DNA of 50,113 bases from Nitrosopumilales archaeon (GTDB lineage: Archaea > Thermoproteota > Nitrososphaeria > Nitrososphaerales > Nitrososphaeraceae): assembly GCA_044507735.1 (NCBI GenBank), contig JBIQJB010000015.1:1-50113 (forward strand), read 5' to 3'. Position numbers and translations under genes: made by a program. The number at the start of each line of letters is the position of its first letter. Positions within the stretch are counted from its first letter, which is position 1. Shown here piece after piece: positions 1 through 50,113 of the stretch. The notes beneath the pieces are model-generated. The model was not told the origin of the DNA. It did no database searches and saw nothing but the letters and a program-made list of their open reading frames with translations.

Positions 1-87
1 TTTTCCTCAAGCTCTGGTTTTGTATGGGCTGCTGGTTGCTTTTCCTCAAGCTCTGGTTTTGTATGGGCTGCTGGTTGCTTTTCCTCA
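1..87. repeat. 39-bp tandem repeat, two full copies plus a partial copy (coding, EEKQPAAHTKPEL)
   Basis: TTTTCCTCAAGCTCTGGTTTTGTATGGGCTGCTGGTTGC at 1-39 and 40-78, partial from 79. Confidence 0.95.
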
Positions 88-242
88 GGCACGCTCGGCA
101 CACTTGGCACCTTGCGCGGAGGCATGGTCCGGCGACCAGGGGTTGAAAAAGGCTCTGGAATTGATTCAGGTGTGATTGCCGGTCTGATCGGTCCGTTGTC
201 TGCCTTCAGAGTCCTGTCTACTATTCTCTTGAAGTAGCTCAT
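1..242 (-). CDS. Pro/Glu-rich low-complexity eCIS-associated protein with 13-aa tandem repeats (N-terminal part, runs off window)
   Basis: Not in ORF track. ATG at 242 overlaps the upstream TGA (ATGA). Reads MSYFKRIVDRTLKADNGPIRPAITPESIPEPFSTPGRRTMPPRKVPSVPSVP(EEKQPAAHTKPEL)x2 EE, open to position 1. Confidence 0.8.
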   Translation of the reverse strand, partial: MSYFKRIVDRTLKADNGPIRPAITPESIPEPFSTPGRRTMPPRKVPSVPSVPEEKQPAAHTKPELEEKQPAAHTKPELEE

Positions 243-1069
243 AGGCTTCCCCCCGCTAGCGTTGCGTTCACAAGCTCGACGTACCTTTTCCGCTTTGAGG
301 TCGGGAGTGAGAGAATCTCATTCTCGCTCCAGTGGTAGTGAAACGCCAACCAGTGTACTTCCCGCTCTAGCTGGTGTCCACGTACGCCAAGCTCGCGTAG
401 GACAAACTCTTCCACGGGAAGTGCGGCCTGAAACGAATGGCCGCACTCGGGGCACAAAAGTCTGAGGTTAACATCAGAAAGCGGATCTATCTCTTCAAGC
501 CTTGAACCGATCGCTTCAAGCAGTGCTTCGGGTATTCTTTCTGGAAGCGCAGGTTCAGATCGAACAACACATGCCCTTGCGAGCTCTTGAGCCAGCACAT
601 CTGACCTTGCTGCCTTTGCGACTATGGCATCCTGATCCTCTGCTGTAAGTGGTCTTATCCTAAGGCGGAACCCAGCCGCCTCAAGCCCATAGTCAACCTC
701 GGGAATTGGATGCTCCGCACTCATTATTGTGTCGGCAGAGAGGTCAAGCGACATATCGGCTCCGCAGCTTGGGCAGCTTGTGGTGCACGATATGAGATCG
801 CCAATGATCAGCTTTCTTGCGCTCAAAAGGAGACATGCTCTGTCGCCGAGACTCAGCTTTTTCAGAACGACGGATGTATGCGCGCCTTCAAAAGTGGCTA
901 TCCTTTCCAAAAGTGATACAACCTTTGAGTGCAATGGAGTACTAGCTGGATGTTCCATCAGCAGCTGCTCGTCGTGCCCTGTCATCCTCCGGATAGCGGC
1001 TTTTCTTATCCACTGGCCTTTTGCGTTTCCAGGGACTCCGCGAGGAACTGTAGCCAGGCCTTGCTCCAT
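239..1069 (-). CDS. eCIS baseplate hub assembly chaperone (T4 gp26-like) with C-terminal DUF6760-like motif
   Basis: Two CxxC motifs (CPSC, CPEC), IRRMTGHDE, LSLGDRACLL, and C-terminal EVHWLAFHYHWSENEILSLPTSKRKRY; directly follows the tube gene. Confidence 0.8.
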   Translation of the reverse strand: MEQGLATVPRGVPGNAKGQWIRKAAIRRMTGHDEQLLMEHPASTPLHSKVVSLLERIATFEGAHTSVVLKKLSLGDRACLLLSARKLIIGDLISCTTSCPSCGADMSLDLSADTIMSAEHPIPEVDYGLEAAGFRLRIRPLTAEDQDAIVAKAARSDVLAQELARACVVRSEPALPERIPEALLEAIGSRLEEIDPLSDVNLRLLCPECGHSFQAALPVEEFVLRELGVRGHQLEREVHWLAFHYHWSENEILSLPTSKRKRYVELVNATLAGGSL

Positions 1070-1087
1070 CGCTTATCCATCACTAGA

Positions 1088-1600
1088 TTAAAGGACCGGC
1101 TCTGTCGGCTCCGTCACGCTTTCGTCTCTTTCCCATCCTTCGTTCTCTAGCTTGATTGTCTGGATCGCTACGGCCTCTCCGTTTGAATCCATCTCTGGAA
1201 GAGCTTGGTATTCTGACACCCAGCAGCGGTACACCTTGTATGCGATTGCCACCTGACCGGCCTCATTGAGGACCTCAATCAGTATGTCTTTTCTAAAGTC
1301 CTTGAGCGACACTTCTGCTCCGACATTGTTGCCAAAGTGCCATATCTTATTAGCCCACTTTTCAAACTCCAAGTCATGTGTCACTCCCCTACTCAGCGTT
1401 ATTGCGTCGTATGAAGTCCTACCAGGCGACTTGCGGTTGGTGCTCGGATCTCCACCCTCTCTATGCTCTATCGGTTTTGTCGTGCGCTTGAGCGCGGTCA
1501 TCTTGCTCAGGCCGGCGACGTATCTGCCATCCCACTTGATGCGGAACTTGAAATTCTTGTATGGGTCGAAGCGGTGAGTGTTTACTTCAAATTGCGCCAT
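1088..1600 (-). CDS. Phage tail tube protein (T4 gp19 family, Afp1/5-like)
   Basis: HRFDPYKNFKFRIKW, HREGGD, RKSPGRTSYDAITLSRG, EYQALPEMD, IKLENEGWERD. Start moved to ATG 1600 (MAQF), preceded by GGAGGTG. Confidence 0.95.
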   Translation of the reverse strand: MAQFEVNTHRFDPYKNFKFRIKWDGRYVAGLSKMTALKRTTKPIEHREGGDPSTNRKSPGRTSYDAITLSRGVTHDLEFEKWANKIWHFGNNVGAEVSLKDFRKDILIEVLNEAGQVAIAYKVYRCWVSEYQALPEMDSNGEAVAIQTIKLENEGWERDESVTEPTEPVL

Positions 1601-1601
1601 T

Positions 1602-3167
1602 TTACTGCACCTCCGCCTGTCCAGCAAGCTGCTGGATCTTTATGAAGACAAACTCGGCAGGTTTGAGCGGCGCAAAGCCAACCACGATGTTGACAATGCC
1701 CCTGTCAATGTCATACTGGGTTGTAGTCTCTTTATCACATTTTACAAGGTATGCCTCCTTGGGTGTGCTTCCCTGGAAAGCCCCCTTGCGGAACAGGTCG
1801 TGCATGAATGCGCCTATGCTAAGCCTTAGCTGCGCCCACAGAGGTTCGTCGTTTGGCTCAAAGACTGCCCATTTTGTGTTACGGTAAAGCGTCTCTTCGA
1901 TATACAGCGCAGTCCTTCTTACTGGCAGATACTTCCACTGGTTTGCCAGTCTGTCTGCGCCCTTCATGGTGCGAGCCCCCCACACAATTCTTCCAGCAGG
2001 TGGCATTATGCGCAGGCAGTTGACTCCCTGAGGGTTGAGCTCTCCATTTTCCTCGTCTGTGAGCCTCACTGCCAGGTCAGGTACGCCAGTAAGGACAGCG
2101 TCTATCCCCGCAGGTGCTTTCCACACTCCGCGCTGGGCATCTGTCTTTGCCATAATTCCGGCGATAGCTCCGCTGGGTGGAAAAGTCCTCAGACGGTTTT
2201 CATCAAGTGGATCCGGGGCCCTGATGCGCGGGAAGTATATCACTGCGTTTTCGCTCCTTGAAAGCGGAAGTGCATCTATGCCTATCGCGCCATCTATTGG
2301 ATGATCCTTGGAGGTCCAGTTGCTAGGTGGGTCGACTATAAGCATGGCTCGCTTTTTCTTGCAGTAATCTACGGCCTCTGAATAGACAGTGCTGTACAAG
2401 CCGGGCGTGTCAGTGCCGTCCTTATTTGGTGATGGTATGCAAAGCAGGTTGAAAATGTCTGTATTATCAAGCGCGTAAATTCCCTTCTTGCCATCTGGGT
2501 CGCCTTTGAGATCGTCATCATCTAGGCCACTTCCATTATCTCCCTTGGTTGCAGCGATGTCAAAGTCGAGCTCTCCGGATGGCCTGTCTGTGAGTGTGTT
2601 TGTGCTGACGCGTATCAACCTTGACCCTTCTGCAAGCACCCTGTTCACGAACCTAGGGTGATCTTCTTCGTAGGAGACATTGAGGAAAGTTTCAAGCTCC
2701 ACATAGTCTTTCTTGGGGTCTCCAGTGCTTGCAACCTTCTCCTTCACTCTGACATTGAACAGCTTGTCGCTGCCTTCAGCATCCTCGTCGATCTCGTTGT
2801 CCGTGGTCACCCGCAAGTTGTTGGCCCAGTCTCCTTCATTTTCAGCCTCAAATGTTATGCCGGTTTCAGAGTTGTTTTCAAACTTGGCTTTCTTAGCGTC
2901 GGGATGAACTACGCGTACAATGACTGCATCGGCCCCCCCGTTCAAAAAGTACTGATATACTGAATAGCTCACGGTGCTCTCCTTCCAGAGCCCGCCAAAG
3001 ATTCTTTGAAACTCTCCAAAGTTGTGTATGACTACAGGATCGTTAACCGGCCCCTTGAGCGCTCGCCCTATGAATGCCGTTACAGACGTGCTAACACCAA
3101 CTATGGTCTTGACAGGGTTATCAAGCTCCTCAATGTATACGCCAGGATATGTCGGGGTAATTGGCAT
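1602..3167 (-). CDS. Contractile tail sheath protein (Afp2/3/4-like)
   Basis: N-terminal PTYPGVYIEE, TAFIGRALKGP, RGVWKAPAG, VWGART, W.VFEPN, C-terminal GFAPLKPAEFVFIKIQQ. Start moved to ATG 3167, preceded by GAGGTGA. Confidence 0.97.
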   Translation of the reverse strand: MPITPTYPGVYIEELDNPVKTIVGVSTSVTAFIGRALKGPVNDPVVIHNFGEFQRIFGGLWKESTVSYSVYQYFLNGGADAVIVRVVHPDAKKAKFENNSETGITFEAENEGDWANNLRVTTDNEIDEDAEGSDKLFNVRVKEKVASTGDPKKDYVELETFLNVSYEEDHPRFVNRVLAEGSRLIRVSTNTLTDRPSGELDFDIAATKGDNGSGLDDDDLKGDPDGKKGIYALDNTDIFNLLCIPSPNKDGTDTPGLYSTVYSEAVDYCKKKRAMLIVDPPSNWTSKDHPIDGAIGIDALPLSRSENAVIYFPRIRAPDPLDENRLRTFPPSGAIAGIMAKTDAQRGVWKAPAGIDAVLTGVPDLAVRLTDEENGELNPQGVNCLRIMPPAGRIVWGARTMKGADRLANQWKYLPVRRTALYIEETLYRNTKWAVFEPNDEPLWAQLRLSIGAFMHDLFRKGAFQGSTPKEAYLVKCDKETTTQYDIDRGIVNIVVGFAPLKPAEFVFIKIQQLAGQAEVQ

Positions 3168-3177
3168 CCATCTCACC

Positions 3178-3579
3178 TCATGCGGCCATCCTGGCCACCA
3201 GTATCTCGATGTCCGCGTTGCTGTCGGTGTTGGTGTTCTGGAATTTGATGTACTTTGGATTAACACCCAAGAGCTCCACAATCTCGCTGCTGTTTAGAAT
3301 GTGGTCGGTGTCAAGGTCCACAGAGTCGCTGTCGGTTGTCCCGTCACTCAATTTGTACGACACGCCATCATGCAGGCTTGACTTTATGTAAAGAAGCTTT
3401 ACATCAGCAATGTCACCGGGCTGCACTTCCACCGACTTGTCGGTTGTGGTGTTTTTGTCCACTGTTATGCTGAGCGAATCTACTGCGTCTACCAAAAGTT
3501 CGCCAGCAAGTGTTTTCTTTGGTCCTCCGTTGATCATTACATCAAAACTCCATTTTACATTCATGGCCAAATTGGTCAC
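3178..3579 (-). CDS. Hypothetical beta-rich protein of the eCIS locus
   Basis: 133-aa ORF ending 10 nt before the sheath start. Start uncertain (GTG 3579, TTG 3570 or ATG 3564). Confidence 0.75.
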   Translation of the reverse strand: MTNLAMNVKWSFDVMINGGPKKTLAGELLVDAVDSLSITVDKNTTTDKSVEVQPGDIADVKLLYIKSSLHDGVSYKLSDGTTDSDSVDLDTDHILNSSEIVELLGVNPKYIKFQNTNTDSNADIEILVARMAA

Positions 3580-3594
3580 CCAGTGATGCGATGG

Positions 3595-3614
3595 AATTTA
3601 TTTAAGGCTATTTG
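3595..3614 (-). promoter_or_regulatory. Putative archaeal TATA box for the hypothetical-sheath-tube sub-operon
   Basis: Minus strand CAAATAGCC-TTAAATAAA, 20-35 nt upstream of the candidate starts, within the only ~100-nt gap in the structural array. Confidence 0.45.
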
Positions 3615-3679
3615 TACCCCAGCGCACGCTGAAAATCGCGGCTAGCTAAAGCTTGTTGCGATATATTCCGCAGATCAGC

Positions 3680-6600
3680 TTAGTGGATATTTGCATGATC
3701 CTGTACGAACTTGCCCGGTTCGTACTGATAAACTGCGAACAGAGTTGTATTGGGTCCTAGTCCGGGAACTGGTTTTGGTGCGTTGCCATCCAAAATACTT
3801 CCCTCCCTTATCAGAAAGCTTGCGACGTAAATGTTGGTTTGTGCTCCGGTTTCTTTTAGCTGTATAACAACACCGCCAGCCTCCGATGCCGGGCCCGTCG
3901 GTGGCTTTGTTGTGATCAGCACTTGTACACTTCCTATAACACTATCCATCGGGAGGTTGGGGTCAGTCACCGTCACGACAACTGTATCGCCGCCTGCTTT
4001 GTAATCCGATCTGTCAAATTCGATCACAGGTTCAACCTTTTCTTTTATGGGCTCGCCTGACTGCGACGCTTGCTCCTGTGCCGGAATGGCCCACCAGCGC
4101 AGCAGAACAGTTGCCTTTTGGTCTATCGCAAATCTTGTTGTCGCTCTAGCGCTAATTTCAGCCGTTGCCATCCTTGTAATTTCTGTTGCTCTTAGTGCCA
4201 TTGAAGAGGCCTCAAGTAGTGAAGATGGGAGACTGACGGTCGGCATGTCACGGGCGGTCGCAACTGAAGTCCCGGCGGCGCCGGGTGCGGAGCTGACAGT
4301 AGAGGGGCTTGAAGGCGAGCTATCTGCGGGACTGGATGCGCTGCCTGTCGTTGTTCTACTGACCACCCAAAGGTGTACCTTGAAAGTCTCCGGGTTTATT
4401 TCAACAGGCTTGAAGTGAACGCCCGATCGAGCTGCAAAAACATAGTCCTCCGTGTACTTTACCTCGTCATCTTTGTCCGGTGTGACAAGCCCTAGCAATA
4501 CAGCCGGTGGCATCTTGAGCCCGGTCAGGTAGTGCTTAAACGGCCCATACACAAGCGGAAAGTTACCCTGGCCGGCAGGGATTACGAGCTTTAGCAGACC
4601 GGTGTTGGCAGACCTTCCATGTTCCAATATCCCTACGCTAAAGTATATTGGAGCAAGGTTTGTCGGCTTGCCATCAAATAATAGCAATTCAGCCTTGATC
4701 TGCTGCCGGGTCGGAGCTGAAGAAAGAGTGTACCTTGTTGTCGCTATTCCCTGGCTACTTATTTCCGGCATAGCCGGTGAAACTGTCCCGCCTGCAACAA
4801 CAGTAAATTTCACTTTGAATTTTTTGTTTGGGTTAGTTGGTGGCTTGCTTCCCACCGCAATGCCTACAGAGAGATCTACCGTCTCTCCCGCATGTTCCTC
4901 CGCTCCGTCGCCTGCCACATAGTAGAACCAGATAGGCAAGGTCGCGCCAAAGTATATTGGAGACACCTTTGCGCCGTCGCATTCTACAATCTCTGCCTTG
5001 ACCTGCTGTTCTACAACGTCGTCTGCAAGAGTCCAGAAGCATTCTGCAATGCCCTCACTATTGGTCTCTACTTCAAGCGACGAGCCTGTCATTCCACCAG
5101 CAGATAGTGTTCCAAGCGAAGATGGTTTGACTATTGTAAAACGCACCTTTGCGCTGCCAACCGGCGTCTTGCTTATCGGTGTCCTGCCCATTGTTACGGC
5201 CACTCTGAGAGGTTCTGCAAGTCTATTGTTTGGCAGGGCGTTCTGGCCGTCCCCACCCGCATAATGGATGAGTATAAGGTCTGCAAGAGATGTGAAAAAG
5301 CTCCTTGCGTCGGACTTTACGCTAAACCTTTCATCTTTGTATTCGACTACAGCAAGTGGCGCATAGTGGTGAGCGATGCCTGCTGGCAATAGCGCCTGCG
5401 GCGCGTCTGTCAAACTGTTTCCGATCCGAGGCCATTCAATGCTCTCCTCGCTGTTAGCCCGGGCCGGCACGAGCCAGTAGTCGCCTGTGCGGTAGTTGCC
5501 ATCGCTCAGTCTTATTTCGACTCCGTCTTCAAGCTCTATATAGTCGGTAGAGTTTGCCGGCTTTAGTACGCCGTCGGAATCCCATCTCCGGGCCTTTGGG
5601 TTCTCTGCAAAGTTGGCGCTAGTTATTGGCAACCCGATGACCTTGTCAGGATAGTACTCGATAGTATTCTCCTTGACTTCCTTTATCTTCACTAGCGTTC
5701 CCGAGAGGTGAAGCCTTTCATGCAGGTCGTCAGTAATTTCGATCCATGTGTCCTGCTTGAAATCAAGGTTATCATCTCTGCCTCTACTTTGGATCTCGAT
5801 TTTGTTTTCCAAGTCGCGGATCTTGGTTACAGGGCTGACAACGATTCCGTTGTCACGAGACCACTTGAACGTCGACTCGGCAAATGGGCCACCTTTGTGC
5901 ACCTCCACCCTGTAAAGATGGTTTTCAAGCCCCCTGTAGCCCGCCGTTTCATACAGCTTGCACATATCTGTCTGCTCTTTGGTGGGTTTTGGCCGTGCCT
6001 GCATTCTACCAGGGTTGGACACGCCAAGGTCGTCCACTGCACTCCACGCATCGCACTTGTCCACGTTGGAGGAGTCAAGCGGGAGCAGCCTAACCTGCCA
6101 TGCTGTCCTTGTGCGCGTTGCAGTATCGACGCCGCCGAGCGCTTTTTCCCTCATGTAATGGTCTTCAAGGTGGGTCACGTGCTGATCCCAAGTGTCGAGA
6201 TACGCAAGGTAGAAACCATTGGCCGAAGGAATTGATGGGTTTTCAACCTGATAGTATATGAGCGTCTTTTCATCTGACTTCTCGGCCACAAGCTCTATCA
6301 CAGAACCATTGAACTTTAGCGTGGCCTTGCCTTCACTTTCGACAAGCTCGATTTCAGCAGTGTCCGAGGTCTCGGTGTTGGTTATTGTAATTTTCTTTAC
6401 GGTCTTTTCAACAGTGACTGCCCCTGCCATTGCCGGGAACATGGCTAGGACAAAACCTGCTATGGCTTTCTTGATCGGATCTGATCCCGCCGACTCCCAC
6501 TCAAATATCTGGAACCGGATCTGCCTGGCAAGTATGTCTGGCTGCCTTGTGGATTCAATGTTGCTCTCGTTTTCGCAAAGGATTCCGTCGACATAATAGT

Positions 6601-7093
6601 CGCCCTTTCCGATCATGTATCCTCTGCTCCATACGTCATCTCCAGCATGCGCGAATTCATAGACAGGCTTGCCGTCGATAGCGAGGACTACTGGTTTTCC
6701 GGCGTCCCGTGTTATAGTCGCGCTGTGTGAGCCGTCTGCCGCTAGAATGGTAAGAGTCTTGCCGTCGCCGCTTTTGGCCACCGGAGTGTTCTCTTGAATC
6801 CACAAAAGGCCAAAGCTATCGCGCAGAAATTCCACAAGTGCTTTTACTTCTGCAGAGTCTGGGTAATCATTGTCCCATTTGAACGAGAAATTTTCCGATA
6901 TCTTGAAGCCATCGTCTTTGTCAAGCGTGCCGCTCTTGCCGAGGATGTCGCGCAGAAACGTCCGCTCATGGTGGGAATTGATGTCATTTTGCTCGTTCCA
7001 GTCTGCATCCACCTGCACCCTTCCCTGCTGCATGTTTACACTGTTGTAGTGCTTTTTCTTGTCAAAAGTTGACCTTGTAAAATCACCCTTCAT
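3680..7093 (-). CDS. DUF6519-domain eCIS tail-fibre-like protein with Ig-like C-terminal domains
   Basis: MKGDFTRSTFD..HY...MQQGRVQVDADWNEQ, YYVDGILCEN, REKALGGVDTATR, GYRGLENHLYRVEVH, FKWSRDNG, YRTGDYWLVPAR, HHYAPLA. Two GGDGQ/AGDGA-initiated Ig-like repeats follow. Confidence 0.92.
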   Translation of the reverse strand: MKGDFTRSTFDKKKHYNSVNMQQGRVQVDADWNEQNDINSHHERTFLRDILGKSGTLDKDDGFKISENFSFKWDNDYPDSAEVKALVEFLRDSFGLLWIQENTPVAKSGDGKTLTILAADGSHSATITRDAGKPVVLAIDGKPVYEFAHAGDDVWSRGYMIGKGDYYVDGILCENESNIESTRQPDILARQIRFQIFEWESAGSDPIKKAIAGFVLAMFPAMAGAVTVEKTVKKITITNTETSDTAEIELVESEGKATLKFNGSVIELVAEKSDEKTLIYYQVENPSIPSANGFYLAYLDTWDQHVTHLEDHYMREKALGGVDTATRTRTAWQVRLLPLDSSNVDKCDAWSAVDDLGVSNPGRMQARPKPTKEQTDMCKLYETAGYRGLENHLYRVEVHKGGPFAESTFKWSRDNGIVVSPVTKIRDLENKIEIQSRGRDDNLDFKQDTWIEITDDLHERLHLSGTLVKIKEVKENTIEYYPDKVIGLPITSANFAENPKARRWDSDGVLKPANSTDYIELEDGVEIRLSDGNYRTGDYWLVPARANSEESIEWPRIGNSLTDAPQALLPAGIAHHYAPLAVVEYKDERFSVKSDARSFFTSLADLILIHYAGGDGQNALPNNRLAEPLRVAVTMGRTPISKTPVGSAKVRFTIVKPSSLGTLSAGGMTGSSLEVETNSEGIAECFWTLADDVVEQQVKAEIVECDGAKVSPIYFGATLPIWFYYVAGDGAEEHAGETVDLSVGIAVGSKPPTNPNKKFKVKFTVVAGGTVSPAMPEISSQGIATTRYTLSSAPTRQQIKAELLLFDGKPTNLAPIYFSVGILEHGRSANTGLLKLVIPAGQGNFPLVYGPFKHYLTGLKMPPAVLLGLVTPDKDDEVKYTEDYVFAARSGVHFKPVEINPETFKVHLWVVSRTTTGSASSPADSSPSSPSTVSSAPGAAGTSVATARDMPTVSLPSSLLEASSMALRATEITRMATAEISARATTRFAIDQKATVLLRWWAIPAQEQASQSGEPIKEKVEPVIEFDRSDYKAGGDTVVVTVTDPNLPMDSVIGSVQVLITTKPPTGPASEAGGVVIQLKETGAQTNIYVASFLIREGSILDGNAPKPVPGLGPNTTLFAVYQYEPGKFVQDHANIH

Positions 7094-7094
7094 A

Positions 7095-15981: not shown

Positions 15982-16854
15982 TTATGACACGCCGGCAACA
16001 AGCCTGCGACTAAGCTTCCTCTTCTCTTTTATCAGAAGGTCGATCTGGCTGTGCAGAGAGTTCTTGTGCTGCATCAATATTTCCCGCATTAGCCAGTCGT
16101 CTTCGTTTTGGCTTATCAGGGCGCCAATGTTGTTCAGTGCGATCCTTAGTGTCACTATCATCTTATCGAAAACTTTACGCTTGTGCTCAAGCCTGCTGGC
16201 CGTAGACTTGTCGTCAGTGTCGTCCAGGGCTTCAGCCTTGTACTGGCTAAGGATGCCCCTGGCCTTGCGCAACGAAAGGTGCCGTTGAATAATTAGAGAC
16301 GCCAGCTCTGACTGTCGCGACTGATCTTTTATCGAACACAGCTCTTCTGCCAAGCTTGCACTTAGGGATTGATTCGTGATAGAGCTGATCACGTCAGGAG
16401 GAAGATTGAGCAAGTTGATCCTTCTTGTGATATAGCTTGGGCTCTTGCCTATCCTTCGTGCAAGCTCAGAGACACCGCCCCAACCAAAATCCGCCACGTA
16501 GACTTTGAAGGCATTGGCCTCCTCAACTACAGTAAGCGTCTGTCTCTGTATGTTTTCCACAAGCGAATATTCAAAGGCCCTCTTGTCGTCAAGCTCCACT
16601 ATATGGCAGGGGATCTTTCTCCATCGGAGCAGCTCGCAAGCCATGCATCTCCTGTTGCCAGCCACGATCTCAAAATAGTCATTCTTTGGTCTTACAACGA
16701 TTGGCTGCAAGAGTCCGTTTTCCCGGATTGAATCTACTAGCTCCCTCACGTCTGACCTGGGGCGCAGACATTTCTCAGAATATTTGATCTTGGATAGCAT
16801 CACATCCCCAATTATTCCAGGGATTGAAGAGGCAAGGCCAGCAGAATATGGCAT
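15982..16854 (-). CDS. parB: ParB/RepB/Spo0J family protein
   Basis: ELVDSIRENGLLQPIVVRP, EIVAGNRR (CTPase motif), LVENIQR, HTH ELARRIGKSPSYITRRINLLNLP. Start may be up to 18 codons later. Confidence 0.9.
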   Translation of the reverse strand: MPYSAGLASSIPGIIGDVMLSKIKYSEKCLRPRSDVRELVDSIRENGLLQPIVVRPKNDYFEIVAGNRRCMACELLRWRKIPCHIVELDDKRAFEYSLVENIQRQTLTVVEEANAFKVYVADFGWGGVSELARRIGKSPSYITRRINLLNLPPDVISSITNQSLSASLAEELCSIKDQSRQSELASLIIQRHLSLRKARGILSQYKAEALDDTDDKSTASRLEHKRKVFDKMIVTLRIALNNIGALISQNEDDWLMREILMQHKNSLHSQIDLLIKEKRKLSRRLVAGVS

Positions 16855-16953
16855 GGAAAGTCCATATCGTTGTTATTATTATGTTTTGTTACCTTCTCAG
16901 AGGACAATAGCGCTCCCTACCCATATTATGGAACAATAATCGTACAATTTGTG

Positions 16954-17006
16954 TTATATTGTGATCAATATAATCAAATTATCATATCATATTATCAAAT
17001 ATTGTG
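16954..17006. promoter_or_regulatory. AT-rich inverted repeat plus short direct repeats upstream of parB/eCIS
   Basis: TTATATTG-tgat-CAATATAA at 16954-16973; ATCA(A/T)AT at 16973, 16981, 16986, 16994; ATATTGTG at 16956 and 16999. Confidence 0.55.
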
Positions 17007-17197
17007 CAACATCTATAATGAAAGATGATAGAAATATCACCCATTTTCAACTGCGGGTGGTAAGCTCTGGACGAAGCTACAAGACTATTCTTTGCGTACA
17101 CTGCCAAACCAAACCTTGGAAATATGATTACAAGCCTTCAGAATGTGGCGTCTATTTGCGCTTGTCAATTCACATCATGACTAGGAGAAAAAAATTT

Positions 17198-18271
17198 TCA
17201 TGGTCTTGCCTCAAAGACCAAGTTGAATGGAGTCTGCGTTGCGCGCCGGAACCTGGAAAAGCCCGCTCCTGTCACTATCTCTTTAATCCTCTGCTCTCCG
17301 GCCTGCGCCCCTAATGCAGGTCCGTCCTCGTTCAAGGATGCCGGAACACATACTATGGTAGAAGCACAGTATGACAACCTGCCCATAGGGGTCAAGTTAT
17401 CTTCCACCTTATCATTGGCGAAGGGCTCTACGAGCATCAATGAGCCATCTTTCTTCTTCAAGGATTGCAGCACATGCTTGGCGGCCCCAGAGGGATTGCC
17501 CATGTCGTGGAAGCAATCGAAGAATGTGACCAAGTCATAGTCATCCCCAGGATAATCGGTCGATCGAGCTACTTCAAAAGTCACATTTTTCAAGCCTTCC
17601 CTTTCTGCCATGTTCCTGGCGCTTTCGATTGATGGTTCATGAAAGTCAAATCCCACTATTTGTGAGTTGGGGTACGCTTTTGCCATTAGAATTGTAGATG
17701 CACCATGACCACACCCGACATCTGCCACCTTTGCACCGCCCTTCTTGAGCCGGGCCTCTATGCCATCCAATGAAGGAATCCAACTGGTTGTAAGATTCGC
17801 GACATAACCGGGCTTGAAAAACTTCTCCGTGCCTTGGAAAAGGTAGTGGTGATGGTCCCCCCATCCAAGCCCCTTTCCGGTTCTGAACGCGTTAATGAAT
17901 TTCTCTTCGTCTTTGAATAACCCGGTTACGAGCTGGTATGCGCCCATGGTATACGCTGGGCTGTTTTCGTCAGTAAGGGCAAGTGCGTGCTCTGCTGGCA
18001 GCACGTATTTTCCTGTAACAGGATCGTATTCGACGATACCTCCAGCAGCTTCGGCAGCGAGCCATTCTCTTACAACTCTAGGATGCGTGCCAGTCTTTTT
18101 TGCCAACTCTTCAGGCGTCAGCTCACCCGCTCCTGCCATTGCTTTGAACAATCCAAGCCTTTCACCTGCGAATGTGAGCAGTGCGCCCAATGCTGCTCCC
18201 CATTCGTTTAACGACCTTTCGACAAATTTTTGCAGTTTTGCCTCATCAACTACCATTATTGTTATGCGCAC
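17198..18271 (-). CDS. Class I SAM-dependent methyltransferase with N-terminal winged HTH (Rv2258c-like)
   Basis: GERLGLFKAM, REWLAAEAAGG, VADVGCGHG, FDCFHDMGNP, LGAQAGE, TPFNLVFEARP. Start may be ATG 18256. Confidence 0.92.
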   Translation of the reverse strand: MRITIMVVDEAKLQKFVERSLNEWGAALGALLTFAGERLGLFKAMAGAGELTPEELAKKTGTHPRVVREWLAAEAAGGIVEYDPVTGKYVLPAEHALALTDENSPAYTMGAYQLVTGLFKDEEKFINAFRTGKGLGWGDHHHYLFQGTEKFFKPGYVANLTTSWIPSLDGIEARLKKGGAKVADVGCGHGASTILMAKAYPNSQIVGFDFHEPSIESARNMAEREGLKNVTFEVARSTDYPGDDYDLVTFFDCFHDMGNPSGAAKHVLQSLKKKDGSLMLVEPFANDKVEDNLTPMGRLSYCASTIVCVPASLNEDGPALGAQAGEQRIKEIVTGAGFSRFRRATQTPFNLVFEARP

Positions 18272-18602
18272 TCCACATCCTCATAGAAGAAACCTTGATA
18301 TTTAAGCAATATTCTGGATTTCGTTCAGAAGATTCGTTCCCATTACTTTTACCAGCTCGCAGCTTGTGCACCCACCAAATCCAATAGCGCTCAACCGACC
18401 TCCCTATTTAGCGCGGGCAGGATCGTGGCAGCAATTCAAGAATGGTTAATGATTCCTTCATGAAGGTCAGTGGTTGGCCAAATATGCACAAGTAACCTAA
18501 GGTTCACCTGGAAGCACGATCCCCGAAGTTGGAGAGAATCCGCCGACTCACAATCACCAAGATTTTAATATCGAAGTCAGGTTGCTCCTTACAACGTGTA
18601 GA

Positions 18603-18676
18603 GCGGTCATGGTCTAGCTTGGTTATGACATGGGCTTCCCAAGCCTATAACCCGGGTTCAAATCCCGGTGACCGCA
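18603..18676 (+). tRNA. tRNA-Gly (CCC), no intron, CCA not encoded
   Basis: Acceptor stem GCGGTCA/TGACCGC; anticodon arm TGGGC-TTCCCAA-GCCTA; T arm CCGGG-TTCAAAT-CCCGG; discriminator A. Confidence 0.95.
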
Positions 18677-18829
18677 TTTCTCCATATTGTTGTACCCCAA
18701 CCAGAAAGGAAATATGCTGCTATCTTTCTTGATTTCGAAAAATGCACCATTTTCGATCCGTTATGCGTTCAGGCCAAGCAGCAAGCATTCAAACAGGGCA
18801 AGATCCAACAATAGCGTGAGAGCATCTCG

Positions 18830-19435
18830 CTATTTCAGCGAAAAGCTCTTGCCTGACCTGAATGCAATGGTCCTTGCAGATGACCTGTCGCGGGCTCCAC
18901 GCTTGTTTGCATCGGGATTTTGAGAGGTTCCGTGCTCGTCCACAATCTCAACGGTCACCCCATCCCGGAACTTCATCTTTAGTATTCCGGCGATCTGTCT
19001 TGCCATAGAGATGTCGCCATTGCCTATCTTGACCACCTTTTTGCGCGATTGAATGCTGCCAAGCATTGCCGACACATGCTCGACGGCGTCCAATGGCGAA
19101 GACTCTACTGCGCTTGCGATCTCTTGATGCAGATATATCGCAGATACCCCGATCCTGCTCCCAGGGTCTATGCCAATTGTTAACTGATCGTCTGCATGAT
19201 CGCCCATTATGCTCTTTAGAATTCTAGCTTTTGATATTGCCTGATATTTTTCAAGCTCGGTGTCAAGTATCACCACACCCTTCTTGTTGATCATGCCGGC
19301 TTCTGCCCTAGTTGTAATAATGACTTTGGCGTTTGACAGCGCAGCCTCTTCTGGTGACAGTGAATCGAATTGCACCTTCATCAGTCTCAGCGCGCATGTG
19401 ATATTGTAGTATGGTCGACCGTGAACCGTTGCCAC
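18830..19435 (-). CDS. Conserved archaeal hypothetical protein with RNase H-like (YqgF-like) motif
   Basis: LTIGIDPGSRIG, VKIGNG, VEIVDEHGTS, RD..SA..IA. Confidence 0.75.
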   Translation of the reverse strand: MATVHGRPYYNITCALRLMKVQFDSLSPEEAALSNAKVIITTRAEAGMINKKGVVILDTELEKYQAISKARILKSIMGDHADDQLTIGIDPGSRIGVSAIYLHQEIASAVESSPLDAVEHVSAMLGSIQSRKKVVKIGNGDISMARQIAGILKMKFRDGVTVEIVDEHGTSQNPDANKRGARDRSSARTIAFRSGKSFSLK

Positions 19436-19543
19436 TGCAACCTTGGGATGTAAAAGCTCCTCACTCAGGGGCGTTTCATCAACGAGAAAGCTTGGACGAA
19501 AATTACTTTTAAAGCTTGTGGCATTATGGCAGGCGGATGTCCA

Positions 19544-19972
19544 CTACTTTTTCGCCTTAGCTGGCTTTGTTGTAGTGGTGGTTGTTGTTGTTGTTGCAGA
19601 TGTAGCGTCGCCAAGGACCGTCCTGACGATGCTGTCAACCGCCGCGTCAAACGATGCATTGATATTCTTTTTCAAGTTGGCAACATTGGCCCTTCCCGCC
19701 TCTCCAATTTTTTCAGATTCTGCCTCAGCTTCTGCCCGGGCTGCGTCGACTATTTTCTTGGCCTCTTCGTTGGCCATGGCTATTACCTGTTGCTTCAGCT
19801 TCTCTACCTCTTCGTTTGAATGAGCCATTATGCGCTTTTTCATTTCCTCTGTCCGCGCATATAGTCCGTCGATTTCGCTTTCAAGCTCTGACAGCGCGCC
19901 GACAATAGTTTCAACTACAGAATGCGAGGTTGGTGGAGGAACTTGAGCGTGTGCGGTCTTTTCCTTTGCCAA
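19544..19972 (-). CDS. Coiled-coil protein resembling A/V-type ATPase subunit H/G
   Basis: EEAKKIVDAARAEAEAESEKI..FDAAVDSIVRTVLG; poly-Thr tail. Confidence 0.6.
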   Translation of the reverse strand: MAKEKTAHAQVPPPTSHSVVETIVGALSELESEIDGLYARTEEMKKRIMAHSNEEVEKLKQQVIAMANEEAKKIVDAARAEAEAESEKIGEAGRANVANLKKNINASFDAAVDSIVRTVLGDATSATTTTTTTTTKPAKAKK

Positions 19973-20012
19973 ACCACTTGAAATGAAAGTAGAGGGATAT
20001 TAAAACTAAGTG

Positions 20013-20351
20013 CTATGTGGTAAGACTAAGGATCGCCTGCGCGATGTCGCCCTTGCTCTCTGTGAGTGCCTGGACGGCTTTCTCCCTTGACACGCTTGCC
20101 TGCTGCATTACCAGAATAATGTCTTCCTCCTTGAATGATGGAACTTCGCGTTGCTTTTCCTCAATGTCGGTTGCAACTACCTGAAATATGGTGCTGTCCT
20201 TGCCCTTCATCTCAATGACCTGTGGCTTGACGAGATAGAGTTCTTTCTTGTCTGTCTTGATTATCACTTCTTCGACATTGTCCATGGTGGTCATGTCTAG
20301 ACCCATCTTGTCCAGCATGCGCCTCATTTCGCGGTTGCCGCCACGCATCAT
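20013..20351 (-). CDS. nac: Nascent polypeptide-associated complex protein
   Basis: REMRRMLDKMGLDM, VEEVII, C-terminal UBA-like EEDIILVMQQASVSREKA..GDIAQAILSL. Confidence 0.95.
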   Translation of the reverse strand: MMRGGNREMRRMLDKMGLDMTTMDNVEEVIIKTDKKELYLVKPQVIEMKGKDSTIFQVVATDIEEKQREVPSFKEEDIILVMQQASVSREKAVQALTESKGDIAQAILSLTT

Positions 20352-20359
20352 AAAGCCAG

Positions 20360-20848
20360 TTAATCCGTTCTACCTTTTAATCCTTCTCGAATTTTAACTG
20401 CAACGCCCCTGTCATACTTGTTCATGAGCACTGATGCAAGTATAGCCGTGCCCACCGCTATCGTCTTGTTGCCGTCAATAACTGCTACTTCTGAACCGGC
20501 CTTTACATTAGAGCCACACCAGTCGACGTGCCGACAGAAAAGCGATCTGCCTTCAGCTACGAACGGCACTGCTTCCTGCACTGGCACAACGCAATTTTCC
20601 CTGAACTGCTTGTTGCTGTGATCAAGGAAGTGCTGGGCGCCAGCTATTGTCAGCGCGATCCCGCCGTCTGTCCGAAGAGTCCCGGCAAGCTTGCCATCTA
20701 TGCTAAAGTTCTTTATTCGCCCTGTGCGCCTTGAATACTCGAACTGCACTACTTTTTCTGGAGGCAATGCATCAGAGACGCCAACGCCAAATAGCGCGTC
20801 CAGATGGCGGCACACCTTTTCCCGGGCTTCTATAGGAAGTGGGTTCAA
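20360..20848 (-). CDS. PUA-domain RNA-binding protein (archaeosine TGT C-terminal-like)
   Basis: SRRTGRIK, TLRTDGG, AVPFVAEGRSLFCRHV, GVAVKIREG. Confidence 0.88.
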   Translation of the reverse strand: MNPLPIEAREKVCRHLDALFGVGVSDALPPEKVVQFEYSRRTGRIKNFSIDGKLAGTLRTDGGIALTIAGAQHFLDHSNKQFRENCVVPVQEAVPFVAEGRSLFCRHVDWCGSNVKAGSEVAVIDGNKTIAVGTAILASVLMNKYDRGVAVKIREGLKGRTD

Positions 20849-20963
20849 GTACTATTCTCCATATCCCATATCCCATATTCCACATAAACATAATGGCAGC
20901 TGTTGGTTGAATCTATATAGTCACGGCTATACATATATAGAACAACAAGAAAGCTCGTGTTGA

Positions 20964-22046
20964 ATGGAAAAGCAGACTAGCAAGGGCGACGGCAATGGGA
21001 AGAGCTTGTCACACGGTGAAGAGACCAGAAAATTGCAATACACAGGCGGTTCCTCATATATCGTGTCCTTGCCAAAAAAATGGATCCAAGACCTTGGTCT
21101 AAAGCAGGGGGATCGAGTTCTCATCCAAAGGCAGGGCAACTCTGTCCTGCAGATAGCACCGGCCTCAAGGAGGGCTGCGAAGGAGCAGAAAGAAGCGACC
21201 ATTGAAGTTGGGAAAGACAACAATCCGTACTTTATCGCTCGCAAGCTTATCGCATTGTATTTTCTAGGCTTCAATGTCATCACCATCGTCCCAAAGGAAG
21301 ACAGGTTGCTCGCGGACCAGAGGGAGGTGATCAAGAGCATCGTCAGGCGCATACTCATGGGCACTGAAATAATCGCCGACTCGGCAACGGGCATCACCTT
21401 GCAGGTCCTGATAAACCTACTTGACCTGTCTGTAGACGCCGCGTTCAAGCGGATGCTCCTGATCGCTAAATCCATGTACAGGGACACACTCCTTTCTCTC
21501 AAAGAAAATAATGTCGAACTTGCAGACGAAGTCGTCAAGTCAGATGACGAGGTTGACAGGTTCAGCTTTTACATTGTAAGGCAGCTCAAGATAGCGATCA
21601 GTAACGAGCACTTGCTCAGGGAAATTGGCCTTGAAGAGCCGCGCAATTGCCTAGGCTATAGGCTGATCGCAAAATCCGTGGAAAGGGTAGCGGACCATGC
21701 AGTCGTTATCGCCAAAGATATCAGAGATAACCCGCACCCGCTAAACAAGGAGATCGTAGAGAGAATAGCAAGTATGAGCTACTTTGCACTCGAAGTGCTG
21801 GACGATGCTTGCCTGTCAATGTTCAAGCGCGACTATGAAGCTGCCGATAAGGCAATTGAGAAGGCTCGTAAGATAGACGAGATGGAAAAAGCAATACTGC
21901 GCATAGTATCCAAGCCCCGCGATATCAACGAGCTTTACAGGATCAAGATGATAACAGAGAACATCCGCAGAGTCGCAGAGTATGCAAGCGACATTGCAGA
22001 AATAGTGCTCAACATGACGGTGCAGCAGACTCTCAGAAAGGGCTAA
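20964..22046 (+). CDS. phoU: Phosphate uptake regulator (AbrB-type N-terminus plus PhoU domains)
   Basis: RKLQYTGGSSYIVSLPKKW, DDEVDRF, ERVADHA, RRVAEYASDIAE. Confidence 0.92.
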   Translation: MEKQTSKGDGNGKSLSHGEETRKLQYTGGSSYIVSLPKKWIQDLGLKQGDRVLIQRQGNSVLQIAPASRRAAKEQKEATIEVGKDNNPYFIARKLIALYFLGFNVITIVPKEDRLLADQREVIKSIVRRILMGTEIIADSATGITLQVLINLLDLSVDAAFKRMLLIAKSMYRDTLLSLKENNVELADEVVKSDDEVDRFSFYIVRQLKIAISNEHLLREIGLEEPRNCLGYRLIAKSVERVADHAVVIAKDIRDNPHPLNKEIVERIASMSYFALEVLDDACLSMFKRDYEAADKAIEKARKIDEMEKAILRIVSKPRDINELYRIKMITENIRRVAEYASDIAEIVLNMTVQQTLRKG

Positions 22047-22072
22047 ATCCGCCTTCTGATGCTTGGATCACA

Positions 22073-22516
22073 ATGTCGTACTGCGAGCTTTGCGGACGCT
22101 CTACAGCTGAAAAGAAGATGATAGTTGTCGACGGCACGGTGTTCAATGTTTGTTTTGCCTGCTCAAAGCATGGCAAGCCTTACGTGCCAGCGCAGACGGC
22201 TACTGCCAAGAAGAAGAAGAGACCAGTCTCAGCAGAGCAGCAGAAAAAGAAGAAGATAGGATTTGCCGATGAAACAATACTTGCACTAGATTTTGCAAAG
22301 AGGATAAGAGAAGCTCGCATGAAGATGGGTCTAACCCAAGAGCAACTTGCCATGAAGATGAACGAGAAAGTGCAGCCACTAAAGAAAATAGAGAGCGGCG
22401 CGCTTAAGCCGGACGAGCTATTGGCAAAAAAGCTCGAGCGCTATCTTGGAATCAAGCTTTATGTCAGCGGAAATGCCGATAATGGAAACGATGATGATAA
22501 TCACGATGATGAATAG
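22073..22516 (+). CDS. mbf1: Archaeal multiprotein bridging factor 1
   Basis: Zn ribbon CELCG..VCFACSKHG; HTH IREARMKMGLTQEQLA..KKIESGALKP..KKLERYLGIKL. Confidence 0.93.
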   Translation: MSYCELCGRSTAEKKMIVVDGTVFNVCFACSKHGKPYVPAQTATAKKKKRPVSAEQQKKKKIGFADETILALDFAKRIREARMKMGLTQEQLAMKMNEKVQPLKKIESGALKPDELLAKKLERYLGIKLYVSGNADNGNDDDNHDDE

Positions 22517-23611
22517 ATGATGATGGCAAGCCAGAAAAAGGCCATCCTGATAACTTACCCTTCTGAGCAGGCCATAAAAGAGGCCTCAGCTCTTGCAGAC
22601 GCTGCGGGCTATTCCATAGTGGAGACGGTGACCCAGCGTCAGATAGTCAAGTCGAGGTTTGGCATCGGAAGAGGGAAAGCAGAGCAAGTGAGAGACATGG
22701 TACAGGATCTCAAGCCCGATGTCATTGTCTTTGACGAAGTCCTAAAGCCTACCCAACTTTATAATCTGGCGAGCCTCTGCAAGGTGGAGATAATCGACAG
22801 GGAGCGGCTGATCCTGGAGATCTTTGAGCGCAGGGCAAGCACTACAGAGTCTCAGATCCAGATCAAACTAGCACAACTGCGGTATGACATGACAAGAGCA
22901 CGGGATAAGGTCCGGCTTGCAAGGATGGGGGAGCAACCCGGTTTCTATGGCCTTGGTAAGTATGAGGCTGACGTCTACCTGCTAGACATAAAAAAGAGGG
23001 CTGCAATGCTCAAGAAAAGGCTGGAGAAGGAGGAGACTAGGCGTCAGCTGCACAGGAACCAGCGGGCAAGGGCAGGCCTTCCAACTGTGTCGCTTGCAGG
23101 ATATACTTCTGCTGGCAAGACAACGCTCTTTAACACGCTCACTGGAGAGGCCAAGGCTACAGACAAGAATGTCTTTACCACTCTGTCAACGTTTACACGT
23201 GCAATCGATCTCTTGGGCAATAAGGTGCTGCTGAGTGACACTGTCGGATTCATCAGCAAGCTGCCGGCTTACATGATAGACGCGTTCAAGTCGACGCTTG
23301 AAGAGCTTGCCTACGCAGGACTCGTGCTCTTGGTGATTGATATCAGCGAGCCTGCCGAAGAGATTGCACGCAAGTACAAAAGCTCACTTGAAGTGATAAA
23401 CGAGTTTGAGGTGCCGGACACAAGGATAATTTATGTTCTCAACAAGGTCGATCTGACAACCTTGGAGGACTCGTTTGAAAAGGCAGGATATCTTGGCATA
23501 CTTGATACAAAGCGCGTCATTCCAGTTTCAGCCAAGACTGGCTATAACATCAGGCAGCTGAAGAACCTGGTTGGATCTGTGCTCTTTGGATCTGGTGAAG
23601 AGAGGGCGTGA
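22517..23611 (+). CDS. hflX: GTPase HflX
   Basis: IDRERLILEIF, G1 GYTSAGKT, FTTL, DTVGFI, NKVD, SAKTG. Confidence 0.96.
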   Translation: MMMASQKKAILITYPSEQAIKEASALADAAGYSIVETVTQRQIVKSRFGIGRGKAEQVRDMVQDLKPDVIVFDEVLKPTQLYNLASLCKVEIIDRERLILEIFERRASTTESQIQIKLAQLRYDMTRARDKVRLARMGEQPGFYGLGKYEADVYLLDIKKRAAMLKKRLEKEETRRQLHRNQRARAGLPTVSLAGYTSAGKTTLFNTLTGEAKATDKNVFTTLSTFTRAIDLLGNKVLLSDTVGFISKLPAYMIDAFKSTLEELAYAGLVLLVIDISEPAEEIARKYKSSLEVINEFEVPDTRIIYVLNKVDLTTLEDSFEKAGYLGILDTKRVIPVSAKTGYNIRQLKNLVGSVLFGSGEERA

Positions 23612-24132
23612 AGATATCCGTTCTTAGGATTGGCCACAGGCTTGTCCGCGACGACAGAGTGACTACACATGCGGCGCTCGTTTCAAGGGCGTTTGGCGCA
23701 GACAGGATATACATGACGGGGGTGGATGAATCGGTCAGCAAGACCGTGGCGAGCGTCTCTGAAAGGTGGGGCGGTGATTTTGAAGTGGAGGTCATAGAAG
23801 ACTGGAAGGCGCTTGCAAGGGCGTGGAAAAAGGGAGGAGGCAAGATTGCGCACCTTACGATGTATGGCATCAACATTGACGACGCTGCGGACAGGCTGCG
23901 GAAAGAGAACAGATTGCTGGTCATAATTGGGGCCGAAAAAGTCCCAAGAGAAGCTTACGATATAGCTGACTACAACGTCGCGATAGGTAATCAACCCCAC
24001 TCTGAAATCGCGGCCCTTGCGATTTTCCTCGACAGGATGTTCAGCGGCAAACAACTCAAGAGAGAACATCCGGGCGGCCGACTGAAAATAATCCCAGCTG
24101 AAAAAGGCAAGAACGTTCAAGAGAACAAGTAA
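23608..24132 (+). CDS. trm56: tRNA (cytidine(56)-2'-O)-methyltransferase
   Basis: LRIGHRLVRDDRVTTH, HLTMYG, GAEKVP, NQPHSEIAALA. Confidence 0.96.
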   Translation: MKISVLRIGHRLVRDDRVTTHAALVSRAFGADRIYMTGVDESVSKTVASVSERWGGDFEVEVIEDWKALARAWKKGGGKIAHLTMYGINIDDAADRLRKENRLLVIIGAEKVPREAYDIADYNVAIGNQPHSEIAALAIFLDRMFSGKQLKREHPGGRLKIIPAEKGKNVQENK

Positions 24133-24594
24133 ATCTTTTTAATCGCGTGGGGACGCCTTGCAAGCAGTGATGACACTAACCTGCGCCGATCGCCTATTCA
24201 GCGAGATGAGGAAATGCACCTCGACTGAGACACACCACCATTTGTTGTAGCGTGTGTCTTCAGGTGCACATCACTTTCGCTTTTTGCAATGTTCCGCATG
24301 TCTTCCAGCGAAATGCGACCGATCCGTTTTTGCATCTATGAAGTGCTTATCAATTTCCTTGGCAATCTGTGTCCTTCTGCGCGCCAGGTGGCAAGCTCAG
24401 CGTCCTCAAGTACGTACGAGTGCATCGGCAGTGCAGGAATGAAGGACGAAATCGAAAAGTGTGGCAATTTCGCTGGGTGTAGTTTCTCTTCCCCTTCAGA
24501 CTAGTAGCGCACTCCTGCCGCTACCGTCGGCAATGGCTCTCGATGGTCAGCCCATGGGCGAGCAAAGATTTCGGTATTTATTGAAAATATTTGA

Positions 24595-25263
24595 TCATTG
24601 TTTAATCAATGCCGCGATCGCTTTTGCAGCTTCGGCCTCGGCAAATAATAGCTTGACCTTGTCGTCCCTGTGCTTCTTGCTTGGGTTTATCTCCAAGATG
24701 TTCAGACGACCGTCCACGAGAAACTCTATGTGAAGCGACGTCCTCTCGATGCTGGCGTTCCGTATTGCGAATCTCTTGCCGACAAGGCTGTCCTCGCTTG
24801 AAGGATCTATTGACGAGAGCCTTACGACCGCGCCCACGAATAGGTCGAGCAGCTCAAAGAGCGGGTCAGGCTTGTCGTCCTTTTCTTTAGGCAAGCCCCA
24901 TTTGACCTTGGTCTTTGTAGCCGACGCAAGACTGTCGAACTTTTTTACAAAATCGCCAAAGACAGATTCCATAGTTACGTCGATGATGTGATCTTTTGAC
25001 CGGACAAACTGCGACGTCACCTTTTGGTCTGTGAACTCCATGCCGTGGTACTTGGCGTACAGCAGAGGCTGACCGTACTTCACCACATAGGCTTCGCAAC
25101 CCTCTATCTGGGAGATGATGTGCAGAAAGTAGTTAGCAGAGGCAGAGTTCTTGACAGCGGCGTTCATTTTCGATATTATCATGAGCTTTAGAAGATCCCT
25201 GACAAAGTCATCTGCATAGCGCGGGTGCTCCTCAAAGTCGTACCGTACTTCCTCTACTACCAA
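24595..25263 (-). CDS. Hypothetical protein
   Basis: 222-aa ORF with protein-like composition filling the gap; no recognised motif. Confidence 0.75.
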   Translation of the reverse strand: MVVEEVRYDFEEHPRYADDFVRDLLKLMIISKMNAAVKNSASANYFLHIISQIEGCEAYVVKYGQPLLYAKYHGMEFTDQKVTSQFVRSKDHIIDVTMESVFGDFVKKFDSLASATKTKVKWGLPKEKDDKPDPLFELLDLFVGAVVRLSSIDPSSEDSLVGKRFAIRNASIERTSLHIEFLVDGRLNILEINPSKKHRDDKVKLLFAEAEAAKAIAALIKQ

Positions 25264-25377
25264 GTAGCTTTCCTAATTAGAGAATGAGCATTTAATGATT
25301 GTTGAGACGAATCTCTCTTTTTCTCCTTCTTTTTCTTCTTCCTTGCTCTTGCTACTCAATAGCGTGGGTAGTAATTG

Positions 25378-25995
25378 CTACAGGTTTCCGATTATTGATA
25401 TCGATAGGCCAGACAACAGTGGGACTGTGAGATTGTCGCTAATTCGCAGTGGAAGAAGTTCGACTGCTATCCCGATAGTTGCTGCTATTAGGGCTGTTGC
25501 AGGAGAAACAAAAATTGCGGCGCCAACGAACGCGCATACAAAACCTACTATGCTGCCCTCCACCGTCTTTCCACCAGTGTAAGGAATATTGTGCTTTCCA
25601 CACAACCTCCCAGCAATTGATGCAAAGCCGTCCCCTAGTGCAACAACTGTTATGGCAGCATAATTAAAGGGAGCGGGAAACACTAGAAGGGAGACTAGGA
25701 TGCCGGCGGCAAGATACAGCGGGGCTTTGACGAAGGTGTCTTGTTTTTCGCTCTCACCATTGTCACGCATGGCCATCTTTGTTACGCTTGTCAATAATGG
25801 GAGGCTGTGTCCTTTGAGGCGCAGATATTCAGAGAGGGAGTATGCTGCAGCCAAAGCCAGGACGATCGCTCCAGCAAAGTGGGCGCCTAGAACGATCGAC
25901 AAGAGTGGCACAAAAAACCCAAGAATGTGTATCGCCTTTCTGAAAAGCTCTTTTCTGATCAACCCGTATAGCTCATTGCTGCCCAAGCGTCTCAT
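25378..25995 (-). CDS. Dolichol/phytol (polyprenol) kinase family membrane protein
   Basis: ELFRKAIH, LGDGFASIAG, KTVEGS, DNLTVPL; multiple TM helices. Confidence 0.9.
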   Translation of the reverse strand: MRRLGSNELYGLIRKELFRKAIHILGFFVPLLSIVLGAHFAGAIVLALAAAYSLSEYLRLKGHSLPLLTSVTKMAMRDNGESEKQDTFVKAPLYLAAGILVSLLVFPAPFNYAAITVVALGDGFASIAGRLCGKHNIPYTGGKTVEGSIVGFVCAFVGAAIFVSPATALIAATIGIAVELLPLRISDNLTVPLLSGLSISIIGNL

Positions 25996-26115
25996 TGCAT
26001 ACTTCGATGTATTATTTAACCAGAGGGATGTAAAGCGGATGTCTATTCAAGGCATCGAGCTATCTGCAAAACTTGAACTCTCAACACCACAGGTTAGCTG
26101 CAAATATTAAACGTC

Positions 26116-28020
26116 ATGGCAAAAGCCGATTTGTTGACCGAGAGGTTTGCGTTCGATCCGGGCAGTAGCCATCCTGGTGACAACGACAGTAACGTTTCAC
26201 GCTTTATGAGAAGACATGGCATTTCAAGTTGGCGCCAGCTGGTGGAAAGGGCCAACAGCGACATTGGCTGGTACTGGGACGCGGTCAATAAGGATTTGGA
26301 AATTGAATGGTTCCAGAAATATGACAAAGTTTTTGATTCTTCTGAAGGCATCCCTTGGACAAAATGGTTTGTCAATGGCAAGTGCAACATTGTCGCAAAC
26401 GCAATTGACAGACATGCGAAAAGCCAGCCGGACAAGATAGCATATATTTTTTCAAACGAACGCGGGTCAACAAAGATCACTTATCGCGAGCTTGATGAGC
26501 ATGTGAGTCGGCTTGCCGGCGCGCTGGAGAAGGCTGGCATAAAGAAGGGCGACACGGTCGCGATCTATCTACCAATGATCCCTGAGGCATTCTATGCTAT
26601 CTTTGCATGCTCCAAGATAGGAGCCGTGCACACCACAATATTTTCCGGTTTTTCCGCGCAGGCTCTTCACTCACGTCTGGTTGACTCTAAAGCCAAGATG
26701 CTCATCACAACAGACACTATGACCAGAAGGGGTAAGGAGATCATCCTGAGGGATCAGTGGCAAAAGGCGCTGCAAGGAACAGACGTGCAGCACGTGATAA
26801 ATGTCGGCCGCGACTATGATGCATTTGTCAGGGACGCACCTAGGGCGCAAACCAGGCCGATGGATTCAGAAGATCCGCTGTTCATTCTATACACTTCTGG
26901 AACCACGGGCCAGCCGAAGGGTACGCTTCAGGTGCATGGGGGCTTTATGGTTGTGGCGGCACAACAGGCAGCCTACCTCATAGACATGAAGCCGGATGAT
27001 GTATTGTTCTGGTATGCCGACATTGGTTGGATAACGGGCCAGGTGTGGGTGGTCTATGGCAGTACTATCATCGGCGCAACCGCATTGGTATATGACGACA
27101 CGCTGGACTATCCCACTTCTGATTCATGGTGCAGGCTCATTGAGGAGCATAAGGTGACAATCTTTGGAGTGGCACCTACGGCCATCAGATCGTTTATGAA
27201 AAACAACGTGCAGGTGGAAAAGCATGATTTTTCGTCACTGAGAATGCTTGCTGCAACTGGAGAACCCATAAACTCGGAGGCATGGCAGTGGTATTTTGAA
27301 AAAGTGGGCAGAAAGAAATGTCCGGTGGTCAATCTGTCAGGAGGGACCGAAATCGGAGGAGCCATACTGAGCGTGCTCCCGGTCATGCCGCTGAAACCTT
27401 GCACTGTAGGCTGCCAGATACCCGGCTTTGATGCAGATATCTTTGACGATTCAGGAAAAAGAGTTAGCGAAGGATACCTTGTGATCAAAAAGCCATGGCC
27501 TTCGATGACACGCGGGCTTTTGAACAACCCTGACAGATTCATCAATACCTACTGGTCAAGGTACGAGAACGTCTGGTATCACGGGGACATTGTGCTTGTC
27601 GACTCCGACGGATTGTGGTACATGCGCGGCCGAGCCGACGACGTGATAAAGGTGGCCGGCCACAGGATAGGGACTGCAGAAGTTGAAGCCGCAGCCGCGT
27701 CGCACCCTGCTGTTGCAGAAGCAGTAGCAATAGGGAAGCCCGATGCAATGAAAGGAGAAGCAATAGTCATCTGTGTCGTGGTAAAGGACGGCTATAGTAA
27801 GACGGATGATGGCGATTTGAAGAAGGAAATTGTAAAAAGAGTGGAAGATTCGATAGGCAGGTTCGCCCGGCCGGAAGAGGTAAGAATAGTACCTGAGCTG
27901 CCAAAGACAAGAACGGGCAAGTTAGTGCGCAGGCTTGTGCGTGCCAGAATTGCTGGGGAAAACATGGCGGCACAGGATTTGTCTACTGTTGAAAACCCTT
28001 GGTCGCTTGAAAAAATCTAG
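26116..28020 (+). CDS. acs: AMP-forming acetate/acyl-CoA ligase
   Basis: YTSGTTGQPKG, ADIGWITG, GRADDVIKVAGHRIG, PKTRTGKLVRR. Confidence 0.9.
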   Translation: MAKADLLTERFAFDPGSSHPGDNDSNVSRFMRRHGISSWRQLVERANSDIGWYWDAVNKDLEIEWFQKYDKVFDSSEGIPWTKWFVNGKCNIVANAIDRHAKSQPDKIAYIFSNERGSTKITYRELDEHVSRLAGALEKAGIKKGDTVAIYLPMIPEAFYAIFACSKIGAVHTTIFSGFSAQALHSRLVDSKAKMLITTDTMTRRGKEIILRDQWQKALQGTDVQHVINVGRDYDAFVRDAPRAQTRPMDSEDPLFILYTSGTTGQPKGTLQVHGGFMVVAAQQAAYLIDMKPDDVLFWYADIGWITGQVWVVYGSTIIGATALVYDDTLDYPTSDSWCRLIEEHKVTIFGVAPTAIRSFMKNNVQVEKHDFSSLRMLAATGEPINSEAWQWYFEKVGRKKCPVVNLSGGTEIGGAILSVLPVMPLKPCTVGCQIPGFDADIFDDSGKRVSEGYLVIKKPWPSMTRGLLNNPDRFINTYWSRYENVWYHGDIVLVDSDGLWYMRGRADDVIKVAGHRIGTAEVEAAAASHPAVAEAVAIGKPDAMKGEAIVICVVVKDGYSKTDDGDLKKEIVKRVEDSIGRFARPEEVRIVPELPKTRTGKLVRRLVRARIAGENMAAQDLSTVENPWSLEKI

Positions 28021-28375
28021 TGCACAAGATTCTAGATATGGTCAGGGGCTCAATTAGAGCATCATTCCTCCTTGGTGGCTGAAGCTCATGGATGAGTAGG
28101 AAGCTTGCTGATCTCTCATTCTGTCGCATCATGGCCGATAGCAGCAGGCAAGATGACGCTTGTGCAATTCAGCTGATAACATTAATTCGCCTAGATCGCT
28201 CAAATCTCCATTCACTTCATCAAAGAATTTCACTATACCATTAGTTTCTTGAATATAGTAACATAACCCTGACTATTGAAACACAAGATTCTTTTCATGG
28301 CTGCGATTTCGACAAATATCTTGCTAAGAATGACCCCAACTTGTTAAATTGAGAATCGGTTTCATTCGTTCACAA

Positions 28376-29119
28376 ATGACATCTTCACAAGACGGTCGAA
28401 ATAACAAAAATAGCAAAGGCAGGAGTAGAGCAATACTTGGACTTATCGCGATTGCATTCATGTTTGTAGCAGCTTCACTAATTCCCACTATTGGAACAGC
28501 GCCAAACTATTTTGCTGCAAGCGCGCAATTGCCAGATGGGACGCAGCAGCCTTCTACCAATAACACAACAATGGCATCTCAGGATAGCCAGGGCCTAACA
28601 ACTGTGGATCCGATGGAGAAAGCAAAAGAGGCTTCAGGAGCGGTCATTGGAGTCTTGATATTCTATGAGAGGGCCATAGGTGCTACAGGCATCGACGTGG
28701 CCAGAATCACAGATCCAAATGTAGTCATCGCAGACGTAACAATATCGGAGATCCCCCTTGGACGAGTGCGGGAACTATTGGCACAAAACGATACCGGCCG
28801 CATAATCGATAACGCCACACAAGGAATCTTGCAAGGAGATATCAACGCTACTGGCACCAATATAGTAAGTCCAGCTGACTATTTAGTCGCCCGAGCTCTT
28901 GCAGCAAAGGCAATAGAGTCGTTCTCAGAAGCGAGCTCTGGAGCCGCAACAGCAGACCCCTCAGCATTGCAGAAGCTTGCAGAAACGCAACAGCATCTAA
29001 TCGCCCTATTGAGCATAGTCGACGAGAGGGCTCCATACAACTTGGCAGAGGACAGCGCCGCTACTATCAACAGCAATATTGAGCAGATATTTGGCGTTAC
29101 TGCAGGAGAAATCAGATAG
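28376..29119 (+). CDS. Secreted or membrane-anchored hypothetical protein
   Basis: Basic N-terminus then hydrophobic ILGLIAIAFMFVAASLI; ATG 28376 chosen as start. Confidence 0.75.
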   Translation: MTSSQDGRNNKNSKGRSRAILGLIAIAFMFVAASLIPTIGTAPNYFAASAQLPDGTQQPSTNNTTMASQDSQGLTTVDPMEKAKEASGAVIGVLIFYERAIGATGIDVARITDPNVVIADVTISEIPLGRVRELLAQNDTGRIIDNATQGILQGDINATGTNIVSPADYLVARALAAKAIESFSEASSGAATADPSALQKLAETQQHLIALLSIVDERAPYNLAEDSAATINSNIEQIFGVTAGEIR

Positions 29120-29762
29120 AAAAAAAGAGGCAAATAGCAATAGAGTCACACAGAATCCTTTCTTTCTTTCTTTTTGTTTGATTCTCCTAACGCATCTTTG
29201 ACGAGAAAACCGGAACCTTCAAGGTAGATCGAAATCTTGTCGTTTGGCATGGCGTCAGGCCTTTCTTTTGAATGCTGTGCGCAGTATGTGTTGCTCGTGC
29301 GCCAGCAAATTCCGATGGCCAGCCAACAAATCTGTTAAAAAAGGTAAGGACATGGCGGAAGTAGCTATAGGGAGTGGGCGACACACTTGCCTCTATCCAA
29401 GTTTTTCCCTTTGCACAGCTGTACATCTCCATGGCTTTTCTGTGGTGCACATACGTGGACAGCAGAAATCCAAGCAACAATCATCTTGTCACGAGCAGAT
29501 TCTTGATCTGTTATTTAGCAGTGGAAGTAGCCAAAGTGATGAAATGGCGAACTGGCAGTCTTTGAGATCCGCCGGTTTGCAGCAGCCTGCTCTTGTCATA
29601 CCGCTATCAGCCAAAATGCAACAAAAGTTAGTGGCTTACGCAATAGAAATCTAACAATTACCTTATATTTATATCGCTAGCGATACGGTCAACATATTGT
29701 ACGCCTCACAACATGTCAGGATACCTTTATTTTGTCAAACCCAGTGACTAGCGCATGCACCT

Positions 29763-32240
29763 ATGTACACCCACGACGAGGAACAAGACCACCGGAAGAA
29801 ATTCGAGCTACCAGGCAGCAAGCCACACTACCCACCGTCATTATCATTCACGATAACTCACATGCGCCTTGCGATCGAACCCGATTTGCGGGAACGCTCG
29901 ATCAGCTGCGATCAAAAATTATCGATCACAATCATTCAGGATACTGACACCATAGAGCTGGACGCAGCAGAATTGCAAATAAAGTCAGTGTCTGCCGGTG
30001 ACAAGCTGAGCTTCCGCAGCCTTGATGACAAGCTCATCATAAAGCTTGGAAGAGCGATGAAAGAGGGCAGCAAGATTGAGCTTGCTATTGCATATACGGC
30101 CAAGCCGCGGCAAGGCTTCTATTTCGTCGCGCCAGACAAGCATTATCCTAACAAGCGCTTCGAGGCGTGGACTCAGGGTGAAACAACACAGGCAAGGTAC
30201 TGGTTCCCTTGTATTGATCATCCGCAGGTGAAATTTTCAAGCGAGCTTTCAGTCACAGTCCAGCAAGACTCTATTGCGATTTCAAATGGCAGTCTTTTGA
30301 GGGTGGAACGGAAGGGCAAAAGGCAGGTCTACCATTTCTCAGAACCAAATCCGCATCCAGCCTACCTAACTTCCGTGGTAGTGGGCAAGTATGCCGAGAT
30401 CAAGGACGATAACAATAGCCTGCTGCAGTATTATGTGCCGGCCGAAAGAAGACACGATGCAGCAAGGTCATTTGACCAGACGCACAAGATGATCAAGTTC
30501 TTTGAAGAATATCTTGGCACAAAATACCCGTACGAAAAATACTCACAGGTCGCGGTGCAGGATTTCATCTACGGCGGCATGGAAAATTCCAGTTGCACTA
30601 CGTTGACACTTGACACGCTGCACGACGAAAAAGCACATCTGGACTTTACTAGCGACTACCTCGTATCGCATGAGCTTGCTCATCAGTGGTTCGGTGATTT
30701 GGTGACGTGTCGGGACTGGCAGCACATCTGGCTCAACGAAGGCTTTGCCACCTATTGCGAGGCGCTTTACTGGGAAGCAAGTAGAGGATATGACGAGTTC
30801 CAGTATTACATCATGCAAACTGCAGACGACTATTTTGAGGAGGCCGGCACGAGATACATGCGACCCATAGTCACAAAGGTGTACAAGCACCCTGACGACC
30901 TCTTTGACAGACACACTTACGAAAAGGGCGGGTGTGTGCTACACATGCTTCGCCACCATGTTGGCGACAAGTATTTCCGGAGGTCGCTGAAGACTTATCT
31001 GGAACGCTTTGCCAACGGCACCGCCGAGACTGATGACCTGCGCAAGATATTCGAGCTTGAAACGGGCAAGAGCCTTCAGCAATTCTTCGACCAGTGGCTC
31101 TTCAGGGAAGGCCACCCGGACCTGAAGGTGAGCTTTTCACAGAACCGGGACATGGCCAAGATAGATGTGGAGCAGGCACAGGCAGGAGAGCCCTTTGACT
31201 TTTCGCTTGAAGTAAAGCTGGCGTTTGGAGGAACGAAAAAGACGTATACTTTCAGGATCTCAGAAAGACAGGGCTCATTCCAGATTCCTGTTGAGGGAGA
31301 AGTGGAATGGTTCTCTGTTGATCCGCACTTCAAGATCCTAAAGACATTGTCAATAAAGGCGCCTGCTGAGATGCTGATCAGGCAGTTATTTGAGGGCGAG
31401 ACCGTAATCGAGCGCGTTGAAGCAGCGCGGTCGCTCAAGGACAAGTCTTCCGATCCTGTCATTGAAGCGCTGAAAAAGGCAGTGCTGGAAGAAAAGTTCT
31501 GGGGAGTGGCCGCCGAAGCTGCAAAGACGCTGGGCTCCATCAAGACAGATTATGCCTATGAAGCGCTGAAAAAGTGTCTGTCTGTAAAGCATCCAAAGGT
31601 AAGGCGCGCGGTAGTAAGGGCCTTGGGCGAATTCCGCAAGGAAGAGACACTCGACCTCCTAGTGCCTCTGTTGCACAAAGATGAAAGCTATTTTGTCGAG
31701 TCAGAGGCGGCCACTGCAATTGGTAGGACAAGGAGCGAGAAGGCGATACCACTATTGAAAAAGGCCACGGTCAGGGAAAGCTTCCAGAATATAGTGGCGC
31801 AGGGCGCGATCGCTGGACTCAAAGAGTTCTCAGGGGATAAGGACATCGCCAATTTCCTTGTGGAAAGGAGCAAGTACGGCAACCACCACAGGATAAGAGA
31901 GGCGGCTACTTTTGCGCTCGGCAAGTTTACAGACAGCCAGCAGGTTGTTGATCATCTGAAGTCACTGCTGACAGACAGGTGGTTTAGAGTACGCATCAAT
32001 GCATGTAGGGCGCTTGCAGACGCGGAGCTGGTAAAAGCGATCCCCGATCTCTCACGGGTGGCTGAGCGCGACCTTGACCACAGGGTAAGGAGGGTGGCAG
32101 AAGAGTGCATCAATGTAATCAAGGACGCAACAAGGAAGCCAAAGGAAGTTGCCCAGATAAGAGAGGAGCTTGACAGAGTCAAGTCAAAGAATCTAGAACT
32201 CTTGCAAAAAGTCGATAGGCTAGAACGCGAGCTACGCTAG
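29763..32240 (+). CDS. pepN: M1 family aminopeptidase with C-terminal HEAT repeats and coiled coil
   Basis: GGMEN, HELAHQWFG..WLNEGFA, YEKG; HEAT-like repeats after ~aa 540. Confidence 0.95.
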   Translation: MYTHDEEQDHRKKFELPGSKPHYPPSLSFTITHMRLAIEPDLRERSISCDQKLSITIIQDTDTIELDAAELQIKSVSAGDKLSFRSLDDKLIIKLGRAMKEGSKIELAIAYTAKPRQGFYFVAPDKHYPNKRFEAWTQGETTQARYWFPCIDHPQVKFSSELSVTVQQDSIAISNGSLLRVERKGKRQVYHFSEPNPHPAYLTSVVVGKYAEIKDDNNSLLQYYVPAERRHDAARSFDQTHKMIKFFEEYLGTKYPYEKYSQVAVQDFIYGGMENSSCTTLTLDTLHDEKAHLDFTSDYLVSHELAHQWFGDLVTCRDWQHIWLNEGFATYCEALYWEASRGYDEFQYYIMQTADDYFEEAGTRYMRPIVTKVYKHPDDLFDRHTYEKGGCVLHMLRHHVGDKYFRRSLKTYLERFANGTAETDDLRKIFELETGKSLQQFFDQWLFREGHPDLKVSFSQNRDMAKIDVEQAQAGEPFDFSLEVKLAFGGTKKTYTFRISERQGSFQIPVEGEVEWFSVDPHFKILKTLSIKAPAEMLIRQLFEGETVIERVEAARSLKDKSSDPVIEALKKAVLEEKFWGVAAEAAKTLGSIKTDYAYEALKKCLSVKHPKVRRAVVRALGEFRKEETLDLLVPLLHKDESYFVESEAATAIGRTRSEKAIPLLKKATVRESFQNIVAQGAIAGLKEFSGDKDIANFLVERSKYGNHHRIREAATFALGKFTDSQQVVDHLKSLLTDRWFRVRINACRALADAELVKAIPDLSRVAERDLDHRVRRVAEECINVIKDATRKPKEVAQIREELDRVKSKNLELLQKVDRLERELR

Positions 32241-33023
32241 CAAAAAGTCGCGGACCATCCTGTTGAACGGCTCCGGCTTCTCCGCATGGGGCCGGTGGCC
32301 GCAATCTTCAAGAAGCACCATACGGCAATTCCTCATCCTTACAAAGGGCCATGCAAATTCAACAGGGATCATGATGTCTTCCTTACCCCAGATAAGCAGT
32401 GTGTGGACTTTGATCTTTTGCATTCGTCTGTACGTCAGCCGGGGGGCCCGCGCGCTACCTCGCAACGCAGATAGAAACGAATGTTTTGCGCCGGGCATAG
32501 AGAACTTCTCAAGCACCGTTCTTGCGTACGAATTGTCAACTGGCTTCTTATCCACGGCATAAAGCGTCTCTTTTACCTCCCGCACCGATTTTGCGTCAAG
32601 TACCTTGACATACTTTCGCAGCGCTGGCGACCCTTTGAACGAGCGCGGGGGCGTGCCTGCAGGGCTCATCAGAATGAGCTTTTCCACAAGCGCGGAATGG
32701 CTCATTGCTACTTCGGCTGCGATGTGGCCGCCAAGCGATGACCCGACTATAGATATCTTGTCAACCTGTAGTTGCTCTAGGAAATCAACAATAAAATCGC
32801 GGTAAAACTTTATCGTATAGTTGATTTTAGGCTTGTCGCTCTGCCCAAACCCTGGCAGATCTATTGCGATCACCCGCAAAGTCTTTGCAAGTTCCTCGAT
32901 ATTGTTTGTCCAGCTCTCGATAGAGCCGCCAAGCCCGTGGATTAGGAGTACAGGAGGACCACTTCCAAGATCAGCATAACGGACGCGTATGTCGCCAACA
33001 TTGCGTGTGTGTAAATAGTCCAA
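32232..33023 (-). CDS. Alpha/beta fold hydrolase
   Basis: LLIHGLGG, DLPGFGQS, GSSLGG nucleophile elbow, WGKED, CGHRPH. Confidence 0.93.
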   Translation of the reverse strand: MDYLHTRNVGDIRVRYADLGSGPPVLLIHGLGGSIESWTNNIEELAKTLRVIAIDLPGFGQSDKPKINYTIKFYRDFIVDFLEQLQVDKISIVGSSLGGHIAAEVAMSHSALVEKLILMSPAGTPPRSFKGSPALRKYVKVLDAKSVREVKETLYAVDKKPVDNSYARTVLEKFSMPGAKHSFLSALRGSARAPRLTYRRMQKIKVHTLLIWGKEDIMIPVEFAWPFVRMRNCRMVLLEDCGHRPHAEKPEPFNRMVRDFLLA

Positions 33024-33030
33024 TTAGTGA

Positions 33031-33912
33031 CTAACGCGAACGCACATGTTTTCCTGTAAATACCTTGCTATAGAGGAGGAACTGCTCCTCGTCCTTCGTC
33101 ATGTGCTTTTCGATGTATGAGGTCATCTGTTTGCTGTCGTAGCAGATTAGCTGGAGCTGCTCAAATCCGTCGTTCACATAGATGTCTGTTGCAAACGAGA
33201 AAAGCTGCCTGAGCGCGGGCGTTGATTCTGAATCAAGGTACACCATCTGCAAGATCTTTTTCCTATCCCAGTAACCATGTCTGTTTATTATCGCGATTCC
33301 GCTTATTGGTGAGCCTGCCACGATCACGCTCTTTTTCTTGACAAAGTCTCGGAGCGCCTTTCTGTCAAGAGGGTACCAGTGCCATGACCTGACGTACTTC
33401 CTTGCAGATAATTGGTAGACCTTGGACTTTTCGAGATATGTCCAGATTTCCCCAACATCGCTTGCAATGGCAAGTCGGGCAGTAGTGGATTTTGTTGTAC
33501 TGGTAGGCTTTTCATGTGTGACATAGTATGCCCATCTCGATATCACCTGAAAGCCATTACTTTCGAGCATCCGTTGCGAAGGAACATTTGTCACGTCGAC
33601 AATGGCGGATGCCTGAACCGCTCCTTTTTTCAGGCCATACTCTAACATCTTTTCTAAAAGACGCGTTGCAATTTTAGAGCGGCGATAGTCCGGATGAACC
33701 CTCACCCCTTCGAGCCACACAGTCTTCTCATCCGGGCATACCGCCACGTGCGACATGGCAATGCTCCTTCCCTCGTCCTCGACAACATAGAGCCTGCCGG
33801 TCCGATACCAATAATCCCATACCCTGTCTATATAGTCCCCCCAGCTAAACGTGTTCACACAAAAGCTGAGGATCTTCTCCTTATCCGATTTCTTGGCTGT
33901 TCTTATCTTCAA
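33031..33912 (-). CDS. GNAT family N-acetyltransferase
   Basis: WGDYI, WLEGVRVHPDYRRSKIA, N..SQRMLESNGF. Confidence 0.9.
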   Translation of the reverse strand: MKIRTAKKSDKEKILSFCVNTFSWGDYIDRVWDYWYRTGRLYVVEDEGRSIAMSHVAVCPDEKTVWLEGVRVHPDYRRSKIATRLLEKMLEYGLKKGAVQASAIVDVTNVPSQRMLESNGFQVISRWAYYVTHEKPTSTTKSTTARLAIASDVGEIWTYLEKSKVYQLSARKYVRSWHWYPLDRKALRDFVKKKSVIVAGSPISGIAIINRHGYWDRKKILQMVYLDSESTPALRQLFSFATDIYVNDGFEQLQLICYDSKQMTSYIEKHMTKDEEQFLLYSKVFTGKHVRSR

Positions 33913-34589
33913 TTTCCAGTCGTGGCGGCTTCTTCCATCTCTTTCATCAGCGTTGCGACGAACTGCTTGACTTGGCCGATAAAGTCAAGCGAAGCGGCAA
34001 GCGAGTCGGTTTCGTTGAATATCGTCACAACATAAGAATGGGTGTCAAATTGGCTGATCCTCATATCGTTCCAGAACTTGTGTGACAGCTCACCCCCGGT
34101 TTTTGACGTCAGCTGAATTGCGTCCATGGGGTTCTTGTGTCCGACGTACTTGCCGGCCAGTGAAGGTATACCGTCGATGCTGTCAAGTCTAGTCAGGATG
34201 CGATGAATGTTGCTGCTCCCCGTAACTATGGCGTGAAATACCACCCTCACCGCGTAAATGTCGTTTTCAATGTTGGTATTTAGGTGCTGCCTGAGCGCGG
34301 CCGCTACATAGTGAAGGCAAGATATCGTCTCCTGATCGGGATTTCGTAGAACGTTTGGGTAGCTCATTATCTGCAAAATTCTAAAGGGTAGGACATTTGA
34401 TTGCACAGGTGCGATCCGAAAGCCCTGTCGGAAAAACGAAGACGTGTCTTGCATAGGGTGATTTCCCTGCTGCTGCATTCGGCTTGTAGTAAAGCCTTCT
34501 GACTCGCTGAATGCGACGTTCAACTTGTCCACGTCAAGAGGCTCCCTGAAATAGAGCTGCACGTTGAACTGGGTGATGTGAACTTGCAC
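33909..34589 (-). CDS. Hypothetical protein
   Basis: 226-aa ORF closely coupled to both neighbours (2-nt gap and 4-nt overlap). Confidence 0.75.
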   Translation of the reverse strand: MQVHITQFNVQLYFREPLDVDKLNVAFSESEGFTTSRMQQQGNHPMQDTSSFFRQGFRIAPVQSNVLPFRILQIMSYPNVLRNPDQETISCLHYVAAALRQHLNTNIENDIYAVRVVFHAIVTGSSNIHRILTRLDSIDGIPSLAGKYVGHKNPMDAIQLTSKTGGELSHKFWNDMRISQFDTHSYVVTIFNETDSLAASLDFIGQVKQFVATLMKEMEEAATTGN

Positions 34590-34591
34590 CT

Positions 34592-35143
34592 CTACTTGCT
34601 CACTGCCTTTGCAGATGATTCAGGGTCTGCAGGAATTATTGTAAGCCAGGGCTTTAGCAGGTCTGGGTTGATTTTGACAAGCTCGACTCCAGCGTCCTTC
34701 AGTAGCTGTGTGCCATCCTCTGGATAGTCCGCCACTACTACTATTCTCTTGATGCCGACACTGATGGCCATCTTGCTGCATTCAACGCAGGGCGCAAAAG
34801 TAGAATACAGCGTCGCTCCCTTGGTACTGCCTGCGTTTCCGAATAGAGCGCATTGCATTATCGCATTTGCCTCCGCATGCGTGCATAGGCATCTGTCGAG
34901 GCCTTCGCCCGACTTGACCTCGCCTTTCATACGAGCGGTGCAGCGAGGGCAGCCGCCTTCAAAGCAGTTCTTTATCCCAGGAGGAGTGCCATTGTAGCCG
35001 GTCGCTATCTGCCGGTTGTCTTTGACAATAACTGCACCAATATGTCGGGTGAGGCAGTTTGAGCGGAGCTTGGCGATCTCTGCTTGTAACATGAAATAGG
35101 TGTCCCAGTCAGGCCTCTGCATATTCCCCTTAGCAGTTACCAC
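34592..35143 (-). CDS. dCMP deaminase family protein
   Basis: RPDWDTYFM, ATGYNGTP, HAEANAI, PCVECSK. Confidence 0.93.
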   Translation of the reverse strand: MVTAKGNMQRPDWDTYFMLQAEIAKLRSNCLTRHIGAVIVKDNRQIATGYNGTPPGIKNCFEGGCPRCTARMKGEVKSGEGLDRCLCTHAEANAIMQCALFGNAGSTKGATLYSTFAPCVECSKMAISVGIKRIVVVADYPEDGTQLLKDAGVELVKINPDLLKPWLTIIPADPESSAKAVSK

Positions 35144-35158
35144 GATTGCTATAAAATG

Positions 35159-35422
35159 TTAGCTGGCAGGAGTACCTTTCTCAAGCACTCCTCCTGCCTT
35201 GTCCTTCTTGCGCGTCCGGTCTCCAGTCTTTTTGTTCATGCTCTCCACGGTGCCAAGCGCAAATACATAGCGGATGCCTTCGGCCTTCATCTCTGGAGAA
35301 AGCATACTATTCATCTTGTCCACATCACTCCGGACATAGCTTTCTTCGTGTTTGTTGGTACGGGCTACTACATACATGAACGATTCGCCTTTATACTTGT
35401 GGATTTCAAAGACCTGGCCCAT
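35159..35422 (-). CDS. Small hypothetical protein
   Basis: MGQVFEIHKYKGESFMYVVAR..; start uncertain, track ORF extends to 35530. Confidence 0.55.
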   Translation of the reverse strand: MGQVFEIHKYKGESFMYVVARTNKHEESYVRSDVDKMNSMLSPEMKAEGIRYVFALGTVESMNKKTGDRTRKKDKAGGVLEKGTPAS

Positions 35423-35802
35423 GAGGTACTTTTGTCCACCAAGAGGTAATTTCTTGCGGTCAAGAAAAGTTAGTACAAGGCCAGATTTTTTACAGACTAG
35501 GAGTGATGCAGCGCTGCAAAGAGGTCTCACAATGCTCTAGCAGGCAAGCCTGCAGCCTTTACAGTGGAGCGATTATTTGCTGGTGATATGATGATGACTC
35601 TTTCAAAGCTTTATGCGGTCCGTTGTGTATAGACAAACATATGCACAGACGCGCTGCAAGAAACGCGCCGGGAACACATCTTTAGAGGCTGAAGGATTTT
35701 GGATAGATTCAAGCCTTCACCTTCAGCTACAACTTCACTACAAAATTCCACAAGCAGTTGTCTGTTGGAGAAAGCGACAATAAGCAGAGATCCATCTCTG
35801 GC

Positions 35803-35937
35803 CTACTTGTTCAGATCTCCGCCGCCCTTTGTAGACTCGACCTCGAGCTCCTGCATTTCCTTGTCAAGTCTTGAGTTAACCTTGGTAACGGGCTTGAGCG
35901 TCTCTTCGGTGATCCTGTCCTTTTTTTCCTTCTTCAT
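35803..35937 (-). CDS. Small charged hypothetical protein (44 aa)
   Basis: Below track cutoff: MKKEKKDRITEETLKPVTKVNSRLDKEMQELEVESTKGGGDLNK; co-oriented, 26 nt after the upstream gene. Confidence 0.5.
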   Translation of the reverse strand: MKKEKKDRITEETLKPVTKVNSRLDKEMQELEVESTKGGGDLNK

Positions 35938-35963
35938 GCAGCAGCATATTATGGCTTTCAAAG

Positions 35964-36269
35964 TTAAAGAACGTACATCATGCCCCCTGAAACAAGTGTG
36001 ACAAATTCTACGCCTGCAAGCTCTTTTACCCTTGCCACTATGGCGTTGAGCCAGAGGCTATCTACGCCTTGGCTCCACATAGTCACTTTCTTGTAGTGCC
36101 GCTGGGTGCCGTGGAAGAAACCTACGCAGTCTTCTACTGTGCTGTTGGCGTATTTCTGGGCCACCTCGTCGATCACTGCCTCTGCCTCTGACGGGAGATA
36201 AAGGATCGTAAGTGTAGGGAAAGGTATTGATGCAGCCGGGGATGAGGAGGAAGAGGTGTCTTCGGACAT
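35964..36269 (-). CDS. Hypothetical protein
   Basis: 101-aa ORF, ATG start, protein-like composition. Confidence 0.7.
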   Translation of the reverse strand: MSEDTSSSSSPAASIPFPTLTILYLPSEAEAVIDEVAQKYANSTVEDCVGFFHGTQRHYKKVTMWSQGVDSLWLNAIVARVKELAGVEFVTLVSGGMMYVL

Positions 36270-36429
36270 TCACTCTGTTAATGAGCGGCGATTATATCAT
36301 GATTTCGAAGCGGCACTTTATGTAATCTTGATATGGTACTGTATTATCTAACTTGCTTTCGAAGAGATGTTATTCAAAATACAGAACAACTCGTTAAATT
36401 CCTTTTGTTGGCACTCTGTTTGAGTAGGA

Positions 36430-37281
36430 TTGTTTAGGGAAGGAAAAGTAAAACTCGCGTTGCTGTCGCTCTTGTCAGCTCTGGTCATTGCATCGACTGC
36501 CTTTGTGGGAGTTTCGATATACGCGATGAAAGCTGATGACGAGAAGATGGCAACGCTCAAAGAAGGATCGACGAATCATGACAATAGTGATGCAGCCTCA
36601 TCAGATGATGATGACGACGGCAGCTCCTCAGAAGCAGATGTCAAATCATTGTTTGCAGGCCTGGTAGTATGTGACGTAGGAGTGGCCGAGATTTCAGGCG
36701 AAACACAGACTGCAGCATCGTCCTATGAGGAAATAGGCCGCGACAGGCCGACAGTATCGGTGTCTGTAATGTCAAGGTCTGAAGTTGCCGAGCTGGCAGA
36801 CAGCGAGACAGAGACGGCAGCGTCAGAAGAAGAAGAATCGTCATCAACAACTCCACGTGCAGATTGTGGAATTCTAGGCGAGGACAAACCGCACAAGAAA
36901 ACCACATCAGCAGCTGAAGAAGAATCAGACAGGACATCGACAAGTGGGCGGGACTCCGACGAGCAGATTCTCGTAATTGATGGTCATGGCTTTGCTCCGG
37001 GGCAAGTGGTTCTGATGTTCATGAACAACGAGTTGAGAGGAATAGATGATGTCGACGAAGATGGAGAGATCGAAGCAAAGATCCCTGTCCCCGAAAACAG
37101 CGAGACTGCTGTTGCAGGCATTGGAGACCCTCTGGAGCTCAGGCTCGTTGAGAGCGGAACGCAGAGGACTGGAAACCTGGACTTTGACGGCGAGACTCTG
37201 ACCGCAAATGCCAATTCAGACATTGAAGTAGACGAAGAAGAAGAGGAAGAAGAAGAATCATCAACTTCAGACGATGAATAA
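36430..37281 (+). CDS. Acidic membrane-anchored hypothetical protein
   Basis: N-terminal TM helix, Asp/Glu/Ser-rich tracts, C-terminal beta-rich domain (VIDGHGFAPGQVV). Confidence 0.75.
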   Translation: MFREGKVKLALLSLLSALVIASTAFVGVSIYAMKADDEKMATLKEGSTNHDNSDAASSDDDDDGSSSEADVKSLFAGLVVCDVGVAEISGETQTAASSYEEIGRDRPTVSVSVMSRSEVAELADSETETAASEEEESSSTTPRADCGILGEDKPHKKTTSAAEEESDRTSTSGRDSDEQILVIDGHGFAPGQVVLMFMNNELRGIDDVDEDGEIEAKIPVPENSETAVAGIGDPLELRLVESGTQRTGNLDFDGETLTANANSDIEVDEEEEEEEESSTSDDE

Positions 37282-37431
37282 CTCCATCATCACAGGCTAC
37301 ACTTGGACAATAAATAACACAGCACCAGTGTGACAAGAATGCAATAACAACTGAAGTTATTGCTCCACCCTTTCTCTTTCCTTTTTTGCAAGGGAAAAAG
37401 TTAATTCCCATATTTTCTGATATTCTGTAAG

Positions 37432-37710
37432 ATGGCGAACAAGATCAAGTGCTCTCACATTCTTGTGCAGAAGCAGAGTGAAGCGCTAGCAATACTCGAA
37501 CGGCTGAAAAAAGGTGAAAGCTTTGCCAACCTTGCCAAAGAGCTATCGATAGATAGGGGAAGCGGTAAGCGTGGCGGCGATCTCGGGTATTTTGGCCGGG
37601 GCATGATGGTCAAGCCCTTTGAAGATGCGGCGTTTAAGCTGGAAAGAGGTCAGCTGTCCGAGCCGGTCAAGACCGAGTTTGGATACCACATAATCAAGAG
37701 GCTGGATTGA
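37432..37710 (+). CDS. Parvulin-type peptidyl-prolyl isomerase
   Basis: CSHILV, FANLAKELSID, GGDLGYFGRGMMVKPFEDAAF, KTEFGYHII. Confidence 0.96.
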   Translation: MANKIKCSHILVQKQSEALAILERLKKGESFANLAKELSIDRGSGKRGGDLGYFGRGMMVKPFEDAAFKLERGQLSEPVKTEFGYHIIKRLD

Positions 37711-37962
37711 TTGGACGCATACTTGGAAGAAGAGCTATACGACCTTCTAACTTACTGCATACAAAATTCCCATGCCCCTGACTTTTCGGACAAGAAGAGC
37801 AGGGTGCAGGAAATCGGCCGCGAGCTTTATGCCGATGGTGGCTCGGATGCAATGGAGAACATGTTCTTTTCAATCGAGCACAGGGTAAAAGAAGAGATAG
37901 GGCAAGACGCCCGGCCGTACAGAGCCTGGTGGAACGGCATAGCTTCCGAATGGAAGTACTGA
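37711..37962 (+). CDS. Small hypothetical protein
   Basis: 83-aa ORF abutting parvulin (TTG start); EIGRELYADGG..AWWNGI. Confidence 0.75.
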   Translation: MDAYLEEELYDLLTYCIQNSHAPDFSDKKSRVQEIGRELYADGGSDAMENMFFSIEHRVKEEIGQDARPYRAWWNGIASEWKY

Positions 37963-37977
37963 TCGATCAGATCTCAA

Positions 37978-39036
37978 TCATTTTCTTGTTTTCATCAGTA
38001 CTACCACTGCAATCACTCCCATCATACCCCCGAGCACCAACAGCACCTGCATAGTGAATCCGGGTATGCCGGCGCTAGCACTTTCCATGCTGACCCTTAT
38101 GATGTCATATTCTTTTGCTTTTTCGATGCTGGTAAAGCCCGCTATCTCTATCTGAGCGTTTGGCTGGGGAGTAGAGATGTGCAGCTGCACCGGGGACCCG
38201 TCTACCGCGACAGAGGCGTCGTCCTCCTTTGGAGGAGGGCACCCTTCCCGTATGCTGCATTCGCCAAGCGAGTAGACCGACAACACTTTTGCGCCCCCAA
38301 TGTCGGTGCTTTTGAACAATCCCCCAGTGCTTGCCTGGTTGAAGGTTGGGTCAAATAGCCAGTGCCACTTTTCCATTGGCATGGCACCAAGTTCGGTGAA
38401 GTCCAGTATCGGCTCTGTCATGATCCTTTCTGCTGCTTCTATGCCTTCAAGCTTGCCAGCAAATTCTGGGAATGCGACACGCAAGAGCCCGATCGGCTGA
38501 TTGATGTTGATCGTGCCGTGTTCTGGTGACTCGACAAACACCGGCCCATCTATTACAAAGCCTCTCCAGTTGATGTCCATAGGTATATTGTCGCTGGCAT
38601 TCGCATCCAACTTGAATCCAGAGAATGTCGGAACAAATTCTACACTGTATGCAAGTGTCATCCTGTCTGGCCCTCCTCTGAGGACACCCGAGTACGTAAG
38701 GTTTGCACTGTTTACTTGGGCGGGGCTTTGTGCTTCTATAAGCGCCCGGTTGGCAGCCGCAACAAGCTCACTCATGCCATTTGAATCTGTACCTTCTATC
38801 GAAAACTCTACCCTCACTGTTTTGCCCTTGAATAGCTCGGCAAGTGAACTGTCCTGCTCGTACCTGATCGTGGCAAACTTTACTCCGACAAAGCTTCCAG
38901 CAGCCTTGTCAAACTCGGGTATTAGCGATGCATTGATTTGCGCTGCCTGTGCTGGCAACGCCAGGCCGGCGATCAGAATCGCCGATACCGTGGAAGAGGT
39001 CAGAACAGCTTGAATACTCTTTCCCGTTGTATGCAC
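37978..39036 (-). CDS. Secreted surface protein with C-terminal PGF-TM-basic tail
   Basis: Signal peptide ending ALPAQA; C-terminus IPGF-TMQVLLVLGGMMGVIAVVVLM-KTRK. Confidence 0.8.
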   Translation of the reverse strand: MHTTGKSIQAVLTSSTVSAILIAGLALPAQAAQINASLIPEFDKAAGSFVGVKFATIRYEQDSSLAELFKGKTVRVEFSIEGTDSNGMSELVAAANRALIEAQSPAQVNSANLTYSGVLRGGPDRMTLAYSVEFVPTFSGFKLDANASDNIPMDINWRGFVIDGPVFVESPEHGTININQPIGLLRVAFPEFAGKLEGIEAAERIMTEPILDFTELGAMPMEKWHWLFDPTFNQASTGGLFKSTDIGGAKVLSVYSLGECSIREGCPPPKEDDASVAVDGSPVQLHISTPQPNAQIEIAGFTSIEKAKEYDIIRVSMESASAGIPGFTMQVLLVLGGMMGVIAVVVLMKTRK

Positions 39037-39589
39037 ACCTACTCTATAGATATCCTTTGACTTATCGCTTGTTTTTGGGCAGTTTTTTGGCCTCTCTCAT
39101 GCAGTCACTCACTTGCAGGATTCACTTTATGGACTCTCTTTTAGGGAGTGCACGGGCTCTGTGCCCGCGCTGCTTAATTCTATAGTCACAGATCAATCAA
39201 AGATTGATCCCATTCCAAGGCACATCATCAGGTCCTACTGTTATAACACCGCTCGCCACCTGGCTAGTCATCATCATCATTTTCGCACCATCAACAAAAG
39301 ACCTTGAGGTGTTCGGCGATCTGATTGCTTTCGATTCTAATTAGGTCTGCATTTATTCATAATAATCTGCTGACCTGAAGGCAGAAACCATTGCAAGGAC
39401 CCTGCGCGGAGCATCTCTACGCGACTATCATTTTGTCTCATTACGGGGTTATGTGGTCCGCAGTAGCGCAGGCAGGTTCTCCACCCTGAATTCACAATCA
39501 GATAGTGTGTACAATCAAATATCATATGAAGCTAGGTCTTGGAATATGATTCTGATTTGATCTGCAACCCATAAAAGATCGATCGCCAT

Positions 39590-40411
39590 CTGTATTGTAC
39601 GACATCCCACGATCCTTTTTCCGACTGGTCATCGCTGATCAACAAGGCGGTCTATTCATCGGATAGGAAAAAGATAGGTTTCTTGCGCAAGACACTTCCA
39701 GAATATCTGATAGTAAAGAAAGGGTTGATCGGGCTTTCAAGTTACCTGATACCAAAATCCCTTGCCGGGTCAGTTGACAAGAAGGGGATAAGGCTCTTGA
39801 TAACCGCATACGAGGTGCGGCACAAGTACTCGTATTCCAAGATGAAACACCTTGCAATCTATGGAAAGGTGCCCAAGTCAGCGGTGCAGCAGAGGATCGT
39901 TTATGATAGATTGCAAACCCTGCGTTATAGCACAACTCGAAACAGGCTCGCCGCCGGGATCGCATTTGTCTCCGGCATCCTCTTCCTGATCTCCGGCTAT
40001 CGGGCGAACATCGAGATCTACAATCTGATAAGGGAGGAGCTGGTGGTGAACACCGTCAGAGATTTCTGGATGTACGCTGTTGTGCCGATAGGCTTTCTGG
40101 CGCTCCTGAGTCAACTTGGCGGCCTGACGGTTCTTATGGGAGCAGCGCTATTTGCCGCAAATCGAATAACCATCGGCAAGTTTCTTGTGTACGTTGGAAC
40201 TGGGCAGGGGTTGGTCACGATCTTGCTCCGTATTGCAAGCGAGTTCTGGTCGGGGAGGCTAGCACTTGAAAACAACTATATCACATGGTTGACGTCTACT
40301 GCCACAGGTCTTGGCATATTGTTTGCAGTGACTGCGCCATATATAACGAAGGGCAACGGCCCAAGCATCTATGTCCGGATTGCCAAGTTTCTATTGCGGA
40401 AAAGAGACTAG
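39590..40411 (+). CDS. Membrane protein: N-terminal PRC-barrel-like domain plus 4 TM helices (start uncertain)
   Basis: Frame stays open upstream of the track start 39683: DPFSDWSSLINKAVYSSDRKKIGFLRKTLPEYLIVKKGLIG..YLIPK; four hydrophobic segments follow. Confidence 0.65.
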   Translation: MYCTTSHDPFSDWSSLINKAVYSSDRKKIGFLRKTLPEYLIVKKGLIGLSSYLIPKSLAGSVDKKGIRLLITAYEVRHKYSYSKMKHLAIYGKVPKSAVQQRIVYDRLQTLRYSTTRNRLAAGIAFVSGILFLISGYRANIEIYNLIREELVVNTVRDFWMYAVVPIGFLALLSQLGGLTVLMGAALFAANRITIGKFLVYVGTGQGLVTILLRIASEFWSGRLALENNYITWLTSTATGLGILFAVTAPYITKGNGPSIYVRIAKFLLRKRD

Positions 40412-41871
40412 ACGTCTGCATACATCGAAAACTCGTGTGGATGTGGCCTCACGGCAAGCTCTACATGCTCTCTCTCTTCGTGTTCCACTATTCTGTCTAT
40501 GGTCTCGCTATCGAATACGGGCTTCAAGAACGCATTGTCACTCTCTAGTTCCTCGTAAGCTTCTCTCAGGCTGGCCGGCAACTGTCTTATTCCTAACTCG
40601 CGCCTCCTCTTTGGACTCATCTTGAAAATGTCTTCGTTGACGGGGTCGCCGATATCCTTCTTTTTCTTGATGCCGTCAAGGCCGGCTGCCAGTATCGCAG
40701 AGAACGCAAGGTACGGGTTGCATGACGGATCGGGGGCCCTGAACTCTATGCGCTTGAGGTTTGCGAACCTGCTTCCTCTATAGTGTGCAGGGATCCTGAT
40801 TATCGCTGAGCGATTGCCAGTGCTCCACGCGACATACACCGGAGCTTCATAGCCAGGCACGAGTCTCCTGTACGAGTTGGTTGTTGGCGCAACGATTGCT
40901 GCAAGAGCGCGGGCGTGCTCTATGATGCCTCCACCGAAGTAGCGCGCGATCTGTGAGATCTCTGCATATTCGTCAGACGAATCGTAGAAGAGGTTCTTGC
41001 CCTTGTTCCACAGGCTGACGTTGACGTGCATGCCAGAGCCGTTGTCAAGCGCGATCGGCTTTGGCATCATTGTAGCGATCATGTTGCGCTTCTTTGCAAT
41101 GTTCTTGACTATGTACTTGTAGCTCTGTACAGCATCTGCAGCGTTTACCAGTGTGTCAAAGCGAATGTCTATTTCACACTGCCCAGCAGTCGCTACTTCA
41201 TGGTGGTGTGCGTCGCACACTATGCCAAAGTTGTTAGTAAGAACGTCGACACACTCATTCCTGTATTCCATCAGGGTGTCGCCAGGTGCACTCGGCAGGT
41301 ATCCTTCCTTGAGGCGGAGTGCATAGCCCACACTGTCTGTAGACCAGGGAGCCTCCCTAGACTGAATATGATAGCTCTGTCCTTGGTATGGAGTCATAGT
41401 GTTGACTTCGAGTTTGTCAAATACGAAAAACTCTACTTCCGGCCCCCAGTATGAAGTATCATAGCCCTGCTCCTCCACGTACTTTTCCGCCCTTTTTGCA
41501 ATGCCCCTTGGGTCCCGTGGGAAAATCTCGCGCTTGGTTCCGCCACTTAGGATGTCGCAGATCAGTCGCGCAGTCGGTGGTTCAATCCACGGCACAGTTG
41601 CATACGTTGAAGGATCGGGTCTGATGATAAGGTCGGATTCATGGATCTCAGTAAAGCCCCTGATTGAAGAGCCGTCAAGCTTGGGCAGCCCATCGGTAAA
41701 ATCCTCCACCCTGAACATCTTCGAATCCATCGTCGTGTGGTGGAACCGGCCAAACAGGCCTGTGAACTGCAGGTCGATGAACTTTATCTTATCGTCTTTA
41801 AGACGCCGCATCACCTGTTCGGCTGTAAATGTTAATGGTTCGATCTTACCGTCAATCAGTTTATAAGGCAA
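40408..41871 (-). CDS. glnA: Glutamine synthetase type I
   Basis: DGSSIRGF, GPEVEFF, HHHEVATAGQCEI, MPKPIALDNGSGMH, NSYRRLVPGYEAP, RIEFRAPDPSCNPY. Confidence 0.98.
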   Translation of the reverse strand: MPYKLIDGKIEPLTFTAEQVMRRLKDDKIKFIDLQFTGLFGRFHHTTMDSKMFRVEDFTDGLPKLDGSSIRGFTEIHESDLIIRPDPSTYATVPWIEPPTARLICDILSGGTKREIFPRDPRGIAKRAEKYVEEQGYDTSYWGPEVEFFVFDKLEVNTMTPYQGQSYHIQSREAPWSTDSVGYALRLKEGYLPSAPGDTLMEYRNECVDVLTNNFGIVCDAHHHEVATAGQCEIDIRFDTLVNAADAVQSYKYIVKNIAKKRNMIATMMPKPIALDNGSGMHVNVSLWNKGKNLFYDSSDEYAEISQIARYFGGGIIEHARALAAIVAPTTNSYRRLVPGYEAPVYVAWSTGNRSAIIRIPAHYRGSRFANLKRIEFRAPDPSCNPYLAFSAILAAGLDGIKKKKDIGDPVNEDIFKMSPKRRRELGIRQLPASLREAYEELESDNAFLKPVFDSETIDRIVEHEEREHVELAVRPHPHEFSMYADV

Positions 41872-41935
41872 CGAGAGTACACACCATCAGTAGGCACTTA
41901 AACTCCACAATTTAAGGATTGTCAAGTGATCTAGG

Positions 41936-42529
41936 ATGTCAACAGCTGGCCAGCAAAATAGCGGCGAAATGGACGCCGGGGATAGCGGCCACCTTGCGCT
42001 CAAGGACATTTTCAGGATATTGAAGAAAGAGATCGAGCTGCCAACTCTTCAGCCAATCGAGCCGGACACCTTCCAAAAGGTGGCCATGTCGCTTGGCAAC
42101 CTAAAGGGTCAGGGATACGAAGGCATCGAAGCAAGGGTAAGAGATAGGACAGCAGAGCTACTCGCAACTGCCGCAAAACTGCTCATAGAGGCTAGGCAGG
42201 CCAAGATACGCGCAGGTGAAGCTCTGGACTACTCAAAGCTGACAGACGAGGAAAAGTATGTTCTTGATGGCAAGCGCGAGTATGACAAGCGAATAGATGA
42301 GTTGGTAGCGGCCACCGTTAAGGGAAGACCGAAGGTGCTCGAATCGATATCTGCAAGGATGAGATCAAAGAAGATAGTGGTAAGGTTCCTAAAGCCTACG
42401 GAAGCGTTTGTCGGGATCGACATGGGCAAATACGGACCATTCCAGCCTGAAGACATCGCTTCCCTTCCGTTTGAAAACGCGCGTCTAATAATAGAAGGCG
42501 GGGCAGCGGTAGAAGTACACGTCGAGTAA
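41936..42529 (+). CDS. DNA replication GINS complex subunit (Gins51/Gins15 type)
   Basis: Helical A domain then B domain VVRFLKPTEAFVGIDMGKYGPFQPEDIASLPFENA. Confidence 0.88.
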   Translation: MSTAGQQNSGEMDAGDSGHLALKDIFRILKKEIELPTLQPIEPDTFQKVAMSLGNLKGQGYEGIEARVRDRTAELLATAAKLLIEARQAKIRAGEALDYSKLTDEEKYVLDGKREYDKRIDELVAATVKGRPKVLESISARMRSKKIVVRFLKPTEAFVGIDMGKYGPFQPEDIASLPFENARLIIEGGAAVEVHVE

Positions 42530-42770
42530 CAAGAGATGAAAGAGAAAATATTCAAGGCTTTTTGAAATTTACACGCCACGATCATATGCTATAGCGGGAA
42601 AATCATTGTCCTGATCGGCCAGCAGGTTGCTGTGGAAGAAGCCCATGGCGCGCCTGAACTGCCATGGCAGTTCCCCCAACAGAAACGCCGTTCCAAAAAG
42701 CGTGCAATTGCAATAATGCAAATAACCTAAAACTTCTTATTTCGCAAATGCCCATTGCCTCCTACAGCCG

Positions 42771-43052
42771 ATGGTCCACCTTGGCATAGACATTGACCTG
42801 TATATCCTGCTCACGCTCTTTCCAGCGGCCGCGTTCTTTACGGCTGGCTACGTTGCCAAGAAGACCAAGATGCCACAAGTAAGGTCGTACCTGATACAGG
42901 GAATCATTTGTATCACATTCGCAATAGCCTATTTTGTAGCTGTGCCAAACGGCGGCGCACAGGGGCTCGCAATAGTGCTTGCAATGTTTGGCACGCTCTT
43001 GCTGTTCATGGCACGGAAGCAAAAGATACAGCAGCCAGAGCAGAGCGTCTAG
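42771..43052 (+). CDS. Small 3-TM membrane protein
   Basis: 93 aa with three hydrophobic segments. Confidence 0.75.
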   Translation: MVHLGIDIDLYILLTLFPAAAFFTAGYVAKKTKMPQVRSYLIQGIICITFAIAYFVAVPNGGAQGLAIVLAMFGTLLLFMARKQKIQQPEQSV

Positions 43053-43228
43053 TGCAGGTTCAACATCCTATTGGTACGCTCGATCCTGCTGTCCATCAAA
43101 CCTTCGATCCATGAATGAAACTCGCGCTCGGCCACCTCGTAAGAGCACTTGTTCTTGCTCATGTATTTCTGCACAAATTTTACCTTGGTCCATAAATATG
43201 CCAGCTCTTCACTCTCGTCAAGGCTCAT
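43049..43228 (-). CDS. Small hypothetical protein (59 aa)
   Basis: Below track cutoff: MSLDESEELAYLWTKVKFVQKYMSKNKCSYEVAEREFHSWIEGLMDSRIERTNRMLNLH; stop overlaps the convergent gene's stop. Confidence 0.65.
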   Translation of the reverse strand: MSLDESEELAYLWTKVKFVQKYMSKNKCSYEVAEREFHSWIEGLMDSRIERTNRMLNLH

Positions 43229-43319
43229 GAGCGTTCAACAGTAAAAATGCAAACATCGTACTTAAGGTTGACTCCTATTGCAAAAGCATATTACAATGTA
43301 AGAAACTGTTGATCACGTA

Positions 43320-44066
43320 ATGATAAGAGACAAGGTTGCGATAGTTACAGGAGCTAGCAGCGGGATCGGGTACGCCACTGCGCTCGCACTCTCAAAGGCA
43401 GGCGCCAAGGTGGCTGCTGGCGCAAGGCGGACAGACAGACTTGAATCGCTGCAAAAAGAGATCGCAAATAACGGCGGAGAGGTTTTAATTCAAAAGCTCG
43501 ATGTTACCAAGAAGGCCGACTGTGACGCCTTTGTTGATGCGGTAATCAAGAAGTGGGGAACAGTGGACATACTCGTCAACAACGCCGGCGTCATGCCCCT
43601 CAGCTTTTTCAAGAACCTAAAGGTCGACGAATGGGATCAGATGATTGATGTCAACATCAAGGGAGTGCTCTACTGCACTGCAGCAGTGATCAATCACATG
43701 GTTGACAAGAAATCCGGTCACATCATCAATGTCTCTTCAGTGGCGGGAAGGATAGTGTTTCCTGCCGGGAGCGTCTATTGCGCGACAAAGCACGCCGTTG
43801 CAGCGTTTTCAGAGGGATTGAGGCAGGAGTTCAGCCAAAGGGCAAACATCAGGGTGACCTGCATCGAGCCCGGCGAGGTTGCGACAGAGCTCCTCAACAC
43901 AATAACCGACAAGTCGCTGGAAAAGTACGTTCAGTCAGCAAAGCAGCGGGAAGCACAGCAGCTGCAGTCTGAAGACATTGCAAACGCGATACTGTTTGCC
44001 ATCGAATCTCCTCCGCACATGAATGTCAACGAGATACTCATAAGGCCAACGACTCAGGAACGATAG
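43320..44066 (+). CDS. Short-chain dehydrogenase/reductase
   Basis: TGASSGIG, NNAG, SSVAG, YCATK. Confidence 0.95.
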   Translation: MIRDKVAIVTGASSGIGYATALALSKAGAKVAAGARRTDRLESLQKEIANNGGEVLIQKLDVTKKADCDAFVDAVIKKWGTVDILVNNAGVMPLSFFKNLKVDEWDQMIDVNIKGVLYCTAAVINHMVDKKSGHIINVSSVAGRIVFPAGSVYCATKHAVAAFSEGLRQEFSQRANIRVTCIEPGEVATELLNTITDKSLEKYVQSAKQREAQQLQSEDIANAILFAIESPPHMNVNEILIRPTTQER

Positions 44067-44359
44067 AAACCCCTCCATCTATTCCAGGATGCATCAAGAG
44101 TGACGAACAGGTAAGCCCTAGCGGCGGCGGATCTCACATGCGTGCCGCCATTGTTGCTCTTTTTTTCGCAGTCCACATACGTGCCGACACGATGATACGC
44201 CTTCTCTTGTTGGGCCATGCACTTTGTGCTACTAGAAGTAATTCATGCTCCTGCTCAGAGCGCGTCATGATGACGATATTGGCGTTTTTTCCTCCGATGT
44301 ACTCTCGAAGCGCATGCATCGCTAAAAGGTTTTTACCCACTGCTGCGATCATTTCCTCA

Positions 44360-45514
44360 ATGGGCAAGCGAATTTTGATCCTTGGAGCCGGATTTGGCGG
44401 CCTGGCAGCCGCGACAGAGCTGCGGAAAGGGCTCGACCAGGATCACCGGATCATAATAATAGACCGGAAAAAATCGTTCATGATGGGCCTGGTGAAATTA
44501 TGGATTCTTGAAGGAAGCAGGAAGCTAGAAGAGTCCCAGACTCCGCTTGAAGGGCTCAACACAAAGGGCATCGAATATCTCAATGACGAGATTGTCAAGA
44601 TCGATCTTGGCTCAAACAGGGTGCAAACAATAACCCATGGTTGGATAGAATACGACTATTTGATAGTGGCTCTCGGCACAGAGCTTGCGCCAGAGAAGAT
44701 CCCGGGATTTGTGGACAAAGGCTACAACCTCTATGACGCTCAACAAGTTCCAAAACTGCGCGAAAAGCTGCTCTCACTTCAACGAGGTAAGATTGCTATT
44801 GCAATAATGGGAATGCCGTACAAATGCCCTCCGGCGCCATTTGAAGCTTCCTTGATAATTGATGGAATCCTGTCAAGGCAAGGCACACGAAGTTCTGTGG
44901 AGATCGATATCTATTCCCCGGCCCCAACAGCTATGCCGGTAGCGGGGGCGCAGGTAAGTGGAGAAGTGGTCGAGATAATTTCGCAGAGAGGTATAAGATT
45001 TCACCCATCACACAAGCTCAAATCAGTGTCAGACAGTAAGCTCGAATTTGAAAATGGCACAAATGCAGACTATGATGTGCTGATCGGCATTCCGCCTCAC
45101 AGGGTCCCAGAGGTTGTAAGGAATTCCGGTTTGGTAGACGATAATGGAGGTGGATGGGTAACAGTCGACAAGAACACTATGAAGACTCGCTTCGCAGGCG
45201 TGTTTGCCATAGGAGATGTCATCGAGATAAAGGTGGGCGCAGGAGCCGTGCCCAAGGCAGGGATATTTGCTGAGGAGCAGGGCAAGGTGGCCGCCAGGCA
45301 GATCATTGATGAGATCAGCAGCAGGCCCGCCATCGCTTCCTTCACTGGTCAGGGGTATTGCTTCATGGAAATGGGCAACGGACGGGCAGGTTATCTCGCA
45401 GGCGACTTTTTCAACCCTACAGGGCCACAGGTCCGGTTGGAATCCCCATCAGAGCAGAACCTGCAGAAAAAGCAGGATTTTGAAAGAACCCGCTTGAAAG
45501 AGTGGCTACTGTAG
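44360..45514 (+). CDS. FAD-dependent oxidoreductase, sulfide:quinone oxidoreductase-like
   Basis: Start moved to ATG 44360 (MGKRILILGAGFGG); YDYLIVALG, PYKCPPAPFE, VFAIGD, PKAGIFA, GYCFMEMG. Confidence 0.85.
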   Translation: MGKRILILGAGFGGLAAATELRKGLDQDHRIIIIDRKKSFMMGLVKLWILEGSRKLEESQTPLEGLNTKGIEYLNDEIVKIDLGSNRVQTITHGWIEYDYLIVALGTELAPEKIPGFVDKGYNLYDAQQVPKLREKLLSLQRGKIAIAIMGMPYKCPPAPFEASLIIDGILSRQGTRSSVEIDIYSPAPTAMPVAGAQVSGEVVEIISQRGIRFHPSHKLKSVSDSKLEFENGTNADYDVLIGIPPHRVPEVVRNSGLVDDNGGGWVTVDKNTMKTRFAGVFAIGDVIEIKVGAGAVPKAGIFAEEQGKVAARQIIDEISSRPAIASFTGQGYCFMEMGNGRAGYLAGDFFNPTGPQVRLESPSEQNLQKKQDFERTRLKEWLL

Positions 45515-46057
45515 CCTATTCTCCCGCTTGCTCATTGTGTAAAAACCATGGGCAGAGATCAGAAACGCTGCAAGCGACATCTTGGTAGCAAACACCAGGT
45601 TCCACGGAGTCTCGGGATTGGGGTACGCCACATTCTTTTCGTCAAATTCTAACACACCTTGTATTGCATCAGCGGTGATGAGCGAGTTCCACACGATAAA
45701 GTTGTAGACGAATTCATACAGTGACACGACTGCGATGGCAAGCACGATAAGCTGGAGTATCGACTTTAACCACTTTGGAATGCCCGTGACTTTGTCACCA
45801 CCGAGCTTGACTACGCAATACCATCCGACTACTGAAACAATCATCAGGTAGGTTACGAGCTTGGCAAGGCCGGGGAAGGGAAACTCGGTGTCAACTAGAA
45901 CCTCGCCGATCACGACCTTGCCGGTCTGGAGATACTCGCCAAGGCTGACATAGATCGCGTAGAACGTTATCGATGCCATCATCGCGGCACAAAAGTAAAA
46001 GATTCCAAGATAGACTTTCCGCGCCTTTAGGTCTTCCCTTTCAACGGTCGTGCGCAC
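45506..46057 (-). CDS. Hypothetical 4-TM membrane protein
   Basis: Four hydrophobic segments; YPNPETPWNLVFATK. Confidence 0.78.
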   Translation of the reverse strand: MRTTVEREDLKARKVYLGIFYFCAAMMASITFYAIYVSLGEYLQTGKVVIGEVLVDTEFPFPGLAKLVTYLMIVSVVGWYCVVKLGGDKVTGIPKWLKSILQLIVLAIAVVSLYEFVYNFIVWNSLITADAIQGVLEFDEKNVAYPNPETPWNLVFATKMSLAAFLISAHGFYTMSKRENRLQ

Positions 46058-46089
46058 GAACTTTTGTGACAGGATTCCGGATATATTAA

Positions 46090-47826
46090 TTACTTCAAAG
46101 CCTTTAGCAATTTGTCTACTGGAAGAGTATTGAGTATATCCTGTTCTGTAGCCCAGCCGCGCCTTGCCTGCCCGATCCCAAACACGAGATATGCGTAATG
46201 GACTGGATGGTGGGCGTCAGAATCAATGACCATCTTCACTCCCTTTTTTACGGCCGTCCTAACATACTCGTCCTTCAGGTCTAGCCTGTCATAGTGGGCA
46301 TCGATCTCCAAGATGGTGCCAGTTTCTTTTGCAGTTTCGACCACCTTTTCAATGTCGACTGGGTAGCCGGGTCTCTTGTTTATGAGCCTGCCGGTTGGGT
46401 GAAACAGGATGTCAACGCTTGGATTCTCTGCCGCCCTTATCAGCCGCTCAGTCTGGACCTCTATTGGTAGATTAAAGTTGGAATGGATGGCTGCGCCCAC
46501 AATGTCGAGCTTATCAAGTACATTGTTGGCGATGTCAAGCGATCCGTCTTTCATGATGTTGACCTCGGCAGACGCAAGCACCCTAAAGCCCTCAAGTCTG
46601 TCGTTGAGTTCAGCTATCTTGTTTGCCTGATCGAGGAGCTCCTCCTCGTCAAGGCCACCTGCAAGCGCCAAACTTTTTGTATGGTCTGTGAGCGCGATAT
46701 AGTCGAGTCCAAACGCCCTTGCACCCCGAGCCATCTCTTCTATTGTGGCAGTTCCATCGCTGTTTTCGCTGTGCACTTGCAGATCTCCCTTTAGGCTGCC
46801 ATACTTGACAAGCTCTGGAATCCTGTTCTGTCGCGCAAGCTCTATCTCGCCAGTATTCTCCCGCATCTCTGGAGGAATCCACTGCAACCCGAGTGCTGCA
46901 TAAACCTCTTCCTCGGTTTTCCCAGCGACCCTTTGTTCACCCCGGTAGACGCCCCACTCATTCAGCCGCAGCCCCTTCGTAATTGCTATCTTGCGGAGTT
47001 CTACAGAGTGTTCCTTGCTGCCGGTGAAATATTGGAGGGCCGCACCCCAGCTCACTTCCGGCACGACTAAAAGGTCGGCGTCTATTCCGCCTTCCAACCT
47101 TACAAACGCCTTTGCTGGCCCCCTTCCGATAACCTCTGAAACAATAGGCATCCTGACAAAAAAGTCCATCACTGGTTCCGGGTCGTTTGCAACCACAAGA
47201 TAGTCTATGTCTCCTATTGTCTCCTTCATGCGCCTGACAGAGCCGGCAGCAATAGCATGTTTTACGCCGTCCACCTCAGACAGGACTTTCTCTATCTCCT
47301 TTATCAGCGGCCAGACCTCGCCCAAGATGCGCCGGCCTTTGCCCTTCTTAGCAAACTCGATCCTCTTCAAGATGCCTTGTACCTTCTTTTTGGAAAGGTT
47401 AGGCACCTCGCGCAGCCTGTCTTCAGCAGCCGCCTTTTCTAACTCGGCCAGATCTTTGACTTTCAGGCTGTCGTAGATCGCCTTGATCGTCTTTGGCCCC
47501 AGACCTTCTATGCTTGAAAATTCCTCGACGTTTATCGGGATGTTTGCCCTCATCTCTTCTAAAGCGTGTACTTTGCCAGTCTTGATCATCTCCTCGATCT
47601 TTGCTGCGATGGCCTTACCGACCGATGGGATTTCGAGCAGCCCCTTCAGGCCGCTGCGCCTGTAAATGTCAACGACATTTTCCTGCAGACCGGCTATCGT
47701 GTCTGCTGCACGATAATACGCCCGAGCGCGGAACTGAGAGTTTGCATCCTCCTCTCCCACCTCTGTGAGAAAGCCAAGGTCGCGCATGACCTTGGCAATG
47801 TCTGAATTCTTCAAATAGTACACCAA
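46090..47826 (-). CDS. polX: DNA polymerase X with PHP domain
   Basis: FRARAY, HhH IPSVGKAIA and GLGPKT, AGSVRRMKETIGDIDYL, YFTGSKEH, PHP GDLQVHS..TDH..DSDAH. Confidence 0.95.
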   Translation of the reverse strand: MVYYLKNSDIAKVMRDLGFLTEVGEEDANSQFRARAYYRAADTIAGLQENVVDIYRRSGLKGLLEIPSVGKAIAAKIEEMIKTGKVHALEEMRANIPINVEEFSSIEGLGPKTIKAIYDSLKVKDLAELEKAAAEDRLREVPNLSKKKVQGILKRIEFAKKGKGRRILGEVWPLIKEIEKVLSEVDGVKHAIAAGSVRRMKETIGDIDYLVVANDPEPVMDFFVRMPIVSEVIGRGPAKAFVRLEGGIDADLLVVPEVSWGAALQYFTGSKEHSVELRKIAITKGLRLNEWGVYRGEQRVAGKTEEEVYAALGLQWIPPEMRENTGEIELARQNRIPELVKYGSLKGDLQVHSENSDGTATIEEMARGARAFGLDYIALTDHTKSLALAGGLDEEELLDQANKIAELNDRLEGFRVLASAEVNIMKDGSLDIANNVLDKLDIVGAAIHSNFNLPIEVQTERLIRAAENPSVDILFHPTGRLINKRPGYPVDIEKVVETAKETGTILEIDAHYDRLDLKDEYVRTAVKKGVKMVIDSDAHHPVHYAYLVFGIGQARRGWATEQDILNTLPVDKLLKALK

Positions 47827-48204
47827 GCTAGGCAGTCGCAGCTTCTTAACATTTATCTGTCTGATCGGCGCACCACGAGGTGCTGTTTACTGCGGAAACG
47901 GTGATGATGATCGCTTTCTAGCGCTGAGCTGTTTCCAACTTTTCATTAATTGACGTGACAAAAAACGACATGGAAATGGGCGGGGAAATGCCGGTTACTA
48001 TTGCCCATCCCACGCCGTGCCTTGTGTTGTTGTAGTGTAATGTCATGGCAGGAAGGCATTTTACCTTTGGTAAACCGCGTTTATGCGCGATCATAACCGC
48101 GTTAGAGTGATACAAAGCGCTGCTGATAATCTGTGCAGGCTGTGATAACTAGGTGCCTCTTTTGAGCAGCGTTAATCACTCGATCAGTAGCATATAACGC
48201 TGTA

Positions 48205-48333
48205 ATGGAAATGATTGAATCGGTCGCATGGGTCGTGCTTGGGTTCGCGCCCACACTGGCTGCGATGGAACTTGCTTGGAGGATAGCAGGCAGAAGGCGC
48301 CCTGCGCTGGCTGAGGTAGGCGTCCGCCGATGA
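48205..48333 (+). CDS. Small membrane peptide (42 aa)
   Basis: MEMIESVAWVVLGFAPTLAAMELAWRIAGRRRPALAEVGVRR; ATGA-coupled to the next ORF. Confidence 0.65.
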   Translation: MEMIESVAWVVLGFAPTLAAMELAWRIAGRRRPALAEVGVRR

Positions 48334-48455
48334 TGGACTACTACACGTTAGCCGGCATAGTTGCAGTCGCACTCGCTATCGGGCTGGTTGGCAGGACACT
48401 TGCAAAGGACGAAATGCAGCTGAGGCGTAAAAGGCTGCTGATCAAAGAACAATAA
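48330..48455 (+). CDS. Small single-TM peptide (41 aa)
   Basis: MMDYYTLAGIVAVALAIGLVGRTLAKDEMQLRRKRLLIKEQ; starts within the previous stop codon. Confidence 0.6.
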   Translation: MMDYYTLAGIVAVALAIGLVGRTLAKDEMQLRRKRLLIKEQ

Positions 48456-49147
48456 CTAGCGCTTTAGCGCGTTGTTTGTCGAGTTAGCACTATAGTTGCG
48501 TCTTTGTTGTTGTCGTTACCACCACTATCGCCAAGCCTATCAAGCGGCCTGTCTCTACTGCCATGGCCATTTCAAGTCCTTGGCAAATGATGTACATTGC
48601 TTTTTTCGGAAAAACATTTTCCAGGTCGGTGAACTCGGCTATTCCTACTGCCGAACGGCAGATCAAAATGTTGTCGTTTTGAATGGTACCAGGACCCTGC
48701 TTCGTTTCTGAATTCACGTATTAACGCGAATTCTTGCGCCTGTCGAATAACTGCTCGAGGGAAGCTGGGCGAGGAGAGGTAGTTGAAAGGGCAAGTTTGA
48801 ATCTATCCAAAATCTTTCAGCCTCTAAAGATGTGTTCCCGGCGCGTTTCTTGCAGCGCGTGTGTATATGTGCATGTGTATGCACGATGGACATCATACAG
48901 CTTTGAAAGAGTCCTTATCCTGTCACCAGTAAATTTTAGCTCTACTGTAAAGGCTGCGGTTTTGTCAGATCATGGTAATAATAACCTCAAATAGCCGGCT
49001 CGACATATGCAATATAGTGGAGGAGAAGGAGAAAATAAAGCACTGCCCTATATGCGGGTGCACAGAACACAGGATGATAGGCTGTGGAAAGCATTGGGCA
49101 AAGCACAAGGTCGGCCCAGATGGGAGATGCGTCCATCGATAGTTAAG

Positions 49148-49687
49148 TTATTTCAACTCATACAGCGCAACAGAAAGCTTGAACGCCAGCCGATCATCCG
49201 TCGCTATCGCGATAGGTACGATATACTTTTCAGTTTCATCCTTGAATCTTATCTTTTTATCTAGAAACGCTTGGTTCTTCATTGACCGGGCAACATCAAG
49301 CCGCTCTGCGAGCTTGACGTACTTGACATCCTTGGTGGCCTTTGACAAAGCTGCAAACTGGTCGTTGGAACCAATAGCGGTGCAGTCGCGCACTGCAGCA
49401 TAGATGCGATCGCCATACTCTTTCAATTCTTCGTCTTTGATGCTGTCCGAAGCGTCATGCAGAAGTGCAGCGCACGCAAGCTCAACATCGTGCATCCGCA
49501 GCTCATCCACCAGTATGAGTGCGACCCTTAGCGGGTGATTGATATACTGCTCGCTCTTGTTGTAAAGCTGGCCCATGTGTATCTTGGTGGCAAGCCCAAA
49601 GGCCCGCGTAAGCTTGACTACATCGTCGGTGTTAGCGTCAAAGAATTTTAAAAGCCGGGCAAAGGTGGCTTTTGGAAAATCGCTCAT
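49148..49687 (-). CDS. HD-domain protein, RelA/SpoT hydrolase (Mesh1/SAH)-like, degenerate motifs
   Basis: Start moved to ATG 49687 (MSDF); H.GQ..YINHPLRVA, AALLHD, VKLAERLD, ETEKYIVPIA. Confidence 0.8.
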   Translation of the reverse strand: MSDFPKATFARLLKFFDANTDDVVKLTRAFGLATKIHMGQLYNKSEQYINHPLRVALILVDELRMHDVELACAALLHDASDSIKDEELKEYGDRIYAAVRDCTAIGSNDQFAALSKATKDVKYVKLAERLDVARSMKNQAFLDKKIRFKDETEKYIVPIAIATDDRLAFKLSVALYELK

Positions 49688-49804
49688 GTGCAGACATACG
49701 TTGGATAGAACCCCTATAATGGGATTCGCATAAAAAAGAAGATAATGAGGCGATCCTACTGCCTCTGCCTCATACACCCCTGAGCTTTTACATGTCAGAG
49801 ACAG

Positions 49805-49970
49805 GTTGGAATCTCGCGATCCTCCGGGGGCGCTGGCCGGATTTACAATGACCACAAGGGGCAGTCATGTGGATTGTTCCTTGTCTTTATGATCGTGGCC
49901 CGTGTGTTTCCTCCAAGACATGTATGGAGCGGGATCATGATTCCGGCTGATGCCGCGGCTTATGCCTCTT
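49805..49970 (-). pseudogene. Spherulation-specific family 4 (GH135-like) protein remnant
   Basis: EA*AAASAGIMIPLHTCLGG..IIKTRNNP, then a frameshift, then LPLVVIVNPASAPGGSRDSN; resembles the IPLY..IINP.SGPG N-terminus of the family. Confidence 0.6.
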
Positions 49971-50113
49971 AGAAGGTGGTTCCAGCCGCTATGGAACAGT
50001 AGTAGTAGTAGTGCAAGCGCGGCTGCCGCTAAGTTCACAGGGCATTATTCCACCATTTTGGACGGGATGGAGAATGAAAAATACTAAATACTAAACAAGG
50101 GTGTCAGTCAAAA

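What the first reader, a model, noticed from the sequence alone, without database searches (positions are those of the whole stretch)
6254..14145. One ~85-aa domain inserted five times into three different eCIS structural proteins
Seen: the pattern F.W..(I/V)P......L..FL...F...W....beta strands..YEF......(L/V)Y recurs at about 6889-6629 and 6508-6254 (DUF6519 aa 69-155 and 196-280, the second degenerate), 8207-7935 and 7856-7584 (tail protein aa 498-588 and 615-705) and 14145-13900 (baseplate J aa 353-434). Examples: FKWDNDYPDSAEVKALVEFLRDSFGLLWI, FTWNRIPAEEDDSRYLRTFLKSNFFLPWL, FVWENVPGGDTDNMISYLASNFGLDWL. Each copy separates motifs that I recall as near-adjacent in bacterial homologs (GFKI/IG.G.YYVDG; SAT./L.VGDVL). 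From memory a similar unnamed domain occurs in diverse archaeal proteins (unverified). Inference: an archaeal mobile module that would decorate the baseplate in many copies, possibly for envelope binding, particle anchoring or bundling.
Basis: partly seen in the sequence, partly recalled or inferred. Interest (0 to 1): 0.85.

Follow-up and report, generated by a model that had tools for sequence, protein, structure and literature searches.

The report
Transposon-born protein domain in archaeal injection-machine baseplate
Five extra ~85-residue segments in three baseplate proteins of an archaeal contractile injection system are old copies of a small jumping DNA element that is read as a self-folding protein domain, which shows one way that proteins can gain new domains.

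Summary
All five segments sit at the stated coordinates. Four are clearly homologous; the fifth (DUF6519 copy b) is degenerate but is predicted to have the same strand-helix-six-strand layout. A sixth copy lies on another contig. Each of the five is a clean insertion compared with bacterial orthologues that are 40-50% identical in the flanks. The module matches no Pfam family and no solved fold, although its model is confident (pLDDT 93).

In Methanoperedenaceae the same module is the body of a MITE-like DNA transposon, usually 262 nt long, with these properties:
- 14-nt terminal inverted repeats that encode its Y-L-F-S and L-N-I-Y ends.
- 8-bp target-site duplications, so 262+8 = 270 nt, or 90 codons, and the host frame is kept.
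- Filled and empty sites in orthologues that are 93% identical.
- Copies nested inside other copies.
- Synonymous codons at the ends held to the repeat sequence.

The window's copies are old and fixed. Their repeats and duplications have eroded. They are shared with other Nitrososphaerales loci, but which sites are occupied differs between loci. Whether they do anything on the baseplate is untested. No transposase partner was found.

The parts
13900..14145 (-). Module copy in baseplate J-like protein P0004 (aa 353-434)
   Evidence: One search gives the translation. HMM E 5.7e-16 and 1.8e-11 with the model built only from Methanoperedens-type copies. It is absent from 10 of the 16 aligned bpJ homologues, whose flanks align. 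AlphaFold pLDDT 93.3. TIR 5/14 and TSD 2/8, so both are eroded.
7935..8207 (-). Module copy a in gpI-like tail protein P0002 (aa 498-588)
   Evidence: 6e-15; 1.4e-8. The site is shared with L064 and L065 and is empty in L128 and in 8 bacterial orthologues.
7584..7856 (-). Module copy b in P0002 (aa 615-705)
   Evidence: 9.4e-11; 4e-5. The site is filled in L065 and empty in L064, L128 and 8 bacterial orthologues.
6629..6889 (-). Module copy a in DUF6519 protein P0001 (aa 69-155)
   Evidence: 5.6e-9; 0.008. Shared with L064 and L065; absent in L128 and 6 bacterial orthologues. Predicted strand-helix-six-strand layout with block pLDDT 71-92.
6245..6520 (-).
   Evidence: Sequence evidence is weak: 2.4e-5 at Z=1, 0.019 and 0.55. 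It has the same order of secondary-structure elements, with block pLDDT 86-95, in a model made without the family alignment. It is a clean insertion shared with L064 and L065.
12484..15201 (-). Host gene: baseplate J-like protein P0004, 905 aa
   Evidence: Pfam Baseplate_J 2.6e-8; homologues.
9695..12499 (-). Second baseplate J-like protein P0003, 934 aa, with no module copy
   Evidence: Pfam Baseplate_J 1.5e-12. The genome-wide HMM searches find no module in it.
7095..9698 (-). Host gene: tail protein P0002, 867 aa
   Evidence: No Pfam hit at E 0.01. The aligned orthologues are in A6. Methanoperedens ORFs in the same gene position, after the two Baseplate_J genes, match Tail_P2_I; those ORFs were not themselves aligned with P0002.
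3680..7093 (-). Host gene: DUF6519 protein P0001, 1137 aa
   Evidence: Pfam DUF6519 9.1e-58.
239..3281 (-). Rest of the contractile-system cluster downstream: sheath (1602-3281), tube (1088-1627) and a T4_baseplate/DUF6760 protein (239-1069). The contig ends at base 1.
   Evidence: Pfam Phage_sheath_1/1C, Phage_T4_gp19 and T4_baseplate.
15205..15898 (-). gp25-like (15205-15564) and PAAR-like (15566-15898) genes at the head of the cluster
   Evidence: Pfam GPW_gp25 1.4e-14; PAAR_motif 1.8e-5, which is below Pfam's cutoff.

Best explanation
The five segments are old, fixed copies of one mobile element.

What the element is. In its young form in Methanoperedenaceae it is a DNA segment, usually 262 nt, with no transposase of its own. 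It is bounded by 14-nt terminal inverted repeats (consensus GTATTTGTTTAGCT at the 5' end; the reverse complement of the 3' end reads GTATATGTTTAGCT) and flanked by an 8-bp target-site duplication. Element plus duplication adds 270 nt (90 codons), so the host reading frame continues. One frame of the element is always open and encodes an ~86-residue strand-helix-six-strand domain. The inverted repeats themselves encode the domain's Y-L-F-S... start and ...L-N-I-Y end.

How it persists (inferred). Insertions that land in frame in a tolerant loop are translated as an extra, independently folding domain and can persist. Other insertions are presumably lost.

What happened in this lineage. Such insertions became fixed at five sites in three baseplate proteins of the Nitrososphaerales eCIS lineage. 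Their DNA ends have since decayed, but the fold is kept.

Shown: homology of the segments, clean insertion, the predicted fold, and TIR, TSD, empty sites and nesting in the related elements.

Inferred: that each window copy arrived by transposition; that the domains are exposed on the baseplate (roughly 5 per wedge, so about 30 per particle if each host protein is present once per six-fold wedge); and that they are tolerated rather than required.
For: 1. Homology and insertion: see the observation check.

2. Size and spread of the family. A profile of six copies finds 1381 of 1.84 billion representative proteins at E<=1e-3 and 209 at E<=1e-10. In 77 of the 150 listed hits (those of 1000 aa or less, taken in rank order up to the tool's residue limit) the host families are unrelated: Baseplate_J 7, Pentapeptide_3 5, TPR_2 3, DUF6519 2, KAP_NTPase 2, GAF 2, RAMPs 2, Tail_P2_I 2, Rep_fac_C 1 and others.

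3. Transposon signatures, measured on 36 distinct full copies from Methanoperedens-type loci:
- Length is 262 nt in 21 copies and 259 nt in 10.
- The inverted repeats match at a mean of 9.6 of 14 positions, and 17 of 36 copies match at 11 or more. A shuffled control gives a mean of 4.9 and a maximum of 5.8 over 1000 shuffles.
- The 8-bp duplication matches at 7 or more of 8 positions in 9 of 36 copies. Re-pairing flanks at random gives a mean of 0.285 such copies and a maximum of 3 over 2000 trials.

4. Terminal codons depart from internal usage in the same copies: Leu TTG 21/32 versus 4%, Ser AGC 18/21 versus 12%, Ile ATA 27/30 versus 40%, Asn AAC 23/29 versus 36%, Tyr TAC 19/31 versus 11%. 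This means the repeat is kept at DNA level, not just by protein constraint.

5. Filled and empty sites. Two orthologues that are 93% identical differ by three element presence/absence sites. At two of them the 8-bp target (CAAAAATT; GCTGGAAC) occurs once in the empty allele and on both sides of the element in the filled one.

6. Recent movement between unrelated genes. A Baseplate_J copy is 84-85% identical in protein and 87% in DNA to the N-terminal domain of small two-helix membrane proteins, and the flanks are unrelated.

7. Nesting. In 148 hit proteins there are 31 cases of an N-terminal part followed directly by a full copy. In 18 of them a C-terminal part resumes at or within a few positions of the break.

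8. Polymorphic occupancy among eCIS orthologues. The tail protein has four different insertion sites across lineages. The Methanothrix bpJ copy sits at a different site from the Nitrososphaerales one.

9. Fold. The AlphaFold model has pLDDT 93.3 and pTM 0.84.
Against: - The window's own copies carry no recognisable inverted repeats (3-5 of 14) or duplications (1-5 of 8), and neither does the C33 copy. Their arrival by transposition is inferred from homology, not seen.
- No autonomous element with the same repeats was found in three Methanoperedens genomes or in the held loci.
- The direction of origin is open. A pre-existing cellular or baseplate domain could have been captured between repeats. 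A Bacillota-labelled Baseplate_J has tandem arrays of the domain.
- Copies are strongly concentrated in eCIS baseplate genes: 5 of 6 in this genome, all 4 in G177 and all 5 in G037, and 7 of 24 in G410 within one 12-kb cluster. The insert is retained in 10 of 10 bpJ orthologues with 0-2 gapped positions. This could mean it is useful there rather than merely tolerated.
- DUF6519 copy b is not significant against the distant family.
- That the domain's two ends lie close together, which is needed for harmless loop insertion, was not checked because no coordinates were available.
Confidence: 0.78

Rival explanations
1. The module is an ordinary accessory (adhesion or decoration) domain. It spread by gene duplication and recombination and is kept in the baseplate because it binds something, such as the S-layer, a target envelope or neighbouring particles. 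On this view the transposon-like elements in Methanoperedens are a side branch that captured the domain.
For: - Copies are concentrated in eCIS baseplate genes in three archaeal lineages and in one Bacillota-labelled protein.
- The insert is kept in 10 of 10 bpJ orthologues with 0-2 gapped positions, at 34-71% identity against 57-82% for the rest of the protein.
- The fold is retained after the DNA ends decayed.
- In one search's list of the most similar copy pairs, the near-identical ones are alike at 96-100% of synonymous third positions but at only 80-97% of residues. This hints at diversifying change.
Against: - The same module sits in cytoplasmic-type proteins of unrelated function, so it has no common functional context.
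- It matches no known binding fold: Foldseek best E 0.16, VIA best Z 4.5.
- Site occupancy differs between close orthologues, which is what insertion and loss predict, not a fixed functional architecture.
- Clustering of copies may come from transposons hopping locally.
Confidence: 0.18
2. The segments are intein-like or intron-like elements that are removed from the protein or the RNA, so the mature baseplate proteins lack them.
For: They are discrete insertions in conserved proteins, including an RFC-type protein in the wider family. From memory, RFC proteins are common hosts for inteins.
Against: - At about 86 residues they are smaller than the splicing (HINT) domains I recall. The ends read Y-L-F-S-W and L-N-I-Y, not the Cys/Ser start and His-Asn plus Cys/Ser/Thr end of inteins (sequence itself; the intein rule is recalled).
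- No Pfam hit at E up to 1.
- No Rfam family in window 3000-16000.
- Protein-level conservation despite diverged DNA, and a confident fold, show selection on the translated product.
Confidence: 0.02
3. The resemblance among the five segments is chance or compositional.
For: Pairwise identity is only 15-36%. Copy b of DUF6519 is weak.
Against: - Leave-one-out E-values are 1e-12 to 1e-16 for four copies.
- The genome-wide search returns only these copies.
- More than a thousand relatives exist elsewhere.
- The predicted fold is shared.
Confidence: 0.01

Closest known systems
Rickettsia palindromic elements (RPEs)
   Same: Short mobile DNA without a transposase that inserts in frame into unrelated protein-coding genes and is translated as part of the host protein. 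I read passages of the review PMC10969869.
   Different: As described in those passages, RPEs are about 150 bp, encode a short conserved peptide and are confined to Rickettsia. This element is usually 262 nt with 14-nt inverted repeats and 8-bp duplications. It encodes a complete, confidently folded 86-residue domain. It is found in archaea, and its copies persist as a protein-domain family with more than 1300 representative proteins.
Prokaryotic MITEs in general
   Same: Terminal inverted repeats, target-site duplications, small size, no transposase, many copies per genome, and insertion polymorphism.
   Different: MITEs are described as mainly intergenic (abstract of PMC11602168, seen in the listing). 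Here the coding frame is open in 36 of 36 copies, and all 29 DNA-level matches in two genomes lie at places already found as open-frame protein matches. Most are inside long ORFs; at least one is a stand-alone 93-aa ORF. No cognate insertion sequence was found.
Inteins and IStrons (mobile elements tolerated inside genes)
   Same: They are selfish elements that survive inside coding sequence without destroying the gene product. For IStrons I saw only the abstract in the listing; inteins are recalled.
   Different: Those elements remove themselves by protein or RNA splicing. This element appears to stay and be tolerated as an extra folded domain. It has no splicing motifs and no Pfam or Rfam match.
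Accessory decoration domains on phage tail and baseplate proteins (for example Ig-like domains; recalled, no paper read)
   Same: A small accessory domain added in several copies to structural proteins of a contractile machine.
   Different: No fold match to any solved structure. The module also occurs in non-structural proteins, and its relatives carry transposon ends.
ShiLan insertion in a phage methylase (PMC11855218; abstract seen in the listing only)
   Same: An in-frame insertion in a gene with the evolutionary pattern of a mobile element.
   Different: According to its title and abstract, it contains a hidden HNH endonuclease and homes to one gene. The element here has no nuclease, many target genes, and inverted repeats with duplications.

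Membership tests
MITE (non-autonomous DNA transposon): the related elements in Methanoperedenaceae | Terminal inverted repeats | tested here: met
   Mean 9.6 of 14 matches, and 17 of 36 copies at 11 or more; shuffled control mean 4.9, maximum 5.8. Synonymous codons at the ends are held to the repeat.
MITE (non-autonomous DNA transposon): the related elements in Methanoperedenaceae | Target-site duplication of fixed length | tested here: met
   8 bp: 9 of 36 copies match at 7 or more of 8 positions, against a control mean of 0.285 and maximum of 3. The duplication is seen directly against empty sites.
MITE (non-autonomous DNA transposon): the related elements in Methanoperedenaceae | Insertion polymorphism (filled versus empty sites) | tested here: met
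   Three sites differ between orthologues that are 93% identical. Two are precise and one is imprecise.
MITE (non-autonomous DNA transposon): the related elements in Methanoperedenaceae | Small, no transposase, multicopy | tested here: met
   259-262 nt in 31 of 36 copies. Matches per genome: 14, 24, 5, 1 and 2 in five genomes.
MITE (non-autonomous DNA transposon): the related elements in Methanoperedenaceae | A cognate autonomous element with the same repeats | tested here: inconclusive
   In three fragmented genomes the exact repeat matches that I compared's list lie at module copies; the rest, mostly one-mismatch matches in numbers like the reversed-pattern control, were not looked at. In the held loci, repeat pairs more than 400 nt apart are explained by neighbouring copies.
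MITE: the five copies in the window | Inverted repeats and duplication at the copy ends | tested here: not met
   Repeats match at 3-5 of 14 and duplications at 1-5 of 8. Membership rests on protein homology to the repeat-bounded elements, not on the ends.
Rickettsia palindromic elements | In-frame insertion in unrelated ORFs | tested here: met
Rickettsia palindromic elements | Sequence family and size (about 150 bp, Rickettsia) | tested here: not met
   The element is usually 262 nt and its hosts are archaeal. No RPE sequence was compared.
Intein | Splicing-domain motifs at both ends and a HINT-domain match | tested here: not met
   The ends read Y-L-F-S-W and L-N-I-Y. No Pfam match at E up to 1. 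The motif rule is recalled.
Any Pfam domain family | A match at or above the gathering score | tested here: not met
   None of the five segments has a match that reaches its cutoff; the best is 15.8 bits against a cutoff of 24.4.
Known solved fold | A structural match clearly above background | tested here: inconclusive
   Foldseek against the PDB: 0 matches at E<=1e-3, best 0.16. VIA against 48,161 chains: 0 with Z>=5, best 4.5. A weak or missing match does not prove a new fold.
Extracellular contractile injection system (the host locus) | Sheath, tube, gp25, baseplate J, PAAR-like tip and further baseplate proteins in one cluster | tested here: met
   Pfam matches. A spike (VgrG-like) gene, a tape measure and an ATPase were not seen in the window. 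The cluster runs off the contig start.

The most novel reading that the evidence does not exclude
This is a class of transposon whose survival strategy is to be translated. Its body has evolved to fold on its own, so that an in-frame insertion adds a harmless extra domain. That would be a third route beside RNA splicing (introns) and protein splicing (inteins). Such elements would then be an active generator of new multi-domain proteins in archaea. In contractile injection systems the copies would have been co-opted as exposed, fast-evolving baseplate modules that affect what the particle sticks to.
Probability: 0.3. Interest if true: 0.95.

Novelty: new variant of a known kind. Interest (0 to 1): 0.88.

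Why it matters
Domain insertion is a main route of protein evolution, but the DNA event behind it is rarely visible. Here both ends of the process can be seen in one family:
- Young copies still look like transposons, with inverted repeats, 8-bp duplications, empty sites and nesting.
- Old copies, as in this window, look like ordinary protein domains inside conserved machine parts.

The arithmetic (262 + 8 = 270 nt) and repeats that double as the first and last strands of the fold suggest an element shaped by life inside genes.

For contractile injection systems, it means part of the size and variety of archaeal baseplate proteins comes from mobile inserts. This matters when comparing them with bacterial systems or engineering them.

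For annotation, it defines a domain family of over a thousand representative proteins that has no Pfam entry and no solved relative. It also warns that gene callers and orthology methods will meet insert-bearing and insert-free alleles of the same gene.

Tried and rejected
- Pfam on the five segments, on the sixth copy's host and on its neighbours: nothing reached a cutoff.
- ESM Atlas with the stand-alone protein P0274: no usable hit.
- PDB sequence search: P0004 matches other baseplate J/gp6 chains only outside the insert, and P0002 matches nothing. The insertion points could therefore not be placed on a solved baseplate.
- Viral contigs (IMG/VR) with alignment A8: 15 pattern matches, none confirmed.
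- Search for a transposase partner: pattern search in G409, G410 and G411 and a scan of held loci for distant repeat pairs gave nothing. The one candidate pair in L028 encloses an ordinary gene, and that copy is a stand-alone 93-aa ORF.
- Orthologues of the sixth copy's host: not found with this query in 110 genomes of the family. The matches were other module copies or short proteins matching only its C-terminal part.
- Self-association of the domain (two copies, complex prediction): no answer. I draw nothing from it.
- Rfam on window 3000-16000: no family. DNA repeats among the window copies: none beyond short chance-size matches.
- Literature. Four searches and passages of three papers (PMC10969869; PMC13444090; PMC11602168) gave no description of this element or domain. 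The transposon figure and annotation tables of PMC13444090 and the MITE tables of PMC11602168 could list it, so I cannot say it is unpublished.
- Whether the two ends of the domain lie close together in the model could not be checked, because no coordinates are given.
Full report
THE LOCUS

The window is contig C53 of a 2.3-Mb archaeal genome. The baseplate J protein is 60% identical to a protein that its source names as Ca. Nitrososphaera evergladensis.

On the minus strand from 15898 down to the contig start lies a contractile-injection-type cluster:
- a PAAR-like gene and a gp25-like gene;
- two baseplate J-like proteins (P0004, P0003);
- a tail protein (P0002);
- a DUF6519 protein (P0001);
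- a 133-aa ORF;
- sheath, tube and a T4_baseplate/DUF6760 protein.

THE OBSERVATION

Leave-one-out profiles, each scored against the omitted segment alone, give 4e-16 to 4e-12 for four segments and 2.4e-5 for DUF6519 copy b. A profile of the five, run over all 21,743 six-frame fragments of the genome, returns only these five and a sixth copy on contig C33 (E 1.4e-6). The next hit has E 0.1. The sixth copy sits in a 288-aa protein with no Pfam family and no orthologue among 110 genomes of the family.

A profile made only from 36 copies from Methanoperedens-type loci gives:
- C33: 6.7e-17
- bpJ: 1.8e-11
- tail a: 1.4e-8
- tail b: 4e-5
- DUF6519 a: 0.008
- DUF6519 b: 0.55

Copy b is therefore degenerate in sequence. 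An AlphaFold model of P0001 residues 1-331, made with ten orthologues and no family alignment, still gives both inserts the same order of one strand, one helix and six strands, with block pLDDT 71-92 for copy a and 86-95 for copy b. The rest of that model is poor (mean pLDDT 65.9).

CLEAN INSERTIONS

In an alignment of 16 bpJ homologues, six carry the insert at the same place: P0004, three that their sources name as Nitrososphaera, Thaumarchaeota or Thermoproteota, and two unnamed. Ten lack it, including proteins that their sources name as Longimicrobium and Chloroflexota. Their flanks align at about 50% identity.

I fetched 80 related loci from named genomes with flanks. The module profile hits 4 ORFs in 3 of the 4 archaeal loci (Methanoperedens, Methanothrix, Nitrososphaera; not the Methanotrichaceae locus) and none of the 76 bacterial loci.

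In the tail protein:
- Both window inserts are absent from 8 bacterial orthologues.
- Copy a is shared with two other Nitrososphaerales loci (L064, L065). Copy b is shared with only one of them (L065).
- Those two loci carry a third copy at a site that is empty in the window.
- The Methanoperedens orthologue has its own copy at a fourth site.

In DUF6519 both inserts are shared with the same two loci and are absent from the Methanoperedens orthologue and six bacterial ones.

The Methanothrix bpJ copy is at a different site from the Nitrososphaerales one.

THE FAMILY

A six-copy profile finds 1381 of 1.84 billion representative proteins at E<=1e-3. Proteins carry from one to a dozen hits.

I could scan 77 of the 150 listed hits against Pfam. 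Their host families are unrelated: Baseplate_J 7, Pentapeptide_3 5, TPR_2 3, and DUF6519, KAP_NTPase, GAF, RAMPs and Tail_P2_I 2 each, plus single cases such as Rep_fac_C.

Of ten clusters looked up, four have a member that carries a name: two say only 'hypothetical protein', one names Ca. Methanoperedens sp. and one names a Bacillota MAG. The Bacillota-labelled protein is a Baseplate_J with tandem copies.

In the window's own order, 8 of 401 genomes have the module, and 1 of 31 close relatives does, namely the genome itself. Where there are several copies (G177, G037) they lie within one 7-8 kb stretch of large ORFs.

Five Methanoperedens or Methanosarcinales genomes have 14, 24, 5, 1 and 2 matches. 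Many of these are again in Baseplate_J and Tail_P2_I proteins of eCIS-like clusters.

FOLD

With a 51-copy alignment the bpJ copy models at pLDDT 93.3 and pTM 0.84: strand, helix, six strands. Foldseek finds no PDB match at E<=1e-3 (best 0.16). A full comparison with 48,161 representative chains gives no Z of 5 or more (best 4.5). That is below the usual background, so no known fold can be named. A missing match does not prove that the fold is new.

THE MODULE IS A TRANSPOSON

Many hit proteins show a copy interrupted by another complete copy. In 148 proteins there are 31 cases of an N-terminal part followed directly by a full copy, and 18 of these have a C-terminal part that resumes at or within a few positions of the break. 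Some show a 3-residue duplication at the junction.

Some copies in different genes are close in DNA. A Baseplate_J insert is 84-85% identical in protein and 87% in DNA to the N-terminal domain of small membrane proteins with two predicted helices. Similarity stops exactly at the module's ends.

Aligning the DNA ends of the copies shows sharp boundaries. It also shows that the 5' end (GTATTTGTTTAGCT) is the reverse complement of the 3' end with one mismatch.

On 36 distinct full copies:
- Length is 262 nt in 21 copies and 259 nt in 10.
- The 14-nt inverted repeat matches at a mean of 9.6 positions (17 copies at 11 or more), against 4.9 for shuffled ends (maximum 5.8 in 1000 shuffles).
- An 8-bp direct repeat flanks 9 copies at 7 or more of 8 positions, against a mean of 0.285 such copies (maximum 3) in 2000 random re-pairings.

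Codons at the ends depart strongly from codon use inside the same copies. Examples are Leu TTG 21 of 32 against 4%, Ser AGC 18 of 21 against 12%, and Ile ATA 27 of 30 against 40%. The repeat is therefore maintained at DNA level and is not a by-product of the protein sequence.

Two orthologous proteins that are 93% identical, from two Methanoperedens genomes, differ by three presence/absence sites. At nucleotide level two of them are exact:
- CAAAAATT occurs once in the empty allele and on both sides of a 262-nt element in the filled one.
- GCTGGAAC occurs once in the empty allele, and as GCTGGAAC and GCGGGAAC around a 259-nt element in the filled one.
- The third site is imprecise.

262+8 and 259+8 are multiples of three, so an insertion never shifts the host frame.

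Only the coding frame is open in all 36 copies. One reverse frame is open in 13 copies.

A DNA search with one copy finds 29 matches in two genomes, all at places already found as open-frame protein matches. At least one copy is a stand-alone 93-aa ORF between genes.

The exact 26-nt 5' end occurs in 14 stretches of the species-genome collection: 10 Methanoperedens or Methanoperedenaceae, 3 Methanosarcinales MAGs, and 1 contig binned as Anaerolineales. That last contig has 44% G+C, like the others.

WHAT THIS MEANS FOR THE WINDOW

The window copies, and the C33 copy, have lost recognisable repeats and duplications, and they share no DNA similarity with each other. They are old.

In ten bpJ orthologues the insert is always present with 0-2 gapped positions. 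It is 34-71% identical where the rest of the protein is 57-82% identical. So it evolves faster than the core but keeps its length, and by prediction its fold.

The most economical reading has three parts:
- The element colonised the baseplate genes of this eCIS lineage several times.
- Some insertions were fixed and others were lost or never spread.
- What remains is an extra domain at five places.

With six-fold baseplate wedges (general knowledge of contractile systems) this would put roughly thirty copies on a particle. Neither exposure nor copy number was measured here.

FUNCTION

Nothing here tests binding. The concentration in baseplate genes across lineages could reflect any of three things: tolerance of large, loop-rich, dispensable structural proteins; local hopping of the transposon; or real usefulness.

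In one search's list of the most similar copy pairs, the near-identical ones are alike at 96-100% of synonymous third positions but at only 80-97% of residues. This is a hint of diversifying change and nothing more.

COMPARISON WITH WHAT IS KNOWN

The nearest described case is the Rickettsia palindromic elements, which insert in frame into many genes (passages of PMC10969869). The element here differs in size, ends and host, and above all in encoding a whole folding domain that outlives its DNA ends as a protein family.

General MITE surveys describe mainly intergenic elements (abstract of PMC11602168). That paper's main text does not mention Methanoperedens. A 2026 paper on Methanoperedens extrachromosomal elements mentions eCIS-like loci and shared transposons but not this element in its main text. 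Supplements are closed, so a listing there cannot be excluded.

VERDICT

The 'mobile module' reading is upheld and given a mechanism. The functional guess remains open.

Noticed in passing
G000 contig C33, L001:2248-2514 (minus strand), inside the ORF L001:1885-2751: A sixth copy of the module lies outside the eCIS cluster, in a 288-aa protein with no Pfam family. It is the copy most like the Methanoperedens elements (E 6.7e-17). Its host has no orthologue in 110 genomes of the family.
   Followed up: partly
L045, L049 (G409) and L046, L056 (G410): This is a family of small Methanoperedens proteins. The module forms the N-terminus directly after the start codon and is followed by two predicted membrane helices and a coiled-coil-like tail. 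The modules are 72-86% identical between members and to a Baseplate_J insert.
   Followed up: partly
L062:9425-14842 and L063:11980-17307 (1805-aa and 1775-aa proteins with no Pfam match): Two module copies in each of these proteins, and their counterparts in the other genome, are 93-98% identical in DNA but only 80-97% in protein. Nearly all differences change an amino acid.
   Followed up: no
36 element copies from loci L022-L063: One frame of the reverse strand is free of stop codons in 13 of 36 copies (mean 1.1 stops), while the other four non-coding frames always contain stops. I did not test whether reverse-orientation insertions can also be read through.
   Followed up: no
window 15982-18271 (minus strand): Directly upstream of the PAAR-like gene lie a ParB-like protein (ParB_N plus HTH_ParB) and a winged-helix methyltransferase, not the spike, LysM-type and tape-measure genes usual in such clusters. 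The cluster may be rearranged, or it may sit on an integrated element.
   Followed up: no
window 1-242 and the contig start: The injection-system cluster runs off the start of the contig, so its far end (for example an ATPase or effectors) cannot be seen in this window.
   Followed up: no
window 3680-4500 (the C-terminal part of P0001): The DUF6519 protein has a long Ser/Thr/Pro/Ala-rich linker followed by a further C-terminal region with no family match.
   Followed up: no
L156 (contig binned as Anaerolineales): A young element copy with the exact 26-nt end lies on a contig assigned to a bacterial MAG. Its G+C (0.438) is like that of the Methanoperedens loci, so this could be mis-binning or transfer.
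   Followed up: partly
P0127, P0129, P0126, P0169 (representative-library hits): Some proteins carry head-to-tail arrays of three to twelve module copies, several starting at residue 78 of a Baseplate_J-type protein. One cluster is labelled Bacillota by its source.
   Followed up: partly
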